Origin: an archaeon
GTDB taxonomy: Archaea > EX4484-52 > WAPT01
Assembly (NCBI GenBank): GCA_029258795.1
Contig: JAPDKB010000007.1
Location: forward strand, 96,001 to 160,000
DNA length: 64,000 bases
Direction of reading: 5' to 3'
How positions within the stretch are numbered: the first letter of the stretch is position 1; each line of letters opens with the position of its first letter. The notes below the pieces were generated by a model. That model was not told the DNA's origin. It was given only the letters and a program-made list of their open reading frames with translations, and searched no databases. The translations under genes were made by a program, and so were the position numbers. Below are positions 1 to 64,000 of this stretch, piece after piece.

Positions 1-459
1 GGGTATCCTGCATTTCCTTCTGAGGAGGAGTTAGAGTATGCTGCCAGAAGGACGGGAGGTGTTGAATGCGAGAGGGTTTTCACGGATGGGGATAAAAGGA
101 AAATTGATGCTGGAAAGGTGCTTGATGAGAGCGGTGGTGCGGAAGCAATTTACAAAGTGGTTTTGAAAGGAGTCACGTATTTTGAAGAGATAAGAGATGT
201 CCTGTGGAATATATCCAAATATCTTAAAGACAAAAAAGGTGGTGTGCTACCTCTTACTGAAGCAGTGATTGACGAGTTGCATGTGCATTATAAGGATTGT
301 GGACTGAAGTTTTCTGTGCTGGATGGAGAGGTTGTACTTGCTCCTTCGGAATTGAATTATGTGTGCGGCGGAAAGAATGATATAGTTTACCCTTCAAAAT
401 GTCCTTATCGAAGCAAGGAGTTTTGCAAGAAGTTTGCGAGGGAAGAGCCGGAGGATTGA
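1..459 (+). CDS. Hypothetical protein, 5'-truncated by window edge
   Basis: Frame 1 is open from base 1 (GYPAFPSEEELEY...) to TGA at 459; C-terminal Cys cluster; no recognisable family. Confidence 0.7.
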   Translation, partial: GYPAFPSEEELEYAARRTGGVECERVFTDGDKRKIDAGKVLDESGGAEAIYKVVLKGVTYFEEIRDVLWNISKYLKDKKGGVLPLTEAVIDELHVHYKDCGLKFSVLDGEVVLAPSELNYVCGGKNDIVYPSKCPYRSKEFCKKFAREEPED

Positions 460-470
460 GGTGGTTTGGT

Positions 471-995
471 GTGCTGCTCGGTAAGGATGAAATAATGGAA
501 CTCGTTGATGAGGGCTGGCTTGTACAGGGCATGCTTGATCCTGAGGTGCAGGTGCAGCCAGCAGGCATTGATTTGACGCTCGCCAAGATTTTCAGGCTGG
601 AGGGAGAGGGTGCAATAGATTTCTCCAACGCCAAAAGAAAGCTTCCGGAATACGTGGAGATTGAGCCGGATGAGGATGATTGCTGGAAGCTCGATAAGGG
701 CACTTACAACGGCACGATGAACGAGTACATAAAGCTTCCAAACGATGTTGCAGCGATTGTGTTACCGAGGTCGTCCGCTCTGGTGTGCGGCATAGAAGCT
801 CATTCCGCTCTCTGGGATCCGGGATATGAGGGGAGGGGCTTCCTGCACTTCACCATAACGAGGCCTGTGAGGATTTACAGGAACGCGCGAATAGTGCAGA
901 TGATATTCTTCAGGGTTAGCAGTGAGACGGAAGGTTATGATGGAGTGTTTAAGGGAGAGGATCTGCTTAAGAAAAGCAGGAGAGGTAGGGAATGA
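471..995 (+). CDS. Trimeric dUTPase / dCTP deaminase family protein
   Basis: Motifs QPAGIDLTL, LPRSS, WDPGYEGRG, RIVQMIF; GTG at 471 follows GAGGTG RBS. Confidence 0.88.
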   Translation: MLLGKDEIMELVDEGWLVQGMLDPEVQVQPAGIDLTLAKIFRLEGEGAIDFSNAKRKLPEYVEIEPDEDDCWKLDKGTYNGTMNEYIKLPNDVAAIVLPRSSALVCGIEAHSALWDPGYEGRGFLHFTITRPVRIYRNARIVQMIFFRVSSETEGYDGVFKGEDLLKKSRRGRE

Positions 996-996
996 T

Positions 997-1764
997 ATGG
1001 TGGTTCTTGACAGAATTTTTGAAACCGTGTACGACCACCTCAGAAGAATTGGAGATGAAACAAATGAAGTGTCATTCAACCACTTCAAAAAATATGTGGA
1101 TGAGGGTCGGTTTTTGAAAGCTGTGTGCGGCTCGGAGAAAATACTGAAAGGGGCTCTTGAAGGTGAGTTGAAGTGCGTTATCTATTACATCGCAAAAGAT
1201 AAGGAAGGTATTACCCTAAATGAGAGTTTTAAAACCCTCTCCGAACTGTTCCGGGAGCTGGATTCTTCCATCAAAATTGAAGTTTATGGTAGGGTGTTGA
1301 GCTATGATGAGATAGGAGAGGATGAGAGGAAAATTGGAAACAAGTATTCCGGTTATGTCCTGACTCCGAGAAGAGTAGGGCAGCTCCACACCAAAATTTA
1401 TGAGCAAATAAAAGACGATGACCTGCTCAGAGAGAAGCACGTTGATGAAACAACTGCCAAGATGGTCGTGTTCGAACGTGACTTTGAGAACAGCGGTGTC
1501 TCATGCGCGAGAGAGGAGAACGAAAAGATCATTAAGGATTATGCACTCTGCTTTTGTGGTATAAGAGATGTTGTTACATGGGCGCACGAGCTGGGACACA
1601 AACTCGGTTTGATGCACGTGCTTGACCCCCATGACATTATGTATGAGAGCTCGCATCCCTTTTCCTGCATCCCCATCCCCAGAAAATTCAGGAAATGGTC
1701 AAAGAAACAATGGAAGTATATAAAAAAGCGCATTAATTGGGCGGGATCTGCTGAAAAAAGGTAA
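997..1764 (+). CDS. Metzincin-type zinc metalloprotease (matrixin/archaemetzincin-like)
   Basis: HELGHKLGLMH = HExxHxxGxxH, then Met-turn DIMY; ATG 997 directly after the dUTPase stop. Confidence 0.8.
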   Translation: MVVLDRIFETVYDHLRRIGDETNEVSFNHFKKYVDEGRFLKAVCGSEKILKGALEGELKCVIYYIAKDKEGITLNESFKTLSELFRELDSSIKIEVYGRVLSYDEIGEDERKIGNKYSGYVLTPRRVGQLHTKIYEQIKDDDLLREKHVDETTAKMVVFERDFENSGVSCAREENEKIIKDYALCFCGIRDVVTWAHELGHKLGLMHVLDPHDIMYESSHPFSCIPIPRKFRKWSKKQWKYIKKRINWAGSAEKR

Positions 1765-1778
1765 AAGAGGTGAGAGTC

Positions 1779-2480
1779 GTGATACGAAAGATACTGCAAT
1801 ACTTAAAACCGGGTAAGGGTGATTCTTCATCGGAAATATCGAGCTTGATGGACGCGAATTTCGGCACAATAAAAAGGATGTTGAGTGAGAGAAAACTGGA
1901 TGTGATTTTGTATCCGGTTGATACTGCGTGGCATTCATGGAACGATCTTTATGAAGATTATGTCAGGGTTTATGCTGCTGTGCGCAAGGGATTTAAAGAA
2001 CTTGGTGGTGTGAATGCTGAGGTTTACTCTTTCAGACCAAACATGAGTCCTGAAACTTTTGAAGAATACTCGACCTTGCTTGACCTTAGCTTAAATAAGA
2101 TGAAGACACTCCACCAGACAATATATGAGGATGTTATGTTCCCGCAAAAACTCGAGAATCTTCATGAAGATATAAGTGTTGTGAAGGTGGTTATTCTCCC
2201 CACCAAAAAAGGCGAAAATAGTTATGACGGAGGGGTTATCCCTCCACGCGAAGCAGAGTCAGGGAGATATGTGAGAGATTATGTGGTTATCAAGAGCGAT
2301 AAACTTGATCCCGGTATGATTTTGCACTATCTCGGACATATGTGTGGATTAACTCACGTTACAGACGGGAAGGATGTTATGTTCTCACCATCTCCGGGAT
2401 GTCCTTCCGAAGTTCATTCTCATAAATTCGGAAGGAAAAGCAAAGAACGATGGTCTAAAATAAAAAGATATTTCTCATGA
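1779..2480 (+). CDS. Metzincin paralog with catalytic Glu replaced by Tyr (probable pseudo-protease)
   Basis: HYLGHMCGLTH plus DVMF Met-turn; C-terminus resembles the upstream gene; GAGGTGA RBS favours GTG 1779 (ORF open from 1770). Confidence 0.72.
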   Translation: MIRKILQYLKPGKGDSSSEISSLMDANFGTIKRMLSERKLDVILYPVDTAWHSWNDLYEDYVRVYAAVRKGFKELGGVNAEVYSFRPNMSPETFEEYSTLLDLSLNKMKTLHQTIYEDVMFPQKLENLHEDISVVKVVILPTKKGENSYDGGVIPPREAESGRYVRDYVVIKSDKLDPGMILHYLGHMCGLTHVTDGKDVMFSPSPGCPSEVHSHKFGRKSKERWSKIKRYFS

Positions 2481-2486
2481 TAGGCT

Positions 2487-3068
2487 TTAAGCTTCATCCT
2501 TCTTGTTTTTTCTCTCATCTGATTTTTCCTGTGCTTCGCTTTTTTCTTCCTTTTCCTCCAGATCCTCCTCCCTTATCTTCAGCTTTTCAAAGTATTTTTT
2601 GAGTTCTGCCTCACTCTTCAATCCAAAATACTTCAGGAGGGTTTTGGTTACCCTGAGTTCTTTCGTGTGTCCTTTTGGTTTGACGGTGACGAATCCGCGC
2701 TTCACAAGCTCCTCTATTTGCTCGTAAGCCCTGTTGCCCCTGACTTTAACGACATCGCTCTGCTTGACAGGGCTTTTGTAAGCTATCAGCGCAAGGGTTT
2801 TAAGAGTGCCCGGTGAGAAATCCTTTTCTGGAGCGAGCTTCTCCACATGTTTGAGGTATTGCTCCCTCACATGCATTTCGTAAACGTCATTGCCCAGATG
2901 CCTCACAACCAATGACGTGTTTTCGTATCTCCTCTCCAGCTCCTGAAGGGCTGAAAGAACAGCATCCTTCTTCAAACCTGTGATTCTCTTTATTTCATCT
3001 ACGCTTAACGGCTTGCCCGCCATGAAAAGAGCTGCCTCAACTATGTTAGCATCATTGTTGTTCTGCAT
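2487..3068 (-). CDS. scpB: Segregation and condensation protein B (kite subunit)
   Basis: IVEAALF...TLALIAYKSPVKQSDVVKVRG...T.TLLKYFGL tandem wHTH signature; next to scpA. Confidence 0.93.
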   Translation of the reverse strand: MQNNNDANIVEAALFMAGKPLSVDEIKRITGLKKDAVLSALQELERRYENTSLVVRHLGNDVYEMHVREQYLKHVEKLAPEKDFSPGTLKTLALIAYKSPVKQSDVVKVRGNRAYEQIEELVKRGFVTVKPKGHTKELRVTKTLLKYFGLKSEAELKKYFEKLKIREEDLEEKEEKSEAQEKSDERKNKKDEA

Positions 3069-3074
3069 AAGCTA

Positions 3075-3806
3075 TTATTGATTTTTTGGCTTTATTAAAA
3101 TTTCACCGAAGAGAACGGGCTGCTCGCACACGATTTTCTCGTCCCTTATGAGATGGAGAAGAGATGCAAAATCCCTTATTATCTCTTCCTTCGTCTTGCT
3201 TTTGACAAGCTCGGAGAAGAACACCACACCACTCGGATACAAAAGCTGGAGAATCCTTTCATAGATCTTTTCGATGTGCTCCGAGAAATCCTTTTGATTC
3301 AGCTCGAGGTTGACCATGAAATGGCGCAGCTCCCTTCTTTTCTTCACCTTCATCGCTTTGTTGAGAGCTTCAACCAGCTCCTCAAGCGTGATGCGTCTTT
3401 TGAACTCCCTTCTGATGGGTAAGCGTAACGGAGGAATCACCACTTGCTGCCCTCCACCCAGCTGTGCCTGCTCTTCCGTACCCTGCTGTTCTTGCTGTGT
3501 CTGCTCATCAGCTTTTCCTTCAGCTTCAACGCCCATCAGAGCTTCGCATTTCATTCTGTAGATGATGCTTGCGGCAAGGATTATCCTTGCCGGGATGCGA
3601 AGATTTTCATCCCTCATTTTCTGCAGGATGGTCGTGAATCTATCGCTGAGCTTAACTATGTCTATATCCCAGGGGTCCATATCCTGCACTAGCATTATAA
3701 GTACCTGCTCCCAGTCATCGTAGAGTATGGCTCTTATTAACTCTTCCTCGTAGTCCTTTTCAGAGGTAAAGCTCACTCTTTCATTTTCTGCAAGCACCTC
3801 AGGCAT
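3075..3806 (-). CDS. scpA: Segregation and condensation protein A (kleisin)
   Basis: MDPWDIDIVKLSD, ILAASIIYRMK, FASLLHL...CEQPVLFGEI kleisin motifs. Confidence 0.92.
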   Translation of the reverse strand: MPEVLAENERVSFTSEKDYEEELIRAILYDDWEQVLIMLVQDMDPWDIDIVKLSDRFTTILQKMRDENLRIPARIILAASIIYRMKCEALMGVEAEGKADEQTQQEQQGTEEQAQLGGGQQVVIPPLRLPIRREFKRRITLEELVEALNKAMKVKKRRELRHFMVNLELNQKDFSEHIEKIYERILQLLYPSGVVFFSELVKSKTKEEIIRDFASLLHLIRDEKIVCEQPVLFGEILIKPKNQ

Positions 3807-3819
3807 GTTGATTACCCTT

Positions 3820-4023
3820 CTACACCCACCAGACCACTCGCTTTCTCATGCCGATCTTCTGGGCTTCTGTCCTCCTTTTAACTTTGCCCTCAGCTTTAAG
3901 TCTGTATAGGTGCATGTTTGCTGTGCTCCAGCTTATGCCGAGCTCTTTTGCTATCTCGTAGGTTGAAAGAGGTCCCTTTTTGGAAAGCAACTTCACCAGC
4001 TCTTCATCCACAGACCTAGGCAT
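3820..4023 (-). CDS. Small winged-HTH DNA-binding protein
   Basis: LSTYEIAKELGISWSTANMHLYRLKAEGKV HTH; first gene of the scpAB unit. Confidence 0.85.
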   Translation of the reverse strand: MPRSVDEELVKLLSKKGPLSTYEIAKELGISWSTANMHLYRLKAEGKVKRRTEAQKIGMRKRVVWWV

Positions 4024-4048
4024 GTTTTATCCCCCTTACTGGTCATCT

Positions 4049-4105
4049 CCGCCTGAAGAATCAGGCGGGTAAGTTTAGGTAGTGCTCAGCTATTTATATA
4101 CTTTT
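4049..4105 (-). promoter_or_regulatory. BRE/TATA promoter of wHTH-scpA-scpB with an 8-bp inverted repeat at the predicted start site
   Basis: Minus strand AAAAG-TATATAAATA (4105-4091); CCGCCTGA-AGAA-TCAGGCGG at 4049-4068. Confidence 0.55.
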
Positions 4106-4184
4106 ATATGGTGAGTTTTTTATATTGGCGCGTCTAAAAAGATGGTGTTATATTGAGATATTTTGAAGAGGTTCCTGTGAGGGA

Positions 4185-5468
4185 TCATAGGTAGTATGCA
4201 GGCACTCTATATATTGTACAGCCGTTCCTTTTTTCCTTTCCGAACTCGTTGAGGGTGATGACCAGAGCCCTCTCTGGTCTGTACTCGTTCAGAAAGCTGT
4301 AAAATGACCTTCCCAATCTACCAGAGGTGAGCTTTACTTCCACCGGTACTATGGTGTTTTCGTCCCTTATCAGCACGAAATCCACTTCAGCTTTACCTGT
4401 TGTGCGCCAATAACAAAGCTTGTACTCCTCAAACCCTGTGAATAGCTCCCTGAAAACGAAGTTTTCCAGTAGGGCTCCAGCATCACTCCTCGTCTCGAAC
4501 TCGGAGAAGTTGTTTATTATTGCATTTCTTATCCCCATATCCAGAAAATATATTTTCGGAGTTTTTCTCAGCTCTGTTACAAGGTTTCTATGAAACGGTC
4601 TTAAAGTTTGCACGATATACGTGTGCTTGAGTATGCTGAGGTATTCCTCAGCTTTGTAGAAGCTGATGTTGAGCTGTGATGCGAGAGAAGATGTGGACAT
4701 CAGAGATGCTGTTTTGAATGCCAGCAGCTTCAAAAAATCCTCGAACCTTTCCACCTCCTTTATCCCGAAGTGCACCACAACGTCTTTTTCGAGATATAGA
4801 GTGTAGATGTTTTTGAGTACGAGCTGCTTTTCCTCCGTGCCCTCTGTCTTTATCACTTCGGGATAGCCGCCGAAGATCATGTAATCTTTCAGGTGAGTCA
4901 GCAATTCCTTCTGGAAAATTGGCGGAGCGGGCTCGTCCCTTCCCTTAAGGAAGTTTTTTACTGAAGCGTGCTTCTCTCTGAAGACTCTGGCAAGACCATC
5001 ATCCCTGGCTATCAGAAACTCCTCGAAATCGAAAGAGTAGAGCTCGAAAAGAAAGAGCCTCCCTACCAAGTACGGAAGCACATTTGTTCTTAATTCCAAG
5101 GATGAAGAGCCGGAGAAGATCACTTTTACATCTTCCGCAAAGTGATCGTAGATCAGTTTGAGCTTCTCTCCCGCATTTTTGACACGCTGAATCTCGTCCA
5201 GAAAGAGGAACAGCCTTTTTCCCTCTTTTTTGAATCTTCTCACAAAGTTTAAAGGGTCATCCTCAAGAGCGCGTCTCATATCTGGAAGATCAAGATTTAT
5301 GAACGCTTTTTCTTCATTCTGTATTTTTTGGAAGAGGAGTTGAAGGAGGGTTGTTTTTCCCACCTGTCTTGCACCCCTCACACCCAGCATCTCCTTCCTG
5401 TCCAGCAGCTTCAATAACCTGTCCTCAAGCTTCCTCTTGTAGATTTTATTTGCACCAGCTCCATCCAT
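4185..5468 (-). CDS. AAA+ ATPase (AAA_14 + DUF4143-type) with C-terminal PD-(D/E)xK-like domain
   Basis: GARQVGKTT, LFLDEIQ, SGSS, GGYPE, KIYFLDMG, EVDFV...PVEVK. Confidence 0.9.
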   Translation of the reverse strand: MDGAGANKIYKRKLEDRLLKLLDRKEMLGVRGARQVGKTTLLQLLFQKIQNEEKAFINLDLPDMRRALEDDPLNFVRRFKKEGKRLFLFLDEIQRVKNAGEKLKLIYDHFAEDVKVIFSGSSSLELRTNVLPYLVGRLFLFELYSFDFEEFLIARDDGLARVFREKHASVKNFLKGRDEPAPPIFQKELLTHLKDYMIFGGYPEVIKTEGTEEKQLVLKNIYTLYLEKDVVVHFGIKEVERFEDFLKLLAFKTASLMSTSSLASQLNISFYKAEEYLSILKHTYIVQTLRPFHRNLVTELRKTPKIYFLDMGIRNAIINNFSEFETRSDAGALLENFVFRELFTGFEEYKLCYWRTTGKAEVDFVLIRDENTIVPVEVKLTSGRLGRSFYSFLNEYRPERALVITLNEFGKEKRNGCTIYRVPAYYL

Positions 5469-5807
5469 GCAATTCTATTTTTACTCACAACTATTTAAAA
5501 TTTATTCTATAATTTTTGAATTGAATTTGAAAATTCTAGAGATAAAAAAAGGACTCCAGTCATGAGTTGGATTGAGTCATGTAGTGTTAGATTTTGCTAA
5601 CGGTTGTTAGAAAGTTGTGATAATTCATCACAAGCCGAAACTGGTAAGAAAAACGTTCCAGACAGAGTGTGCAATTATTGGTAGAATTATAGCAGGGTCA
5701 GGTTAAGGAACTCGACCCTGCTAAAACGCAATTTAAATGCCGGGGCTCATACTTTGTGTGGCTTGTATTGAATATTTTTGGTTAAATTTTTAATTCTACC
5801 TTTCTAA

Positions 5808-5832
5808 ATAGGTTAAAATGCATTTAACCTAT
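5808..5832. promoter_or_regulatory. Palindromic operator candidate upstream of hsdM
   Basis: ATAGGTTAAA-ATGCA-TTTAACCTAT (perfect 10-bp arms) just upstream of a TTTTTAAA box at about 5856-5863. Confidence 0.5.
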
Positions 5833-5877
5833 AGCTTAAGAGCAACCTATAAAAATTTTTAAACCCACATAAAAACC

Positions 5878-7575
5878 ATGTCATCAAAGGCCTTTGAGCC
5901 GTGGATCCGGATTAGATATCAGATTCTGCTTAAAGAGTTCGGAGAGCGAGAATTCACAAGAAAGGATGCGGAAATTGCTTTAAGCAAGCATGACAAACCC
6001 TTACTAAACATAAACGAGCTCTTCAGCATCTTGGCAAAAGAGGGCTTGTTACAATCTAAAGAAAAAAACGGTAAGCACTTCTACAGGCTCACACCACCTA
6101 CAGAAGAGAAAGTTAAGGCTACGAGGGACCAAATTATAAGAGTTCTGAAAAATGGGGCAGATATCATCAGGAATAGGGAATACAGAATGCTGCTTGTTCT
6201 CTTGTTCTATAAAGCTCTGAGTGATAGGTGGGTCAAGAAGGTGGAGGAATATCTTAAAGAGGTTGATGATGTCAAGGCTGCTTATCATCTCGCAAATATC
6301 GAATACTATTACCTTTATGATGAGCCAGAAGATAAGCTTTATACATGGGATGAGGTTGTAAAGGATAAGGTTAATCTGGTAAACAACTTCATAGTGGCCT
6401 TGAATAGGATTGCTGAACTAAATGATAAGCTGGCCGATATTAAAATTCTTGTCGATAAACTTGGATTTGCAGGATTTGTAGCCAATGAGGAGAACTATCT
6501 ATTGTTTAAGGATCTTGTAGAGAGTTTTAACAGGTTGGACTTGAGGGAAGCTAACTATGATATCATTGGAGATGCTTATGAATGGATTCTGTCCTATTTT
6601 GCTCCAACCAAAGCAAAGGCAGGAGAGATCTATACACCTAGAGAAGTTATCCGCCTGATGGTTGAGATTCTTGATATTCCTCCCAATTCAGATGTTCTTG
6701 ATCCTGCATGTGGTTCATGTGCCATGCTCATAGAAGCGTACAAATACGCTAGTGAGAAATACCAAGACGGTAAAACTTTGAGGCTTGAAGGTCAGGAATG
6801 GGATGATCTAACTTGTGTGCTCGGAAAACTTAACCTTGTTATGCATGGAATCACAGAAAACTACACGGTGCATCTTGGGGATAGCTTGATAAACCAGAAG
6901 TTTTCTCAAGCAGATTATGTTCTGGCCAATCCGCCTTGGAATTTAGATTATGACATCAACAAATCCATGAATGAGAAACTGAAGGAGATTTACAAGTATG
7001 GCATCACTCCAAAACAAAGTGCTGACTGGCTTTGGGTTCAGCTCATGATTCACTTTGCAAGAAAAAAGGTGGCTGTTGTTCTGGATAACGGTGCTTTGTT
7101 TAGGGGAGGAAAAGAGAGGATAATAAGGGAAGGTATAGTTAAAGATGATCTGGTGGAGTGTGTTATCTTGCTTCCTGAGAAATTGTTCTACAATACAGGA
7201 GCACCAGGAATTATAATGATTCTCAACAAAAACAAACCAGAAGAAAGGAAGGGAAAGATTCTGTTTATAAATGCTTCTCAGGAGTTTGAAAAACACCCGG
7301 AAGTCAGGAAATTGAACATCCTAAGCAGGAAAAACATCAACAAAATCGTGAAAGCTTACCGCGAGTTTAAGGACATTGAAGGATTCTGCAGAGTCGTGAG
7401 CTTGGAAGAAATCAAAGAGAATGATTACAACTTGAACGTCACGCTTTACGTTTTCCCACAGGAGGAAGTTGAGGAAATTGACGTTAAAAAGGAGTGGGAG
7501 GAACTGAAGAGGGTTGAGGAGGAGATAAAGGAGGTTGAGAAGAGGGTTGAAGAATTTATTAGGGTGGTGAAGTGA
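5878..7575 (+). CDS. hsdM: Type I R-M N6-adenine methyltransferase HsdM with N-terminal wHTH extension
   Basis: IGDAYEW, GEIYTPREV, DPACGS, ANPPW, LPEKLFYNTG, DYNLNV; about 75-aa N-terminal wHTH-like segment. Confidence 0.95.
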   Translation: MSSKAFEPWIRIRYQILLKEFGEREFTRKDAEIALSKHDKPLLNINELFSILAKEGLLQSKEKNGKHFYRLTPPTEEKVKATRDQIIRVLKNGADIIRNREYRMLLVLLFYKALSDRWVKKVEEYLKEVDDVKAAYHLANIEYYYLYDEPEDKLYTWDEVVKDKVNLVNNFIVALNRIAELNDKLADIKILVDKLGFAGFVANEENYLLFKDLVESFNRLDLREANYDIIGDAYEWILSYFAPTKAKAGEIYTPREVIRLMVEILDIPPNSDVLDPACGSCAMLIEAYKYASEKYQDGKTLRLEGQEWDDLTCVLGKLNLVMHGITENYTVHLGDSLINQKFSQADYVLANPPWNLDYDINKSMNEKLKEIYKYGITPKQSADWLWVQLMIHFARKKVAVVLDNGALFRGGKERIIREGIVKDDLVECVILLPEKLFYNTGAPGIIMILNKNKPEERKGKILFINASQEFEKHPEVRKLNILSRKNINKIVKAYREFKDIEGFCRVVSLEEIKENDYNLNVTLYVFPQEEVEEIDVKKEWEELKRVEEEIKEVEKRVEEFIRVVK

Positions 7576-8678
7576 AAGAAAATATCTATCCTATAGGTTT
7601 TTGGAATAAGGAAGAGTTAATAGATATAATTAAATCTAATTTGCCAGAGGACATATGTGTGAAAACGATTGATTCAAAGTCTTTTCAAGAATTTCTTATA
7701 TTGTCCGATGATCATGGAAAGATAATTCTTAATTATGATAAGAGTGGACACTTTATTTTAAACTTGACACAATGTAAAGAACCTGAAAAAATACAACAAT
7801 CGCTAGAAAAGGCACTCAATTTAGACTACACTCTTCCAGGAAAATACAGAACTAAAACGTGGAAGTTAACTTCTCCTAATTTATCTCGAGAACTTTTGGA
7901 GATTTTAATAGATAACTTTCCTAACCAGGTCAAAAAAATAAAACACACCCCAGACATGTATTTTCAGTGCAAACTTATCGGCAAAAATACACTAACTCAT
8001 ATGAAAAATGGTGATCTCCACTTAAGAGTCGAGCACCGGAATAAAGCAATTGATGAAATTTATGAGATAATTGAATCATTTTTAAAAGATAAAATATCAC
8101 AGAATATGCGAAAATTAAAAGAAATTGATGTAGGCAAAGAAAGCTACGAAGATTTTATCAAAAATCATATTTCTATAGACATTGTTCAGTATATTGATAA
8201 AGATGTTTACAATTATCTTTCAGGAAGAGACGTTTGGGAAATATCGGATGGATTAAGAATTTTTCATATGATAAAAATCGGAAATATCCCATTAAAAAAT
8301 TATAAATGCTTAGTAAGAAATTTTTCTATTGCATTTGAAGGGTTTTTAATTAAATACTTTCTTGAAATAGGTTTCATTGATAAGGAAGAGTATGAGCAAG
8401 ATCCAACCACGGCTAGGATATTTAGCTGTATTAATCGATTGAGAAAGGAGTATGGAGAAATAATTAATCGACGTGAAAAAGGTCTGACAGGAACACTTTC
8501 TGGATTATGGGTAGAGTGTAGGAATAATTATTTGCATTCTGATATGTACAGTTTTTCACACCTATACACAATAAAGGAAGCAGAGTCAAAAATTATTGAG
8601 ATCTTACTCACAATGAAAAGATTGCTCAATGTGTTGCCTCTAATAAGAAACAATAATACAAATGGAGATGAGTCATGA
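7572..8678 (+). CDS. RnlA (RNase LS)-like HEPN ribonuclease
   Basis: NYKCLVRNFSIAFEGFL helix and RNNYLH (Rx4H) in the C-terminal domain resemble the RnlA HEPN domain; GTG overlaps the hsdM stop. Confidence 0.62.
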   Translation: MKENIYPIGFWNKEELIDIIKSNLPEDICVKTIDSKSFQEFLILSDDHGKIILNYDKSGHFILNLTQCKEPEKIQQSLEKALNLDYTLPGKYRTKTWKLTSPNLSRELLEILIDNFPNQVKKIKHTPDMYFQCKLIGKNTLTHMKNGDLHLRVEHRNKAIDEIYEIIESFLKDKISQNMRKLKEIDVGKESYEDFIKNHISIDIVQYIDKDVYNYLSGRDVWEISDGLRIFHMIKIGNIPLKNYKCLVRNFSIAFEGFLIKYFLEIGFIDKEEYEQDPTTARIFSCINRLRKEYGEIINRREKGLTGTLSGLWVECRNNYLHSDMYSFSHLYTIKEAESKIIEILLTMKRLLNVLPLIRNNNTNGDES

Positions 8679-8754
8679 AAATTAACATCGGCGGATCCGT
8701 ACCGGCGCGAATGTGCACCATCCGGTGCACGGCCGAGTACGGACTTACCCGCCT
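8678..8754 (-). ncRNA. Candidate small hairpin RNA with its own promoter, antisense to the R-M operon
   Basis: GC-rich nested stems 8690-8753 in AT-rich DNA; minus-strand CGAAAG-TTTTATATA at 8791-8777 predicts a start at 8753-8754, at the stem's 5' base; UUUU follows the stem. Confidence 0.5.
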
Positions 8755-8896
8755 AAAAGATAATTATGAGTCGGATTATATAAAACTTTCGATTTAGAAA
8801 TTCGCGGAAAAATCGGAAAGAACTGGAAAGATATTGATAAGTGATAAAAGTAGATAGAAAAGATGATTAACTTACTGAAATAGTGAGTGTGGTCCT

Positions 8897-10360
8897 ATGA
8901 CATCTTACAAGGAAATTGAGGGATGGTTTGTGGATCTCATAGAAACATTTAGACGGGAGTATGAGAAACTCAGCGATTCAGAAAAATCGCAACTTTTGAA
9001 CAGTTTTGATTATACTTTTCCCTGTCAAATCGAGGTCTTTTGGATGAATGACCCAATAGAATATCAAGTTATAGTTGTAACCCACGATGAAGATAGGAGT
9101 GATATGGAAATAATAATTCATGGTCCTTTTAAAGCTCATGAGTTTTTAGAAAAAATAGAAAAAATCATGGAAGAGTCCCGATGGCAAAAAGTTGCATATA
9201 CGCGTCACCCTCATAAAGAAGTAGTAAAATATTCCGATCTCTTTATCTCAATACTCAGCAATCTATTTAGGATAATCAAAAATTCTATTTTTTCGAAAGT
9301 TAGTAAAGGGTATATCGGAGGAGTAGCTCTAGGAGCTAGAGAATGGTGTTGGTATGTTTCGGGTAATGTTATAGAACTTGATCCCTACGAGTTAGTAAAG
9401 AATTCAATTGACGAAATGAAGTACAGAGTAAAAAATAAAACTTCTCAGGGAGAAGAAACAATCCAATTATCTCGTATTTCTGAAAATAGATTGAAAGGTT
9501 ATGGGACATACTTCTATCCTATGGTCTGGATAGGAAAAATACCTGAACCGACATTTAAAGAAAAGGTCACTGGAGAGTACAATTTATCTTCAAGTAAAGT
9601 TTTCGACACAAAATTTAATACTTTCAAACTTATCGTAAATTCAGACGGATTTATAGGAATAGTCACTGAAGACAGAACAGAAGCCATTAGGATTTTAAAC
9701 CTGATCTTCGGTGTGGCGTTAGTATTAGGCCATACTTGCTTTGCTGTAAGGGAGTCTGAAATAGCTGAAATAGAAGTCGATCCTCAATCATTAGAAATCT
9801 GCTCAATTTCAATGCCATATTTATCCCTAAAAACTCTATTTATAGATCATTTGAGACCAAAGATTACGTATTTCGGGATGAAAGAAATTTCTGAAAGTGA
9901 CATTAGAGAAATCATAAAAATAGCTGAAAAAATAAATAAAAATCCATACTTGTCAGAACTCTTAATTTTTCTACTTGAAGGAAGTACCCACTATGTAAAT
10001 GCAGAATATTCGCAATCCTTCATTATGAATTGGGTCATAATTGAAAGATACATCGATAAATTGTGGAGAGAATTTTTAGATGAAAAACAAATGTCTAATA
10101 GGCGAAAAGATAAACTTACTAATCCTGCTTTATGGAACATAGATTCTATACTCGAAGTGTTAAATTTAAGTGGGAAACTTGATGATGAGGGTTATGAATT
10201 GTTACGTGATCTAAAAAATAAGAGAAATAATTTCGTCCATAGAGGGCGACTTATTGATAAAGAAAGCGCGAAAGAGTTGCTAAATTTTAGTTATGTGATT
10301 GTCAAGAACGAATTATTCGATTTCTTGAATCTTGAAAATAAGCAAGAGGTGAGGGAATGA
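8897..10360 (+). CDS. HEPN-domain protein (ApeA-like architecture), putative defence RNase
   Basis: C-terminal YSQSFIMNWVIIE...LKNKRNNFVH (Rx4H); long uncharacterised N-terminal region. Confidence 0.7.
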   Translation: MTSYKEIEGWFVDLIETFRREYEKLSDSEKSQLLNSFDYTFPCQIEVFWMNDPIEYQVIVVTHDEDRSDMEIIIHGPFKAHEFLEKIEKIMEESRWQKVAYTRHPHKEVVKYSDLFISILSNLFRIIKNSIFSKVSKGYIGGVALGAREWCWYVSGNVIELDPYELVKNSIDEMKYRVKNKTSQGEETIQLSRISENRLKGYGTYFYPMVWIGKIPEPTFKEKVTGEYNLSSSKVFDTKFNTFKLIVNSDGFIGIVTEDRTEAIRILNLIFGVALVLGHTCFAVRESEIAEIEVDPQSLEICSISMPYLSLKTLFIDHLRPKITYFGMKEISESDIREIIKIAEKINKNPYLSELLIFLLEGSTHYVNAEYSQSFIMNWVIIERYIDKLWREFLDEKQMSNRRKDKLTNPALWNIDSILEVLNLSGKLDDEGYELLRDLKNKRNNFVHRGRLIDKESAKELLNFSYVIVKNELFDFLNLENKQEVRE

Positions 10361-10677
10361 ACGAAAAAATGGTCATAAGTATACTCGTAACCGGACTAAT
10401 AGGAGGTCTCTTTTTTGGAATTAGCTTAAAAACTGGGGAAAGTGTCAATCCAGAATCGATAATGATAAAAATGGGTAAATTGATTTGTGAAGAAATTGAT
10501 AATCCCGAACTTTCTTCCACATGTAAGTTCAATATCCAAATCGTATCACTTATAGCAGGGATTTCAGGAATTATTGAAACCTTTTCGGTTGCTAAAAAAG
10601 CCGGTGATATTAGAATTGGTCTAATGTTATTGTTTGTAGGATTTATGTTTGGATTACTGATTTCATTGGTGAGTTAA
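10357..10677 (+). CDS. Small membrane protein (about 3 TM helices)
   Basis: Three hydrophobic segments; ATGA overlap with the upstream HEPN gene; abuts hsdS. Confidence 0.7.
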   Translation: MNEKMVISILVTGLIGGLFFGISLKTGESVNPESIMIKMGKLICEEIDNPELSSTCKFNIQIVSLIAGISGIIETFSVAKKAGDIRIGLMLLFVGFMFGLLISLVS

Positions 10678-11931
10678 ATGGAAAAGACCTTTGTCGGACA
10701 AATTCCGAAAGATTGGGAAATTGTAAGAGCTGGTCACATCTTTGATATTTACGGCGGCACAACACCATCAACTAATAATAAAGAATATTGGAACGGTGAC
10801 ATATTATGGGTAACTCCTACAGATGTAACTAAATTAAACAATACTCCCTATTTAGATGATACCGAAAAGAAGATAACAGAAAAAGCTGTAAGAGAGTGTT
10901 CATTAAAAATTTTACAACCTGGAACGCTTTTATTGACTTCTAGAGCTACAATCGGATTTACTGCAATAAACAAAAAGCCAGTTACAATCAACCAAGGGAT
11001 AACCGCACTTATTCCAAAGAAAAAAGATATGGTCGATGTTTTATTTTATAATTATTATTTTAGATTGCTAAGAACCTATCTTCAACAACTCGGAGCAGGA
11101 AGCACATTTAAAGAAATTTCTAGATCGATAATTAAGAAGCTCAAAATCCCACTCCCACCCCTCCCCGAACAAAAAAAGATAGCCGAAATTTTAAGTACAG
11201 TAGATAAAGCAATCCAGAAAGTCGATGAAGCGATAGCGAAGACTGAAAGGCTGAAGAAGGGTTTGATGCAGGAGCTTTTGACGAAAGGCATAGGGCACAA
11301 GGAGTTTAAGAATACGGAGATTGGCAGGATTCCGAAGGAGTGGAAAATAGTAAAGTTGGAGGATGTAGCCAAAGTGTTTGATTGCAAACATCGGACGCCC
11401 ACGTACTATTCTGAAGGCTTTCCGGTTTTACTTCCGAGAAATGTTCAAGAGGGACGCATATCTTTAGAGGATGCTCCGAGAACAAGTTACGAAGAATATC
11501 TCGATCTCACAGAAAAATACAAACCTGCAAGAGGCGATATTATTTATACGAGAAACGCTAAAGTAGGAGTTGCAGGAATGGTGATGACTAATGAAGAATT
11601 TGCACTAGGACAAGATTTAGTAGGCATAAGACCTCTCAAAAAAGTCGAGTCCAATTATTTGTTATATGTGTTGAATTCTAGTATAATCAGGAGATATTTG
11701 ATAAAAGCCCAAACAGGTTCTACCTTTAAAAGGATAAATCTAAGTTTAATTAGAAAATTAAAAATTCCACTCCCATCACTCGAAGAACAACACAAGATCG
11801 CCGAAATTCTCTCAACAGTTGATAGAAAGCTCGAACTCGAAAGGAAAAGAAAGGAGAAGCTTGAAAGGATTAAGAAGGGTTTGATGAATGATTTGTTGAC
11901 GGGGAGGAAGAGGGTGAGAGTAGAATGTTAG
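10678..11931 (+). CDS. hsdS: Type I R-M specificity subunit HsdS
   Basis: Two TRDs; repeated IPKDW/IPKEW and LKIPLPxLxEQxKIAEILSTVD; KKGLMQELLT and KKGLMNDLLTG. Confidence 0.96.
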   Translation: MEKTFVGQIPKDWEIVRAGHIFDIYGGTTPSTNNKEYWNGDILWVTPTDVTKLNNTPYLDDTEKKITEKAVRECSLKILQPGTLLLTSRATIGFTAINKKPVTINQGITALIPKKKDMVDVLFYNYYFRLLRTYLQQLGAGSTFKEISRSIIKKLKIPLPPLPEQKKIAEILSTVDKAIQKVDEAIAKTERLKKGLMQELLTKGIGHKEFKNTEIGRIPKEWKIVKLEDVAKVFDCKHRTPTYYSEGFPVLLPRNVQEGRISLEDAPRTSYEEYLDLTEKYKPARGDIIYTRNAKVGVAGMVMTNEEFALGQDLVGIRPLKKVESNYLLYVLNSSIIRRYLIKAQTGSTFKRINLSLIRKLKIPLPSLEEQHKIAEILSTVDRKLELERKRKEKLERIKKGLMNDLLTGRKRVRVEC

Positions 11932-12893
11932 CAGATAGTTTAATTGTTAAGGGAAAAGTTTTCGTTAATCTACCCTTCAGAGAGTATAGAAAATTAAAAG
12001 ATGCTATAATAGAATTTATGAAAGCTGAAGGCTATGATTTTATTTCGCCTTTTTCTCTTTTTCATGAATTCTTATCTTTAACATTCACATTACGGTTCCC
12101 CAATGAAGTTCCAATTTCCTTACGAATCAAAAAGTTTCTTAACATTATCGACCATACCAAGTTTCGCGAAAAGGTGTATTTTTACTATCTCTTACGTGTA
12201 AGAAACGACGTACCTTTTGAATTGACTATTCTCCTCTATCCTGGAAAAATGAAAAGGAAAGATGGTATCATACTTGAAATAACAGCCAAACCCACCATTT
12301 ATTTCAAACTTACACAACTCCACACAAAAACAAAATTAATTAGTGAAGAGGACTATAGTTTCATAATATTTGAAAATAAAGAATTTATAAAGAAAATAGC
12401 CAGATCTATTGGTGGGTACATAGTAGAAGAGCCAAAACCGTTGTTAGAATATGTAAAAAGTGAAGTCTCTGAAAAATTAAGAAAATTTGAATTTGATAGG
12501 TTAGCTAAAATATTAGAAGAGAGCAAAGCAAAAATAGAAACTGGTAAAATCAAAGAAGGTATGGACGATTTGCGAGGGTTCATTGAAAACTTTTTCTTTG
12601 AGCTTGTTTCTAGAACTGGAGAAAAACCAAAATCGAGAGATCAACCTGAGAAAAATCTAGAAATTTTAGAAAAAGTAGGATACATAAGTGGAGAAATAAA
12701 AGGATTAATTTATTCTTCACTTATCAATGGAGTATATAGAAAAATCTTATCTGAAAAACATCATAAAAGAGAATCCTCTGATCTATTCACAGCAAGATTA
12801 TGTGTTAAGATAGTAGAAAACGTCGTTGATATTCTATTAGAGTTGGTTTATCATTATAAAATCAAGATACGAAATAATGAGGGTGTCCCCTAA
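11925..12893 (+). CDS. Hypothetical protein with C-terminal HEPN/Abi_C-like helical domain
   Basis: EGMDDLRGFIE...LEKVGYIS...ILSEKHH pattern resembles HEPN helices with a degenerate Rx4H; overlaps both hsdS and hsdR. Confidence 0.55.
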   Translation: MLADSLIVKGKVFVNLPFREYRKLKDAIIEFMKAEGYDFISPFSLFHEFLSLTFTLRFPNEVPISLRIKKFLNIIDHTKFREKVYFYYLLRVRNDVPFELTILLYPGKMKRKDGIILEITAKPTIYFKLTQLHTKTKLISEEDYSFIIFENKEFIKKIARSIGGYIVEEPKPLLEYVKSEVSEKLRKFEFDRLAKILEESKAKIETGKIKEGMDDLRGFIENFFFELVSRTGEKPKSRDQPEKNLEILEKVGYISGEIKGLIYSSLINGVYRKILSEKHHKRESSDLFTARLCVKIVENVVDILLELVYHYKIKIRNNEGVP

Positions 12894-15800
12894 TGTCCCT
12901 TGAAAAAGCTTATCTTGATGAGTTTTGTAAAAAGCTGGAAGAGATTGGGTGGAAAGAGTTAAAGCCTCAAAGCTTGGATAATCATTTAATCAAAGAAATT
13001 TTTGAGAAGAAGGTGGAGGAGCTGAATAAGGACGTTCTTGATGCTTATGCGGAGCAGAAAGATAAGATCATGAATCAGGTTTATTTGACTATCCAGAATG
13101 CTGATGAAGTGAAGATGCTTGATATTTTGAGGTTTGGTGCTGACATCGTGATCAAAAAATGGAATTCTTTGATTCCTTTGAATATAAAGCTGATTGATTA
13201 TGAAAATGTCCGAAGAAATAAGTTCAATTACATAAGAGAGCAGGAAATAAAGCATGGGAATAATGTTGACAGGCCTGACATTCTGCTTTTTGTTAACGGA
13301 ATTCCTCTTGTTTTGATAGAGGGTAAAAGTCCGATCATGCAGAGTTTCGGCGAGCCGTATTATGAAGGACTAAAGCAAATAATGAGGTATCAAAAGGAAA
13401 TAAGATCCCTCTTCAAATTCGTTCAGTTTGGTGTAGTTGCAGCAGATAGAAATCCTTACATCCCCACGTTCCCGAGAGAAGAAATAAAATCTCCTGCCGG
13501 CTACGGATTCTGGAAAGTAAATAGAAAGGAGAGCATCTTTGATCTGTTAAAACCTGACAGATTGCTTGATGTTATAAGACACTTCATATTTTTCACGAGA
13601 GACAAGAAGGGAGAGAGAACAAAGATCATAGCAAGATACATGCAGTATTTTGCCACAAAACGAGCAATGGAAAGGATCAGCAAATATTTGGAAAACAAGG
13701 ATAACAAAAATCAGGGTTTGATATGGCATTGGCAGGGATCGGGTAAAACATACACAATGTTCTTCATTGCTTACCAGTTCCTTCTCAGGTATAACAAAAG
13801 GAATCCACTTGTGTTTTTTGTTATTGACAGAATAGAGCTGGAGAAACAGCTGGAGGATGTGTTTAAGTCAATAGAACACAAAAGAGTTGGAGATGTTAAA
13901 AGAATAGAAAAGATAGAAGAACTGAAAGAAGTCATAAAAAATGCAGATAGAGAATGGGGACTTAAAATAACCACGATACAAAAATTCCAGCCTAGGGAAC
14001 TAGACATAAAAGAAAAGGTTGAGAAGAAAGAAGTCCTCTTTCTGATAGATGAAGCTCATAGAAGTCAATATGGAGATTTAGCAGCCACAATGAGAAAAAT
14101 ATTTAGCAAAGCCATCTTCATTGGATTTACCGGCACGCCAGTATTCGTAAACGAAAGAAACACATTCAAGCACTTTGCTTACCCTCCTGACGAAATATAT
14201 CTTGATGTTTATTTCATTCAGCAGTCTCAGGAAGATGGCTTTACTTTACCTATAATTTTCAGAGTGATCGAGGAGAAAAAAGAGAAAATAGGGGGAATAG
14301 ACATACTGCTAAGCGAGGATGATATAAGGGCGATATTAGAAGCTTACAAAGAGGATGAAATGGAAGTTGACAGCATCTTAGAAGGTGAGATAGCAAGGAA
14401 GTTAAAGAAGCAACTAAGGAGCAAAATTAGGAAGACAAGAATAATTCTAGAGAACGAAAAAAGAATTGAGAAGGTGGTGGAATACATAAAGGAGAATATA
14501 AGGGAAGACACGGAAAACTTTACTTTCAAGGCAATGATAGTAGCGGCAAATAGGACAGCTTGTGTAAGGTACAAGAAAATAATGGATAAGCACTTCCCAG
14601 AAGAATTTAGTGAAGTTGTGATGTCATACCAACAAAATGAAAAAGAAGAAATCCACACGTTTAAGGAGAAATTCCTTAAGAGATACAACACAAGGGACTG
14701 GAATGAAGCTAACGAAAAGGTAAGAGAAAACTTCCTTAAGAAGGAGTATCCAAAAGTTCTTATCGTTACTGACATGCTGCTAACTGGATTTGATGCTCCC
14801 ATTCTCAAAGTGATGTATTTGGATAAGCCGATATTTTATCACAGATTATTACAAGCAACAGCAAGGGTTAATAGGCCTTATCCTGAACTGAATAAAAAAC
14901 ACGGGTTAATTGTGGATAGTGTCGGATTGCTGGCCCACATACAAAGAACCCTGAATATCTACCAATATCTAGCGGAAGAGAATTCAGAAAAAATAAGGGA
15001 GGATTTGAAAAATGCATTTAAAGATAGTGAGAAAGAGCTGGAAATTTTAAAACAAAAAATAGATTACCTGAAAACCAAACTAAAGGATTATGGTATCGAT
15101 CTGGAGATGATAGCTAAATGTCTAAAGAACAACGATCTAAGCTTTTATGAGGATCTTAAGGAAAAAATAAGCGGTCCTAATGGTATGGCGATGTATTTCA
15201 CAGAAAAAGAAGATGTTAGAAAAATGATGAGATTCGTCAAGGAAGCCTTGGAAATATACAAATCGCTTGGTGCTTATCCTAAAAAGCTGGATTATAAGTG
15301 GGAAAAAGATGCTCTTTTTGTAATCTATAATATGTTTTTGAAAACAGTCAACAAAGGAAGGAAAAAGGTTGTTGGCGAGGTGTGGGATAAATTAATTGAA
15401 CAAATTCACAGGTCAACTGTAGTAGAAGAGCTCATAGATAAGGTGGAGAAGGAAGTAAAAGCTGTAAAGCCTATAAAACCCCAAATCAAAGAGGCTGCTG
15501 TAACGTTCTATGAGATTAGGAACGTTGTTATGGATAGACTTCACAACCCTCTCTACAGAGAGATTTACGAGAGGTTAGAAAGATTACGAAAAATGTGGCT
15601 TGAAAGAAACATCGGCGTTGAGGAGTTCATAAAGGAGCTTGAAAAAGAGCGGGAGGAGGTAGAGAAACTTGAAAAGTTAGAACAAAAACCAGGTTGGGAA
15701 AAAATCTACAAAATGACCTCCGAATATTTACAGAAAAATCTTGGTGAAAGATTGGAAATTCCAGAATTGAAAAATAAGTTGAAGGATATCTTCGAGAGAA

Positions 15801-15946
15801 ATAGATTTTTAGAGGTGGATGAAAAGGAAATCAGACTGATTGTTGCGAAAGCTTTATTGAGACATAAGATGGATCCTAAAAAACGTTATGAATTAGAAAC
15901 AAAGATCGTAGAAATGATAATAGACGAAGTTAGGAGATCGCTATGA
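12893..15946 (+). CDS. hsdR: Type I R-M endonuclease/translocase HsdR
   Basis: RPDILLFVNGIPLVLIEGK nuclease, WHWQGSGKT, DEAHRSQYG, FTGTP, DMLLTGFDAP, LLQATARVNR. Confidence 0.96.
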   Translation: MSLEKAYLDEFCKKLEEIGWKELKPQSLDNHLIKEIFEKKVEELNKDVLDAYAEQKDKIMNQVYLTIQNADEVKMLDILRFGADIVIKKWNSLIPLNIKLIDYENVRRNKFNYIREQEIKHGNNVDRPDILLFVNGIPLVLIEGKSPIMQSFGEPYYEGLKQIMRYQKEIRSLFKFVQFGVVAADRNPYIPTFPREEIKSPAGYGFWKVNRKESIFDLLKPDRLLDVIRHFIFFTRDKKGERTKIIARYMQYFATKRAMERISKYLENKDNKNQGLIWHWQGSGKTYTMFFIAYQFLLRYNKRNPLVFFVIDRIELEKQLEDVFKSIEHKRVGDVKRIEKIEELKEVIKNADREWGLKITTIQKFQPRELDIKEKVEKKEVLFLIDEAHRSQYGDLAATMRKIFSKAIFIGFTGTPVFVNERNTFKHFAYPPDEIYLDVYFIQQSQEDGFTLPIIFRVIEEKKEKIGGIDILLSEDDIRAILEAYKEDEMEVDSILEGEIARKLKKQLRSKIRKTRIILENEKRIEKVVEYIKENIREDTENFTFKAMIVAANRTACVRYKKIMDKHFPEEFSEVVMSYQQNEKEEIHTFKEKFLKRYNTRDWNEANEKVRENFLKKEYPKVLIVTDMLLTGFDAPILKVMYLDKPIFYHRLLQATARVNRPYPELNKKHGLIVDSVGLLAHIQRTLNIYQYLAEENSEKIREDLKNAFKDSEKELEILKQKIDYLKTKLKDYGIDLEMIAKCLKNNDLSFYEDLKEKISGPNGMAMYFTEKEDVRKMMRFVKEALEIYKSLGAYPKKLDYKWEKDALFVIYNMFLKTVNKGRKKVVGEVWDKLIEQIHRSTVVEELIDKVEKEVKAVKPIKPQIKEAAVTFYEIRNVVMDRLHNPLYREIYERLERLRKMWLERNIGVEEFIKELEKEREEVEKLEKLEQKPGWEKIYKMTSEYLQKNLGERLEIPELKNKLKDIFERNRFLEVDEKEIRLIVAKALLRHKMDPKKRYELETKIVEMIIDEVRRSL

Positions 15947-16227
15947 GGAACCTGAAAGATTTAGTCGAGGAAATTAAAAAGGAACTTGGAATTGAAGAAA
16001 AAGTAAAGATCGAACTTAAGAATTATAAGCGGTTGATAGCCTCTACGTCCCTTGAGAAAAACATTATAAGAATAAACAGAAAGATATTGGACAAAGATTT
16101 CGTGGAGAAAAAGCTAGGATATGAAAATCATGAAGAATTCGTGATGAAAGTGCTGAAACACGAACTAATGCACATAAAACTAAAAACACGATGGCACGTT
16201 CCGCAATATTTTGAAAAATTGATGTAA
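15943..16227 (+). CDS. Small HExxH metallopeptidase-like protein (YgjP/SprT-like minimal zincin)
   Basis: IIRIN...VLKHELMHIKLKTRWH; translationally coupled to hsdR. Confidence 0.75.
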   Translation: MRNLKDLVEEIKKELGIEEKVKIELKNYKRLIASTSLEKNIIRINRKILDKDFVEKKLGYENHEEFVMKVLKHELMHIKLKTRWHVPQYFEKLM

Positions 16228-16277
16228 CGGCAGATTCTTTGGCGAGGAACTCTTTGTGTCCGCCATTTATAAATGTT

Positions 16278-16354
16278 TTTCCACTTGGGCAAAAACTGCT
16301 TGCAATTTGTTTCCACTTGGAAAAGAACTGCAGGTAGTTTTTGACCAGATGGAA
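16278..16354. repeat. Three CCA-NN-TGG sites at exact 32-bp period
   Basis: TTTCCACTTGG at 16278 and 16310, each followed by AACTGC; CCAGATGG at 16345. Confidence 0.55.
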
Positions 16355-16414
16355 AGAAATATTAGATCCTGCTGAACGTAACATCCCGTGCGGAATTAAT
16401 ATCAAAAACAAAAC

Positions 16415-16460
16415 GTTAGATTTAAATAACAATTGTTACAAAAATCTAACATATGTTAGA
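16415..16460. promoter_or_regulatory. Tandem TAAC-N4-GTTA operators of the MNT-HEPN operon
   Basis: TAACAATTGTTA (16427-16438) and TCTAACATATGTTAGA (16445-16460, covering the ATG), 20 bp apart. Confidence 0.6.
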
Positions 16461-16986
16461 AAAATGTGACGAGTTTAAATTGATGGAGTTGTTCTTCAGG
16501 AAGCCACTGTACAGATATCACTTTCGTGAGTTATGCAGGTTGCTGGGCTGGAGCCCCTCCAAGCTCAGGAGCAAAATAAACATCTTGAAAAGGATGGGTC
16601 TCGTGAAAGAAATGAAAGAAAAAAACATGAAAATATTCATTGCCAACACGGAAAATGAAAACTACAGGAGATACAAAATCGTTTACAATCTTCTAAATGC
16701 TTACAAAATTGCGGATTATCTCGAAAAAAACCTGGAATACTTCGATGTCATTATCCTTTTTGGCTCAGCGGCTGATGGAGAGGATACTGAAACCAGCGAT
16801 TTCGATATATGCATTATGGGCAGTAAAGAAACACCTCTAAATCTCGAAACCCTCGAAAAAAAGCTCGGAAGAAAGATCTCGTTGCTTTTCATTGAAAACA
16901 TAAATATGTTGCAGAAAAGAAACCCCGAACTTTTAAACAATATTCTGAACGGCTTTGTTATTAAGGGTTATCTGAAGGTGTTCTGA
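16453..16986 (+). CDS. wHTH-MNT minimal nucleotidyltransferase (MNT-HEPN antitoxin)
   Basis: N-terminal HTH (FRELCRLLGWSPS); LFGSAADGEDTETSDFDI. Confidence 0.9.
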   Translation: MLEKCDEFKLMELFFRKPLYRYHFRELCRLLGWSPSKLRSKINILKRMGLVKEMKEKNMKIFIANTENENYRRYKIVYNLLNAYKIADYLEKNLEYFDVIILFGSAADGEDTETSDFDICIMGSKETPLNLETLEKKLGRKISLLFIENINMLQKRNPELLNNILNGFVIKGYLKVF

Positions 16987-17255
16987 TGCAATGGGATGAG
17001 TGTATGAAAAAGAATTTGGTAAAAATGAAAAGAAAAGATCCAGAACTGGCGAGATCATTGCTAAAAATCGCAATAGAAAGGGTTAAATTCTTTTCATCCA
17101 GAGATGTGTCTGTGTTCATGCTGGAAGGTATCTATGAAGCCATACTCGAAGTTTGTCATGCATTTCTGGCTCTGGAAAAATATATTTCCAAAGAGCTGGA
17201 AATTTTCGAAATTCTGAAGAATGAGCTTGAAAAGCGCCTGAAAATTCAATCCTAA
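16986..17255 (+). pseudogene. HEPN toxin with internal deletion
   Basis: HEPN N-terminal helices (DPELARSLL...YEAILEVCHAFLAL) join directly to a last helix; no Rx4-6H/Y; only 89 aa. Confidence 0.62.
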
Positions 17256-17272
17256 ACTTAAGATAGAAACAC

Positions 17273-19834
17273 TCACCCTGCCTCCACCCCAGCCTTGCTT
17301 CTTGCTGTAATCTTCCTGTCCAGCACGAGCTTGCCGTTCTCGTCAAACTTCACGCCAAAGACTCTCGAGATTCCGCCTTCCATCACCACGCCGTATATGC
17401 GAGATGCCTTTTTAACCGTTATGTCGTTGTGAGAAATAACTATGAACTGCGAACTCTTGGAATACATGTTGATCAGATCGCCGAGCTTTTCAGAATTCAC
17501 AGGATCCAAAGCTGCATCTATCTCATCCAGAGCATAGAACGGATACGGCTTGTACTGCTGCACAGCGAACAGAAAAGCTATGGCAACCATCGTTTTTTCT
17601 CCGCCGGACAAAGCGTCAATGCTCGTGATCTTCTTGTTTTTCGGCCTCACGTTTATCAGCAAACCGCTTTCTATGTCATCTTCCCTCTCAAGCTTCAGCT
17701 CCACACTTCCACCGATCAGCTCATCAAAAACCTCGTTGAACTTTTCATTCAGACCTCTCAGCGTGTCCATAAAAACGCGCTTCCTCTTCTCCTCGATCTC
17801 CTCAATCATCCCGAGTATCCTGGCTTTCTCCTCCCTCAGCTTCTTAACCTTTTCAGCAAACTCCTCATAGTCTTTTCTGAACTCCTCGTAATCCTCTATA
17901 GCTTTAAGGTTGACAGGAGAGAGAGCACGTATCCTCATCTCTATGCTCCTTATCTCAGCCTGCAACTGCTGCGGGTCCTTCTGCTCCAGCCCCTCCCTGT
18001 CCTTATACTTCTCAAATTCAATCATGATGTTCTCCAGCTCTCCCTCCAGCCTCGCCTTCCTTATCTTCAGCTGGTTAACCTCCGCTTCCAGCCGCAACCT
18101 CTGCTCCACCTTGAACCTTCTTTCTTCCTTCAGCTTGGCAAGTTTCTCCATCAACTCCTTCTTCTTCTCTTCCAGCTTTTTGACCTCCTGATTCTCCTCC
18201 TTCTCGCTCCTTCTCTTCTCCTCAAGCAGAGAACTCAAGTCCTTTATCTCCTGCTCCAGCTCCTCCATCTCCTTATCTATTTCAGCAAGCCTTCTCTCAT
18301 ACTCCTTGATCTTGGCCATTTCAACTGCCTGAAGCTTCTTCTTAGCTTCCTTTATGTGCCCGCCAATTATCGCTCCAGACGGTTCGAAAAGCTCGCCCTC
18401 AAGCGTAACAACCCTGACCCCTCTTGTCCTTCTCGCAGCTTCAATATCTTCAGCTACAAGCGTATCTCTGAACACGTACCTGAAGGCCTTCTCGTATTTC
18501 TTGTCGAATTCCACCAGATTGATTGCAAAATCCACTATACCCGGCATCTTTGCAGCTTGCTCTGCCTTGCCGGAAATCGGATGCTCTTCCAGCCTGTCAA
18601 GAGGTAAGAACCTCAACCTTCCAAGCTTTTCTCTCTTCAGATAATTTATGGCTTGAATGGCTACATCTTCGCTTTCAACAACCACATCATCGAGATGATT
18701 TCCTGCTGCAACCTCTATAGCTGTGCGGAACTTCTCGTCAACCTTCATGAGCTGTGCTATAGTGCCAATGACACCATCCATGCCAAGAGCAAGCAGCTGG
18801 CTCAATGCTCTGTTTCCGGCATCGATAGCTGAGCTTACCCTTTTGAGATGAGCAATCATCTCTTCAACATTCTTCCTCTCTCGCTTAAGTGCTTCAAGCT
18901 TCGCATGCCTCTTGTTTATCTTCATCACAAGTTCCTCTATCTCCCTCCTAAGCTCCGCATTCACACTCTTCTCTATTATCTCCTGGTTCAGCTTTTCAAT
19001 TTCCTTCTCAATCCTCTCTATCTCCTCATCACTCTCTCCTGCCTTGGAGCTTATGGCTTCAAGCTCCTTCTCCTTGACCTCAAGGTTTCTTTTCACACTC
19101 TCCAGCATGGACTCAACCGCTTTAAGGCGGGAATAAGCAAGGTTTGCCTTCAGCATGTCAAGCCTTTCCTCCAGCTTTCTGTATTCAATGGCAGCATCCC
19201 TCTCCTTCTTCAGCTTCTCCACAATCTTCGTCTTCTCTTCCAGAATTATCTCCGCTTCCGCAAGCTTTCTCTCGGCTTTTTCCAGCTCCTTCAATGCCTT
19301 CTCCTTCTTCTCGTTGTACTCCCTTATACCGGCAATGTCATCGATTATCTCCCTCCTCTCCTTCGGCCTCATCTCAAGCAATCTTGTAATATCCCCCTGC
19401 TGGATTATGTTGAATGACTCCGCATCTATACCTATGCTTCTCAGCACCTCAACCAGCTTTCTCCTTGTCACCGTCTTGCCGTTTATTTTGAAAACGGATT
19501 TCCCGCTCCTGTCAACCTTTCTGGAGATCACAAGAACATCATCCTCAACATCCTCCACAACTTTTCCGGAATTATCCAGATGAAGCTCAACAACCGCATA
19601 ATCTGCTGGCTTCCTGCCGTTACCTCCGTTGAAAATGACCTGAGCAAGCCTCTCGGCTCTTATGTTGGAAGACCTTGAACCGAGAACGAACACCAACCCA
19701 TCGATTATGTTGGACTTGCCCGAACCGTTTGGACCTATGATCGCGTTGAACTCCTTCTCCAGCGGTATCTCTACCCTGCCAGCGAAGGACTTGAAGTTCT
19801 CGAAAACTATGCGCTTTATGTGGGTGGTGCTCAT
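17273..19834 (-). CDS. smc: Chromosome segregation protein SMC (unusually short, 853 aa)
   Basis: GPNGSGKSN, IIQQG, hinge (GVIGTIAQL, GRLRFLPL, VTLEGE...GAIIGG), LSGGEK, LDEIDAALD. Confidence 0.96.
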   Translation of the reverse strand: MSTTHIKRIVFENFKSFAGRVEIPLEKEFNAIIGPNGSGKSNIIDGLVFVLGSRSSNIRAERLAQVIFNGGNGRKPADYAVVELHLDNSGKVVEDVEDDVLVISRKVDRSGKSVFKINGKTVTRRKLVEVLRSIGIDAESFNIIQQGDITRLLEMRPKERREIIDDIAGIREYNEKKEKALKELEKAERKLAEAEIILEEKTKIVEKLKKERDAAIEYRKLEERLDMLKANLAYSRLKAVESMLESVKRNLEVKEKELEAISSKAGESDEEIERIEKEIEKLNQEIIEKSVNAELRREIEELVMKINKRHAKLEALKRERKNVEEMIAHLKRVSSAIDAGNRALSQLLALGMDGVIGTIAQLMKVDEKFRTAIEVAAGNHLDDVVVESEDVAIQAINYLKREKLGRLRFLPLDRLEEHPISGKAEQAAKMPGIVDFAINLVEFDKKYEKAFRYVFRDTLVAEDIEAARRTRGVRVVTLEGELFEPSGAIIGGHIKEAKKKLQAVEMAKIKEYERRLAEIDKEMEELEQEIKDLSSLLEEKRRSEKEENQEVKKLEEKKKELMEKLAKLKEERRFKVEQRLRLEAEVNQLKIRKARLEGELENIMIEFEKYKDREGLEQKDPQQLQAEIRSIEMRIRALSPVNLKAIEDYEEFRKDYEEFAEKVKKLREEKARILGMIEEIEEKRKRVFMDTLRGLNEKFNEVFDELIGGSVELKLEREDDIESGLLINVRPKNKKITSIDALSGGEKTMVAIAFLFAVQQYKPYPFYALDEIDAALDPVNSEKLGDLINMYSKSSQFIVISHNDITVKKASRIYGVVMEGGISRVFGVKFDENGKLVLDRKITARSKAGVEAG

Positions 19835-19883
19835 ACAGTTTAATTTTGATGCAGAAGGTGTATAAATTATTTTTTGAGGAGAT

Positions 19884-20762
19884 TCACAACCTCAAATTCT
19901 CCTGATCAACCAGCCATGCTCCAAGAATTATCAGAAGCAAGCCGATAATGGGTGCCGGTATTATTGGCTCGTGGATGATGAAGTAGATGAAGATAAGCGA
20001 GACAAACGGCGTTAAAAACACAATGGATGCCGGTCTTGCCACCTCTCCCAGCTCTATGGCTTTAAACCACAAAAATGTTGCGATTCCATCGGTAAAGGCG
20101 CCTATCCACCCCACCCCAAAAAGCTCTAGCATGCTCAACTTTCTGATATGGATGAAGGGTGAGAATGTTAAAAGCGCGAGCAAGCATGCGAAAAGATAAT
20201 AGTGGAAGGTGGCGACGAGCTTGTCGTACTTGAGCTTTTTGCCGAGAGCGAAAAACAGACCTGTGGTGAAAGCAGCAAGCACAGCAATAACATCTGCAAG
20301 CGGGTTGAAGGTGAGCATACCACCATTCCCTCCCAGAATTATTACCATAGCCCCTCCAAATCCGAGTGAGACTCCCGCGAGCTTGGTTTTTGTTAGCTTT
20401 TCATTGAGGAGGAAGCTTGCAAACAAGACAAGCGCCACAGGCCACAGGTAATTCAGAATGAAAACTTCCTGCGCACTTCCAATGTCCAGCGCTGCAAAAA
20501 AGAGGAAATAGTACATATAACAGCCCAAAAATCCCATAAATGCAAAAGTACCGTAATCTTTCAGGGTGTATCCTTTCAATGCTCCCAACCCTTTGTCCAG
20601 AGCAATGGCAATTAACAGTGCAAGAACAGAAAAAGGAAAGCTATAAAACAAAAGCTCAAAGCTGTTCATGTTTTGGAGAGTGATCTTGCCCACAGCCGGC
20701 GTGGTGGCCCATAAAAACACCACTGCCAAAGCAAGCATTATTTGTAGTTTGCTGCGATGCAT
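19884..20762 (-). CDS. DMT/EamA family transporter
   Basis: About 10 TM helices in two EamA repeats; LNYLWP, FLTPFVS. Confidence 0.9.
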   Translation of the reverse strand: MHRSKLQIMLALAVVFLWATTPAVGKITLQNMNSFELLFYSFPFSVLALLIAIALDKGLGALKGYTLKDYGTFAFMGFLGCYMYYFLFFAALDIGSAQEVFILNYLWPVALVLFASFLLNEKLTKTKLAGVSLGFGGAMVIILGGNGGMLTFNPLADVIAVLAAFTTGLFFALGKKLKYDKLVATFHYYLFACLLALLTFSPFIHIRKLSMLELFGVGWIGAFTDGIATFLWFKAIELGEVARPASIVFLTPFVSLIFIYFIIHEPIIPAPIIGLLLIILGAWLVDQENLRL

Positions 20763-20834
20763 AAAGGGTTAATTACTCGCTTGAGGCATATAAATGTTCC
20801 TCAAAAAGTAAAGTAAGAAAGGGAAAATACAGAA

Positions 20835-23033
20835 TCACTCCTCCTCGATCCTCGGCATTTCCAGCTTCATTCCCTTCCTCTTCCTGATGTCCATGATGTA
20901 TTTTTCCTGCAGCTCATCGGGCACCTTCTCATAGATGATGTCAACCAGCGACTGGAATCCTCTTCCTCCAGTTGCTGACTTAAGCGCTGCTTCAAATCCG
21001 CTTATCTCCGCAACTGGCAGCTTGACCTTCAGTATTGTCATTCCGCTTTCTTCATTCATCTCCAAAATCTGTCCTCTTCTGTTCTGCACTTCCTTGATGA
21101 CATTACCTACGGTTTCTGATGGCGCGTCTATACGGAGAATCTGTTTCGGCTCGAGCAGCATCGCTCCAGCATCAAGCATCGCATTCCTTATAGCTTGCTT
21201 AACCGCTGGATAGACCTGCGCTGGACCTCTGTGGATGGAGTCCTCGTGCAGCTTGGCATCCATCAGCTTGACCTTCAGGCCAAAGCACGGCTCTCCTGCA
21301 AGAGGGCCTTCATCACATATCTGGCGGAAAGCATCTATAACAAGCTCCTTAACCTCCTCTATCTGAATTATACCTCTGGTCATGTTGAGGATGATGTTCG
21401 TGTCATATATGTCCCACACGTTCCTAGCTTCCTCCCTGTCCATGCCCAGAGCGACGAGCTTCTCCGTTATCTCCTTCACGTCCTGTCTTCTTATCTTGGC
21501 AACCTCAAGCTCCTTGCGGAACAGTGCTTCCACCACGCTCTGCTCGAGGGGCTCGACCATGATGTAGAACTTGTTGTGCTTGTTGGGCGACTTACCCTCG
21601 AATATTCTGGATTGCTTCCTTACACTCTCTCTAAAGATGACGATCGGTGGTGAAACAATGATATCTATGCCCTTATCCTTCAGGAACCTCTCCACCTTGG
21701 CTTCTATGTGCAGTTCTCCAAGTCCGGAAACAAGCGTCTCGCCAGTATCCTCTGAAATCTGTACTCTCAGTGTTGGATCCTCCCTTGCGCGCTGTCTCAA
21801 AAGCTCTATCATCTTCGGCAGATTTTTGACATCCTTGACTTCAATGGATTTGGTCACGACAGGCTCGAATATGTGCTTTATCTCTTCAAACGGCGCAACT
21901 TTCATTCCCGGATCGCACACTGTTTCTCCGGCAAAAGCATCCAGCAGACCGGTCACAGCAATTATGTTTCCTGCGGGAATTTCAGGCACAGCAAACCTTC
22001 TCGGTCCGAGGAAGAGTGCAACCTGCTGCACCCTCTCCTTCTTGTCCTGTGTTACCAGATACACCTCCTGCCCCTCTTTTATCGTACCGCTGAATATACG
22101 CATGGTTGTAACTGTGCCGGCATGAGGATCAGAAGCCACGTTCGTGACGACTCCAACAAGCGGGCCGTTGCTGTCACACTCAACCATTGATTTACCTTCA
22201 GGCGTGTCAAGGTCTCCAGTCCATATAGTCGCTATTCTGTACTTCTGAGCTTCCTTGGGGGAGGGTAAGTGTCTCACCACCATATCCAGCAATACCTGAT
22301 GCACCTTTGCTTTCTTTGCAAGCTCGTCCTCCTTTCCGGCATTCGTAAGCTCAATTATGTCCTTGAATGTTATGCCCGTCTTCTGCATGAACGGGAAGGA
22401 TATGGCCCATCTTCTGTAAGCCGAACCGAAGGCCACCTTGCCGGACTGCACGTCAACAAGCCACTTCTCCTTGTATTCATCAGGAGCGTACTTTCTTATC
22501 AGGTTGTTAACATCGTTTATGTGCTTCATCAATCTCTGCTGCATCTCTTCCGGAGAGAGCTTCAGCTCCTTGATCAAACGATCAACCTTATTGATGAAGA
22601 GCACGGGCTTGACCTTTTCCTTGAGCGCCTGCCTCAACACGGTTTCTGTTTGAGGCATCACGCCCTCAACAGCACAGACAAGAACTATAACTCCATCAAC
22701 TGCTCGCATGGCTCTTGTAACATCTCCACCAAAGTCAACGTGTCCGGGGGTATCTATCAGGTTTATCAAATATTTTTCTCCACCATACTCGTGAATCATG
22801 GAAGCGTTAGCTGAATAGATGGTTATACCTCTCTCCTGCTCCTGCTTGTCGAAGTCCATGAAAAGCTGGCTTCCCGCAAGCTCCTCAGAAAGCATGCCCG
22901 CTCCTGCAAGCAGGTGATCGGAAAGAGTGGTCTTACCGTGATCTATGTGGGCAGCGATACCTATGTTTCTTATCTTGGTTGGATCCTTCGATATCTTCTT
23001 AATTTCATTTATCATGTCCTCAACCTTACCCAT
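20835..23033 (-). CDS. fusA: Archaeal elongation factor 2
   Basis: AHIDHGKTT, RGITI, DTPGHVDF, NKVD; diphthamide loop HEDSIHRGPAQ. Confidence 0.98.
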   Translation of the reverse strand: MGKVEDMINEIKKISKDPTKIRNIGIAAHIDHGKTTLSDHLLAGAGMLSEELAGSQLFMDFDKQEQERGITIYSANASMIHEYGGEKYLINLIDTPGHVDFGGDVTRAMRAVDGVIVLVCAVEGVMPQTETVLRQALKEKVKPVLFINKVDRLIKELKLSPEEMQQRLMKHINDVNNLIRKYAPDEYKEKWLVDVQSGKVAFGSAYRRWAISFPFMQKTGITFKDIIELTNAGKEDELAKKAKVHQVLLDMVVRHLPSPKEAQKYRIATIWTGDLDTPEGKSMVECDSNGPLVGVVTNVASDPHAGTVTTMRIFSGTIKEGQEVYLVTQDKKERVQQVALFLGPRRFAVPEIPAGNIIAVTGLLDAFAGETVCDPGMKVAPFEEIKHIFEPVVTKSIEVKDVKNLPKMIELLRQRAREDPTLRVQISEDTGETLVSGLGELHIEAKVERFLKDKGIDIIVSPPIVIFRESVRKQSRIFEGKSPNKHNKFYIMVEPLEQSVVEALFRKELEVAKIRRQDVKEITEKLVALGMDREEARNVWDIYDTNIILNMTRGIIQIEEVKELVIDAFRQICDEGPLAGEPCFGLKVKLMDAKLHEDSIHRGPAQVYPAVKQAIRNAMLDAGAMLLEPKQILRIDAPSETVGNVIKEVQNRRGQILEMNEESGMTILKVKLPVAEISGFEAALKSATGGRGFQSLVDIIYEKVPDELQEKYIMDIRKRKGMKLEMPRIEEE

Positions 23034-23216
23034 AACACCTCACCACCGCTCGAAATCACTTGCAAAAGCAAAACGCGACAGAAGCGCTGAATGAGGTTTA
23101 ATAATGATTCGATAGATTTAATAAGGTTTTGGTTTTTGAAAATGCTTGGTTTTAGAATTTGAAGTTTACAGCACATATTAATTTTTGCGGTTGCCGTTAA
23201 AATCTAAGTGGTGTGG

Positions 23217-23588
23217 ATGTCTGCATCATCCCAGAAAACAAGAAGGCCCTCCCGCAAGCCAAAATGGCAGAAAGAAATAGCAAGGGAGAGAATTGAAATT
23301 CTCTTCAAGCTTGCGGATGAGGAGTTCCGCAATGGCAGAAAGGATCTTGCCAACAGGTATGTGAAGCTTGCAAGAAAAATAGCGATGAAATACAATGTGA
23401 GGATTCCACGGTATCTGAAAAGAAGGTTCTGCAAAAAGTGTCATGCTTACCTGAAGCCGGGTGTGAACGCAAGGGTGCGCGTGAGATCCAAGCAGAAGTA
23501 CGTGCTCATAACCTGCCTTGAATGCGGACATAAGATGAGATTTCCCTATGTCAGGGAGAAAAAAACAAAAAAGCGGGAAGAGGTATAA
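23217..23588 (+). CDS. rnp4: RNase P protein component Rpp21
   Basis: IARERIEIL, RYVKLARKI, FCKKC...CLECG zinc ribbon. Confidence 0.95.
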   Translation: MSASSQKTRRPSRKPKWQKEIARERIEILFKLADEEFRNGRKDLANRYVKLARKIAMKYNVRIPRYLKRRFCKKCHAYLKPGVNARVRVRSKQKYVLITCLECGHKMRFPYVREKKTKKREEV

Positions 23589-23590
23589 AC

Positions 23591-23999
23591 ATGCAGAAGT
23601 CATTTTCCAGTTTGCGAAGAAAGTACTTGAAGCTTAAGGCAAGAGCTCTTAGAGATGAGGATAGGAGGTTCAAAGAATTTGTGAAGCGGATAGTGAATAA
23701 ATATAATGGCTAAATATAATGGCAAAGTTGTTGTAATTCTCTTCGGCTCGCGGGCCAGAAAAGCTGACTACGATGTTTTCGTGGTGGTTGAAAAGATAAG
23801 GGACTACTGGAAGGAGCTCGAAAGTATGTATCATCTCAAGCCGAGATTTCTTGAGGTGGATGTTGTGCTTGCGGAAGAAAAGGATGTGATCAACTATTAT
23901 CACGATGATGTTCTCACGCGAGAAGCGCTGAAAGGCAAGTGGCTGCACGACGGTCTTAAGCTGAAGGAAAAGCTCTCCCGAGTTCTAAAAACCAGTTGA
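23591..23999 (+). pseudogene. MNT nucleotidyltransferase disrupted by a 13-bp tandem duplication
   Basis: TAAATATAATGGC twice (23698-23723) creates TAA at 23711; removing one copy fuses MQKS...NKYNG to KVVVILFGSRARKADYDV. Confidence 0.75.
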
Positions 24000-24000
24000 A

Positions 24001-24076
24001 GGGAGCGCTCATTTACCCCGGAACAGATCATCTGCAGATCAGCGCTCAGCCTCTGACGGTAAAATCATCGCGCCCC
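24001..24076 (-). ncRNA. Dual-guide C/D box sRNA, probably targeting the 23S rRNA peptidyl-transferase region
   Basis: GGGGC-GCGAUGA(C)-UUUUACCGUCAGAGG-CUGA(D')-...-AGAUGA(C')-UCUGUUCCGGGGUAA-AUGA(D)-GCGCUCCC; terminal stem; upstream GAAACGG-TTTTAAAA promoter at about 24098-24112. Confidence 0.7.
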
Positions 24077-24135
24077 AGAAAAAGTTTGTGGTGGGAATTT
24101 TAAAACCGTTTCAGTAAAAATCGAACAGCTGGGAG

Positions 24136-24933
24136 TTACAAATACTCGTGAATTAACATGGTATCTTTACCGTTTATACCTCTTCCAAACTCAACAACCC
24201 AGCCGAATCCGTTTCCGTTGCCGTTATTTCTTTTGAGCGCACTTCCGTTTTGCATCACGCGTGAATAGTTGCCCTGCAACAGCTTTTTGGTGTGGTAATG
24301 TCCGAAATCGACAAGGTTTGGTGGATCGAATCCCTTCTTTACGGCTTTGGAAATGTAATGATCCGCATACTTTGTGATGCACTCCCCGTTGTTTCCCTTC
24401 GGGTGAATCAGGTCAAGAGTATAACGATTATTGAGTTTGACCCTAACAAAACCCGCGCCCATCACCTCTATATCAGTCCTGTCGTCAAGCAATTCCCTGA
24501 AAATTTCCGCCGCACCCTTATATGATATCTTTCCATCATCTCTATCTATGAGAAAAGATGCAGCATGAATATCATGATTGCCAAGCACCACATAATATTT
24601 GTTATTTTCCACCTCCGGTAAGCTCTTTTTCAACCCTTCTATCTGCTCGTAAACTATCTTTTCACCAATATCCTTTGGAAGTTTGAGATTATAGGCGCTT
24701 TCCACCACATCCCCGACTATAAAATGCGTTCTCACACCATAGTTAATTGCATCCATGAAATACTTTTGAATTAACGGTTCATCGCAATCCGCATGCCCGC
24801 AATGGAAGTCGGAGGTTAAAGAAAAAATCGTTCGATCATTAAACTCAATCTCTTTCGGCGACTTGAGGTGGGAACGAATCATTTTCCAGTAAGCATTGAT
24901 CCATTTTATGGTGCCGTTCTTTTTGGATCCCAT
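24136..24933 (-). CDS. Calcineurin-like metallophosphoesterase
   Basis: SDFHCG, VGDVVE, LGNHD, IHP, GHYH. Confidence 0.85.
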   Translation of the reverse strand: MGSKKNGTIKWINAYWKMIRSHLKSPKEIEFNDRTIFSLTSDFHCGHADCDEPLIQKYFMDAINYGVRTHFIVGDVVESAYNLKLPKDIGEKIVYEQIEGLKKSLPEVENNKYYVVLGNHDIHAASFLIDRDDGKISYKGAAEIFRELLDDRTDIEVMGAGFVRVKLNNRYTLDLIHPKGNNGECITKYADHYISKAVKKGFDPPNLVDFGHYHTKKLLQGNYSRVMQNGSALKRNNGNGNGFGWVVEFGRGINGKDTMLIHEYL

Positions 24934-25023
24934 CCTCAATCCCTACCAACATGTCGAGATATCAATGCTTCACAATTGAGAGTTCCATTCATTAACTATT
25001 TAAATGTTTTGCACGTCTCGATT

Positions 25024-25768
25024 GGACATATCAACTTAACTCCCCCTTAGCCCACACAACCATATTATACAAGCCGACAAAACTTTCGACAAAACACTCA
25101 ACACACCCACCAACATCTCTGGCATTCCTTCTAAAACAATTATAAAACCTCCTTGTCCTATGCTTCAGAACAAAAACCATGACTCAACAAAACTTCTCTT
25201 TCCAAATCTTTCATGCTTATATCTCAATCCAAATCTCTCCAGAGCCCGTATATACCATGGAGCTTTATCCACCAAAATCAACTCCGGCTTACCAGTACAT
25301 TTGCTCAAAACTTTCTTAACAAAAACAAAAGCGTCCAGAGAGCTTCTCCCTTTGCTTACATGCAGAGCTATTACCTCCTTTCTTTCCAGATCTCTTGCAA
25401 TCCATACATAAAAGCCATCAAGTTTTGTCTCATCATTGCTATCGTTTTTCTTTTTACTGGCTTTATTTCCCTGAGAAATTCTTTCGTTTTTCTGAATAAC
25501 TTTCTCACGTTCTCATGGCTCATATCTGTTTCATCTCCTGCTTTTCTGTATGATAATCCCGAGAAATAAAGCAATACTGGCTTTATCTTGTTTTTCTTTC
25601 AGCTTTTTGTTTCTTTTAAATATCCTTGAGAACATTTCATCTATATGGGGGCTCAGCATGGTATATCACATCCTTTAATGTGTGTTTTGCAAAATCAAGA
25701 TATGCTGAGCCCCCTTATTTCGATTTTTATGCTAGAGTGGAGAAATTGGTTCTTAAGTTGACATGCTC
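25024..25768 (-). mobile_element. Decayed IS6-family insertion sequence
   Basis: Imperfect terminal IRs GGACATATCAACTTAA (25024-25039) and TTAAGTTGACATGCTC (25753-25768); about 745 bp. Confidence 0.8.
25031..25659 (-). pseudogene. IS6-family DDE transposase, several frameshifts
   Basis: Fragments FKRNK, LYFSGLSYR...SHENVR, DETKLDGFYVWIARD, LVDKAPWY, VESWF, KHRTRRFYN in different frames. Confidence 0.85.
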
Positions 25769-25827
25769 ACTCAAATTTTCTTATGCTTTTGTTTCAGATT
25801 TTACCTTTCAAATTCATATTCATAGAA

Positions 25828-26859
25828 TTAAGAAAAATCAGGACAAAGCCATAGATAAACTCCATCGTTGTTCGGATTGGAGCAAAGTCTTACATACCTC
25901 CACTTATAGGTTGCACGGATATAAGGAGGGCCGGATGGAGAAGAGGCACACCACACTTGACCTGTGTGTGGATTCACATGTATGTAACAAAATTCACATC
26001 CTTTCCCCCAATATAAACCACATGCAGCCGGATATTGCGACATATAACAGGGAGACCAACAAAATAGGTCGCCTATAGCCGCTACTCCTTTATCAACGTA
26101 ATGTTTGGGACATTGAGGAGGCGGCTCAGGGGGAGTGCTGCCATCGGACCCACCACAACAATCTCCTCTAATAGCTAAACAATTGGAATTATTTCCGCAG
26201 AACTGGGCATCCACATCTGCAAAATAACCACTAGTATCGACTATCCTATAGAACCTCCTATTTCCCATAAAAATTACACCCACATCCCTCTCTACATCTT
26301 GGGTATCATTATAGCTGAGAGGGGAGAAAACCACACCTCCTAAATCAGGGTACTTCTCTCCCCTCCAAAACATCATGTACCACTCAAACTCATGAACAGA
26401 ACACCAGTGATAACCTTTCGGCTCATCTGGTTTTAAGGATATTGAGGGTATAACCATTCCGCTTGGCAAAACTATTTCCTTTGGCGCTTTTCCGGAGAAG
26501 TTATACTTGTGTTTGCTTAGTATCGGCATCGGCATAAGTTTTGCTCCTGTAATTTGCTGCAGGGTCTGTAAGTTTACAGCATCCCCCGGATCAGAAGGAG
26601 CAGCCAGCCCAGTTATTTTATTTCCCTGAAGATCAAGCTCCTTGTTTATCTTTAACTGATCTGCCTCAAAACTTAACCATTCTGAGAGCTGATGGTACTG
26701 ATTGTTTATCAAGACATAGATATCAGTGATGAGATGAAAAGCAGGGCTTTGCTGAACAACTTCATCCAAAGTTAAAGCTTTAACAGACAAATTTAGAGTT
26801 AGCATACAGAATAATAAGATGATGACCATCCAAACATGTGAGGTTTTCATACCTAGCAT
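25828..26859 (-). CDS. Secreted/surface protein with tail-fibre-like repeat and Cys-rich C-terminus
   Basis: Signal peptide ending VKA; LDLQGNKITGLAAPSDPGDAVN fibre/adhesin-like motif; N-terminus shared with 58598-59941. Confidence 0.7.
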   Translation of the reverse strand: MLGMKTSHVWMVIILLFCMLTLNLSVKALTLDEVVQQSPAFHLITDIYVLINNQYHQLSEWLSFEADQLKINKELDLQGNKITGLAAPSDPGDAVNLQTLQQITGAKLMPMPILSKHKYNFSGKAPKEIVLPSGMVIPSISLKPDEPKGYHWCSVHEFEWYMMFWRGEKYPDLGGVVFSPLSYNDTQDVERDVGVIFMGNRRFYRIVDTSGYFADVDAQFCGNNSNCLAIRGDCCGGSDGSTPPEPPPQCPKHYVDKGVAAIGDLFCWSPCYMSQYPAACGLYWGKGCEFCYIHVNPHTGQVWCASSPSGPPYIRATYKWRYVRLCSNPNNDGVYLWLCPDFS

Positions 26860-26905
26860 TTTGTAAATCTATATTATTTAAATTTATTTTTTTGATTTTG
26901 GGTGT

Positions 26906-26937
26906 GGGAATGTCAACTTAACTCGCCCCTCGCCCAC
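26906..26937. mobile_element. Orphan end of a second IS6 copy
   Basis: GGGAATGTCAACTTAACTCGCCCCTCGCCCAC matches 25024-25055 (GGACATATCAACTTAACTCCCCCTTAGCCCAC) in direct orientation. Confidence 0.7.
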
Positions 26938-26987
26938 GACTTCTTCGGAAACCTTTGGTTTTCTCGACCCTTACATTCGTTCTGGGA

Positions 26988-27078
26988 GTTTAACAGGCAT
27001 TAAACGGCTCGGCTCTTGCAGAGCCTCGACCCAAACTTTGCCTATCGGCAAAGCTTCGTTTAATGTCAAATGTTAACA
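26988..27078 (+). other. Solitary integron attC-like recombination site
   Basis: GTTTAAC (RYYYAAC)...GTTAACA; GCATTAAACG/CGTTTAATGT stem enclosing hairpins GGCTC-TTGCA-GAGCC and CTTTGCC-TATC-GGCAAAG. Confidence 0.5.
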
Positions 27079-27129
27079 GAACCCACGCTTCCGAGCCCTT
27101 TTTAAAGCTATCCCGCATAATACAAATCC

Positions 27130-28899
27130 ATGCCCATAAGACAGCCAATAATCAGCGTGCTTGCTCACGTTGATCACGGAAAGACGACGCTGCTGGATTA
27201 CATCAGAGGTACTGCCGTAACTGCAAAGGAAGCCGGAGGTATAACCCAGCACATAGGAGCGAGCGAGGTGCCGGCCGAGATCATAAAGCAGAAGTGCATG
27301 CCATTCCTCAAGAAGTGGAACATCGAGATAAGGATTCCCGGCCTGCTCTTCATAGACACTCCGGGACATGAGGCCTTTACGCTTCTGAGGAAGAGAGGAG
27401 GTGCTTTAGCAGATATAGCGATTTTGCTTGTGGATGTGACTGAAGGTGTCAAGCCACAAACCGTCGAGTCCATCCAGATTCTGAAGCAGTATAAGACACC
27501 GTTTGTTGTGGCGGCCAACAAGATAGACAAGATTCCGGGATGGGTGGTGCACAGGGATGCCTGCTTTCTGGATTCTTTGGCGCATCAGCCGGAAAGGGTT
27601 AAGGCCATGCTTGAAACCAAGATTTACGAGCTGATCGGGCAGTTAGCTGAACACGGAGTTTATGCGGAGCGCTTTGATAGAATAGACGATTTCACAAAAA
27701 CGGTGGCTCTCATTCCCATCTCGGCAAAAACGGGCGAGGGCATTCCGGAACTCCTCGCGATAATAACGGGCTTGGTGCAGAAATATCTGGAGAAAAAGCT
27801 GGAAATAGATCCGGAGGGTACGGGCAAGGGCGTCATACTCGAGATAAAGGAGGTTACCGGCCTCGGGAAGGTGGCAGATGTCATTCTTTACGATGGAATG
27901 ATAAGGAAGGATGACATCCTTGTGATAGGTGGGCTGGAGGGCACGATAGTAACAAGGGTTAAGGGTCTTTTCAAGCCAGCTCCGCTGAAGGAGATGAGAG
28001 TTGAAAAAAGATTTGTCCAGATCAAAGAAGCTTCTGCCGCCTGTGGAGTTAGAGTTGTCGCTCCTGAAATAGAAAAAGCTGTGGCTGGCGCGCCCATTTT
28101 TGCTGTGAGAAGGGAGGAAGAAGTTGAGAGAGCGAAGCAGGAAGTCAGAATGGAGATAGAGAGCCTGGATATCAAGGAAGAGGGAGAGGGTGTGGTGATA
28201 AAAGCCGACACGCTGGGTAGCTTGGAGGCGCTGGCAAAAATGTTGAAGGAAAAGGACGTTCCGATCAGGAAGTTTGGAATAGGGACGGTTAGCAAGAAGG
28301 ACCTCGTGTGGCTGGAGGAGATGAAGGAAGAGTACAGGGTTGTTTTCGCTTTCAACGTGAGGGTGAGTGAGGAAGCGGAAGAGTATGCGAAGCAGGCCAA
28401 GATAAAGGTGATAGAAGGACGTGTCATTTACAAGCTAATTGAGGCCTATGAATCATATCTGGAAGAGCTGAAGGAAAGGAAGAAAGCTGAGGTGCTTGCG
28501 CGCGTTAAAATGCCGGCCAAGATAAGATTCCTGCCGGACTTCGTTTTCAGGCAGAGCAAGCCAGCGATAATAGGTGTGGAGGTGCTTGCTGGTACGCTCC
28601 AGCAGAAGGTCGATCTGATGGATGAGGAAGGCAAGATCGTCGGAACTGTTCACGCGATCCAGAAGATGGGGGAGAATGTGGGTAAAGCGGACATCGGAGA
28701 GAGGGTGGCTATTTCCGTTGATGGTGGTGTGGTGGATAGGAATTTGAAGAGAGGAGCCATATATTATACTGCGCTCTCCAACGAGGATTACAGGCTGCTG
28801 AAGGAGAATGAGGAGCTGCTTGCCGACCATCACAGGGTAGCGCTGGAAGAGATCGCGGAGATAATGAGGAAGAAGGATAAGTTCTGGGATGTGTTTTGA
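27130..28899 (+). CDS. infB: Translation initiation factor aIF5B (IF-2)
   Basis: RQPIISVLAHVDHGKTTLLD, GGITQHIGA, DTPGHEAF, KADTLGSLEAL. Confidence 0.98.
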   Translation: MPIRQPIISVLAHVDHGKTTLLDYIRGTAVTAKEAGGITQHIGASEVPAEIIKQKCMPFLKKWNIEIRIPGLLFIDTPGHEAFTLLRKRGGALADIAILLVDVTEGVKPQTVESIQILKQYKTPFVVAANKIDKIPGWVVHRDACFLDSLAHQPERVKAMLETKIYELIGQLAEHGVYAERFDRIDDFTKTVALIPISAKTGEGIPELLAIITGLVQKYLEKKLEIDPEGTGKGVILEIKEVTGLGKVADVILYDGMIRKDDILVIGGLEGTIVTRVKGLFKPAPLKEMRVEKRFVQIKEASAACGVRVVAPEIEKAVAGAPIFAVRREEEVERAKQEVRMEIESLDIKEEGEGVVIKADTLGSLEALAKMLKEKDVPIRKFGIGTVSKKDLVWLEEMKEEYRVVFAFNVRVSEEAEEYAKQAKIKVIEGRVIYKLIEAYESYLEELKERKKAEVLARVKMPAKIRFLPDFVFRQSKPAIIGVEVLAGTLQQKVDLMDEEGKIVGTVHAIQKMGENVGKADIGERVAISVDGGVVDRNLKRGAIYYTALSNEDYRLLKENEELLADHHRVALEEIAEIMRKKDKFWDVF

Positions 28900-28939
28900 G
28901 CTGAGCCATCAAAATAATGGAAAAGAAAGGAAAGGGTCT

Positions 28940-29758
28940 TTATTCTTCCACGAAGTACTTGAGCGCTTCAGCCACGCTGCTCACTTCCACCACCTGAATT
29001 CCAAGTTCTTCCTGCAGGTTCACCTTCTTCGGTATGAGCTCCGTCTCGCAGTAGGTAACGAAGCCAAACTTCTCGCAGTGTCTCTTCGGCTCGTACTGTA
29101 CCTGATAGCTCTGTCCGAGCGGCACGAGGAAAATCTTCATTCCGTGCTCCGCTGCCGCCTTGCCTTTCTCGAGCACTCCTCCAACCGGCCCTATGGTGCC
29201 GTCCGAGTTTATCGTGCCGGTGATTGTGACATCATTTCTCAGGGTTTTGTTCTCCAGCACCGCTATCGTGGCTATGGTTAAGGCTGCTCCTGCCGACGTG
29301 CCCTCAATCACCGTAGCATTAGCTTCTATTGTGTAAATGAGGTCAACGTTATCCAAGCTTGTGTTGAGGTAACGCTCCGCAACCCTTCTTGCCATCCTCA
29401 CGCTGTGCTGCGTGTCAGTCCAGAAAAGCAGGTTGTCGATGTTCACCAAGCTTCTTCCGCTTCCTGGACGTGCTTCCACAATCAGCTTTGCCAGCACTCC
29501 ATTTCCGTTGCTGTCCACAGCCGGGATGTAAAGTTCAACTCTTCTCGTTTCCTTGAGTGGCGCGACAGCACTCTTCTCTTGCTGCATCTCAGCGGGAGCG
29601 TGGTGTCCTATCGTCACAGTACCCGTCTGCCTGTTCACCGATATCTCTATGCTCGATGCCTTCAGCAGGTAGAAGAACATCACGCTCTGTGCCAGCACTG
29701 CCAGCACTACAATTACAAGCAAAACTTTGGTGAGAACATCGGAATTTTTCGCCTTCAT
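28940..29758 (-). CDS. Membrane-anchored S16 (Lon-C-like) serine protease
   Basis: N-terminal TM; EGTSAGAA (Ser), ITGTI...GPVGGVLEK (Lys). Confidence 0.88.
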   Translation of the reverse strand: MKAKNSDVLTKVLLVIVVLAVLAQSVMFFYLLKASSIEISVNRQTGTVTIGHHAPAEMQQEKSAVAPLKETRRVELYIPAVDSNGNGVLAKLIVEARPGSGRSLVNIDNLLFWTDTQHSVRMARRVAERYLNTSLDNVDLIYTIEANATVIEGTSAGAALTIATIAVLENKTLRNDVTITGTINSDGTIGPVGGVLEKGKAAAEHGMKIFLVPLGQSYQVQYEPKRHCEKFGFVTYCETELIPKKVNLQEELGIQVVEVSSVAEALKYFVEE

Positions 29759-29831
29759 GATTAACCTTTAATTCAGGAGTTAGATTTAAGTGGGTTGCGA
29801 TGTTGTCAAAATAGATAAATCCTCATGGTTA

Positions 29832-32800
29832 TTATCGACTGTGAACTCCAACAACCCTCCGAATCTCCTCGTAAAACTCCCGCAGCGCGTCCATGTAGTC
29901 CTTCCTTCCCATTTCTATTTCGTCCATCACGCTCTCCACTATCCTCGTTCTCTCCTCCGAGACAAAATCCCCGTAGTTCTCTCGCAAGAACCTCTCAACT
30001 ATCATGCCACGCTTGGTCGGGATCAGCCGGAAGTTCTTCTCGAAGATGTAATGCCTGATAAACAGCTTGTTGAGCAGGGTTGAGTAGGTGGACGGTCTGC
30101 CGATTCTTCTTTCCTTCATGAGGGAAATCACATCAGCCTGAGTGTAAAGCTCAGCCTTGTTCTTCCATACAAAGGTGAGTAGAGCTTTTTGCACCCCCAC
30201 TTCCATTTCCCTCTCCAGCTGCACCGCGTAAGGGTAAAGCTCGTAAGCCCTTCCGGAAGCGCTAACCACACGTTCCACCCCCTTCTCAAGCCCCAGTTCC
30301 TCAACCCTCACCCTGTACTTAACCTTCTCCACCTGATATCTGGCGCACTGGCTCGCCATAAACCTCCTGAAGATGAGGTCATAAACGCGCAAGTGCTTCT
30401 TGGTTATCGGCTCTGATGTCTGGATGACCCCCTGATAGATGAGGTCGCGGATGGTCCTCGCGTCAAACGGACGTGTGGGCCTGATACACTCGTGAGCTCC
30501 CTCTCCCTCCTTGCTCACATCCCATGTTCTTCCCGCAAAATCATCCTTCAGGTAGAGCTTTGCAACCTGCAGTCCCTTATCCGACACGCGGGTGCTGTCA
30601 GTCCTGTGGTAGGTTATGAGACCGTTCTCGAACAGCTGCTGAAGAATCTGCATTGCTTCTCTCGCTCCGATTTTCAGGAAGCGGTTGATGTCCTTGAGCA
30701 CGGCATCCGTGGAATAGGGCGGCAGAGGTGTTTTCTCCTCTTTGGCACGCGTGATTTCCTCAATCACGACTGTGCACGGCATTGACTTCCCTTCAAGTTT
30801 AAGCTTCACCTCTTCCTCCGTGCCCAGAGGTAGCCAGCCATCCTTCAGCTTCAGCAGGAAGTAACGCACCTTCTTCCTGTGCTCATGGTAACGCTCCACA
30901 ATCCAGCTGAGTACGGGCGTCTGTGCCCTTCCGGCTGAGAGGTTCCTGTCCTTGAAGTGCTTCTGCAGAATGGAAGAAAGCTCGAAACCTATCCACCTGT
31001 CCTCCACACGCCTGACTATCTGTGCCTTGACCCTGTTTTCATCAATGGCGCGAAGCTCCTCAAGTGCTTTCAGCACAGCGTTGCGTGTGACCTCATGGAA
31101 TTCGGCTCTTTTAACCTCAGCCCCGATACCTCCAAAATTCGCCACATCCCACGCTATCTTCTCTCCCTCGGTATCGGGGTCGGTGGCAACTATTATCATC
31201 CCTGCCATTTCCGCCATCTCTGCTATGTTCATTATTCTGGCTCTGGAATCGTCATCAGCTTCTCTCCCGCATCTCGGACATTTCTGGCCGGAGACCCACT
31301 GCACCATGTCCTGTCTGCACTTCTTTATCGAGCCGTAAACCGGGATGAAAGTGCCGTCCTTCACGATCACGCCATGATAATATTCATCCTCCACGAGATC
31401 AACCACATGGCCAAGAGAGGCTGTAATGATCAGCACGAAGTTGCCAGTGGTGACTTCATAAAACGGGTGGTTGTTCCTTATGATGGTTGCGGGCTTACCG
31501 AAGAATCTGGCTATCTGCTTTGCCTTGGTGGGGCTCTCCACAACGAAGACAGCAGGCCTTATGACATCAAAATCAACGCCTTCAGCATAACGCTTGTAGC
31601 GCTCCCTGCTCTCGTCCAGCTCCTTCTTTATTCTTTCAAATTCCAAGCTCTCGAGATTTTCAACGACCCGCAGCTCAACATCATAGTAAGAAGCTCTGGT
31701 GGTGAACGCACGAAGCATCTCCTCTCCATCGAAAATGATGCTCAAACCCTTCGTTATCCCTCCGGCAAACAGCCTTGATGTCCTTCCACTTGCCTGAATG
31801 TAGGTTGCGACATCCGGAATGATTATGTGATCCTCCTTCACCACCACGTCATCGGAGCATGCGGAGAAGTCCTTCCTTTCGAAGATGTCCTTCAGGATGG
31901 CTCTCGCCTCTTCCCGCTTGCTCTCATCCGCAAGGATGTATGGGATGAGCTGACCGAGCTGCTCGTTGTTCCTGAAGATGGCCGCAAGCATGAGAATCAT
32001 GCGCGGTGATGCTTCCTCCACATCCTTCAGCCCGATTTTGAAATGAGGCGCGGAGTAAAAAAGCGCGTACCTGACATGGTAAGGGTAATCCAGCCCTCTG
32101 ACCAGCAGGCCATAAGGAGAGGCTACCCCAACAAGCAGCTGCAGCTCTCCATCAAGAAAAGCTTTCAACCTCTCCTCAGCCTCCTTCTTGCTCACCTCGG
32201 CCGTCACATAAGAACACTTAACGCCGCTTTTCTCAAGAAATTCCGCGACTTTTTTTGCATCCTCTTCCGTCTTTGTGAAGATGAGCCCTCCCCTCCCGAG
32301 TATCCGCGCAGCCCTCAACATCAGCTGAAGCTTCTCCTCGCCACCTGCAGCAACAACACCGTAATCCTCCACGTTCCTCATGGTCTGCCTGCTCACTCCG
32401 ACTGAAAATCCGAGAAGCCTCGCAAAAAGCATGGCTTTCTTGCCGGGTTTGGCTGTTGCTGTCGAGACCATTATCTGGCCGTACTGCTTGGAGGGAGAGG
32501 GCTCACCTCTCCTTATTTCCTCCTCGCTGAAGCCGAGCAGGTGAAGCAACCTTTCCACATTCCTTGAAGCTTTCAGAATGGCATCCACGTCATCCACGAA
32601 GATGAAATCGAAGCGCAGATGCTTCATATCCTCGAAGTGCTTGGGCAGGAAAGCGCTGCTCGTTAAAAGCACGTCGAAATCCCCGGCCTTGAGCTTTTCC
32701 ATGAACTCCTCCTTCTCCGCTTTTTTCATTCCGGAAAGGTATGCCATAATGTTTACTTTCCCGTCCACCATCTCCACAAGCTTCTCATAGCTCTGCTTCA

Positions 32801-33158
32801 GAAGCAGCGTTGTTGGCACGATGATATAAACCTTCTTTTTCTTTTTTTCAGCCAGATAAGCGGCATAACTTATTCCAAAAAGCGTTTTGCCTATGCCTGT
32901 GGGAGCAACAGCGGCAAAGCTCATCCCGGCCTTCAGCTTTTTCGCCCAGTATCGCTGTATGGCCTTCAGCTTTTTGCCGGTTCTCTCTTTAAAATACCTC
33001 TCAAATTCCTTAAAACCCCTAACCTGAAGCGCTTTGACAAGCTTTTCCTTTCTTACGGAACACTTTCCTGCTGCAAGCTCCTGAGTGGTGATCATCCCTC
33101 CACACACCGGGCAGAGGCCTTTGTAAGCTGCATGAATTATCGTATTTTCCTTTTGCAT
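29832..33158 (-). CDS. rgy: Reverse gyrase
   Basis: CPVCGG, APTGIGKT, DDVD, QASGRTSR, VVESPTKA, ATDPDTEGE, SAGRAQ, ITYHRTDS (catalytic Tyr), GRPSTY; ATG 33158 fits the TATA spacing. Confidence 0.97.
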   Translation of the reverse strand: MQKENTIIHAAYKGLCPVCGGMITTQELAAGKCSVRKEKLVKALQVRGFKEFERYFKERTGKKLKAIQRYWAKKLKAGMSFAAVAPTGIGKTLFGISYAAYLAEKKKKKVYIIVPTTLLLKQSYEKLVEMVDGKVNIMAYLSGMKKAEKEEFMEKLKAGDFDVLLTSSAFLPKHFEDMKHLRFDFIFVDDVDAILKASRNVERLLHLLGFSEEEIRRGEPSPSKQYGQIMVSTATAKPGKKAMLFARLLGFSVGVSRQTMRNVEDYGVVAAGGEEKLQLMLRAARILGRGGLIFTKTEEDAKKVAEFLEKSGVKCSYVTAEVSKKEAEERLKAFLDGELQLLVGVASPYGLLVRGLDYPYHVRYALFYSAPHFKIGLKDVEEASPRMILMLAAIFRNNEQLGQLIPYILADESKREEARAILKDIFERKDFSACSDDVVVKEDHIIIPDVATYIQASGRTSRLFAGGITKGLSIIFDGEEMLRAFTTRASYYDVELRVVENLESLEFERIKKELDESRERYKRYAEGVDFDVIRPAVFVVESPTKAKQIARFFGKPATIIRNNHPFYEVTTGNFVLIITASLGHVVDLVEDEYYHGVIVKDGTFIPVYGSIKKCRQDMVQWVSGQKCPRCGREADDDSRARIMNIAEMAEMAGMIIVATDPDTEGEKIAWDVANFGGIGAEVKRAEFHEVTRNAVLKALEELRAIDENRVKAQIVRRVEDRWIGFELSSILQKHFKDRNLSAGRAQTPVLSWIVERYHEHRKKVRYFLLKLKDGWLPLGTEEEVKLKLEGKSMPCTVVIEEITRAKEEKTPLPPYSTDAVLKDINRFLKIGAREAMQILQQLFENGLITYHRTDSTRVSDKGLQVAKLYLKDDFAGRTWDVSKEGEGAHECIRPTRPFDARTIRDLIYQGVIQTSEPITKKHLRVYDLIFRRFMASQCARYQVEKVKYRVRVEELGLEKGVERVVSASGRAYELYPYAVQLEREMEVGVQKALLTFVWKNKAELYTQADVISLMKERRIGRPSTYSTLLNKLFIRHYIFEKNFRLIPTKRGMIVERFLRENYGDFVSEERTRIVESVMDEIEMGRKDYMDALREFYEEIRRVVGVHSR

Positions 33159-33311
33159 GAAGTATGTTTTTGGCAAGCGAAAAATATAAATGTGAAATAA
33201 GTGTTACTGAAACCCAGTGCTCAAAAGCTGGAAATGTTGTGGTATCGAGATATCAACAAACCGCAAAGTATATATACCCCTTTGGAATCTTATATCATTC
33301 ACCTTTCATTG

Positions 33312-33755
33312 ATGAAAATAATTGAGAGGGTAAGGATGAGTATGGAGAAAGAAAAAAGAGTTATGCTTTTCCTCATACTTCTGAACAGTCAGACGAATGA
33401 GAAATCCCTCAGAATAAAGCTTGAGGGCGCTGGTCTGAGATGTAAGAAGGAAAACGCAAAGCTCAGAGTTGTTGTGATAAGGGACGAGCTGGATGATAAT
33501 GTTCGACTTAACGAATTCGTGGTGGAAAAATTAGTAAGGTGGATAAGCTGGATGTACAGGATCGATGTGGAGCTCAAGTTCATCTCCTCCCCTGTACCGT
33601 TGCTTGCTGCAGCGAGAGAGGTCAATGGAGAGAAGTTTCGTGCTGTGTTCTGCTCTTTCGGAAAAAGCAAATTGTCCGCTCTCCTGCCAAGGGGTCTCAG
33701 AGCAGACCTTCCAGAACTTCTGAAAGAAAGGGACGCACATATAATACCGATGTAA
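33312..33755 (+). CDS. Hypothetical protein, USP-like (KdpD USP domain-like) fold
   Basis: Pattern LRVVVI...LLAAARE...VFCSFGKSKLSALL...ELLKERDAHIIPM resembles USP domains. Confidence 0.5.
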   Translation: MKIIERVRMSMEKEKRVMLFLILLNSQTNEKSLRIKLEGAGLRCKKENAKLRVVVIRDELDDNVRLNEFVVEKLVRWISWMYRIDVELKFISSPVPLLAAAREVNGEKFRAVFCSFGKSKLSALLPRGLRADLPELLKERDAHIIPM

Positions 33756-33772
33756 TGCTACCATCCTTACCC

Positions 33773-34522
33773 TCATGCAAGAAGAGCTATCAGTTTCTCT
33801 CCGAACCGCGAGATCAAGAATAAGTTGAAAGGAATGGAGGTTGCCATAAAGGTTATGGAGTGTATGCTGAAATGCCTTAAATAACCGAAGATTATCACGT
33901 TGTGGAATGTGTAAAGTAGGGTTGTTACGACTCCTACCTGCCATAGGGAGGCATGCGTGTGCAAAACCCACACCGCGATACTACTCCACAAATAACCGAG
34001 CACAGGCACAACCACATTCTCCACACCTTCCGTCTGTCGCAGAAACGATCCAATTATGGATGAGGTGCCGCCCACCACAAACCCCACTAACGGATGGATG
34101 ACATAACCAACCACTGTGGTGACAAAAAGGCAAAGATCAAGCCCCACCACAAAAGGAATCGGTTCCTGAATCAGCTTGGATACGGATGCAAGAAATATCA
34201 ATGCGAGCAGGAACGCCGCAATCCTGAATTCCTTCACGCTTATGAGAAGGACCGATATCACGCCTACAACTGTCAACCGCCACAGCACTTTTTTCTTTTT
34301 CTCATCAATTTTTCCAGATATCAAGGAACGAATGTCCAATGTCAAATCCACTTTTTTCATTCCTTCAGCATTCCTGACTAGGTGAGATGAAGAAGTTTCC
34401 TTTGCATCTTGCTCTTCTTTATCCTTGATTTTCTGCAGCTCCTTGTCATTAATCCCATTTTTTCGTGCTTCATTCCTTTTTTCAAGATTTGCGATTTTTT
34501 TGATGACTTTCAAGAACATCAT
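33773..34522 (-). CDS. Hypothetical membrane protein
   Basis: Charged N-terminus then about 6 hydrophobic segments; overlaps the cutA stop. Confidence 0.75.
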   Translation of the reverse strand: MMFLKVIKKIANLEKRNEARKNGINDKELQKIKDKEEQDAKETSSSHLVRNAEGMKKVDLTLDIRSLISGKIDEKKKKVLWRLTVVGVISVLLISVKEFRIAAFLLALIFLASVSKLIQEPIPFVVGLDLCLFVTTVVGYVIHPLVGFVVGGTSSIIGSFLRQTEGVENVVVPVLGYLWSSIAVWVLHTHASLWQVGVVTTLLYTFHNVIIFGYLRHFSIHSITFMATSIPFNLFLISRFGEKLIALLA

Positions 34523-34881
34523 CGATCCCCGCTCTCACCAAGCACAGAATTCATCCATTCTAAATAGTGCACACTTCCATCTATTATCGGTAGCACGAGA
34601 AATTCGGCAATCTCGTAATTATGATTTGCAAGCACCTCCTTTCTTACTTCATCCACCTTTTCTTTTTTCGTTTTTATCAGCAAAAGGAATTCACGTGCTT
34701 TCTCCACCTTTCCCTCCCACCAGAAGTAGCTGGTGGCCAGCGGGAGTATTGTTATGCATGCAGCAAGCTTTTTGGATAGGAGAGCGTCCTTTATTCTCAA
34801 TGCTACATCTTCATTATCCGTTGTGGTCATGCAAAGTAAATAGTCGGTGTAATGCTTCAGGAAGTGGTACTCCTCCTCCAT
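34519..34881 (-). CDS. cutA: Divalent-cation tolerance protein CutA
   Basis: KKLAAC, SYFWWEGKVE, LLIKT, HNYEIAE, YLEW. Confidence 0.93.
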   Translation of the reverse strand: MEEEYHFLKHYTDYLLCMTTTDNEDVALRIKDALLSKKLAACITILPLATSYFWWEGKVEKAREFLLLIKTKKEKVDEVRKEVLANHNYEIAEFLVLPIIDGSVHYLEWMNSVLGESGDR

Positions 34882-35091
34882 AATCTCCCACCACCGATAG
34901 GAAATCACCATGATTTTAAAATTTTTAAAGATTAGCCCCGAATGCTCGGGTGTGAAACGTCAAACCCTTAGTTATTTAAAAGTTTGCATTGAAAAGTTTA
35001 GTGAACCACCCAAATTTTTGTGTATTTTCAAATATATTTGGATTTGAGTTAAAAAAAGAATATAAAAAATGTTTAGGAGGTGGAATGAAGT

Positions 35092-35295
35092 ATGGCGGAA
35101 CTTTCAATAGCGGCAATGGAAAGGATACTGAAAAAAGCTGGAGCGGAGCGTGTTTCAAAGAGAGCGGCGGAATATCTCGCTGAAATACTGGAGGACATAG
35201 CGATGGACATCGCAAGACAGTCCATAGCGCTTGCGCACCACGCCGGAAGGAAGACAGTGAGGGTTGAGGACATAAAGCTGGCAACTCAGGGTTAA
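35092..35295 (+). CDS. Archaeal histone (HMf family)
   Basis: [22 protein letters not shown]...[15 protein letters not shown]; GGAGGTGG RBS. Confidence 0.96.
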
Positions 35296-35345
35296 ATTCA
35301 TAGAGAGATTTTGTTTCCCTTTCTTCTCTTTTTATTTGTTTCGAT

Positions 35346-35645
35346 TTACATGCCACGGGATAATATCAAGCTGTACAGGCCTTTCAAAAGGGCGAGCATC
35401 CCTGCGGTGTGAACGAAAGAATTCTCATAGGAAACGAAAGAGATCATGAAGGCTATGGCTGTAGCCATGTCTATTGCGCCCATCCAGTCCAGATAGTTGT
35501 TGTGAGACAAGCTGGAAAGGAGGGAGAAGAGTGCCTTGAGAAAGATGAAAAGCGTTAACACCACTCTCAATGGCAGCCATTCTATTTTGAAAATAAGCAC
35601 AAGTCCTGCAAGCACATCCAGCGAGCTGAGAAATGTGAGTATCAT
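35346..35645 (-). CDS. Small hypothetical membrane protein
   Basis: Four hydrophobic segments with an internal repeat (LD...LKAL.SL / ID...LKGL.SL). Confidence 0.7.
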   Translation of the reverse strand: MILTFLSSLDVLAGLVLIFKIEWLPLRVVLTLFIFLKALFSLLSSLSHNNYLDWMGAIDMATAIAFMISFVSYENSFVHTAGMLALLKGLYSLILSRGM

Positions 35646-35723
35646 GGTGTAGCGTGAGGAAAAAGAATTTTTAAAGATGGCGGAGAAAAATTTAAAATAG
35701 TAATCATTTTATAGTGGTTGCAC

Positions 35724-37082
35724 ATGAGGAGATGTGATGAGATAAAGAGGTTGATGGAGAAGGAATACGAAACTGCTTTAGCTAATGTAATATCGAGAGT
35801 CGGGAGAAGAAAGGGTGAAACTGGAAGTGTTGAAAGTTATGAACTTGCCAGCGCGATTTCTAACGAGCTTGAAAAGAGATTGCCTGTTATTGAAAGGAAG
35901 ATTCTGAAGAAGGTCCAGAAGGAAATTGAGCCCGGTTTGAGAGGGGTGATAGAGAGTGGTGCTTATCTCAATCTTGTGGAAGGTGATGACCCTCACACCG
36001 TCCTGAATTTCCTCAACCAGATTTATGATGCCATCAAAAACTATCTTGATGTTGATTTCAAAAACCAGATGAGGCGTGTGATTTTAGAGCTGGAAGATGT
36101 TGTGGAAAACAGTGAGAGATCGCTCAAAGACCTTTTCTTGGCTCAGGAGCTGGGTGGGGGCAAAGTCGTTGATGCTATCTATAATTTTTTGGAAAATCAG
36201 AGCAAGATTTCGGAGGAATTTGCGGAAAAGAGGTACGATCTTCTTAAGGACATTAGCTCCATGACAGGCGAAATTCAATTCCTCAAACCGGAAATGCCTC
36301 AATTTTATCACGACTCTGAGAATATCTGCCGGAAAATCGAGGAGGTTAGAGATGGAGTTCTCTACATTCCGGAAGAAGGGAAATACACTTATGCAAGTTA
36401 CACAGCCGAAGATGTCAGGCGACTTCACGCATTACCACTTTTCTGGCTCCTCGAAAAGAGTGTGGAGAGAAATCATGGCGAGTTGAGGGAGGAGAAAAAA
36501 GGAAAATTCGTAACTGACCCTAAAATTGTCAGGAGTCATGGCAGTGAGGTTTTCCATACCTTTAACTTCAAGGATCCTGTGATGGTTTATGCTGTGGTTG
36601 TTAAGACATCCTATCCTGAATTGCATTCCTACCCGCGAACCATAAGAAATGAAATTGTTGGTACGCTCATGGTGAGAGATAGTATTCTAGCTGAGAAAAT
36701 AAGTGATGATGTTTACCGCGGGCTGAAAGAGCAGGGAATTGAGGATGAGGAAATGGTTCATTATGTGCATAGATTTCCAGAAAAGATTGTGGGAGAAGAG
36801 AAGAGGGATGAGGTTCTGGAGAGAGCGGGAGTGGTTGATTTGGTCATAAGGAGGCTTTATGCTGACGGCATAGATATCAATTCTTCCAGGAAAAAGAAGG
36901 GCAGAGCAAAGGGTATGGAGATTCTTGGGGCAGCTGAATATTACGTGTTAGCTTCTCATCTCAACATGCCTTACCTTGATGCTGCAGAGATAGCTTTTGG
37001 TGATAAGTCGAAGTTCATATTATACGTGGTTGAGAATACGAAGTACAGAAGAAGGGGCGAGGGCGAGCTCGTGGAGTGCTGA
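35724..37082 (+). CDS. Hypothetical protein
   Basis: Long ORF with native E/K-rich composition; upstream TTTAAA box; no recognisable motif. Confidence 0.75.
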   Translation: MRRCDEIKRLMEKEYETALANVISRVGRRKGETGSVESYELASAISNELEKRLPVIERKILKKVQKEIEPGLRGVIESGAYLNLVEGDDPHTVLNFLNQIYDAIKNYLDVDFKNQMRRVILELEDVVENSERSLKDLFLAQELGGGKVVDAIYNFLENQSKISEEFAEKRYDLLKDISSMTGEIQFLKPEMPQFYHDSENICRKIEEVRDGVLYIPEEGKYTYASYTAEDVRRLHALPLFWLLEKSVERNHGELREEKKGKFVTDPKIVRSHGSEVFHTFNFKDPVMVYAVVVKTSYPELHSYPRTIRNEIVGTLMVRDSILAEKISDDVYRGLKEQGIEDEEMVHYVHRFPEKIVGEEKRDEVLERAGVVDLVIRRLYADGIDINSSRKKKGRAKGMEILGAAEYYVLASHLNMPYLDAAEIAFGDKSKFILYVVENTKYRRRGEGELVEC

Positions 37083-37262
37083 GAATGTCTTTCCTTACAT
37101 TGTTTTTCTGATTTATTTACTCCAGCATATAAAAATATATAAAGAACTTGATACTCATGAAAAAGCAGGCACGAGCACCGTCCGGGAGAGCGAATTAGAT
37201 GCTCTCCTTCTTTCTACTTCTTATCGATGCAAATTTAACCTTGAGGTTGTAAAAGATACGCG

Positions 37263-37898
37263 ATGCGAATGGAGCTGATCTCCAAGGGAGCTGAAGCGGA
37301 CATACTTTTGAAGGAAAGTAGAGGAAGAAAGGTTGTAATCAAGAAAAGGGTGCCCAAAAGGTACAGAGTCAGGAAGCTTGATGTGATGCTCAGGAAGAGC
37401 AGGAACAGACACGAAATAAAGCTGATGGAAAAAGCCATGCAGGCTGGCGTTACCGTGCCAAAGATTGTGGGGAAGAGTACGTTCTTCTTCGAGATGGAGT
37501 ATGTGGAGGGGAAAAAGCTGAAGGACGTGCTGAATGAAAATAACTGCGAGAGATATGCAAAAGAGCTTGGCAGAATGGTCGCGGGGCTCCACAATGCAGG
37601 CATAATTCATGGAGATATAACCACCAGCAATGTTATTGTTGAGGAGAAAAGCAAAGAGCTCGTTCTGATCGATTTCGGACTGGGCTTTTTTTCCACAAGC
37701 GCTGAAGACATGGCCACCGATATTCACGTGCTTGAGGAAACGACTTATGCTACACATCCCGATCTTGCTGCAAGGTTCATGAGCGCTTTCTTCGAGAATT
37801 ATTTTGAGGTGCTGGAGAGCAGGAAAAAAGAAGAGGTCAAAAAGAGACTTGAGATGATAAGAAAGCGAGGCAGGTATGTTAGAAAGCGAGCAGAGTAA
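37263..37898 (+). CDS. bud32: KEOPS kinase/ATPase Bud32
   Basis: KGAEA, KKRVPKRYR...LD, HGDITTSN, IDFGL, EDMATD, KRGRY. Confidence 0.93.
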   Translation: MRMELISKGAEADILLKESRGRKVVIKKRVPKRYRVRKLDVMLRKSRNRHEIKLMEKAMQAGVTVPKIVGKSTFFFEMEYVEGKKLKDVLNENNCERYAKELGRMVAGLHNAGIIHGDITTSNVIVEEKSKELVLIDFGLGFFSTSAEDMATDIHVLEETTYATHPDLAARFMSAFFENYFEVLESRKKEEVKKRLEMIRKRGRYVRKRAE

Positions 37899-37952
37899 TC
37901 ATGCAAGAGTCATCACAAAAGTTTATATGGAGGTAAGAGCGTAGATTTAACC

Positions 37953-40601
37953 ATGAACTTTCATTCTAAGGACTGGCAGGAGGTCGTTAAAGAGTTGGGA
38001 TCTGATGCCAAGAAAGGGTTGAATGAGAGAGAGGTAAAGAGACGGCTGGAGAAGTACGGCAAGAACAAGATAGAGATGGAGAGAAAGATAAGCCCTCTAA
38101 AAATCTTTCTGGAGCAGTTCACAAGCCCTCTCGTGCTGATTTTGATAGCTGCGGCCATAATATCTTATTTTGCTGGTGGTTCTGAAAACCACACCGAGGT
38201 TTTTCTCATTCTCTTCATCGTGATTGCGAACGGCATTTTTGGCTTTGTTCAGGACTACAAAGCTGAAAGAAGCATGGAAGCTCTCAGGAAGATGATGGTC
38301 ACAAAGGCGAGAGTGTTGAGAGATGGTGCTGTCAGGGAGATTGATGCAAGCGAGCTTGTGCCGGGAGATATGATCCTACTGGAGGAAGGAGACAAGGTAC
38401 CTGCCGATGCGCGCATAATAGAGTGTAAGAATTTGCTTGTGAATGAAGCTGTTCTGACGGGAGAGAGTGTGGCTGTGGAGAAAACGCCAGAAAAGGTTGG
38501 TGAGGATGTCCCCCTTGCTGAGAGAAGAAACATGCTTTATGCAAACACCTTTGTGGAGAGGGGGAAGGCAAAAGCTATTGTTATTGCTACAGGCCTCAAC
38601 ACGGAGTTTGGCAAGATAGCGAGGGAGGTGGCTGAAGCTGAAAAACCACCCACACCTTTTGAGGAGGAGCTATCATCTCTCGGTAAAAAAATTTCAGTAA
38701 TGGTCATCGTGCTCATAGCCATCATATTTATAACTCAACTCATCTTTGCACATCTGAGCTTTCTTGAAACCCTGATGGTGGCGGTTAGCCTTGCAGTTGC
38801 TGCCATTCCAGAAGGCCTGCCCGCTGTGGTTACCATAGCTCTCGCACTCGGTACAAAAAAGATGCTTAAACACAACGCTCTGGCAAGGCGGCTTTCTGTA
38901 GTGGAATCGCTGGGCTCAGTCAATGTGATATGTACAGATAAGACGGGCACGCTCACCGAAAACAAGATGACTGCTCGCGTCATCTATGCAGGAGGTGAGC
39001 TTTACGAGGTTACGGGTACAGGCTACGATGTGGATGGCGCAATTCTTAAAGATGGTGCAAGAGTTAGCGTGAAAAGCGTCAAACCCCTCAAGATGGCACT
39101 GCTTTGTGGAGCTCTGTGTAATGATTCCGTTGTGCGGGTGAAAGAAGATGGAGGTGTTGAAACGAGCGGTGATGCCACCGAAATAGCTCTCAAGATTCTT
39201 GCGATGAAAGGTAGCGTGTCCTTTGACTATCCCCGCCTTGATGAGGTGCCATTTTCATCCGAGCGCAAAATGATGTCCACCCTGAACAGAGTGGGGGATC
39301 GCGTTTATCTTTTCGTGAAAGGTGCTCCCGAAATTGTGGTGAAGAAATGTAACAGGATAATGAAGAACGGGAAGGTTCTGCCCATAAATGATAAGGAAAG
39401 GGAAGAAGTGCTGAAGAAAAACAACGATATGGCCTCAAAGGGGCTGAGGGTGCTGGCTTTAGCTTACAAGGAAGTAGCGTCTGATAACACTTCCATCAGT
39501 GAGGAGGATGAGAACGAGCTTGTACTCATTGGACTCGTTGGAATAATGGACCCACCGCGCAAGGAGGTTCCGAAAGCTGTTGAAGTGGCTAAAAAAGCGG
39601 GCATACGGGTTGTGATGATAACCGGCGATAATATTCTGACGGCAAGGGCTGTGGCAAGAGAAGTTGGAATAGAGGGCAATGCAATAGAGTGCTGGAAGCT
39701 GGACGAGATGAACGATGAGGAGTTTAGAGATACTGTGCTGGAATGCAACATTTTTGCCAGGGCTTCTCCTTCCCATAAGGTGAAGATACTGAAGGTCCTT
39801 CAGGAGGAAGGGTATGTTGTGGGTATGACTGGAGATGGTGTGAATGATGCTCCCGCCGTGAAAAATGCGGATGTTGGTATAAGTATGGGCATGCGTGGCA
39901 CGGATGTTACAAAGTCCGCTTCCGACATGGTTCTGCTTGATGACAACTTTGCCACGATAGTTGCTGCCGTGCGCGAGGGCAGAACCATCTTCACCAACAT
40001 AAGGAAGTTCGTGAATTATTTGCTCTCTGCAAACTTAGCGGAGGTTCTGGCAGTGTTCATTCTCTCTCTAAAGGGCTTTGTGGCGTTAACGCCAGTGCAG
40101 CTTCTCTGGATAAACCTGCTTACGGATGGATTTCCAGCTCTGGCACTGGGGGCTGATCCTGCTCCACCGGACATCATGAAAAGAAAGCCGAAGAAGAAGG
40201 GAGAAGGAGTCATAACCAAACCGGTTATGGCGAGCATACTCACAACGGGTGTGCTGCTTAGCATTATGCTTGTAATCCTGTTTTTGTATGGGTTAAAGAA
40301 GAGTTTGATTTACGCGCAGACCATGATATTTACTGGCTTTGTCTTTTATGAATTCGTGCGAATAGGAGTAATAAGAAATCATGACAGGCTTTCCTTCATG
40401 TCCAATAAGTGGCTTGTGCTCGCGCTTTTGTCCGCGGTAGCTCTGCAGCTCCTCATAATCTTCACACCACTTTGCTCTTACTTTGGGGCTGTTGAAATCA
40501 GCATGAAAGATATGCTGGTGATTATCATAGGGGGTGTGGTTCTTTACATAGCCAACATACTGACCGATAGAGTTGTCTGGAAGAAAATGAGCTCAGAATG
40601 A
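37953..40601 (+). CDS. P-type (P2A, Ca2+-type) cation-transporting ATPase
   Basis: [43 protein letters not shown]. Confidence 0.95.
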
Positions 40602-40624
40602 AAGAAAAAGGTTTAAAGATGGTG

Positions 40625-41083
40625 CTAGCTCTGCACCAGAATCTTTGCCTTCTCTGGGTCGTACTTCCAGTCAGCGGGCAACTTGCCCTTCCTGACGTAA
40701 TATTTGCCTAAACGCCTTATTTTTGATTCGAGAAGCATCAAAGCGTGTTTTGATCTCGTATCCTTCTTGTTCTTCTCGAGGTGCTTTCTCAAGTTCACAG
40801 CTCTTCTCAGCAGGTTGAGTAGGTCCTCCGGAATTTCGGAAGCAAGACCCCTTTCCTCCAGAATCTTGGTCATCTTCTTTCCAACAACATCCTTCACGCT
40901 GGTTATGCCGTACTGATCTCTTAAAATAAGACCTATCTGGGCTGAGCTATAGCCCTGCTTTCTCAGCTTTTCAACTAAAGCTATCACTTCCTCCGGCTTG
41001 TAATCGATCCATGGCGGCTTTCCCTTGCGCGGAGGTCTGTGGCTTCCGGATCTTCCCCTCTTCCTTGCGTAGATTCTTGCCAT
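40625..41083 (-). CDS. rps15: 30S ribosomal protein S15 (uS15)
   Basis: [41 protein letters not shown]. Confidence 0.97.
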
Positions 41084-41152
41084 CTCGCACCACTCTATAC
41101 TTTAGTCACGATGCTTTATTTACAGCAGTAAGTTTTTTAAGGTTTATTGCGG

Positions 41153-41701
41153 TTACCGCCCTGTTTGTTTTTCCAGCTTCCTGTAAGCTTTCCTCAGCGC
41201 TTCCCTTATCCTGTTCCTGTTTTTCCTGAAGCTTCCATCAAGCATGGCAGCGGCTCTCTTTATGCTTCCCGCCTGAAGATAAAGCTCGAGCAGCTTCCTT
41301 TCTTCATCTTTTAGTTTGAGCTTCTCCAGAGCTTCCTTAGCAAGTTCTTTAAGGTCGCGCTCTCCATAATATACTGCCTCGGGTCTTTTAGCCTGCTGAA
41401 ATGGAAAAAGGGTGAACCTGATCACGTAAACCTCCTCCGGCTTTGAGCCGTAACATGAAAGGAGCTCTTCCTTCAGCTCCTCCAAGCTTTCAAACCCATC
41501 CCGCTTTGCATCCTCATCGCTTAGCTCTTCAAACCATTTCTTCTCCACACTTTCGATGATTGCTTCTCCTATCATCTCTCCTCCGCAGTGCACCACAACT
41601 ACCTCTCCCTTCTTCAGGTTGCAATCCTTTCTTATCGTGGCTTTCTTCCTGCCAGAAAGCAAATCTTCCTTATATTTACCCTTGAATTCCAGATGTTTCA
41701 T
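41153..41701 (-). CDS. ASCH domain protein with C-terminal helical/HTH extension
   Basis: LSGRKKATIR, DAKRDGFES..EL, VYVIRF. Confidence 0.85.
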   Translation of the reverse strand: MKHLEFKGKYKEDLLSGRKKATIRKDCNLKKGEVVVVHCGGEMIGEAIIESVEKKWFEELSDEDAKRDGFESLEELKEELLSCYGSKPEEVYVIRFTLFPFQQAKRPEAVYYGERDLKELAKEALEKLKLKDEERKLLELYLQAGSIKRAAAMLDGSFRKNRNRIREALRKAYRKLEKQTGR

Positions 41702-41831
41702 GTCATTCACCTTAATGCTCATAATTTTTAGGTTTTCCCACATCACCATTCATTTCTGAATTTAAATAAATTCAACATCTAAAAGTGGTAATTTTATGGA
41801 ATATATATTTAAATTAAGCACCTAAAAAGTA

Positions 41832-42500
41832 ATGTTCATGGATGAAAAAACAGCATATAGATTATTGGAAGAATATGTAGATGAAGGTGTTGTAGAGATA
41901 GATGAACGCGGTATAATTACTTGGGTAAACCGAAAAGCAGCAGAATCGATGAAATATGAAAGAGAGGAGATGGTCGGGAAACACTATCTTGAGTTCGTTC
42001 ACTCAGATTACAGGGATGACGCCGGAAGAATTTATGAGGAAGTTTTAAAATGGGGAAGTTATGAGTTTCCAGCATTAACTGTTGTTTTTCCGCTGGTTAA
42101 AAGGAATGGGGAAATGTTGTATGGAGAGGTTCGATTTTCGAATGTTATTGATGAAAAAGGTTCAAGATATTCCGTTCTATTTATTAGAGATAGGACGGAG
42201 GAGTACGAATTGTTAATGGAACTTGAGGAACTCAATAAAGAATATGGAATAATTGTGGATTTATTACGAAATTTTCTAGCAATACCTCTTGCGTACGCAG
42301 ATATATTGAAGTATGAAAATCTGGCTCCGAAAGATAAAGATAAAATAGTTGGAAGATTACTTGAGGTGCTGTCTGAAAGAATGCCTCGTATTTCCGAAAC
42401 CCTTCAAGAATTGGATGATACCTGGTTAAGGGTGCTAGCCACAATAAAGAATTTAAAAAGGAAATACCTTCCCGCTGATGGCAGAGAATTTAAATCATAA
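41832..42500 (+). CDS. PAS domain protein with His-less HisKA-like helix and no ATPase domain
   Basis: IDERGIITWVN...YEREEMVGKHYLEFVH, KRNGE, IRDRTE; VDLLRNFLAIPLAYADIL. Confidence 0.75.
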   Translation: MFMDEKTAYRLLEEYVDEGVVEIDERGIITWVNRKAAESMKYEREEMVGKHYLEFVHSDYRDDAGRIYEEVLKWGSYEFPALTVVFPLVKRNGEMLYGEVRFSNVIDEKGSRYSVLFIRDRTEEYELLMELEELNKEYGIIVDLLRNFLAIPLAYADILKYENLAPKDKDKIVGRLLEVLSERMPRISETLQELDDTWLRVLATIKNLKRKYLPADGREFKS

Positions 42501-42517
42501 ATAAAAAAGAACTCCAC

Positions 42518-44083
42518 ATGACAAGTTTGGCACGTGCCTGCGCTACAGAAATAGCGGAGAAGATCAGAAATGGTGAGATAAGGACAAAGGAAGAGCTGGA
42601 GGATGTAAAGCGCGTTCTGAGCAAGAAGTGGAATCTCGCTGCACTGATCCGCAACTCCGATATTCTGAAGGTGCTGTCTCCAGAGGAACGGGAGAAGTTC
42701 AAACACCTATTGCTTAAAAGACCCGTGAGAAGCGCTTCCGGAGTGGTGGTTGTGGCCGTGATGACGCCTCCCACAAAATGTCCGGGCACGTGCATTTACT
42801 GTCCTCAGGGTAAGGATGCTCCAAAGAGCTACACCGGCTTTGAGCCTGCAACCATGAGAGCGAAGCAGCTCGGCTATGATGGTTACGAGCAAGTGAAATA
42901 TAGATTGAAGCAGCTTGAATCTATAGGACATGCGGTGCAGAAGGTCGAGCTGATCCTGATGGGTGGTACTTTTCCAGCTTTACCTGCTGAAGAGCAGAGA
43001 ATCTTTGTTAAGAGGTGTTTCGATGCGCTCAACGGCGTTGAAGCAAGCTCGCTTGAGGAAGCGCACAAAATGAATGAGGGGGCAAGGCATAGATGCGTTG
43101 CTCTAACCATAGAAACCAGGCCGGATTATTGCAAGCAGGAGCACATAAACCTCATGCTTGAGCTGGGCACAACGAGAGTTGAGCTTGGTGTGCAGACGCT
43201 TGACGAAAGAGTGCTGGAACTCGTGAAGAGGGGCCACACCATCAGAGATGTTGTGGAGGCAACGCAACTGCTCAAGGATTCCGGTCTGAAAGTTTGCTAT
43301 CACATGATGCCGGGATTGTTCCAGAGCAAGGAGGAAGATGTTGCCATGTTCAAAAAACTCTTCACTGATGAGCGATTCATGCCTGACATGCTGAAGATCT
43401 ACCCCGTGCTTGTAATAGAGGGCACCACACTTTACGATATGTGGAAACGTGGTGAGTTCAAACCGCTAAGCAGTGAGGGGGCTGCCGAGCTCATAGCCGA
43501 GGTGAAGAGATTTGTGCCAGAATGGTGCCGCATTATGAGGGTGCAGCGTGACATTCCAGCCAATCTCATAGTGGATGGGGTCAAAGCAAGCAACCTGAGG
43601 GAGCTTGCGCTTGAGAAAGCAGAAAGGATGGGTGTTAAGTGCAGGTGCATAAGATGCAGGGAAGCCGGGCACAGGTACTACAAGCACGACGTGCTTCCTG
43701 AAAAGCCAGAAGTTGTGGTGAGGGAGTACAGAGCCTCAAAGGGCAGGGAGTTCTTCATAAGCTACGAAGACTTGAGCAATGATGTCCTGCTCGGGTTCTG
43801 CAGGCTGAGGTTTCCTTACAGGCCCTTTAGAGAGGAGCTGAAGGAAAACACGGCCATAGTGAGGGAGCTGAAGGTGTTTGGAGCCGCGCTACCTCTTTCA
43901 GTAAGAAGCGGATTCAGCTTTCAGCACAGAGGTATAGGGAGGATGCTGATGGAAAAGGCCGAGGAAATTGCGAGAGGAGATGGATATGAGAAACTTGCGG
44001 TCATCTCGGCCATTGGCACGAGAGAGTACTACAGAAAGCTCGGATATGAAAGGAGGGGAGCGTATATGGTTAAAGAGCTGTAA
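42518..44083 (+). CDS. elp3: Elp3 tRNA uridine(34) carboxymethylation enzyme (radical SAM + KAT)
   Basis: SASGVVVVAVM, CPGTCIYCP, ETRPD, LKIYP, RVQRDIP, CRCIRCRE, FQHRGIG. Confidence 0.96.
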   Translation: MTSLARACATEIAEKIRNGEIRTKEELEDVKRVLSKKWNLAALIRNSDILKVLSPEEREKFKHLLLKRPVRSASGVVVVAVMTPPTKCPGTCIYCPQGKDAPKSYTGFEPATMRAKQLGYDGYEQVKYRLKQLESIGHAVQKVELILMGGTFPALPAEEQRIFVKRCFDALNGVEASSLEEAHKMNEGARHRCVALTIETRPDYCKQEHINLMLELGTTRVELGVQTLDERVLELVKRGHTIRDVVEATQLLKDSGLKVCYHMMPGLFQSKEEDVAMFKKLFTDERFMPDMLKIYPVLVIEGTTLYDMWKRGEFKPLSSEGAAELIAEVKRFVPEWCRIMRVQRDIPANLIVDGVKASNLRELALEKAERMGVKCRCIRCREAGHRYYKHDVLPEKPEVVVREYRASKGREFFISYEDLSNDVLLGFCRLRFPYRPFREELKENTAIVRELKVFGAALPLSVRSGFSFQHRGIGRMLMEKAEEIARGDGYEKLAVISAIGTREYYRKLGYERRGAYMVKEL

Positions 44084-44113
44084 GGAGAAAATTAGATGGT
44101 GTGCTGGCTTCTT

Positions 44114-44542
44114 TCAGCTTCTGTGTTTAAGGTGCTTCTTTACCATCTCCAGAAACTCCTCTGCATCTCTGATTGCTTCCAGCGCATCCACTTTTGAGCA
44201 GATATCTCCTCTGTACTGGATCGCGTGTCTTGAAATTCTGTAGGAATCAAGCACGTTCAAGAAATTGCGGATTTCCTCATTTTCTTTAAGTTTTTCTTTC
44301 AGAAATTCGATCATGGCCAGGTGGCTTCTTTCCTTTACACCAAAAGAAAAGAGCAAGGCCCGTGCAGAGTGGAACATGCTGTTGTAGGCCAGAATGAACG
44401 CGACATCAAAGTATCCAATCTCCACGTTTCCCTTTGCCCTTTCCAGAAATCTCTCCGCGAGCTCCAAGCTCCCTTTGATCTCCTCCTCGCCCACCTTTCC
44501 TTTCTGGAGCAAACCCTCCCGAAAATAATCATCGACACTCAT
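44114..44542 (-). CDS. HEPN domain toxin
   Basis: AYNSMFHSARALL, KERSH, SRHAIQY (Rx4Y); ATG overlaps the MNT stop. Confidence 0.88.
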   Translation of the reverse strand: MSVDDYFREGLLQKGKVGEEEIKGSLELAERFLERAKGNVEIGYFDVAFILAYNSMFHSARALLFSFGVKERSHLAMIEFLKEKLKENEEIRNFLNVLDSYRISRHAIQYRGDICSKVDALEAIRDAEEFLEMVKKHLKHRS

Positions 44543-45084
44543 AGCTCCGCACCAAAAAGCAAGATGCTGTTGCCTGTAACGGATTGAACAAAAGCATCTT
44601 TTCTCCTTTTCAGGTTTCTCCACTCACCTACAGTGAAAACCTGAATTTTGACTTCTTTCCCAGTCACATTTTCAAGTTCTTTTAATCTATCAAGTTTAAG
44701 CTGTTTTCTTTGAGAAACCACCAATAGATCTATATCGGAACTTTTATCATAAGTTCCGGACGCATGACTACCGTAGAGCAGCACGCTTATCACGCTGTTT
44801 TCTTTCGCAAACTTTAGAATGAATGGATAAATAACATCGACAATGTAAAAGACTTTCAGCTGTCTAGTTAACGCGTTATCGGCCAGAGAGTAAAGGAGCA
44901 GGTTCGCTTTTCTCCTCTCCTCCAGCACTCCTGCCTCCTTGTAAAACTTTAGGTAGTAATTTGCGGTTTGCGGACTCACTCCTATTTTCTTTGCCAATCC
45001 CTGTACGTGAATCTCCCCGCCTTCTCTAAGAAAGAACTCCAGAACTTTCCATCCCCTGAATTTTCTCCATTCCTCGACTATCAT
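44539..45084 (-). CDS. wHTH-MNT nucleotidyltransferase antitoxin
   Basis: HTH LAKKIGVSPQTA; LYGSHASGTYDKSSDIDL. Confidence 0.9.
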   Translation of the reverse strand: MIVEEWRKFRGWKVLEFFLREGGEIHVQGLAKKIGVSPQTANYYLKFYKEAGVLEERRKANLLLYSLADNALTRQLKVFYIVDVIYPFILKFAKENSVISVLLYGSHASGTYDKSSDIDLLVVSQRKQLKLDRLKELENVTGKEVKIQVFTVGEWRNLKRRKDAFVQSVTGNSILLFGAEL

Positions 45085-45092
45085 GTTAATAA

Positions 45093-45138
45093 ATCATACG
45101 ATTGTATGATATATAAAATTTTCGTTTGATTAATCAAA
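45093..45138. promoter_or_regulatory. Palindromic operators flanking the MNT-HEPN TATA box
   Basis: ATCATAC-GATT-GTATGAT (45093-45110) and TTTGATTAATCAAA (45125-45138) either side of minus-strand CGAAAATTTTATAT. Confidence 0.55.
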
Positions 45139-45254
45139 TTGTTCTCCTTCAACTCACATCATTTGAGGGCTGCGATTTCCAAAAACTTTTTAAATTCACA
45201 CGCGGAAATTACCGACTGGTTAAACATCATGTGAGTACTTTTCGGTGGTGTTGT

Positions 45255-45959
45255 GTGCCCTACAGGGACAGGGTCGAGAAAAGCTTGAAGGAACTGCTGA
45301 AGAAGGGTTTATGGCAGGGTAGATTTGTAAAGAAGAACGAGACCGGCTTCAATAAATATGATGATCAGAAGGGCCGGCAGATTAAGGGTAAAGATTCAGA
45401 TGGAGCTTATACTGTCGTTAAGAGTACTGCAGGTTATTACTCTTTCGGAAAAGACGGAAGCTGGGATAGGTTGTGGGCGGTAATGAGAGTGAAGGAGTAC
45501 GGTAGTGATGGACACTCTACAATCTCTTACATCCCTCATCTTGCTGCTGAAGCTCTGATGAAGAAAGCTCATGATGAGTTTGCCCCGTGGGTTGGGGTTA
45601 AGATCGGGCTGACCGAGCTTGGTTACGTTCCCAAGGAGGTCTATTTGGATGGGAGGAGCGTTAACATCGAGCACCTTTTGATGAAAGATGGGGGTATGGC
45701 AGATGATGTGGAAAGTGTGGATGATATCTACAGCAGGATTGCCGCAGGGCTATCCAAGGTTTGTGAAGAAAGAGATATGAGAGTTAGTGAGGAATTCATG
45801 ACTTACTTCTTTCTGCACCTCAAAAAGTATCTTCAGGAGTACATCATCTCAAGAATTGATGCAGATGCCACGCTCACTCCAGCGGAGCGAGAAAAGTTGA
45901 AAAAGGAAGCTGAAGAGATCATATGGTTCGTTGAAAAGAGAGTGGATAAAGTCTCGTAG
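45255..45959 (+). CDS. Hypothetical protein
   Basis: GTG 45255 after GGTGGTG RBS; no recognisable motif. Confidence 0.7.
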   Translation: MPYRDRVEKSLKELLKKGLWQGRFVKKNETGFNKYDDQKGRQIKGKDSDGAYTVVKSTAGYYSFGKDGSWDRLWAVMRVKEYGSDGHSTISYIPHLAAEALMKKAHDEFAPWVGVKIGLTELGYVPKEVYLDGRSVNIEHLLMKDGGMADDVESVDDIYSRIAAGLSKVCEERDMRVSEEFMTYFFLHLKKYLQEYIISRIDADATLTPAEREKLKKEAEEIIWFVEKRVDKVS

Positions 45960-46075
45960 TCAATTCCGGAGTTCTGATTGCTTACCCTGCAAAGAACATA
46001 TAAATTTTTTCCGCAACACACGTTAATGTGTCCTGCTGGCTAAGAAGGCATGCTGGTGTAACGTGGTGAAAGAAA

Positions 46076-48532
46076 ATGGTTGAGATGCCGAAGAGGTATG
46101 ATCCTCACGAAGCGGAGAAAAAATGGATGGAGTACTGGGAAAAGGAAGGCATCTTCAGGTTTGACCCAAAGGTAAAGGAGAGAGATAAGATCTTTGCGAT
46201 AGATACACCACCGCCGACCGTTTCCGGCAGCATCCACATGGGTCATGCTTTCGGGTTTTCTCAGGCGGACTTTATCGCGAGATACAAGAAGATGCGAGGC
46301 TACAATTTGTTCTATCCGTTTGGCTATGATGATAATGGGCTTGCCACAGAGCTCTTCGTGAGGAAGGTTAAGGGCATCCTTCCGAGAGATATGAGCAGGG
46401 AAGAGTACGTAAAGATGGTGCTTGAAGTTACGGAGGAAGCGGAGAAGGAGTTCGAGAAGCTGTTCAGAAGGATGGCGATGGCATTTGACTGGACTCTGGT
46501 TTACAGAACCATCTCGCCTGAGGTAACAAGGATGAGTCAGCTGAGCTTCATAGAGCTTTACGAAATGGGCAGAGCGTACAGAAAGGAAGACGTGACCATC
46601 TGGTGCCCCTCCTGCGAGACGGCCATAGCTCAGGTTGAGATGGAGGATAAGAAAGAGAGGGCAAAGCTCTACTACATTCAGTTCGATGTGGAGGGTGGTG
46701 AGAAGATAACGATAGCCACAACAAGACCTGAGCTCATGCCCGCCTGTGTAGCTATCTACGTCCATCCTGAGGATGAAAGGTACAAACATCTGGTTGGTAA
46801 GGAAGCCAAGCTACCGATCTTTGGAAGGGAAGTGCCGATCATGGCAAATGAGGATGTGGACATGGAGTACGGCACGGGAGTTGTTTACCACTGCACATTC
46901 GGAGATTATGCTGATATAGAGTGGGCCAGAGCGTTTAACACCGACATAATCATAGTCATAGATGAGCAGGGCAGGATGAATGAAAAAGCGGGCAAGTATG
47001 CTGGCCTCACGATCAGGGAAGCGAGGGAAAAGATAATCGAGGATCTGAAAGCAGAAGGGCGGGTGGTGAAGGAGGAAGATGTTGAGCATGTTGTTAACGT
47101 GCATGAAAGGTGCGGCACGCCCATAGAATTCCGCGTTACAAAGCAGTGGTTCATAAAGTATCTGGACTTAAAGGACAAGTGGCTTGAGCTGGGAAGGGAG
47201 CTGAAGTGGTATCCTGAGCATATGCGCACGAGGTATGAGAACTGGGTTAAAGGTTTGAAGTGGGACTGGTGCATCTCCAGGCAGCGTAAATTCGGTGTGC
47301 CTTTCCCTGTCTGGTACTGCAAGAAGTGTGGAGAAATAATTGTGGCAAAGAGGGAGCAGCTTCCTGTTGATCCCTTCAGGGACAAGCCGCTGGAGCCGTG
47401 TCCCAAGTGCGGGAGCACCGAGTTCGAGCCGGAGCGGGATGTGATGGACACGTGGGCAACATCATCCATCACCCCCCTCATAAACGCTAAATGGGAGGGT
47501 GATGGTAAAGGCGAGCTGATGGATGCCATCTATCCCATGGATCTCAGACCTCAGGGGCACGACATCATTTCCTTCTGGCTGTTCAACACCATCGTGAAAT
47601 GCTACCTGCACACGGGCAAGCTGCCGTGGAAGGTTACCATGATAAACGGTCATGCTTTAGATCCGCACGGAAGGAAGATGAGCAAGAGCAAGGGCAACGT
47701 CATAGACCCGCGGGACATAATGGACAGGTACTGTGCTGATGCTCTGCGTTACTGGGCTGCCGGAACAAAGCTTGGAGATGATCTGCCATTCCAGGAGAAG
47801 GATGTGCAGACCGGCATGCAGCTGATAAACAAGCTGTGGAACGCTTCGCGCTTCGTGCTGAAGCAGCTGGAAGGATACGAGCCGGAAAAGCTGGAAAGTG
47901 TGGTAAGGGCTGAGGATGCATGGCTACTTGCAAAACTTCATGATGTGATAACTCAAGTTACGGATCTGTTCGAGAACTATGAATACGCAAAAGCGAGAAA
48001 GCTTGTGGAGCAGTTCTTCTGGCATGATTTCTGCGACAACTATCTGGAGATGGTGAAGCAGAGGCTGTACAACAGGGATGAGTACGATGAAGCCACCATC
48101 AGGAGCGCGCAGTACTGCCTGTACCACGGTTTGCTTGCCGTGCTCAAGATGCTTGCTCCGATCATGCCCTACATAACTGAAGAGATTTACTCCTATTACT
48201 TCAGGGAGAGGGAGGGTATGAAGAGCATCCATGCTTCAAGCTGGCCTGAAGCTGAGGACTGGTGGAAGGATGAAAAGGCCGCAACTAGGGGAGATGTGAT
48301 CGTGGAGCTTCTCTCAGCCATAAGGCAGTTCAAGAACCAGAACCGCATGCCTTTGAACGCTGAGATCTCGCGCCTGATAATTCCCGCTGAGCTAAAGGAC
48401 GTGTGCGAAGAATTTGAAGCATGCATAAAGGAGACCGCAAAAGTTAAAGGAATAGAGTACGGTGATGTGGAGGAGGGCTCAGCCACCTTCACAGCCGGTG
48501 AGAAAACCTACAGCATAGTTATCGAGGTTTAG
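46076..48532 (+). CDS. valS: Valine--tRNA ligase (archaeal type)
   Basis: DTPPPTVSGSIHMGH, ATTRPE, DWCISRQR, MDTWATSS, KMSKSKGN. Confidence 0.97.
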   Translation: MVEMPKRYDPHEAEKKWMEYWEKEGIFRFDPKVKERDKIFAIDTPPPTVSGSIHMGHAFGFSQADFIARYKKMRGYNLFYPFGYDDNGLATELFVRKVKGILPRDMSREEYVKMVLEVTEEAEKEFEKLFRRMAMAFDWTLVYRTISPEVTRMSQLSFIELYEMGRAYRKEDVTIWCPSCETAIAQVEMEDKKERAKLYYIQFDVEGGEKITIATTRPELMPACVAIYVHPEDERYKHLVGKEAKLPIFGREVPIMANEDVDMEYGTGVVYHCTFGDYADIEWARAFNTDIIIVIDEQGRMNEKAGKYAGLTIREAREKIIEDLKAEGRVVKEEDVEHVVNVHERCGTPIEFRVTKQWFIKYLDLKDKWLELGRELKWYPEHMRTRYENWVKGLKWDWCISRQRKFGVPFPVWYCKKCGEIIVAKREQLPVDPFRDKPLEPCPKCGSTEFEPERDVMDTWATSSITPLINAKWEGDGKGELMDAIYPMDLRPQGHDIISFWLFNTIVKCYLHTGKLPWKVTMINGHALDPHGRKMSKSKGNVIDPRDIMDRYCADALRYWAAGTKLGDDLPFQEKDVQTGMQLINKLWNASRFVLKQLEGYEPEKLESVVRAEDAWLLAKLHDVITQVTDLFENYEYAKARKLVEQFFWHDFCDNYLEMVKQRLYNRDEYDEATIRSAQYCLYHGLLAVLKMLAPIMPYITEEIYSYYFREREGMKSIHASSWPEAEDWWKDEKAATRGDVIVELLSAIRQFKNQNRMPLNAEISRLIIPAELKDVCEEFEACIKETAKVKGIEYGDVEEGSATFTAGEKTYSIVIEV

Positions 48533-48572
48533 ATGAGCTGACTTCTCGGAGGTGGTAGTATTTAGCGAGGTT

Positions 48573-49772
48573 ATGAGCAGAAAGGAGCTGAAGAAACTGC
48601 TGGACGAGCTCAGCAAGATAAGGGGGAGAGGCACGCAACTCGTTTCCGTCTACATTCCTGCTGGCTACAACATAAACGAAATAGCGAACATGATAAGCTC
48701 GGAGATAAGCACCGCCGAAAACATCAAATCCAAGACCACAAGAAAGAACGTCATCGCTGCTCTTGAAAAAATCGCGCAACGTCTCAAATACTACCAGAAG
48801 ACTCCAGAGACGGGGCTTGTCATTTTTTGCGGGAACGTTGCGGAGAGAGAAGGCGAGACTGATCTGAGGATCTGGGAGATAGTGCCTCCTGAGCCGTTGA
48901 AAGTGCGAATTTACAGGTGTGACCAGACGTTTGTCATTGACCCTCTCAAGCACATGGTGAGGGAAAAGGAGGTTTATGGTCTCGTGACGGTTGATAAAAG
49001 TGAAGCGGCTGTTGGTTTCCTGAGGGGGAGCCACATACAGGTTTACAAAAAGCTTGACTCCCTCGTGCCGCCAAAAACGAAAGCAGGCGGGCAATCAGCG
49101 CAGCGTTTTGAGCGTGTCAGGGAAGGACTGCTGCTCTCCTTTCTGAAGGAGGTTGCGGAGGTTGCTGCTTCCGCTTTCAGAAACGAGGAGGATCTGAAAG
49201 GAATACTCGTTGGCGGGCCGGGCCCGATCAAGGAAAAGTTCGTGAATGAGATACTTCCGCAGGATCTTAAGGATAAGGTGATAGCGATAAAGGATACCAG
49301 CTATTCTGGCACGGAAGCGCTGGAGGAGCTGGTGGAAAGGGCTGAAGACGAGCTTAAGGATGCGAAGGTCTCCAAGGAGAAAGCTGTGCTGAAAAGGTTC
49401 TTCCTGCAGCTTGCGAAGGATACCGGGCTAGCTGTATACGGCCTGCAGGAAACGATGAACGCGCTGCAGCTTGGAGCGCTGGAAGTGCTGATAGTGAGTG
49501 AAGATGCTCCTTATCGGGCTGTGAAGATAAGATGTCCTTCGTGTGGGTTCGAGGAGGAGAAGATAGTAAGGAAGGATGAAAAGCTTCCAGAGATGTGCGA
49601 GAAGTGCGGCACAACGCTTGAAATTGAGGAGATCATGCTGGAGGACTATTTTGAAAAGCTGGCCAGAGAATGGAGCACGGAAGTGGTGGTTGTTTCCTCA
49701 TCAACTCAGGAGGGTGCGCAATTTCTGAGCTTGGGCGGAGTTGGAGGCATCCTGAGGTACAGGTTGGAGTGA
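48573..49772 (+). CDS. prf1: Peptide chain release factor aRF1
   Basis: GRGTQLVSVYIP, NIKS, YRCD, GGQSAQRF, LGGVGGILRY. Confidence 0.97.
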   Translation: MSRKELKKLLDELSKIRGRGTQLVSVYIPAGYNINEIANMISSEISTAENIKSKTTRKNVIAALEKIAQRLKYYQKTPETGLVIFCGNVAEREGETDLRIWEIVPPEPLKVRIYRCDQTFVIDPLKHMVREKEVYGLVTVDKSEAAVGFLRGSHIQVYKKLDSLVPPKTKAGGQSAQRFERVREGLLLSFLKEVAEVAASAFRNEEDLKGILVGGPGPIKEKFVNEILPQDLKDKVIAIKDTSYSGTEALEELVERAEDELKDAKVSKEKAVLKRFFLQLAKDTGLAVYGLQETMNALQLGALEVLIVSEDAPYRAVKIRCPSCGFEEEKIVRKDEKLPEMCEKCGTTLEIEEIMLEDYFEKLAREWSTEVVVVSSSTQEGAQFLSLGGVGGILRYRLE

Positions 49773-49836
49773 TCAGGTAGGGTTGATTCTGCCAACAGGA
49801 AAAAATTTAAATATTCCAAAAAATATCCTACCAAAC

Positions 49837-51060
49837 ATGGAGTATTATCCAAGAATAGTAGAGCAAAAACTGGAGAAGTGGCTGGGTAGAAGGGAAATCA
49901 TAATTTTAAAAGGGCCCAGACAGGCCGGGAAAACGACACTGCTTTTGCATTTAAAAGAAAGATTGGGCGGTAATTATTTCACTCTGGAGGATCCCGAGGT
50001 GCTGAGATCATTTGAGGAACATCCTAAAGAATTCGTGAGGAGGTTCAAAGGCAACATCTTTCTGGATGAAGTTCAGTATGCGAGAAATGCTGGAAGGATT
50101 TTGAAATTGATTTATGATCTGTTCCCGGACATCAAGCTTTTTGTGAGTGGTTCTGGCTCGTTCGATATCAAAGTTCCTGTAATGAAATACTTGGTGGGGA
50201 GGGCGATCACCTTTGAGCTATTCCCGCTCACCTTTGAAGAATTCGTACTGTGGAAAGCGCGAGACCTTCATGACTTTCATAAAGAATTTAGAGCAGCGCT
50301 GATGAGATTCATGGACGGAGAGGAGTATGATGTCGAGCCCGCGTTTGATGATGAGTTTCAAAAACTTTTGGAGGAGTACATAATTTACGGTGGGTATCCC
50401 GCGGTGGTTAAGGAGGAAGATGCGGAAATCAAGGTACAGCTGCTCAAATCCTTAATGCAAGCGTATCTTGAAAAAGACGTATTTTTCTTTTTCGATATTC
50501 GACACCTTGAAAAGTTCAGAGATGTCATGAATTTTTTATCCTTCAACACCGGAAACCTGCTCGAGCCCAATACTGTGGCAAGCTCGCTTTCTCTGGATAT
50601 AAGGACGTTATGGCACTACATCACCGTCCTTGAGAACACGTACATAATCAAGCTTGTGAGGCCGTTTTTCAGGAATGTCTCCACAGAGCTCCGAAAAAGA
50701 AGAAAGGTATATTTCCACGACACCGGCTTGAGGAACGCGATACTGTCGAACTTCACCCCTCTTCAGACGAGAACAGATAAGGGCAAACTACTTGAGAACC
50801 ACATATTCATACAGCTACGAGAGATGGGTGAGTTGAGGTACTGGAGAACGAAAGGTAAAGCGGAGGTGGATTTCGTTTTGATGAGAAACGGTAAAATCGT
50901 ACCGATTGAAGTCAAATCATTCGGTAAGGTTAAGAGGGGTTTCCTCAGCTTCTTGAAGACCTACAGACCGGAGAGAGCAATCGTATTTTCAGAAAGGGAG
51001 TACGGAACGAAAAAAGTGGATAAAACGGAGGTGCTGTTCATACCACACTGGATGATCTGA
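49837..51060 (+). CDS. AAA+ ATPase (AAA_14 + DUF4143-type), paralog of 4185-5468
   Basis: GPRQAGKTT, FLDEVQ, SGSGS, GGYP, YFHDTG, EVDFV...PIEVK. Confidence 0.9.
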   Translation: MEYYPRIVEQKLEKWLGRREIIILKGPRQAGKTTLLLHLKERLGGNYFTLEDPEVLRSFEEHPKEFVRRFKGNIFLDEVQYARNAGRILKLIYDLFPDIKLFVSGSGSFDIKVPVMKYLVGRAITFELFPLTFEEFVLWKARDLHDFHKEFRAALMRFMDGEEYDVEPAFDDEFQKLLEEYIIYGGYPAVVKEEDAEIKVQLLKSLMQAYLEKDVFFFFDIRHLEKFRDVMNFLSFNTGNLLEPNTVASSLSLDIRTLWHYITVLENTYIIKLVRPFFRNVSTELRKRRKVYFHDTGLRNAILSNFTPLQTRTDKGKLLENHIFIQLREMGELRYWRTKGKAEVDFVLMRNGKIVPIEVKSFGKVKRGFLSFLKTYRPERAIVFSEREYGTKKVDKTEVLFIPHWMI

Positions 51061-51065
51061 TAAAG

Positions 51066-51584
51066 TCACTTCTTTTCCGCACCCTTCGTTTTCTTCCTTG
51101 CGGTACGAGTACTACGCCCTGTGCTGAACGGCTCCTTGCCGAGGTCTATGACATAATCGGCAGCGTGCTGCAGAGCTTTTGAAAACGCTGGTTCCCTCCC
51201 GATTATTATCACTTCCTTCCCATGTTCTTTTGCTTTGTGCACCAGCGGCAGGAAGTCGGCATCTCTGGTTGCTATTGCCACAATATCTATATCCTTTCTG
51301 TGCACCGCTTCCATGCACTCAACCGCCATGTAAACATCGACATCCGCGGTTTCATCCTTCATCTTGCTCATGCCGATGACCGGCTCGAATCCTTCATTGG
51401 CTACAGCTTCTATCAACTTTTCCGGAGCATATTGGTTTAGAAAGGCCTTCGCTATCACCACCTTTCCGTACTTCTCCAGCTCGTTCTTAAGTTTCTGCAA
51501 ATTCACCTTGAACTCCTTGCGGAGAATGTTCGGCCCATCGATAAAGACGGCTATGCGTTTTCTCCTTCTGAATAACGGACTCAT
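51066..51584 (-). CDS. NYN domain (LabA/DUF88-like) protein
   Basis: IAVFIDGPN, DVDVYMAVE, ATRDADFLP, ALQHAAD. Confidence 0.9.
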   Translation of the reverse strand: MSPLFRRRKRIAVFIDGPNILRKEFKVNLQKLKNELEKYGKVVIAKAFLNQYAPEKLIEAVANEGFEPVIGMSKMKDETADVDVYMAVECMEAVHRKDIDIVAIATRDADFLPLVHKAKEHGKEVIIIGREPAFSKALQHAADYVIDLGKEPFSTGRSTRTARKKTKGAEKK

Positions 51585-51618
51585 AAAATTCACCCGGAGA
51601 ATGGTAAGGATGGAATCT

Positions 51619-52554
51619 TTATATTAGTATGGTGCTCACCGCTCGCATGCACTCTTCAAGATTCGTTACCGCTTTCGGCGTGTCAGCTCGCGAGTGATAC
51701 ACCTCCATCACCTGCCTGAAAGAGCCGAAGATTCCGGTGGCTTTGTTGAGGAAAGAATTGTCTCTCAGCCATAGCGCATCCCTGATCATCTCTCTGTCTC
51801 TTGTTATTTCCACTCCGCCCCTCCCGATGCAATCCACAACCACGATGCTTTTTGCTTGTTCCATCACATCTCTGAACTCCCTCTCAAGAGCTCTGTAGCC
51901 GTAGCACCAGTAAATCTTTTCATGGCTCACCTCCTCTGACCCGGCAAGCAGGATCAAGCTGTCCTTCAGATTTGCGTGCTTGGCCATGTGGATCAGTAAT
52001 GCTGCTGCCAGTCCGTTATCAATGGCACCACCCCACCATGAATCGTAGTGTGCCACGATGATCTTCTCCGGATTTTCCGTGTTGCCCACCATGATGTTCT
52101 CCTGCCTGTACGCTTTCCAGCTGAGCTTTATGCTGCCCTCCACATCTTTTGCTTTCAGGATGGTGTGCGCATCCCTCCATCTTATGGCAAGGGCTGGAGC
52201 GCTGTAAAAGGTGAATTTGGATACATCCCTGCAGTACGGGTTGTAGTTGAAGTTCGGTTTTCTGTAGTTGGTGGAGTAGCTGTGCTTGAGAGCGTTCACC
52301 ACCCGTTTTTCCCTTATCCTGCCCGAAACCAAGCTTGAGGGAAGGCAGGGCAGCTGTTTTCCATCAACCCACAGCTCATAGCGAGTGAAAACCGGATACC
52401 TGACTCTGTACCGCTGCACCTCAAAGCCCACATTTTGTTTCCTCAGCTTCTCCTTTATGAGCTCCGCCGCTTTTTGCTCGTTCTCCCAGAGGCGAGGAGC
52501 AAGCTTGCAAAGCTCCTCCAGAGTTCTCATCACCTCAGCTTTTTCAATCCTCAT
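51619..52554 (-). CDS. M28-family Zn-dependent peptidase
   Basis: AHYDS, GAIDN, GSEE, VVDCIG, YHSRADT. Confidence 0.88.
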   Translation of the reverse strand: MRIEKAEVMRTLEELCKLAPRLWENEQKAAELIKEKLRKQNVGFEVQRYRVRYPVFTRYELWVDGKQLPCLPSSLVSGRIREKRVVNALKHSYSTNYRKPNFNYNPYCRDVSKFTFYSAPALAIRWRDAHTILKAKDVEGSIKLSWKAYRQENIMVGNTENPEKIIVAHYDSWWGGAIDNGLAAALLIHMAKHANLKDSLILLAGSEEVSHEKIYWCYGYRALEREFRDVMEQAKSIVVVDCIGRGGVEITRDREMIRDALWLRDNSFLNKATGIFGSFRQVMEVYHSRADTPKAVTNLEECMRAVSTILI

Positions 52555-53788
52555 TTCTTCTCACCCCCTCAACCATCCTGCCAGAGAGCTCTCCTGCCAT
52601 CTTGCTGGCTAAAGTGCTGAGGTCTGTGCTGATCTCGTGCCGTGCCTCTGACCTGTCCGTGCCGTTCATTGCCGGCAGATAGACCTGCAGCGCCACCTCA
52701 GCTGCATCGCACCCGAGCTTTTTGATGTAGTGCGTTCCTGCTGCAGCGTGCAGGAGGCGCGGGTCAATGCTGCCATCATATATGGAAAAGTCCGCTATTG
52801 GTAGTTTTGGTATTGAAAGCTCGCGCTCCATCACTTTCTGGAGTTTTAACGCTGGATCCGGCTGGAATTTTCCATCAGGAAGGCCGTTCCTCACAAGGTA
52901 AATGGCTTGCGGATTGTAAGACAGCATGCTCAGTATCAGGTAGTTGTAGGACTCGTGTGCTGTGATGTGCGGGCTCATTTCCTTCAGCTCAGCTGCGCTG
53001 ATGCTCTCTCCTTTTCTTCTGGCTGGAGATGCCGTTCTTTCCTCAGCGTCGATGATGTAGAGTTCCGCTCTTCCATCATCTTTTGGAATCCACACTCCCT
53101 TGACGTATGGCTTCTTTCCGTCCTCCACATCATCGAGGAGATGTGCTGCTATGCTCCTGTAAACTGGAGCGATACATCCTTTATGTAGCTTGCTGGATGA
53201 GATTTTCCGATGGAGGGAAGGTAGGGTGTCGTTTTGTCCGAGCTCAAGCTCGAAATATTCTTCCAGCATCTCTTTCTTTCCTTTGTTCAGATTCAAGCGG
53301 TGCGATTCCAGCGTGTGCATGTCCTTCATTGGAGCGACGGTCACCTTGCTCAGCTCTGCCATGCTGCCATTCTTGCTCTCATTCACCATCAGCACCTCGG
53401 CATAACATCTCTTCTCAAGATTTTTGCTGTGCATGACGTCAACGGGCAAGGATGGCGCGCTGGTAGTATAGCTGGAAGTGATGCCTCCCTTTCCCAAATA
53501 TTTTCCGATCGCATCAGCCAAGTTCAGCAGCACCTCATGCTCCAGCTTGCGCGTTGGCAGCTGTCTGCCGAAGAGCAACGTGATGTCGGCGCTGCTATCA
53601 ACCACACCATGTCTGTACAGCTCATCCTGAATATCGCTGAAAGTCAACGATGTGTTGCAGCACTTGTTTAGCCATGAATCCACCACCCTTTTAATTTCAT
53701 AACTGCTGAACTTTTTCTTCTGCACGGCTTTTTCCATCTCTTTGAGGTTTGTGATGTACCTCACTGCACTTTCACCTCCCAATTCCAT
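52544..53788 (-). CDS. Hypothetical protein (414 aa) coupled to the M28 peptidase
   Basis: AGGAGGTG RBS next to ATG 53788; 11-bp overlap with the peptidase gene; no known motif. Confidence 0.8.
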   Translation of the reverse strand: MELGGESAVRYITNLKEMEKAVQKKKFSSYEIKRVVDSWLNKCCNTSLTFSDIQDELYRHGVVDSSADITLLFGRQLPTRKLEHEVLLNLADAIGKYLGKGGITSSYTTSAPSLPVDVMHSKNLEKRCYAEVLMVNESKNGSMAELSKVTVAPMKDMHTLESHRLNLNKGKKEMLEEYFELELGQNDTLPSLHRKISSSKLHKGCIAPVYRSIAAHLLDDVEDGKKPYVKGVWIPKDDGRAELYIIDAEERTASPARRKGESISAAELKEMSPHITAHESYNYLILSMLSYNPQAIYLVRNGLPDGKFQPDPALKLQKVMERELSIPKLPIADFSIYDGSIDPRLLHAAAGTHYIKKLGCDAAEVALQVYLPAMNGTDRSEARHEISTDLSTLASKMAGELSGRMVEGVRRNED

Positions 53789-53884
53789 CACCTCCTTTTT
53801 TTGGTTTTGTGGAGAAGGATGAGCGAGGAGTTTTTGCAAGAAATTGTCAATATCATGCAAGAACTAATATCGATAGATGTGAGT

Positions 53885-54213
53885 AAGGGCATCAAGTGCT
53901 CGGCAGAATCCACCTTCGCTTCACTTCCGCAACACTCCACCCGAGGCGAGGGGCTTTGGGGCGGAAAAGGAAAAACATCATGCAGGGATTATTTCCCCGC
54001 CCCTCGCCCCGGAAGCTTTAGCATAAAACCAAAAGCCAAAGCCATAGAAAAAGTCGAATCGATAAAAGAGCTCCAGCTTTGCTCTTTCAAGCTTCTCGCA
54101 AGCAGGAGATGCCGCAGTAATACTAGCAATGCTACCATCTCTTTTTGTACGGCACATGTTTGTGCTCAACTGGTGCGGCATCTCCCATCACGCGGGTAAG
54201 CTATGGTGACAGG
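53885..54213 (-). ncRNA. Candidate structured leader RNA / ncRNA
   Basis: Minus-strand GAAACA-TTTATATA promoter at about 54236-54249; five stem systems whose G-U pairs form only on the minus strand; hairpin plus U-run at about 54064-54088. Confidence 0.5.
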
Positions 54214-54348
54214 GTGAATTGATGTTGCGAGAAGTATATAAATGTTTCGCTGGTGCCAATGCGATATACTCCCTGCGAGATTTGGACCCGGAGTTTATTT
54301 GAAACTGTCCGAAACCCTTATAAAAATGTATCGCGTGTCTTTCTTCTC

Positions 54349-55110
54349 ATGATAGATGTGCACTGTCATCTCGAGCAGAAGGATTACGATAACGATCTGG
54401 ATGATGTGATAAGAAGGGCAAAAGAAGCTGGTTTGAAAGCCATCATAACGTGTTGCGCAAATCCAGCTGATCTCGACAAGAGTGTGGAGATTGTGGAAAG
54501 GTATAGAGGTTTCGTGTTTCTCAGCGCTTCCCTCCACCCGATTCACGTGCCGGACTACAGCGATGAGGAAGCGGAAGCATTCATGAAAAAGCTTGAAAGC
54601 CTGAAGGACATACTTGTTGGGATTGGTGAAACGGGACTTGATTATTTCTGGGTGAAGGATGAGAAAGAGAGAGAAAGGCAGAAAGAAGTGTTCCGGATGC
54701 ACATAGAGCTTGCAAGAAAGCTGAAGCTCCCGCTTGTTGTGCACAGCAGGGAAAGCCATGATGATGTCGTGTCCATTCTGGACGAGTACAACTATAATAG
54801 AGTGCTGTGGCATTTCTTCGGAGTGAAGGACAGGGTGGAGTGGCTGGTTGAGCACAACTACAGGGCTTCTTTCAACACCCTGCTGTTCAGGAGCAAGACA
54901 CACAAGAAGATCGTGAAACGCTTGCCGATCGAGCTCATTTTGCTTGAGACGGATGCGCCATGGCTCGGGTTTGGAAAGAGGAACGAGCCGTCAGCCATAG
55001 TTAGAGTGGCTGAGAGAATAGCCGAAGTGAGGAAAATGAATTTTGAGGAAGTATGGGAGACGTGCGGGAGGAATGCTGCGGAGTTTTTCGGGTTGAAAAT
55101 CAAGATTTGA
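54349..55110 (+). CDS. tatD: TatD family nuclease
   Basis: MIDVHCHL, LHP, GIGETGLDY, VVHSR, LETDAPW, RNEP. Confidence 0.93.
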   Translation: MIDVHCHLEQKDYDNDLDDVIRRAKEAGLKAIITCCANPADLDKSVEIVERYRGFVFLSASLHPIHVPDYSDEEAEAFMKKLESLKDILVGIGETGLDYFWVKDEKERERQKEVFRMHIELARKLKLPLVVHSRESHDDVVSILDEYNYNRVLWHFFGVKDRVEWLVEHNYRASFNTLLFRSKTHKKIVKRLPIELILLETDAPWLGFGKRNEPSAIVRVAERIAEVRKMNFEEVWETCGRNAAEFFGLKIKI

Positions 55111-55140
55111 GATGGCTGGCTTGTGAGGAAACTTTTTCTG

Positions 55141-55971
55141 TCAACCTGCCAGCAGCCATCCCGCGACTATGGATAGCACAGCTGCCGTGCCCTTCATGGG
55201 AGTGATCCTCTCTCCGCAAACGGCAACAGCAAGAAAAGCGCTGACAACAAATCCCAAGCTGATGATCGGGAAGACTATGGCGGCTTCCACGTGCTCAAGA
55301 GCGAGCATTGCCGAGAGGAAGGCGATGAAGTGCACAGCTCCCGTCACCACACCATACTTCATTTCTTTTCCGGATTGTCCCGTGTTCTTTCCAGAGCTTT
55401 TCGAAAGTGCAAAAGAACCGGTGGCGTTTGTTAAAAATGCCAAGCTCACAAAGAGAAGCACATTTCCTGACATGGCTCCGAGCTTGGCCGCGAAGCTGGA
55501 AATTGCGGTGAGAAACGCTGCCACAAAAGCGAGCAAAACTGAACGGGTTATCATGCTACCATGATTGTTCTCGGCCGAGATGATCATCACAACCAGAAAT
55601 GAAAGCATCACACCCAAAAGCTGACCATAACTCAAGCTTTCGTTGAGCAACAGCAAACCCATAATGGCCGTCAGCGTGTAATGTGTCCTTATGATCGGCT
55701 GGGTAAAAATGAGCCCCTTCTCCCCAAACAGTTTGAGTTTGATGAAGTCAGCCACAAGCTTGGTTAGAGCTGAGAATACAGCAAGTAACGCGACAGCTCT
55801 CTGGAACGTAATCTCGTGAGTTGAAAGCAGGAGAGTTAGGCCAAGCAGCGCAGCTGTCAGGTAGGAGAAGAATAGATATCTTGCCCTGTTCACTCCTGCT
55901 CTGGATGCCATGAGATAGATAAAGTTGTGAAGTCCGAAGAACAGCATGGATAGGAATGCGACATAGATCAT
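55141..55971 (-). CDS. DMT/EamA family transporter
   Basis: Two EamA-like 5-TM repeats; start chosen by TATA spacing (alternative ATG at 55980). Confidence 0.85.
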   Translation of the reverse strand: MIYVAFLSMLFFGLHNFIYLMASRAGVNRARYLFFSYLTAALLGLTLLLSTHEITFQRAVALLAVFSALTKLVADFIKLKLFGEKGLIFTQPIIRTHYTLTAIMGLLLLNESLSYGQLLGVMLSFLVVMIISAENNHGSMITRSVLLAFVAAFLTAISSFAAKLGAMSGNVLLFVSLAFLTNATGSFALSKSSGKNTGQSGKEMKYGVVTGAVHFIAFLSAMLALEHVEAAIVFPIISLGFVVSAFLAVAVCGERITPMKGTAAVLSIVAGWLLAG

Positions 55972-56024
55972 AGTTCCCATTTCGCGCAACTCATTATATA
56001 AATGTTCCGTGCCATCCAACATAC

Positions 56025-56567
56025 ATGGGGTTAGATGAGCTTGTTGACATTGTTGATGAAAACGATAACGTGATTGGTAAAGCCACAAGAAGGGAAGTGC
56101 ATGAAAGGGGGCTGTGGCACAGGGGTGTGCACCTCCTTCTCTACAGAAGTGATGGCAGGATGGTCTTGCAGAGGAGAAGCTTGAAAAAGAAGCATGCTCC
56201 GGGCAAGCTTGATTGTGCCGTCTCAGAGCACGTGCTCGCGGGTGAGAGCTACGATGTGGCTGTCGTGAGAGGGATTGAAGAGGAGCTTGGCATAGACGCG
56301 AGCAAGCTCAGCCTGAAGCCACTGTTCAAGCACGGGCTTGACTATGGCGATAACGATTTCATGATCGCGGTGGTTTATCAGGGAGTGTGGGACCACAATT
56401 TTAACCTCCATCCCGATGAGGTGGAGGAAGTCGTGGTTATGAGTGTAGATGAAGTGAAGGAACTTCTTCTGAACAATCCATCCGAGTTCTCACGATGGAC
56501 GGAACAAATCTTAAGGCACGTGTTTGGCATGGCATCGGAGCTGGAGGTGCTGGAAAGCTACCGTTGA
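56025..56567 (+). CDS. Nudix hydrolase (IDI1/YfcD-like)
   Basis: VDENDNVIG, HERGLWHRGVH, QRRS..K, AGESY...RGIEEELG, PDEV. Confidence 0.88.
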   Translation: MGLDELVDIVDENDNVIGKATRREVHERGLWHRGVHLLLYRSDGRMVLQRRSLKKKHAPGKLDCAVSEHVLAGESYDVAVVRGIEEELGIDASKLSLKPLFKHGLDYGDNDFMIAVVYQGVWDHNFNLHPDEVEEVVVMSVDEVKELLLNNPSEFSRWTEQILRHVFGMASELEVLESYR

Positions 56568-56572
56568 AATGC

Positions 56573-57106
56573 TCATGAGCGGATTATCCTGTAATTCAGA
56601 TCAGCAATACTGTTGAGTTCTTTCTCCAGTTCCTTGAGCTCTTCATGTATCTTGCTGTAGTTTTTGTTCTCGGGCAATATCAAGGTGTATGATTCAAGCT
56701 GAACTCCCCCTCCCCTGAATTTCAGGTTTAGAAGTTTGTAATCCACCTCGCCAGAATTCCGCTCAGCAAAATTGGAGAGAATCAATAGTGGCTTGTCCTT
56801 AACCACGCATTCGAGAAATGTTCTTTTCGCCCAGTAATCTCCTTCAACTCCGTATTTCCAGCTCTCAATAACGCCGTACTCCTGCTTTTCCCGAATTCTC
56901 TCGTCCAGTTTATCCCGGTTGAAGGAGCATGGCAGATAAACTCTGGCTCGGTGTGCACCACCTTCCTCTTCTTCAGCCCTTATCGTTATTCCATTCACCG
57001 TTCCATGCCTTGTATCTGGAAAAAACCCATCCCTAAAAATTTCGGTCCAGCAACCTTCATGAGACAATGTGAAATTCACAACCATCATACCATTTTCATC
57101 ACTCAC
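56573..57106 (-). CDS. Hypothetical protein (N-terminus like the sensor domain of Bat/HTH-10 regulators, no HTH)
   Basis: LSHEGCWTE motif; ends without an HTH. Confidence 0.6.
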   Translation of the reverse strand: MSDENGMMVVNFTLSHEGCWTEIFRDGFFPDTRHGTVNGITIRAEEEEGGAHRARVYLPCSFNRDKLDERIREKQEYGVIESWKYGVEGDYWAKRTFLECVVKDKPLLILSNFAERNSGEVDYKLLNLKFRGGGVQLESYTLILPENKNYSKIHEELKELEKELNSIADLNYRIIRS

Positions 57107-57238
57107 ATGACATCACCCTGAAGAAAAATAAATGATGGAATATTTTTATTTGGATGCGATTTCTCTCAACAATCGCATGCACAAACATATATAAAAGTCC
57201 CGCATAATAAACTATTTTACAACGGGGTGCTGTGAGCC

Positions 57239-58396
57239 ATGAGCATAAACAACACCGACCCTTACGAATATGAGGAATCAAGCTCCAACGTCAGAATAAG
57301 GTCTTTAACGCTGGAAGAGGAGAACGAGCTGTTGCGTGACTCATTGCGAGAGTTGCAGGCAGAGCTGGAAAAGTTCAGAAAGCCACCGCTCGTTGTTTCA
57401 ACCGTGGTGGACATCATAGCTCCGGATAAGGTTGTTGTACGCCTCAACAGCGGGGACTTCTGCGTAAACGTGGCAAGAGATTTGGTTGGTAAGCTCGAGC
57501 CGGATGACCGCGTGCTTCTCGAGCAGCGCTCACTTACCGTGCTTGAGAAGGTTGGCAAATCCAAATACTTTGACGTTACGAAGTTCGTGATAGTGGAGAA
57601 GCCGAAGGTAAGCTGGAATGATATAGGCGGGCTGGAGGAGCAGATAAGAGAGCTGAGAGAGGTTATAGAGCTTCCCCTCACCAAGCCAGAGGTGTTCAAG
57701 AAGGTAGGTATCACTCCACCGAAAGGAGTTTTGCTTTATGGTCCGCCGGGCACGGGTAAAACCCTGCTTGCTAAAGCTGTAGCTGCCAACAGCAACGCCA
57801 CATTCATAGAGGTGGTTGGCTCCGAGCTGGTGCAGAAGTTTATAGGGGAAGGGGCAAAGTTCGTCAAGTCCATATTCCAGCTTGCGAGGGAGAAGGCGCC
57901 ATCCATAGTTTTCATAGATGAGCTTGATTCAATAGCAGCGAAGCGAATAGAAGTTGGCACATCTGGCGAGAGGGAAGTGCAGAGAACTTTCATGCAGCTC
58001 CTTGCCGAGATAGATGGCTTCAAGCCGTTGGGCAATGTGAAGGTGATAGGCGCAACCAACAGGCTGGACATTCTTGATCCCGCAATCCTCAGGCCGGGCA
58101 GGCTGGACAGGTTGATTCACGTGCCCAAGCCGGATTTCAACGGAAGAATCGAGATTTTCAGGATACACACGAGAAAGATGAATCTGGCTGCTGACGTTTC
58201 GTTTGAAAAACTTGCTCAGCTGACAGACGGAATGACCGGAGCGGACATAAAAGCAATAAGTACGGAAGCCGGTTATTTTGCAATAAGGGATGGGAGAACG
58301 AAAGTCACCATGGAGGATTTTGAGAACGCGATAGAAAAGGTTAAGAAGAAGCTGAAAAAGGACAGAAGGCAGGAGCACACCTGGATGTACAGCTGA
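57239..58396 (+). CDS. pan: Proteasome-activating nucleotidase
   Basis: Coiled coil + OB fold, GPPGTGKT, QKFIGEG, IDELD, REVQRT, RPGRLDR, C-terminal HbYX (MYS). Confidence 0.96.
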   Translation: MSINNTDPYEYEESSSNVRIRSLTLEEENELLRDSLRELQAELEKFRKPPLVVSTVVDIIAPDKVVVRLNSGDFCVNVARDLVGKLEPDDRVLLEQRSLTVLEKVGKSKYFDVTKFVIVEKPKVSWNDIGGLEEQIRELREVIELPLTKPEVFKKVGITPPKGVLLYGPPGTGKTLLAKAVAANSNATFIEVVGSELVQKFIGEGAKFVKSIFQLAREKAPSIVFIDELDSIAAKRIEVGTSGEREVQRTFMQLLAEIDGFKPLGNVKVIGATNRLDILDPAILRPGRLDRLIHVPKPDFNGRIEIFRIHTRKMNLAADVSFEKLAQLTDGMTGADIKAISTEAGYFAIRDGRTKVTMEDFENAIEKVKKKLKKDRRQEHTWMYS

Positions 58397-58597
58397 AGAG
58401 TTTTTTTACCCTGTTTCTCTTTCCCCGATGTATTTGAAATCTCTATTGATAAACTGTACCTTTGACATTTGCCGTGGGTGGGCAATGACGAGTCAAGACG
58501 GGGATGTAATGAACTTATATAGTATAAGGGGATTCCTGCCACTCTCGATAACAAGAAAGTGAATTTAATCTTTCATTAATTGCTATTCGATAATCCT

Positions 58598-59941
58598 TTA
58601 TCCCCAAGCCAAAACTTCATAAATTTGCATCTCGCAACTGTATCCACTTCCTGCAACAAATCTCACGTATCGAAAAGTTCTGCTGCCGAAATTGTACTTG
58701 CCAACTTCATACTTACAATTATTACTTCCTAGAGTGGCTAATCTATACCAGTGTGAACCATCTGAACTTATCTCCACGTGCCCATAACACCACTTGCTAG
58801 TACTACATACTCCTGATTTTACGGCAAATTTTACATCCAGTTGCGCGGTAATCACGCTTCCAGCATCAACCTTCAATACTTCTCCACTTCGATCTGGATC
58901 GTAATAATAACCGTAACCAACACTCCAGCAAGTGGATAAGGAAGCATCAACAACCCTTTTTGGTTGGTTTACATGTCCTGTACACCCCATATCTGCACTG
59001 AAGCCACCCCACCAACTGGTTTTGGCTGTAACTTGTGCGTTATAAAGAAGATTATTTGATAATGGGTATGACTCCGCACATCCCGGAAGATTAACATATA
59101 CTTTACCCGTGTCTAAATCGGTGGCATAGCATATTTTGGGAAAACTTTGAAGTACATCATCACCTACTCCTCCACTCGGCCAGCTTGATCTGCAGTCGCC
59201 ATTTATGCATACTTGTCCGTTGAGCAATATTTTCCCGCCATCTTTTGGGGTGATGTCTATGTCCATTGTTCTGGACCTTAACGTTATGTATCCCGTATGA
59301 CTTTGAGGAACTATCCCAAAATCGTAATCAGGTGTGGCTGTGGATCCAACATAAATATGGAATCCAGCATGATCAGCATTTCCGAGGTTTAGAAATCCTC
59401 CATTAATTGTTAAACTTCCGCTCATCGTATCTCCACCTGCGTTCACAAATCTCGAATCGCAAGCTGAACAGCTAGAGATCCCACCTGAGCCTGCGTTATC
59501 CACTCCACAAATCCATTTATCTCCGCTCCATTTGAGCACCTGCCCATCAGAACATGATGTTATCCCCGTTCCTCCTTTGGATGGTTGGAGCACCCCCTGT
59601 AGGGAGTTCAAGTTGTGAGTATGAGTGGCAGAAGCGAAAGCACTGGCATCCTTTCCATCCAGCTTGTCAGCATTCAATGCATAATCGGCCTGAGATGCCT
59701 CCGCAACCTTACCTTCTATCAAACTTGCGTTTATTTTTCCGCTTGTGGTTGCTAAAGGTACATATTCTCCAGATATTTGAGTATAGATATCTTTCAGAAG
59801 GTGATAAGCAGGGCTTCTTTGCATAACTTCGTGCTGGGTTAATGCTTTCACATAAGGTGCAGAAATGACTCCAATAAGGAGTAGAAGGAGGCCCGCTATA
59901 ACAAGAGCATGTTTCTTTTCGATGTTTATAACAATCTGCAT
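58598..59941 (-). CDS. Surface protein with tail-fibre-like repeats and C-terminal discoidin-like beta domain
   Basis: Signal peptide ending VKA; NADKLDGKDASAFASATHTH, PSKGGTG, RFVNAGGDTMSGSL, VCINGDCRSSWP; SSDG..W...FRYVRF. Confidence 0.72.
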   Translation of the reverse strand: MQIVINIEKKHALVIAGLLLLLIGVISAPYVKALTQHEVMQRSPAYHLLKDIYTQISGEYVPLATTSGKINASLIEGKVAEASQADYALNADKLDGKDASAFASATHTHNLNSLQGVLQPSKGGTGITSCSDGQVLKWSGDKWICGVDNAGSGGISSCSACDSRFVNAGGDTMSGSLTINGGFLNLGNADHAGFHIYVGSTATPDYDFGIVPQSHTGYITLRSRTMDIDITPKDGGKILLNGQVCINGDCRSSWPSGGVGDDVLQSFPKICYATDLDTGKVYVNLPGCAESYPLSNNLLYNAQVTAKTSWWGGFSADMGCTGHVNQPKRVVDASLSTCWSVGYGYYYDPDRSGEVLKVDAGSVITAQLDVKFAVKSGVCSTSKWCYGHVEISSDGSHWYRLATLGSNNCKYEVGKYNFGSRTFRYVRFVAGSGYSCEMQIYEVLAWG

Positions 59942-59974
59942 ATAAGAGCTTGTGCATTTAAGAGAATATAAAGG

Positions 59975-61762
59975 TTATCCTACAACCTTCTTCCTGATAC
60001 TCTCCAAATACTCCGCATGCGGAGCCAGCTCCTTCATCCTTTCATTTCTGAGCAGTTCCAGCTGAGCCTCACGCATTCTTTTCAGCTCGGCTCTCATATC
60101 TTTAACTCTTTCCTCGCCCAGCCGTATTATCGTGCTCGCCACCCTGTCTACGGTTATCAGCTTGGGTACGAGCACCAGATCAACACCCGTTTCGTAATAG
60201 TATAAGGCCTCTTCAACATCTTCCGCAAAGCACACTACCCCGACCCGCGGATTAACTCTTTTGGTCGTCACACTGAGAAATGTGTTCGCCTCTCTGTCCG
60301 AAATGGTGGATATAATAAGCTTCGCTTTCTTCACGTTTGCGCTTTCAAGCACCTCGGGATGCATGAGGTCTCCGTAAATAGCGGGCACGTTTTCCTTCAT
60401 GAAGCGCTCAACTATTTCGGGATCAAAATCCACAATTATGAACGGCAGGTTTCGTGTCATCAGCTTTTCCGCGATAAGCCTGCCTGTGAACTTACCACCG
60501 CAGATGATTATGTGGTTCGATAACTTCTCCCTTTTCACCTCCTCCTCGCTCTCGTGAATCATTCTTTTCATGCGGAAAGCTCTATCGTAGAGCACAAGGT
60601 ACCTTTCGAAGATGTTGAAAAGTCTGCCGGCGTGATTTATAGCATATGGGGTGAGGCACATCGTAACGAGAGTGGAGAATATCATCGCCCCAGCAACCCT
60701 GCTCTCCAGAATACCGGCTGTGCTTGCTATGCCTACAAGCACAAGCGTGAATTCCGACATCTGCGCCAGATATGCTGCCGGCAGAAAAGCCACTCTCCTC
60801 TCATAGCCTCTCATGCTAAGAAGCGTGTAGATTGTTGCGGGCTTAACGAGCAGTGTCATGAGCAAGAGCCCCACCACAAGATCAAGCGATCCCACCACAT
60901 CCTTCAAATTGAGCTTCGTGCCGAGGGAGATGAAGAACAGCATGACAAAAAAGTCCCGCAGGGATGAGGCTCTGCTTATTATCTCCGTGCTGTAAGGAAT
61001 GACCGCGATAGCTATGCCAGCAAGAAAAGCTCCTATGGCCAGAGGCAAACCAAGCCTGTAAGTCAGATAAGTCATAATGAAAAGCGTGGAAAGCGATGCC
61101 AAAAAGAGAATCTCCGCATCCTTCGACAGATGCTTGACAACTCGGGTAAAGATCATGTTGTTGAGGAGTGTTGCAAGAATGATCAGCATGGCTGAGTACA
61201 GCACAGATTTTCCAATCACACTCGCGACCGTGTTGTAGTTCTGCTGGGAGAGGAAAGCAAGTATGCCAACAGCAAAAATGTCCTGCAAGAGCAGGATACC
61301 GACACTCAACCTTCCGGGCAGGCTGAGCAGCTGGTTTCTGGCCGATAGATTGCTTACAACCATCATCGTGCTGCTAAAAGCTAATCCAGCTCCGACACAA
61401 AAAGCGGATATGGCATCCAGATGAAGGGTGACCGCAAGGAAATACCCAGCAAAGAAGGACACCAGAATCTGAAGCACACCAGCAAAAAGTATGCTCCTTC
61501 CGACCTTCATCAGCTTTGAGATATCTATCTCCATGCCGGCGATGAAAAGCAAAAAGATAATTCCAAGCTCGGAGAAAGCGGCAAGTAAGCTCTGATCTCT
61601 TAAAATGTTCAGCACTTCCGGTCCGAGCACGTATCCTGCAAGCACGTACCCCAGAAGGGAGGGCTGGCGCATGGCCCTTACAATCAGCATGAAGAGTGTG
61701 GCTGCAAGGATCGAAACTCCAACCTCGTAAAGAGAATAGTAGTCGAAGAGCTGCATTCCCAT
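59975..61762 (-). CDS. CPA2 cation/H+ antiporter with TrkA-N (RCK) domain (KefC-like)
   Basis: ELGIIFLLFIAGME, FSST, ILLLQD, GAFLAG, LRDFF, QMSEF; IIICGG...YGD. Confidence 0.92.
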   Translation of the reverse strand: MGMQLFDYYSLYEVGVSILAATLFMLIVRAMRQPSLLGYVLAGYVLGPEVLNILRDQSLLAAFSELGIIFLLFIAGMEIDISKLMKVGRSILFAGVLQILVSFFAGYFLAVTLHLDAISAFCVGAGLAFSSTMMVVSNLSARNQLLSLPGRLSVGILLLQDIFAVGILAFLSQQNYNTVASVIGKSVLYSAMLIILATLLNNMIFTRVVKHLSKDAEILFLASLSTLFIMTYLTYRLGLPLAIGAFLAGIAIAVIPYSTEIISRASSLRDFFVMLFFISLGTKLNLKDVVGSLDLVVGLLLMTLLVKPATIYTLLSMRGYERRVAFLPAAYLAQMSEFTLVLVGIASTAGILESRVAGAMIFSTLVTMCLTPYAINHAGRLFNIFERYLVLYDRAFRMKRMIHESEEEVKREKLSNHIIICGGKFTGRLIAEKLMTRNLPFIIVDFDPEIVERFMKENVPAIYGDLMHPEVLESANVKKAKLIISTISDREANTFLSVTTKRVNPRVGVVCFAEDVEEALYYYETGVDLVLVPKLITVDRVASTIIRLGEERVKDMRAELKRMREAQLELLRNERMKELAPHAEYLESIRKKVVG

Positions 61763-61822
61763 TAAGAAGCATGAGGCTCAACTTCCATATATTTTTTATT
61801 GTTGATTCTCGCTATAAACTTC

Positions 61823-62431
61823 ATGCTGGAAATTGAGGATAAGAAAGCGCTTTACGTCGTGCTTGAAGGTATGGATGCAAGCGGAAAAAGCACACAGGCA
61901 AAAATGCTTGCTGACTTTCTGTCCTCTCAGGGCTTCCGCGTGCTTCTTTTCGCTGAACCAACCGATAGCGTGGTGGGCCGCTTTCTGAAAGAAAAGATGC
62001 TGAAATCCGGGAAGTATTCTCCGGAAACGGTAGCCCTGTGCTTTGCTGCCGATCGGCTGATATTCAGGGATGAAAAGTTACTGGAAACGCTGAAAACTCA
62101 CGACGTTGTTATAAGCGACAGAAATTACTACTCATCCCTCGTTTATCAGAGCGTGATGGGGCTGGATTACCACTGGGTTAAGGAGATAAATAGATTTGCT
62201 GTCAAGCCAGACATTGCCTTCATCATAGACATAAGCGTTGATGAATACATGAGGAGAAAGGGAAACACCAAAATCATCTTTGAAAACGAGGAGTTTCAGA
62301 GAGAGGTCAGGGAGATGTACCTGAAGCTGCCGGAGCTTCTGATAAACGACAATATTGTGGTGCTGGACGGCAACAAAAGCGTGGAGGAGCTGCATGAGGA
62401 GATAAAGAAGAAGGTTGTGGCGATGCTTTGA
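61823..62431 (+). CDS. tmk: Thymidylate kinase
   Basis: LEGMDASGKST, EPT, FAADR, SDRNYYSSLVYQ, KPD. Confidence 0.95.
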   Translation: MLEIEDKKALYVVLEGMDASGKSTQAKMLADFLSSQGFRVLLFAEPTDSVVGRFLKEKMLKSGKYSPETVALCFAADRLIFRDEKLLETLKTHDVVISDRNYYSSLVYQSVMGLDYHWVKEINRFAVKPDIAFIIDISVDEYMRRKGNTKIIFENEEFQREVREMYLKLPELLINDNIVVLDGNKSVEELHEEIKKKVVAML

Positions 62432-62517
62432 AAAGCGGAGTAGAAAAAGTCGTGTTTTGCAATCATTACAATTTAGAATCATTCCGGAGTGCAAAACTTT
62501 TATATACGATTTTAGTT

Positions 62518-63408
62518 ATGAAAATAGGTAACATGAAGAACGGATTTGTGCTGTTCATTTTCGTGCTTTTGCTGATTTCTTTTAGTTCACATCCGGTTTT
62601 ATGTGACTTGGGTCCAAAGCCTTCTGTGAATTTTTATGTAACTCTGAATGGAGAGGATATTCCCGACACGATATTTTATGCAAAGATACTGAGCTGTCAG
62701 ATATACAAAGAGATAATAATTGGTGGGAGAAAAATCGTACAAGCCAGTGACACCACACCGAAAGACTTAATCCCACAACTAAACGTCAGTATATACGATC
62801 CTGAGAAAAACTGCTCCTGGAAACCGTCCGGATTGGCATGGGGTGGTAAGTGTCGAAATGGAAAGTGTCATTTCAACTATATGATTCCTTCGAGGTTCAG
62901 ACTTGCAGTATATCTGCCAAGCGAGGATAAGGTGTACATTTCCGATGAAATCAAGAGAAGAAACTTCAGAAGTACATTCAAAGCCGATTTGCTTCCTAAC
63001 GGCAGTATAACTGTAAAGGAGATCACTCCATTTTTTCAGCGTGATTCAGTCAAGGAAGCGATGATGTTTCTCTTTGCGTTAGTTATAACATTGGTGCTGG
63101 AACTATTCATTGCTTTGTTGTATGTCGTATATACTAGAACTACTAGAAAGATTTTGGGATCTGTATTTATCGCTAATATAATTTCACTTCCTGTAGTCTG
63201 GTTGATCATCACTTCATCTGAAAAAGGTTTATTTATAATAATAGGAGAAGTCTTTGCGGTTGTCTTTGAAAGTTTCTTTATTTATTTTTTGAATAAAGAG
63301 ATACTCACATTAAGGAAAGCGTTTTTATTGAGCATGTTGATGAATCTAACAAGCTTTATTGTAGGGAATTCCATCCTTATGCATACGATCTTCATATTCT
63401 ATTCCTAG
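62518..63408 (+). CDS. Hypothetical membrane protein (signal peptide, Cys-containing ectodomain, 4 C-terminal TM)
   Basis: Hydrophobic N-terminus; ITLVLE, ANIIS, GEVFAVVFE, MNLTSF TM motifs; AT-rich. Confidence 0.75.
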   Translation: MKIGNMKNGFVLFIFVLLLISFSSHPVLCDLGPKPSVNFYVTLNGEDIPDTIFYAKILSCQIYKEIIIGGRKIVQASDTTPKDLIPQLNVSIYDPEKNCSWKPSGLAWGGKCRNGKCHFNYMIPSRFRLAVYLPSEDKVYISDEIKRRNFRSTFKADLLPNGSITVKEITPFFQRDSVKEAMMFLFALVITLVLELFIALLYVVYTRTTRKILGSVFIANIISLPVVWLIITSSEKGLFIIIGEVFAVVFESFFIYFLNKEILTLRKAFLLSMLMNLTSFIVGNSILMHTIFIFYS

Positions 63409-63490
63409 ACTTGCTCTCCAACGTTTTATGATCGAATTCGTTATCTCCACCCAGCAAACAATTAAAACTTTCGTCCCTTTTTTTCTCTCC

Positions 63491-64000
63491 ATGAACGAGA
63501 AAGGGCTTGCCGAGAAACTAGAGCTCTTCAAGAAAACGCTCAGAAGACAGCATTACGGTATCGTGGGGAATCATTCAGCAGTGAAGGTCTGCGAGTGGAC
63601 GAAAAAGAGCATAAAGAACGAAGGAGTGTGTTACAAGGAGAAGTTCTACTACAGGCATTACGGAATACAGAGCCACACATGCCTGCAGATGAGTCCCGCT
63701 GCCTTTTTCTGCCCGAATCGCTGTATTTACTGCTGGCGCGCCATAGAGCAGACGGTAAGCCAGGATATGAAGGATTTTCCTTATCTTGATGAACCTTCCA
63801 CCATAATCGATGGTTGTATAGAAGCACACAGGAAACTGCTTTCCGGCCTGAAGGGGTATGAGGGCACGGACATGAAGAAATGGGAGGAAGCGCAGAATCC
63901 GAAAAATGCTGCCATCAGTTTGATAGGCGAGCCCACAGCATATCCCCTCATATCCGAGCTGATAAAGGAATTTCGCAGGCGCGGATTCACAACCTTCCTC
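63491..64000 (+). CDS. taw1: 4-demethylwyosine synthase Taw1 (TYW1), 3'-truncated by window edge; absent from the ORF track
   Basis: ATG 63491: QHYGIVGNHSAVKVCEW, CYKEKFY, SHTCLQMSP, CPNRCIYCWR, AAISLIGEP. Confidence 0.95.
   Translation, partial: MNEKGLAEKLELFKKTLRRQHYGIVGNHSAVKVCEWTKKSIKNEGVCYKEKFYYRHYGIQSHTCLQMSPAAFFCPNRCIYCWRAIEQTVSQDMKDFPYLDEPSTIIDGCIEAHRKLLSGLKGYEGTDMKKWEEAQNPKNAAISLIGEPTAYPLISELIKEFRRRGFTTFL

Follow-up and report, generated by a model that had tools for sequence, protein, structure and literature searches.

An archaeal type I restriction-modification operon with embedded cargo genes, including predicted HEPN proteins

The locus described here raises the question of whether genes nested within a type I restriction-modification (R-M) operon serve the Hsd proteins around them as a backup, or are simply carried there. 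The window, the 64,000-nt stretch of DNA that was analysed, belongs to an archaeal genome, as the sequence-only reading had proposed. At 5878-16227 on the + strand it holds one co-directional string of hsdM, cargo A, a hairpin, cargo B, a protein with three hydrophobic segments (3-TM), hsdS, cargo C, hsdR and a short ORF with an HExxH motif (mini-HExxH). This order and its coordinates are exactly those claimed earlier, and the ORF coordinates confirm that every junction overlaps or abuts apart from the 218-nt gap at 8679-8896. The cargo is also, as had been noticed, richer in AT than hsdM and hsdR, with a GC of 0.303 in A, 0.332 in B, 0.330 in TM and 0.304 in C against 0.402 in hsdM, 0.374 in hsdS, 0.363 in hsdR and 0.44 in the genome. 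The operon lies on a low-GC island of about 13 kb (4144..17288, no strand assigned; GC 0.363), which also contains an AAA_14/DUF4143 ATPase gene and an MNT pair; the partner of the MNT gene is 89 aa long and has no family match. DNA matches from the same genus end at window position 4143 and restart at 17289, and no DNA matching the island was found in two same-genus genomes; the island is horizontally acquired.

All three R-M subunits are recognizable from Pfam and PADLOC. HsdM (5878-7575, + strand, 565 aa) matches N6_Mtase at 7.1e-102 and HsdM_N at 1.3e-6, and its NPPW motif (N351-W354) is invariant across the HsdM alignment. HsdS (10678-11931, + strand, 417 aa), which abuts the 3-TM ORF, has two target-recognition domains, matching Pfam Methylase_S at 6.1e-65 in two stretches and PADLOC Specificity_I at 6.8e-101. 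HsdR (12893-15946, + strand, 1017 aa; 1-nt overlap with cargo C) matches HSDR_N (3.4e-28), SWI2_SNF2 (3.5e-55), ResIII (8.1e-27) and T1R_D3-like (2.7e-20). With an N6 methylase, a specificity subunit and a subunit combining nuclease and SF2 motor encoded together, the locus is, as claimed, a type I R-M operon with embedded cargo, and judged by its sequence it looks intact. HsdM carries about 90 additional N-terminal residues, which are common to L018/L019 and the C8 paralogue (alignments begin at residue 9) and not present in L005; the wHTH assigned to HsdM earlier, based on a sub-threshold Pfam match there (DUF4364, E 0.0097, residues 44-95), is no more than possible.

Cargo A (7572-8678, + strand, 368 aa) begins with a GTG start and overlaps the hsdM stop by 4 nt; it is predicted to be an RnlA-like endoribonuclease of TBP-TBP-HEPN organization. 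Its AF2 model (pLDDT 87.1) has E. coli RnlA at Foldseek ranks 1-9, of which ranks 1-8 are full-length chains with 366-394 aligned columns (E 2e-7 to 1.1e-5) and rank 9 is an RnlA NRD-HEPN fragment; sacsin HEPN and 4nqf are also matched. The TM-scores against RnlA reach only 0.26-0.29, as the domain orientations differ. The matches place two TBP-like domains ahead of the HEPN domain, the three-domain architecture of RnlA/LsoA, and the helical HEPN fold is accompanied by an invariant Rx4-6H: RNNYLH at residues 317-322 is part of an RNxYxHSD motif in which R317, N318, Y320, H322, S323 and D324 are kept in 9/9 members of family A. The earlier RnlA-like HEPN label is thereby upheld at the level of fold, and at that level only, as a PDB sequence search with A returned no RnlA match; likewise, no Pfam HEPN or RnlA family was matched at E<=1 in the nine members. 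In E. coli, RnlA is restrained by its partner RnlB. No conserved small partner gene was found adjoining A across eight loci, and a search of the genome for RnlB_antitoxin (PF15933) gave nothing above cut-off, a weak negative since its control likewise scored in 0/14 genomes. Cargo A resembles RnlA-RnlB and LsoA-LsoB in its TBP1-TBP2-HEPN architecture and Rx4H motif, and differs from them in that it has no detectable sequence similarity, no RnlB-like gene was found with it and it is embedded in hsd operons. It lies between hsdM and hsdS in 6/8 metagenome loci, or five of six distinct ones, as L019/L020 and L023/L024 are duplicate pairs; in L023/L024 the relative of A is split into two ORFs and adjoins a UvrD/PD-(D/E)xK gene, with no hsd operon detected around it. 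The domains and catalytic residues of RnlA are as given in PMC8266594, and a 2013 survey (PMC3710099) lists the family as bacterial, RnlAB acting without a DNA-level restriction system.

The hairpin element announced between A and B proved to be a stable one: its 64 nt (8690-8753, + strand, GC 0.688) fold with a dG of -39.2 kcal/mol (z -5.14), equalled by 0/200 shuffles. It is single-copy in its own genome and matched no Rfam family, and no further copies were found in the 60 fetched loci searched or in viral contigs. Cargo B (8897-10360, + strand, 487 aa) follows it, with an N-terminal region of about 360 aa that has no match in any library tried and a C-terminal HEPN domain bearing RNNFVH at residues 443-448. 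All 27 members of family B keep W379, E383, R443 and H448, and Pfam matches fall to DUF4145 in 10 of the 27 (best 6.5e-7), HEPN_Swt1 in 8 and RiboL-PSP-HEPN in 5; the window copy itself has no Pfam match. By these family-level matches and the invariant E...RNxxxH, B is a putative HEPN protein of the DUF4145/Swt1 kind, and the claim of a HEPN protein is supported, though not under the ApeA-like name it was first given; at E<=1, the list of 25 families matched by the 27 members does not include HEPN_Apea. The only matches to family B in PADLOC-DB v2.0.0 are weak (PDC-M18A, E 0.0015; CARF_HEPN, E 0.0077). R-M genes adjoin B in 4/15 loci (L003, L005, L010 and L012) and none were detected beside it in the other 11, 8 of which were screened solely by tblastn with the Hsd proteins of the window. 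Cargo that is equally common outside R-M loci had been named as evidence against the fail-safe proposal, and such a distribution was found in part, for B alone.

The 3-TM ORF (10357-10677, + strand, 106 aa), which overlaps B by 4 nt, has the three hydrophobic segments ascribed to it, as seen by hydropathy. Its homologues, 34-39% identical where measured, adjoin hsd genes in six loci, these being the window, L017 and four genomes matched at E<=1e-8 (L039, L054, L055 and L056), and at none of three weaker matches examined; the protein is a recurrent companion of type I R-M. It may be likened, by description, to RonA of Ronin (RonA with an HsdMS decoy, E. coli ECOR55), a small membrane protein that is suppressed by HsdMS (bioRxiv 10.1101/2023.04.06.535777); in both cases the gene keeps close company with hsdS/hsdM at many loci. 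RonA differs in having 61 aa and one predicted TM helix, and Ronin is without hsdR, whereas the window, L017, L054, L055 and L056 all possess it.

Cargo C (11925-12893, + strand, 322 aa) overlaps hsdS by 7 nt and hsdR by 1 nt and is modelled (AF2 pLDDT 74.4) with an alpha/beta N-terminal half and a helical C-terminal half. Foldseek gave nothing at E<=1e-3; the best domain match is HEPN 2hsb, with probability 0.99 and TMt 0.67 at an E of only 0.2. DUF4145 matches 15/76 members of family C (best 5.1e-4), and hhalign of family C against family B gives E 0.0063 at a probability of 6%. His280 is kept in 75/76 members and Arg272 in only 14/76, which rules out a conserved Rx4-6H, and the helical half is at most a degenerate or divergent DUF4145-like HEPN domain. 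Abi_C is absent among the Pfam families listed for the 76 members; the one pointer to it is an Atlas cluster (0.89) in which 13% of the members carry Abi_C, and the Abi_C part of the earlier label is not confirmed. The three HEPN effectors of the sequence-only reading are thus reduced to two canonical ones, A and B, with a third that is only degenerate and HEPN-like. In each of the four loci that carry a full-length C (the window, L017, L038 and L039), the gene is flanked by hsdS and hsdR; the hsd genes of L039 are fragmented. Distant or partial relatives of C were near hsd genes in 0/3 loci of a first phylum sample (L040-L042, those with DNA around the match; L036 and L043, cut by contig ends, were also negative) and in 0/4 of a second.

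The mini-HExxH ORF (15943-16227, + strand, 94 aa; 4-nt overlap with hsdR) matches Pfam SprT-like at E 0.0023, below cut-off. It occupies the position of YgjP-like metallopeptidase genes in six related operons: the protein after hsdR in L017 matches YgjP-like at 2.2e-40, and its homologues follow hsdR in L018, L005, L022, L038 and L039. BLASTP against the L017 protein (E 0.037) aligns HELMH to HEVAH. Mini-HExxH is probably what is left of a YgjP-like metallopeptidase, or a small version of one. A survey of related hsd loci found the variable cargo that was expected at the M-S and S-R junctions, where sister operons carry OLD, Shedu, EVE, ASCH, GNAT-EVE, NYN, PIN/MazE, M48 and GmrSD genes; in this hsd lineage, both junctions are hot spots at which other defence genes become inserted. 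The same loci support recurrence of A, C and TM inside hsd operons elsewhere, and among the loci examined A, full-length C and TM are almost confined to such operons. Sister operons of the lineage without C or TM exist (L005, L018 and L022), so both are dispensable for R-M function.

The locus had been put forward as a candidate for an undescribed system, a description that does not hold for the concept, as R-M-guarded HEPN proteins have been in print since 2013 and embedding since 2024. The survey of Anantharaman et al. 2013 (PMC3710099) links at least 16 HEPN clades to R-M operons, lists the DUF4145 family among operons with R-M genes, and extends the masking of PrrC by EcoprrI to a general R-M/HEPN proposal. 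The resemblance to PrrC-EcoprrI, a type Ic hsd operon with an anticodon nuclease, lies in a HEPN RNase gene embedded among hsdM/S/R and in the proposed logic of restriction first and RNase as backup; in contrast to PrrC, which has an N-terminal ABC-ATPase, A, B and C are without an ATPase domain, and here the host is archaeal and several distinct cargo genes occupy two junctions. Relatives of B, and weakly those of C, match the DUF4145-type HEPN of that survey, from which B differs in its added N-terminal region and C in lacking the motif Arg. Payne et al. 2024 (bioRxiv 10.1101/2024.01.29.577857) describe how genes are embedded within type I R-M systems, and use such embedding as a general guide to discovery that implies no functional coupling. 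The variable defence genes nested between type I R-M genes that they describe, and TgvAB of V. cholerae, are comparable to the present ones, except that A, C and TM have no match in PADLOC-DB v2.0.0 and B only its weak ones. We read the operon as a new archaeal variant of a published idea, with undescribed gene families.

The reading we favour, at about even odds (roughly 0.5), is that of a lineage with hot-spot junctions in which restriction acts first and the cargo would serve as backup, with A, TM and C guarded by Hsd and B autonomous. Restriction would be the first line of defence; the cargo would form a second, halting infection through RNA cutting (A and B) or membrane damage (TM). A, TM and C, which appear to have no dedicated inhibitor gene and to occur almost solely in hsd operons, are probably silenced by the Hsd complex or sense its state, by analogy with PrrC and RonA. 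B would have been inserted, probably bringing along the gap and hairpin that precede it, as a module regulating itself through its N-terminal domain. A bolder proposal, which we consider unlikely, is that one Hsd complex restrains three unrelated effectors, an RnlA-type RNase without an antitoxin, a small membrane protein with three segments and a protein derived from HEPN whose catalytic Arg has been swapped, and frees them when a virus disables restriction, as an archaeal multi-effector 'anti-anti-restriction' system. If true, the guard principle of PrrC and Ronin would reach archaea as well as the RnlA family, hitherto regarded as independent of DNA-level restriction.

Set against the favoured reading is pure co-location, in which the cargo consists of self-contained modules active without Hsd and the hsd operon offers a safe landing site, shared transcription and joint horizontal transfer; we regard this as a possible explanation, somewhat short of probable. 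It agrees with the position of B mainly outside R-M loci, with the autonomous systems OLD, Shedu, GmrSD and PIN/MazE at sister junctions, with the protection given by the type I-embedded TgvAB when cloned alone (PMC11411939), with the treatment of embedding in Payne et al. 2024, which involves no functional coupling, and with the autoinhibited resting dimer of RnlA itself (PMC8266594). However, plain hitch-hiking does not predict the near-restriction of A, full-length C and TM to hsd operons. The missing RnlB partner of A, the overlap of the A start codon with the hsdM stop and those of C with both hsdS and hsdR also speak against co-location alone.

It is also conceivable, if rather improbable, that this R-M lineage uses C and TM, and perhaps A too, as non-toxic subunits with an accessory or regulatory role, possibly tuning assembly, localisation or restriction alleviation. 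C, having lost its HEPN Arg, retains other polar residues and, at full length, is always found between hsdS and hsdR, TM abuts hsdS, and the YgjP-like peptidase gene regularly placed after hsdR in the lineage suggests conserved accessory functions; yet whole operons do without C and TM (L005, L018 and L022), and A retains a complete, invariant RNase motif. That the cargo genes are passengers in decay, functionless today, as the shortened YgjP-like appearance of mini-HExxH, the unmatched MNT partner and the broken hsd genes of L039 might suggest, is hard to credit: A, B and C are full-length relative to their relatives (coverage 95-100%) with all invariant residues kept, and open frames of 322-487 codons are unexpected by chance in DNA of 30-33% GC.

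The type I R-M operon with its embedded cargo genes is a real feature built on an ordinary principle, and what is new is the archaeal variant, with three apparently undescribed protein families. All genes lie on the + strand, and the gene string of the sequence-only reading is matched exactly in the ORF listing. The string opens with hsdM (5878-7575; N6_Mtase, 7e-102), which overlaps cargo A (7572-8678) by 4 nt; a 218-nt gap (8679-8896) separates cargo A from cargo B (8897-10360), and the 106-aa ORF of the TM protein (10357-10677) overlaps cargo B by 4 nt and meets hsdS (10678-11931; Methylase_S, 6e-65) at a 0-nt junction. Cargo C (11925-12893) overlaps hsdS by 7 nt and hsdR (12893-15946; HSDR_N, SWI2_SNF2, ResIII, T1R_D3-like) by 1 nt, and a 94-aa HExxH ORF (15943-16227) follows with a 4-nt overlap with hsdR. 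PADLOC type I models concur with Pfam on HsdM, HsdS and HsdR, and GC is 0.30-0.33 in the cargo genes, 0.36-0.40 in the hsd genes and 0.44 in the genome.

The gap holds a 64-nt hairpin (8690-8753; dG -39.2 kcal/mol, z -5.1), for which no Rfam family, no copy in the fetched loci and no viral-contig match was found. A 40-aa ORF (8675-8797), whose ATG overlaps the cargo A stop, spans the hairpin; as other loci showed no relative of it, it is probably a chance ORF. Upstream of the operon, a perfect 10-nt inverted repeat, ATAGGTTAAA-N5-TTTAACCTAT (5808-5832), lies 46-70 nt before the hsdM start and directly precedes an AT-rich, TATA-like stretch. The N-terminal extension of HsdM may use this repeat as its operator; upstream palindromes such as this one are not conserved ahead of related wHTH-hsdM genes.

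Searches of the window's own cargo proteins with Pfam, PADLOC, NCBIfam and PHROGs returned nothing significant. Profile-profile comparisons among the cargo family alignments (A2/A1, A2/A3, A1/A3) were likewise not significant, and PDB sequence searches with alignments A1, A3 and A4 gave no relevant match. No relatives of cargo A or B were found on viral contigs, nor of cargo A or C on plasmids by tblastn.

A search of 5.8 billion proteins yields 8 relatives of cargo A (40-56% identity), and none of the 9 members matches a Pfam family at E<=1. All 9 share R317, N318, Y320, H322, S323 and D324, and also R249 and E256 from a helix nearer the N-terminus. The AlphaFold model (pLDDT 87.1) comprises two alpha/beta domains and then a helical domain, and in a Foldseek search of the PDB ranks 1-9 are all E. 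coli RnlA (best E 2e-7), eight being full-length chains aligned over 366-394 columns and the ninth an NRD-HEPN fragment, followed by TATA-binding proteins and HEPN domains. Differing domain orientations keep the TM-scores against RnlA low (0.26-0.29), and the description of cargo A as RnlA-like is upheld at the level of architecture. According to parts of PMC8266594, RnlA is arranged as TBP1-TBP2-HEPN, has catalytic R318 and H323, and is held back by RnlB. No RnlB-like gene was found beside cargo A, whose neighbours vary between loci, and nothing in the genome rises above the cut-off for PF15933 (RnlB), a weak result in that the control also rang in 0/14 genomes. As an RnlA-type nuclease for which no RnlB was found, cargo A could show, in a natural setting, what keeps such an enzyme in check.

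Relatives of cargo A occur in 8 metagenome loci, with hsdM upstream in six (L017-L022) and hsdS downstream wherever the contig is long enough (L017-L020 and L022). As the proteins of L019 and L020 are identical and L023 and L024 are duplicates, the distinct loci divide into 5 embedded and 1 not. This sole relative outside an hsd operon (L023:2114-3225, L024:2117-3228; 37% identity) is broken into two ORFs of 245 and 119 aa and lies beside a 941-aa UvrD helicase/PD-(D/E)xK nuclease.

Cargo B has 27 relatives, in which W379, E383, R443 and H448 are invariant; its alignment, A3, omits a 285-aa fragment (P0027). The window copy has no Pfam match, and among the 27 aligned members 10 match DUF4145 (best 6.5e-7), 8 HEPN_Swt1 and 5 RiboL-PSP-HEPN. 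These matches indicate that cargo B is a HEPN protein and not an ApeA-like one, so that of the proposed ApeA-like HEPN the HEPN assignment stands and the subtype does not. Its N-terminal ~360 residues gave no match in Pfam, PADLOC, NCBIfam, PHROGs or PDB sequences, and an Atlas search with the first 350 gave no usable match. In a context sample of 15 genome loci, hsdM is directly upstream of cargo B in two (L003, L005), hsdS and hsdM lie within 4 kb in L012, and a type IIG Eco57I-like enzyme abuts it in L010. Elsewhere the neighbours are DO-GTPase2/GAP1-N2 (L006), a NOV_C/sacsin giant with an SMC-like ATPase (L002) and housekeeping genes (L004); the other 8 loci gave no match by tblastn with the window's Hsd proteins, the sole check made there. 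This makes cargo B a mobile defence-island gene that is not bound to R-M.

For cargo C, a word-based search found 3 relatives and an exhaustive profile search 154 representatives at E<=1e-3, 69 of them at E<=1e-30. Of the 150 listed representatives, 76 were taken into alignment A4; the exclusion of fragments and of most proteins that match in the N-terminal half alone biases it towards full-length members. Within it, H280 is kept in 75/76, N244 in 67/76, R217 and E298 each in 64/76, and E221 in 62/76, while R282 is found in 53/76 with Lys in 15 more. The HEPN motif first proposed, an Rx6-7H beginning at Arg272, does not hold, as Arg occupies that position in just 14/76 members though H280 is present in 75/76. 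DUF4145 is weakly matched by 15/76 members (best 5.1e-4). With the structural model (pLDDT 74.4), Foldseek gave no match at E<=1e-3 in the PDB or among viral structures; among single domains the HEPN protein 2hsb comes closest (probability 0.99, E 0.2), with RnlA at E 0.17. An hhalign comparison with family B pairs E221 with E383 and H280 with H448, weakly (E 0.0063, probability 6%). Cargo C is read as a predicted HEPN-derived domain without the canonical Arg. A match to 'Anthrax-tox_M' is attributed to chance, being sub-threshold (E 0.0049, 16.7 bits against a 25-bit cut-off).

In the window and in three related loci (L017, L038, L039), full-length cargo C occupies the hsdS-hsdR junction, which presents it as a family fixed there. 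A search for cargo C in 41 further genomes of the same phylum found none, and two 401-genome samples of other archaeal phyla gave 9 further matches (5 + 4), all partial or weak and none near a detected hsd gene; surrounding DNA is present for 7, the remaining two (L036, L043) being cut by contig ends. Many proteins of ~320 aa (among P0127-P0170) match cargo C in its N-terminal half alone (residues 1-180), so that this half looks like a module that combines with various C-terminal domains.

The TM protein has three hydrophobic segments and two invariant Cys. Homologues follow cargo A in L017, lie between hsdM and hsdS in L039, and adjoin hsdM/S/R genes in L054, L055 and L056; L039 and the latter three are the four matches at E<=1e-8 among 401 genomes, and three weaker matches examined have no hsd neighbour. 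The TM protein thus adds a new family of small membrane proteins to those associated with type I R-M, and in terms of gene linkage its closest published parallel is RonA of Ronin, which parts of bioRxiv 10.1101/2023.04.06.535777 describe as a 61-aa membrane protein that is always hsdS/hsdM-linked, lethal alone and suppressed by HsdMS.

The survey of the hsdM-hsdS (M-S) and hsdS-hsdR (S-R) junctions that had been proposed finds differing defence genes there in related operons. In L017 the M-S junction holds a Schlafen AlbA_2/HATPase_c_4 protein, cargo A, the TM protein and two unknowns, with cargo C at S-R. L018 carries at M-S an AlbA_2 protein, an OLD-type ATPase-TOPRIM, a Shedu SduA_C protein, cargo A, an EVE protein, ASCH and GNAT-EVE, and at S-R an unknown, a 107-aa ORF and an NYN RNase, forming a very long co-directional operon (L018:3956-20817) with at least 10 embedded genes and a YgjP-like gene after hsdR. 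The S-R junction holds an M48 peptidase in L020, GmrSD in L022, and cargo C with a MazE/PIN pair in L038, and a PIN gene lies beside the TM gene at M-S in L039. This hsd lineage illustrates well how defence genes can use such an operon as a cassette site, and opens archaeal discovery to 'guilt by embedding'. Pfam classes the protein encoded after hsdR in L017 as YgjP-like, and its homologues hold the post-hsdR position in L018, L005, L022, L038 and L039; the window's 94-aa HExxH ORF occupies the same place and aligns weakly over the motif. A further family of ~291 aa with no Pfam match sits at S-R in L005 (12670-13545) and L018 (15505-16383; 32% identity), and the L005 member is not significantly related to cargo C (A4) by hhalign.

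The anatomy, the folds and motifs and the context statistics are the observed part of the case. Building on them, cargo A and B would be RNases forming a second line of defence. Since cargo A, the TM protein and cargo C occur almost exclusively inside hsd operons and come without inhibitor genes, the Hsd complex would keep them silent or be what they sense; cargo B would act autonomously. Passages of Anantharaman et al. 2013 (PMC3710099) propose PrrC-like control, link at least 16 HEPN clades to R-M 'primarily in bacteria', place DUF4145 in R-M operons, and state that RnlAB acts without a DNA-level restriction system. Nearly as likely for individual genes is plain embedding without functional coupling, of which TgvAB is a worked example in parts of PMC11411939; embedded genes are, by portions of Payne et al. 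2024 (bioRxiv 10.1101/2024.01.29.577857), common in type I R-M systems. Experimental evidence for backup immunity that senses the loss of restriction comes from only a few cases, all bacterial (PrrC, Ronin, PARIS and retrons, named in bioRxiv 10.1101/2023.04.06.535777).

The claim of an undescribed system consequently needs narrowing: the coupling of R-M with HEPN is already set out in passages of PMC3710099, and what survives is a new archaeal variant with three apparently undescribed families. In the literature searched, no RnlA-like protein was found described in hsd operons or archaea, nor were the TM and C families (they may appear in the supplementary tables of Payne et al. 2024 or Silas et al. 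2023), and PADLOC-DB v2.0.0 has no model matching A, C or TM. A term search of an archaeal R-M review (PMC11033074) finds no mention of HEPN, toxins, abortive infection or embedding.

The host genome (1.17 Mb, 96% complete) is archaeal, as archaeal SSU and LSU rRNA models win clan competition. Two same-genus genomes share 73-75% DNA identity with the window up to 4143 and again from 17289, with no match inside 4144-17288, their contigs ending at or within ~1.3 kb of the break; the absence of matches between the flanks marks 4144-17288 as a ~13 kb variable island. Besides the hsd operon, it carries an AAA_14/DUF4143 ATPase and an MNT gene that is paired with an 89-aa ORF. The ATPase gene lies at the left edge (4185-5468, - strand) and has at least 8 further tblastn matches in the genome (25-43% identity). 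At the right edge (16453-17255), an HTH-MNT nucleotidyltransferase gene (Polbeta 4e-10, MntA-like) overlaps by 1 nt the 89-aa ORF that follows it, which has no family match and no Rx4-6H and may be a truncated HEPN partner. A 43-nt imperfect inverted repeat (16273-16360; 77% complementary) and an 18-nt palindrome (16415-16450) separate the HExxH ORF from the MNT gene.

The same genome has a second type I locus (contig C8:33615-41573, L061:2616-10574), whose 586-aa hsdM product has the same N-terminal extension as the window's HsdM; its hsdS is cut by the contig end, with no hsdR seen before it. The hsdM-hsdS interval encodes a 329-aa protein (weak TrmB-like match), a 620-aa KAP-family NTPase and a 587-aa unknown. 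Cargo B has a second, fragmentary copy (27-33% identity over residues 2-269) on the 1739-nt contig C19 (L062).

What the first reader, a model, noticed from the sequence alone, without database searches (positions are those of the whole stretch)
53789..54249. ~425-nt highly structured leader: candidate novel archaeal cis-regulatory RNA or ncRNA
Seen (minus strand, from a BRE-TATA at about 54236-54249, +1 about 54213): (i) 5' hairpin CCUGUCAC/GUGAUGGG; (ii) a perfect 12-bp stem GGAGAUGCCGCA/UGCGGCAUCUCC (54185-54174/54116-54105) closing two inner hairpins, with a competing internal GAGAUG; (iii) AAAGAGC/GCUCUUU hairpin plus U-runs; (iv) a 14-bp stem CCGGGGCGAGGGGC/GCCCCUCGCCUCGG (54012-53999/53954-53941) with two alternative registers; (v) a GGGUG-GAGUGUU/AGCACUU-GA-UGCCC domain. 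Mismatches resolve as G-U only on this strand. It also holds overlapping uORFs (18 aa 54188-54132; hydrophobic 49 aa 54138-53989). I see no second TATA before ATG 53788. Inference: a riboswitch or attenuator (few are known in archaea), a leader-peptide control element, or a stand-alone ncRNA, in a genome that is otherwise tightly packed and largely leaderless.
Basis: partly seen in the sequence, partly recalled or inferred. Interest (0 to 1): 0.78.

Follow-up and report, generated by a model that had tools for sequence, protein, structure and literature searches.

The report
Structured small-gene mRNA before DPANN gene
The long "leader" is mostly an overlooked gene for a 67-residue, aromatic-rich small protein whose mRNA also carries two strongly conserved hairpins, one of which hides its own start codon; it occurs in one genus of tiny symbiotic archaea, and its function is unknown.

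Summary
The 12-bp stem (54185-54174/54116-54105) and the 14+4-bp hairpin (54012-53995/53961-53941) are kept in the only two relatives that have this locus (G001, G002; same genus of a 42-genome DPANN phylum). They show one compensatory pair and two G-U/Watson-Crick switches. The BRE/TATA is also conserved, and strain contigs lose synteny exactly at its upstream edge.

The other hairpins (i, iii, v) and the 10-nt inverted repeat are specific to this window. The region is single copy, so it is not a MITE. Rfam gives nothing.

It has:
- a conserved AUG and a conserved stop;
- in-frame indels only;
- a synonymous-biased substitution pattern (permutation P = 0.004);
- an invariant FYGFGFWFYA core.

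Its AUG lies inside the 12-bp stem, and its stop lies in the loop of the second hairpin.

My best reading (about 0.55) is a bicistronic mRNA: a structured small-protein gene followed by a genus-specific 414-aa gene of unknown, apparently new fold. A riboswitch is unlikely, because the interior of the 12-bp stem is hypervariable. An aromatic-codon leader-peptide switch is not excluded. There are no expression data.

The parts
54235..54249 (-). BRE/TATA promoter (CGAAACA + TTTATATA). The inferred transcription start is near 54210-54215.
   Evidence: Invariant in the window, G001 and G002. Contigs of related strains lose similarity exactly at 54249 in runs X2 and X4 (table 7). The start site is inferred from the usual archaeal TATA-to-start spacing (my knowledge); it was not measured.
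53978..54181 (-). Unannotated small ORF of 67 codons plus TGA. The N-terminal ~40 residues are variable. The C-terminal part is conserved: ...FFYGFGFWFYA.AS.ARGGEI..A.
   Evidence: Listed. Orthologous ORFs of 68 and 64 codons, running from the same AUG to the same stop, are in G001 and G002. Length differences are multiples of 3 only, including a 12-nt tandem duplication in G001. Single-difference codons give S:N 6:3 in this frame against 2:10 and 4:5 in the others; differences by codon position are 5/5/11. 23 of 31 residues are identical against 18.0 +/- 1.7 expected, P = 0.0038. Two strain variants are synonymous: 54122 (AGT>AGC) and 53981 (GCA>GCG). The G001 form is called as a 68-aa protein on 3 public contigs.
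54174..54185 (-). P1 5' arm, GGAG-AUG-CCGCA. It contains the start codon of the small ORF.
   Evidence: 12 of 12 pairs are kept in the 3 sequences, with one G-C to G-U change in G002.
54105..54116 (-). P1 3' arm, UGCGG-CAU-CUCC (codons 22-26, TAASP). It pairs with the start region. The 57-nt interior is hypervariable.
   Evidence: Interior lengths are 57, 66 and 54 nt in the three sequences. G001-G002 identity is 0.53-0.65 in the windows over the interior of the stem and its 3' arm, against 0.9 or more over most of the locus.
54023..54067 (-). Aromatic codon run, F Y R F D F F Y G F G F W F Y: 11 of 15 codons are Phe, Tyr or Trp. It is also a U-rich tract.
   Evidence: Four TTT/TTC changes and one GGC/GGT change are all synonymous in this frame.
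53995..54012 (-). P2 5' arm, CCGGGGCGAGGGGC + GGGG. It covers codons 57 to 62 of the small ORF (S G A R G G).
   Evidence: The third codon positions in this arm are unchanged except the one that is compensated on the other arm.
53962..53994 (-). P2 loop. It holds the last codons, the stop codon TGA (53980-53978) and a U-rich tract (UGUUUUUCCUUUUCC).
   Evidence: In this loop and the 3' arm next to it, the indels beyond the stop are not multiples of 3: a 4-nt gap against the relatives and a 1-nt deletion at 53963, the base next to the loop, in a strain contig.
53941..53961 (-). P2 3' arm, CCCC-AAA-GCCCCUCGCCUCGG. It is non-coding and nearly invariant.
   Evidence: one compensatory pair (C-G in the window, U-A in the relatives) and one G-U/A-U switch. 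All 4 strain runs carry A-U at 54009. P2 is still predicted to be paired at 85 C.
53870..53940 (-). It is only weakly conserved and the pairing registers differ between the window and the relatives.
   Evidence: several broken pairs and 2 changes on both sides; identity 0.45-0.57.
53834..53860 (-). Palindrome TTGCATG-N13-CTTGCAA. It is one copy of an operator-like motif found across the genome.
   Evidence: 18 sites in the genome against 0-8 in 10 shuffles. Several sites lie between a TTTAAAG box and an SD+ATG.
53782..53795 (-). Shine-Dalgarno GGAGGUG (53795-53789) and the start of the 414-aa gene (ATG 53788, or TTG 53782, which aligns with the GTG start of the relatives).
52544..53788 (-). 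414-aa gene of unknown function, always found with the element.
   Evidence: present in 3 of 42 genomes of the phylum, the same 3 that hold the element. No Pfam, NCBIfam or PADLOC family matches. AF2 pLDDT is 89.8 with 16 sequences, with no PDB match at E <= 0.001.

Best explanation
The 'leader' is the 5' part of a two-gene transcript that starts about 25 nt downstream of the conserved TATA box.

The transcript has a 5' UTR of about 30 nt. It then encodes a 67-residue small protein that no gene call in this window's lineage records. This protein has a fast-evolving polar N-terminal half and a conserved aromatic/glycine-rich segment, FYGFGFWFYA, which is probably membrane- or interface-seeking. 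The transcript runs on through a spacer of about 190 nt to the Shine-Dalgarno-led 414-aa gene.

Two RNA helices are laid over the small gene and are selected at the nucleotide level:
- P1 (12 bp) pairs the start codon and the GGAG before it with codons 22-26. A finished, ribosome-free mRNA is therefore closed to initiation. Ribosomes can load only on the nascent RNA, before the 3' arm is made, or while another ribosome holds P1 open.
- P2 (18 bp with an AAA bulge; predicted stable even at 85 C) encloses the last ten codons and the stop codon. It most likely acts as an intercistronic stabiliser or barrier that sets the ratio of small-gene to downstream-gene expression.

Shown: the stems, their conservation, the ORF and its coding signature, the promoter conservation and the co-occurrence with the 414-aa gene.
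Inferred: the transcription start, co-transcription, translation of the ORF, and what P1 and P2 do.
For: ORF:
- Same AUG and same stop in 3 sequences; lengths 67, 68 and 64 codons; length differences are multiples of 3 only.
- S:N 6:3 in this frame against 2:10 and 4:5; differences by codon position 5/5/11.
- Permutation P = 0.0038.
- Two synonymous strain variants inside the ORF, while the non-3n indels lie behind the stop.
- Overall peptide identity is 54-56%, like the 54-58% of the neighbouring protein.

RNA helices:
- 30 pairs, 90 of 90 cells paired, against 43-53% when slid.
- One compensatory C-G/U-A pair. It joins a synonymous third-position change (TCC/TCT) to a change in the non-coding arm.
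- One G-U/A-U and one G-C/G-U switch, which are standard pairs only on the minus strand.
- Every other third codon position inside the arms is unchanged although the block is 23% diverged.
- A perfect 12-bp stem appears in 0 of 300 shuffles.

Unit:
- The promoter is invariant.
- Synteny in strains ends at 54249.
- The upstream neighbour differs: TatD here, tRNA-Ile in the relatives.
- The element and the 414-aa gene are found in the same 3 of 42 genomes.
- The 414-aa gene has an SD, and I see no conserved TATA in the spacer.
- The core at 54052-53917 is 0.78-0.88 identical. That is as high as the best parts of the 414-aa gene, whose protein is only 54-55% identical.
Against: - Only three sequences exist, and two of them are about 93% alike. 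In effect there is one deep comparison. The shuffle control is not significant (182 of 500 shuffles reach the observed covariation).
- There are no expression data of any kind.
- The plus strand folds as well as the minus strand by energy.
- No family, fold or relative was found for the small protein.
- Aromatic-rich 16-residue windows are common in six-frame translations of this T-rich genome: 101 windows with at least 9 of 16. Composition alone therefore proves nothing.
- The N-terminal half is almost unalignable, which suits a regulatory ORF as well as a disordered tail.
- A U-rich tract inside the P2 loop could terminate transcription before the 3' arm is made. That would make the two genes separate transcripts.
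- The operator-like palindrome before the 414-aa gene hints at a second control point or promoter.
Confidence: 0.55

Rival explanations
1. Ribosome-sensing leader peptide. The ORF is a regulatory uORF whose run of Phe, Tyr and Trp codons reports the supply of aromatic aminoacyl-tRNA. A ribosome stalled in the run leaves P2 free to form. A ribosome that reaches the stop codon in the P2 loop melts P2. The state of P2, or of the U-tract in its loop, then sets read-through into, or translation of, the 414-aa gene.
For: - 11 of 15 codons at 54067-54023 are aromatic. They are kept through synonymous TTT/TTC changes.
- The run ends 10 nt before P2, and the stop codon and a U-rich tract lie in the P2 loop.
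- The N-terminal ~40 codons evolve almost freely while the frame is kept open. This is the pattern expected if translation matters rather than the peptide.
- The downstream gene has an SD and no conserved TATA of its own.
Against: - 64-68 codons is long for a leader peptide (my knowledge of the trp, phe and his leaders).
- I found no conserved mutually exclusive pairing. The one candidate, the P2 3' arm against the 414-aa ribosome-binding site, is predicted strongly only in G001.
- The glycines and the whole C-terminus are conserved as well.
- P2 is not followed by a U-run. Archaeal termination is not known to need hairpins (my knowledge).
- The 414-aa protein has no visible link to aromatic amino acids.
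- Aromatic-rich windows are common in this genome.
Confidence: 0.15
2. Type I toxin-like module. The small protein is a membrane-active, potentially toxic peptide. Its mRNA is kept translationally silent by P1, and perhaps by an unseen antisense RNA. The cassette moves between genomic contexts.
For: - The start codon is buried in a conserved 12-bp stem.
- There is an aromatic, hydrophobic segment of about 17 residues.
- The mRNA is highly structured.
- The flanks of the unit differ between the window, its strains and the relatives.
- The neighbourhood holds NYN and AAA/DUF4143 genes.
Against: - No antisense promoter or antisense RNA can be shown.
- The hydrophobic stretch is short and carries R and D in the window.
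- No PADLOC family matches.
- The ORF is tied to, and co-oriented with, a 414-aa gene, which is not the usual type I layout (my knowledge; for the type I papers I saw the search listing and abstracts only).
- In the type I papers listed (listing and abstracts only) I saw no archaeal example; that I know of none is my recollection.
Confidence: 0.1
3. Non-coding structured RNA: a cis-regulatory leader bound by a protein or ligand, or a stand-alone or RNP RNA that works with the 414-aa protein. On this reading the open frame is incidental.
For: - Two helices are conserved, with one compensatory change.
- Nucleotide conservation continues undiminished for about 60 nt beyond the stop codon.
- The element always accompanies the 414-aa gene.
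- No Rfam family matches, which would leave it a new RNA.
Against: - The frame-specific substitution pattern and in-frame indels, together with the conserved AUG and stop, would all have to be chance.
- The interior of P1, where a junction or aptamer would sit, is hypervariable.
- There is no conserved alternative fold.
- A covariance model of the core finds nothing outside the genus: in the other 39 of 42 genomes the best E-value is 0.116 or higher.
Confidence: 0.1
4. DNA-level element: a MITE or other repeat, an invertible segment between the 12-bp inverted repeats, or protein-binding palindromes only.
For: - P1, P2 and the 10-nt repeat are inverted repeats in DNA too.
- The reverse complement of the P1 interior aligns slightly better to the relatives than the direct orientation does.
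Against: - The region is single copy in the genome.
- The inversion signal is not significant (P = 0.27 and 0.076), and inverting the segment would put a stop codon in the ORF.
- No strand-changing joints appear in the strain contigs.
- The G-U cells and the compensatory pair point to pairing in RNA.
Confidence: 0.03

Closest known systems
Translation start sites closed by long-range pairing inside the mRNA (phage MS2 maturation gene 'kinetic' control; fold-back inhibition in hok-type and other type I toxin mRNAs). Recalled from my own knowledge; for the type I papers I saw only the listing and abstracts.
   Same: The initiation codon and the purines before it are paired with a complementary stretch 60-70 nt downstream, so only nascent or actively translated RNA should be open. 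The mRNA encodes a small hydrophobic peptide.
   Different: This is an archaeon (DPANN). The partner of the start region lies inside the same ORF. No antisense RNA or processing step is known. The ORF is followed by a large co-oriented gene. Nothing has been tested experimentally.
Bacterial leader-peptide attenuators for aromatic amino acids (pheL/pheA, pheM/pheST, trpL). Recalled; one search shows the listing and abstracts only.
   Same: An upstream ORF with a dense run of Phe, Tyr and Trp codons lies directly before a strong hairpin and a U-rich tract, ahead of an SD-led gene.
   Different: The ORF is 64-68 codons rather than about 14-30. The U-tract is inside the hairpin loop, not after the hairpin. 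I found no conserved antiterminator alternative. The regulated gene has no known link to aromatic amino acids.
Unannotated small ORFs of archaea found by Ribo-seq (Haloferax volcanii PMC10117724; Methanosarcina mazei PMC11456600). Abstracts seen in the listing only.
   Same: A protein of 70 aa or fewer that is missing from annotation, upstream of and co-oriented with a larger gene.
   Different: Here the evidence is comparative only. The ORF is overlaid by two conserved RNA helices. I saw no such overlay in those two abstracts; the full texts were not read.
Riboswitches and Rfam cis-regulatory leaders
   Same: A long, GC-rich, conserved structured 5' region in an AT-rich, compact genome.
   Different: No Rfam match. 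No conserved multi-helix junction. The enclosed region is hypervariable. The conserved core is coding.

Membership tests
Any Rfam 15 family | Covariance-model score at or above the family's gathering threshold | tested here: not met
   No hit in the 64-kb window at gathering thresholds. In E-value mode on 53700-54400 there were 7 chance-level hits, the best E = 0.13 at 19.5 bits against a gathering score of 73. These were miRNA and snoRNA models matching the long hairpin.
Riboswitch (generic) | Conserved ligand-binding core: invariant junction or loop nucleotides enclosed by helices that covary | tested here: not met
   The region enclosed by P1 is the least conserved part of the locus. G001-G002 identity there is 0.53-0.65, and it cannot be aligned to the window. 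The conservation in the P2 loop is accounted for by the codons it holds.
Riboswitch / attenuator (generic) | Two mutually exclusive conserved folds (expression platform) | tested here: inconclusive
   Constrained folding of the 3 sequences gave no alternative pairing shared by all. The P2 3' arm against the 414-aa ribosome-binding site is predicted at 0.48-0.63 in G001 but only 0.00-0.24 in the window and G002. This rests on thermodynamic prediction only.
Leader-peptide attenuator (trp/phe/his type) | Short upstream ORF with a run of codons for the regulating amino acid | tested here: inconclusive
   The run is present and conserved: 11 of 15 codons are aromatic. But the ORF is 64-68 codons long, and such runs are compositionally common in this genome.
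Leader-peptide attenuator (trp/phe/his type) | Terminator hairpin followed directly by a U-run | tested here: not met
   P2 is followed by GGGUGGAG. The U-rich tract lies inside its loop. Hairpin (iii) plus UUUU is specific to the window and lies inside the ORF.
Leader-peptide attenuator (trp/phe/his type) | Regulated genes belong to the metabolism, transport or charging of that amino acid | tested here: inconclusive
   The 414-aa protein has no family and no confident structural match. The best is class I LysRS 1irx at E 7.3e-3 and TMq 0.28, which is too weak to use.
Type I toxin-antitoxin | Small hydrophobic (transmembrane) toxin | tested here: inconclusive
   64-68 aa with an aromatic stretch of about 17 residues, interrupted by R and D in the window. 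Toxicity was not tested.
Type I toxin-antitoxin | Antisense or overlapping RNA antitoxin | not testable with these tools
   No transcript data are available for this organism, so an antisense RNA can be neither seen nor excluded; an antisense promoter cannot be recognised from sequence alone.
MITE / repeat element | Multiple copies in the genome, with terminal inverted repeats | tested here: not met
   The 561 bases match only themselves in G000. Only a 42-45-nt piece (the operator-like palindrome) has 2 further matches. The 10-nt inverted repeat is absent from the relatives.
ncRNA plus polymerase modules (retron or DRT-like), considered after the Atlas lead | The neighbouring protein is a reverse transcriptase or RdRP with a catalytic Asp motif | tested here: not met
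   The Atlas feature hits to viral RdRP clusters score only 0.84-0.86, which the tool rates as a lead only. No RdRP or RT appears among the Foldseek PDB or BFVD matches at a useful E-value. No RT or RdRP Pfam family matches. The LLDD of the window protein is not conserved in the 16-sequence alignment; the invariant or near-invariant residues are R75, Q76, E83, K126 and Y129.

The most novel reading that the evidence does not exclude
The small ORF is a ribosome-sensing leader peptide. Translation through its conserved Phe/Tyr/Trp codon run decides whether the P2 hairpin forms around the ORF's own stop codon and U-tract, and this sets expression of the downstream DPANN-specific gene. That would be a leader-peptide, attenuation-like switch in Archaea, in a host-dependent symbiont that must sense amino-acid supply. 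I know of no archaeal example. The listings (15 and 12 papers shown of 202 and 195) show none, but these searches are not exhaustive.
Probability: 0.12. Interest if true: 0.85.

Novelty: new member of a known kind. Interest (0 to 1): 0.42.

Why it matters
If the reading holds, this is a clear comparative case in Archaea of one stretch of RNA under two constraints at once. It codes for a small protein, and it forms helices that close the protein's own start codon and enclose its stop. It also shows how a small gene can be mistaken for a 'leader' in compact DPANN genomes, where small proteins and RNA-level control are almost unexplored.

It gives a concrete, testable handle (P1 and P2 mutants, peptide detection) on a two-gene cassette. 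The large protein of that cassette belongs to a DPANN-only family that gives a confident predicted fold with no match among solved structures.

The scope is narrow. The element is known from three genomes of one genus, and there are no expression data.

Tried and rejected
More homologues.
- Protein-pattern scan of metagenome contigs with the 4-sequence alignment: 135 pattern matches, none a relative.
- DNA pattern of the P2 arms in metagenome contigs: 0 matches.
- The genome-contig scan returned only the two contigs already held.
- A covariance model of the core (R1) found only the 3 genus members among 42 genomes.
P0005 matched only G000-G002 in the 42 genomes.

Expression. No RNA holder is listed among the 8 runs found. 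This is not evidence either way.

Strain contigs gave only a few visible variants in the region; 131 differences were not shown.

Function of the neighbouring 414-aa protein.
- AF2 with 4 sequences failed (pLDDT 41.9). With 16 sequences it gave pLDDT 89.8.
- Foldseek against the PDB: no match at E <= 0.001.
- BFVD: one unnamed protein at E 5e-4.
- PDB sequence profile: chance-level adenylate kinase hits only, E >= 0.18.
- NCBIfam and PADLOC: nothing for the 414-aa protein.
- The Atlas RdRP-like features were not borne out.

Small protein. Pfam, NCBIfam, PADLOC, the Atlas and the word-index search gave nothing.

Binding of the small protein to the 414-aa protein. Complex prediction returned 'no answer' (score 0.02). 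This is not evidence either way.

Other ideas tested.
- Invertible segment between the P1 arms: not significant.
- Anti-SD switch between the P2 3' arm and the 414-aa ribosome-binding site: inconsistent among the three sequences. One search had a wrong anchor for the window and is superseded.
- Aromatic richness as a statistic: not distinctive, with 101 windows in the genome.
- The plus-strand 132-aa ORF (53801..54199) is not conserved in the relatives and has no Pfam match, so I treat it as spurious.
- The crude ORF map (coverage 0.909, median gap 49 nt) filled this region with that spurious ORF. It supports only 'tightly packed', not a rank for this gap.
- I considered a K-turn, a BHB motif, a G-quadruplex, a frameshift site and C/D or H/ACA sRNAs by eye. 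I dropped them for lack of the defining motifs; no tool test was run.

Supplementary files of papers were not consulted. No paper was read beyond search listings and abstracts.
Full report
WHAT IS THERE.
Region 53789-54349 is a 561-nt divergent intergenic region. It lies between a TatD-family hydrolase gene on the plus strand (Pfam TatD_DNase 1.1e-63; ATG near 54350) and a 414-aa gene on the minus strand.

By a crude ORF map the window is tightly packed: coverage 0.909 and median gap 49 nt. A gap of this size therefore needs explaining.

The genome is a 1.17-Mb assembly in 23 contigs, 96% complete. Its two congeners are titled 'MAG: Nanobdellati archaeon', which is DPANN. Its DNA is held by hydrothermal-vent metagenome runs.

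CHECK OF THE OBSERVATION.

The 425 nt fold better than shuffles on the minus strand (-147.4 kcal/mol, z -3.38, 0 of 100 shuffles). They fold equally well on the plus strand (-148.4, z -4.63). Folding energy therefore does not pick the strand.

Two helices stand out:
- P1, a perfect 12-bp stem (54185-54174/54116-54105). None of 300 dinucleotide shuffles reaches 12 bp. There are about 26 such inverted repeats in the whole genome.
- P2, a 14-bp stem that continues with 4 more pairs after an AAA bulge (54012-53995/53961-53941). With G-U allowed it is 15 bp, reached by 3 of 300 shuffles.

Rfam finds nothing at gathering thresholds in the 64 kb. In E-value mode it gives only chance-level hits.

The 561 bases are single copy in the genome, which refutes the MITE alternative.

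COMPARATIVE DATA.
- Of 41 genomes searched with the DNA, counting the window's own genome G000, only the two congeners G001 and G002 match, at 76-77% over window 53915-54119.
- The 414-aa gene is found in the same 3 of the 42 genomes that make up the whole phylum as held here.
- The 5.8-billion-protein index holds 3 members of the family, one of them the window's own protein. One of the others, P0005, is a fourth lineage whose DNA I could not reach.
- Two metagenome scans found nothing.
- A covariance model of the core found only the three genus members.

Every comparative statement below therefore rests on three sequences, two of which are about 93% alike.

WHAT IS CONSERVED.
- The BRE/TATA and about 25 nt after it.
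- Both arms of P1, while its interior is hypervariable. Interior lengths are 57, 66 and 54 nt, and G001-G002 identity is only 0.53-0.65 in the windows over the interior and the 3' arm.
- A block of about 135 nt at 54052-53917, at 0.78-0.88 identity. It comprises a T-rich stretch, both arms of P2 and about 25 nt beyond.
- A TTGCATG...TGCAA palindrome.
- The GGAGGUG Shine-Dalgarno of the 414-aa gene.

In P1 plus P2, 90 of 90 cells form standard pairs, against 43-53% when the 3' partners are slid. There is one compensatory pair (C-G in the window, U-A in the relatives), one G-U/A-U switch and one G-C/G-U switch. With three sequences the shuffle control cannot be significant (182 of 500).

Strain contigs add the A-U form at 54009 in all 4 runs laid.

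THE MISSED ORF.
On the minus strand an ORF runs from the ATG at 54181 to the TGA at 53980-53978, 67 codons. G001 and G002 have the same ATG, inside the same P1 arm, and the same stop. Their ORFs are 68 and 64 codons.

Evidence that it codes:
- Every length difference between conserved anchors is a multiple of three: 3, 6 and 12 nt. The 12-nt case is a tandem duplication in G001. The indels just behind the stop are 4 nt and 1 nt.
- In the 93-nt block that aligns without gaps, single-difference codons give S:N 6:3 in this frame, against 2:10 and 4:5 in the other two. 11 of 21 differences fall on third positions.
- Redistributing the same substitutions gives 18.0 +/- 1.7 identical residues, against 23 of 31 observed (P = 0.0038).
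- Two of the visible strain variants inside the ORF are synonymous (54122, 53981).
- Gene callers have called the G001 form as a 68-aa protein on 3 public contigs. This is a prediction, not evidence.

The peptide has a poorly conserved polar N-terminal half, an invariant FYGFGFWFYA core and a conserved tail, AS.ARGGEI..A. It has no family or relative.

CODING AND STRUCTURE OVERLAP.
- The P1 5' arm is GGAG-AUG-CCGCA. Its 3' arm is codons 22-26.
- The P2 5' arm is codons 57-62. The loop holds the last five codons, the stop and a U-rich tract. The 3' arm is non-coding.
- Inside the arms the third codon positions are unchanged. The one exception is a synonymous TCC/TCT change, and it is exactly the one compensated on the non-coding arm.

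This is the signature of RNA-level selection laid over coding selection. It also favours the minus strand.

MECHANISM (inferred).
- P1 should close the small ORF's initiation site in any completed, ribosome-free transcript. Initiation would then be possible only co-transcriptionally or while a ribosome is passing.
- P2 is predicted to stay paired even at 85 C. It must be melted by every ribosome that finishes the ORF. It may protect or partition the transcript, or gate read-through past the U-tract in its loop.
- I found no conserved alternative fold, so I do not claim a switch.
- Co-transcription with the 414-aa gene is inferred from four things: the gene's SD, the lack of a conserved TATA in the spacer, the strict co-occurrence, and the fact that synteny in strains and relatives begins at the BRE (54249) while the upstream neighbour changes.
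- A caveat: the palindrome TTGCATG-N13-CTTGCAA, 33 nt before the ATG, belongs to an operator-like motif found across the genome (18 sites against 0-8 in shuffles). Elsewhere it sits next to TATA-like boxes. A second promoter or a repressor site is therefore possible.

RIVALS.
- A leader-peptide switch that senses aromatic codons fits the anatomy. It lacks a conserved alternative pairing, a terminator of the classical form, and any link to the function of the downstream gene.
- A type I toxin-like module fits the closed start and the hydrophobic peptide, but no antisense partner is visible.
- A pure ncRNA needs the coding signals to be chance.
- A riboswitch is unlikely because the enclosed region is hypervariable.
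- DNA-level readings (MITE, invertible segment) were tested and not supported.

THE NEIGHBOURING GENE.
- The 414-aa protein has no Pfam, NCBIfam or PADLOC family.
- A profile search of 1.84 billion representatives found 13 proteins in all. The remote ones are annotated as hypothetical proteins of Nanohaloarchaea, and the 10 of the 12 remote homologues that I scanned have no Pfam family.
- With these sequences AF2 gives pLDDT 89.8. Foldseek nevertheless finds no PDB chain at E <= 0.001, and only one unnamed viral protein at E 5e-4.
- The Atlas pointed to viral RdRP clusters at 0.84-0.86, below its own threshold for more than a lead. Nothing else supports that.

VERDICT.
The finding is real and is more than chance. 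Its main content is an overlooked, structured small gene rather than a riboswitch-like leader. It is a new example of known kinds of things: a small ORF, and start-site occlusion by mRNA structure. It is confined to one DPANN genus, and there is no expression evidence. Interest is moderate.

Noticed in passing
window 53834-53860; also G000 C3:79784, C2:92184, C3:54374, C5:71919, C1:179424, C1:243921, C1:284104 and others: The palindromic motif TTGCAAG-N13-CTTGCAA (often followed by AAAC) occurs 18 times in the 1.17-Mb genome with at most 1 mismatch per half-site, against 0-8 in 10 block shuffles. Several copies lie between a TTTAAAG TATA-like box and an SD+ATG, for example upstream of a thioredoxin-like gene. 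It looks like the operator of a dimeric transcription factor with a small regulon. In G001 and G002 the homologous place has a different spacing (N16).
   Followed up: partly
window 52544-53788 (-): The 414-aa protein belongs to a DPANN-only family: 3 close members and about 12 remote ones, some annotated as hypothetical proteins of Nanohaloarchaea. It has no Pfam family. AF2 with 16 sequences gives pLDDT 89.8, yet there is no PDB match at E <= 0.001, so it may be a new fold. The conserved residues include GRQLPT...E and EKRxYA.
   Followed up: partly
window 52547-53788 (-): Protein-language-model features place the 414-aa protein nearest to viral RdRP clusters (scores 0.84-0.86, about 90-100 of 256 shared features). 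This is below the tool's threshold. Foldseek (PDB, BFVD) and Pfam do not support it, and no catalytic Asp motif is conserved.
   Followed up: yes
L004 1690-1770 (-) against L005 1700-1765 (-); window 54117-54173: The interior of the 12-bp stem is a local hot spot of change, even between two relatives that are about 93% identical. It includes an in-frame 12-nt tandem duplication (ATCAGCCATACT x2) in G001.
   Followed up: partly
window 54249: Contigs of closely related strains in two runs (X2, X4) stop resembling the window exactly at the upstream edge of the BRE/TATA and continue with other sequence. In G001 and G002 the upstream neighbour is a divergent tRNA-Ile(GAT) rather than TatD. The downstream neighbours differ as well. 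The unit of promoter, small ORF and 414-aa gene behaves like a cassette.
   Followed up: partly
window 51066-52554 (-) and 49783-51060 (+): Downstream of the 414-aa gene lie a 311-aa ORF with a weak Peptidase_M28 match (E 1.9e-5) that overlaps the 414-aa gene's end by 11 nt, a NYN-domain protein (E 5.5e-32; PADLOC LabA-like NYN 1e-7), and a convergent AAA_14/DUF4143 ATPase. This layout is not seen after the gene in G001 or G002, judged from ORF sizes only.
   Followed up: no
window 53801-54199 (+): A 132-aa plus-strand ORF covers the whole region. It is not conserved in the relatives and has no Pfam match. An automatic annotation could wrongly call it as a gene.
   Followed up: yes
window 53782-53795 (-): The true start of the 414-aa gene may be TTG 53782 rather than ATG 53788. 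TTG aligns with the GTG start of both relatives and lies 6 nt after the GGAGGUG, whereas the ATG abuts it.
   Followed up: partly
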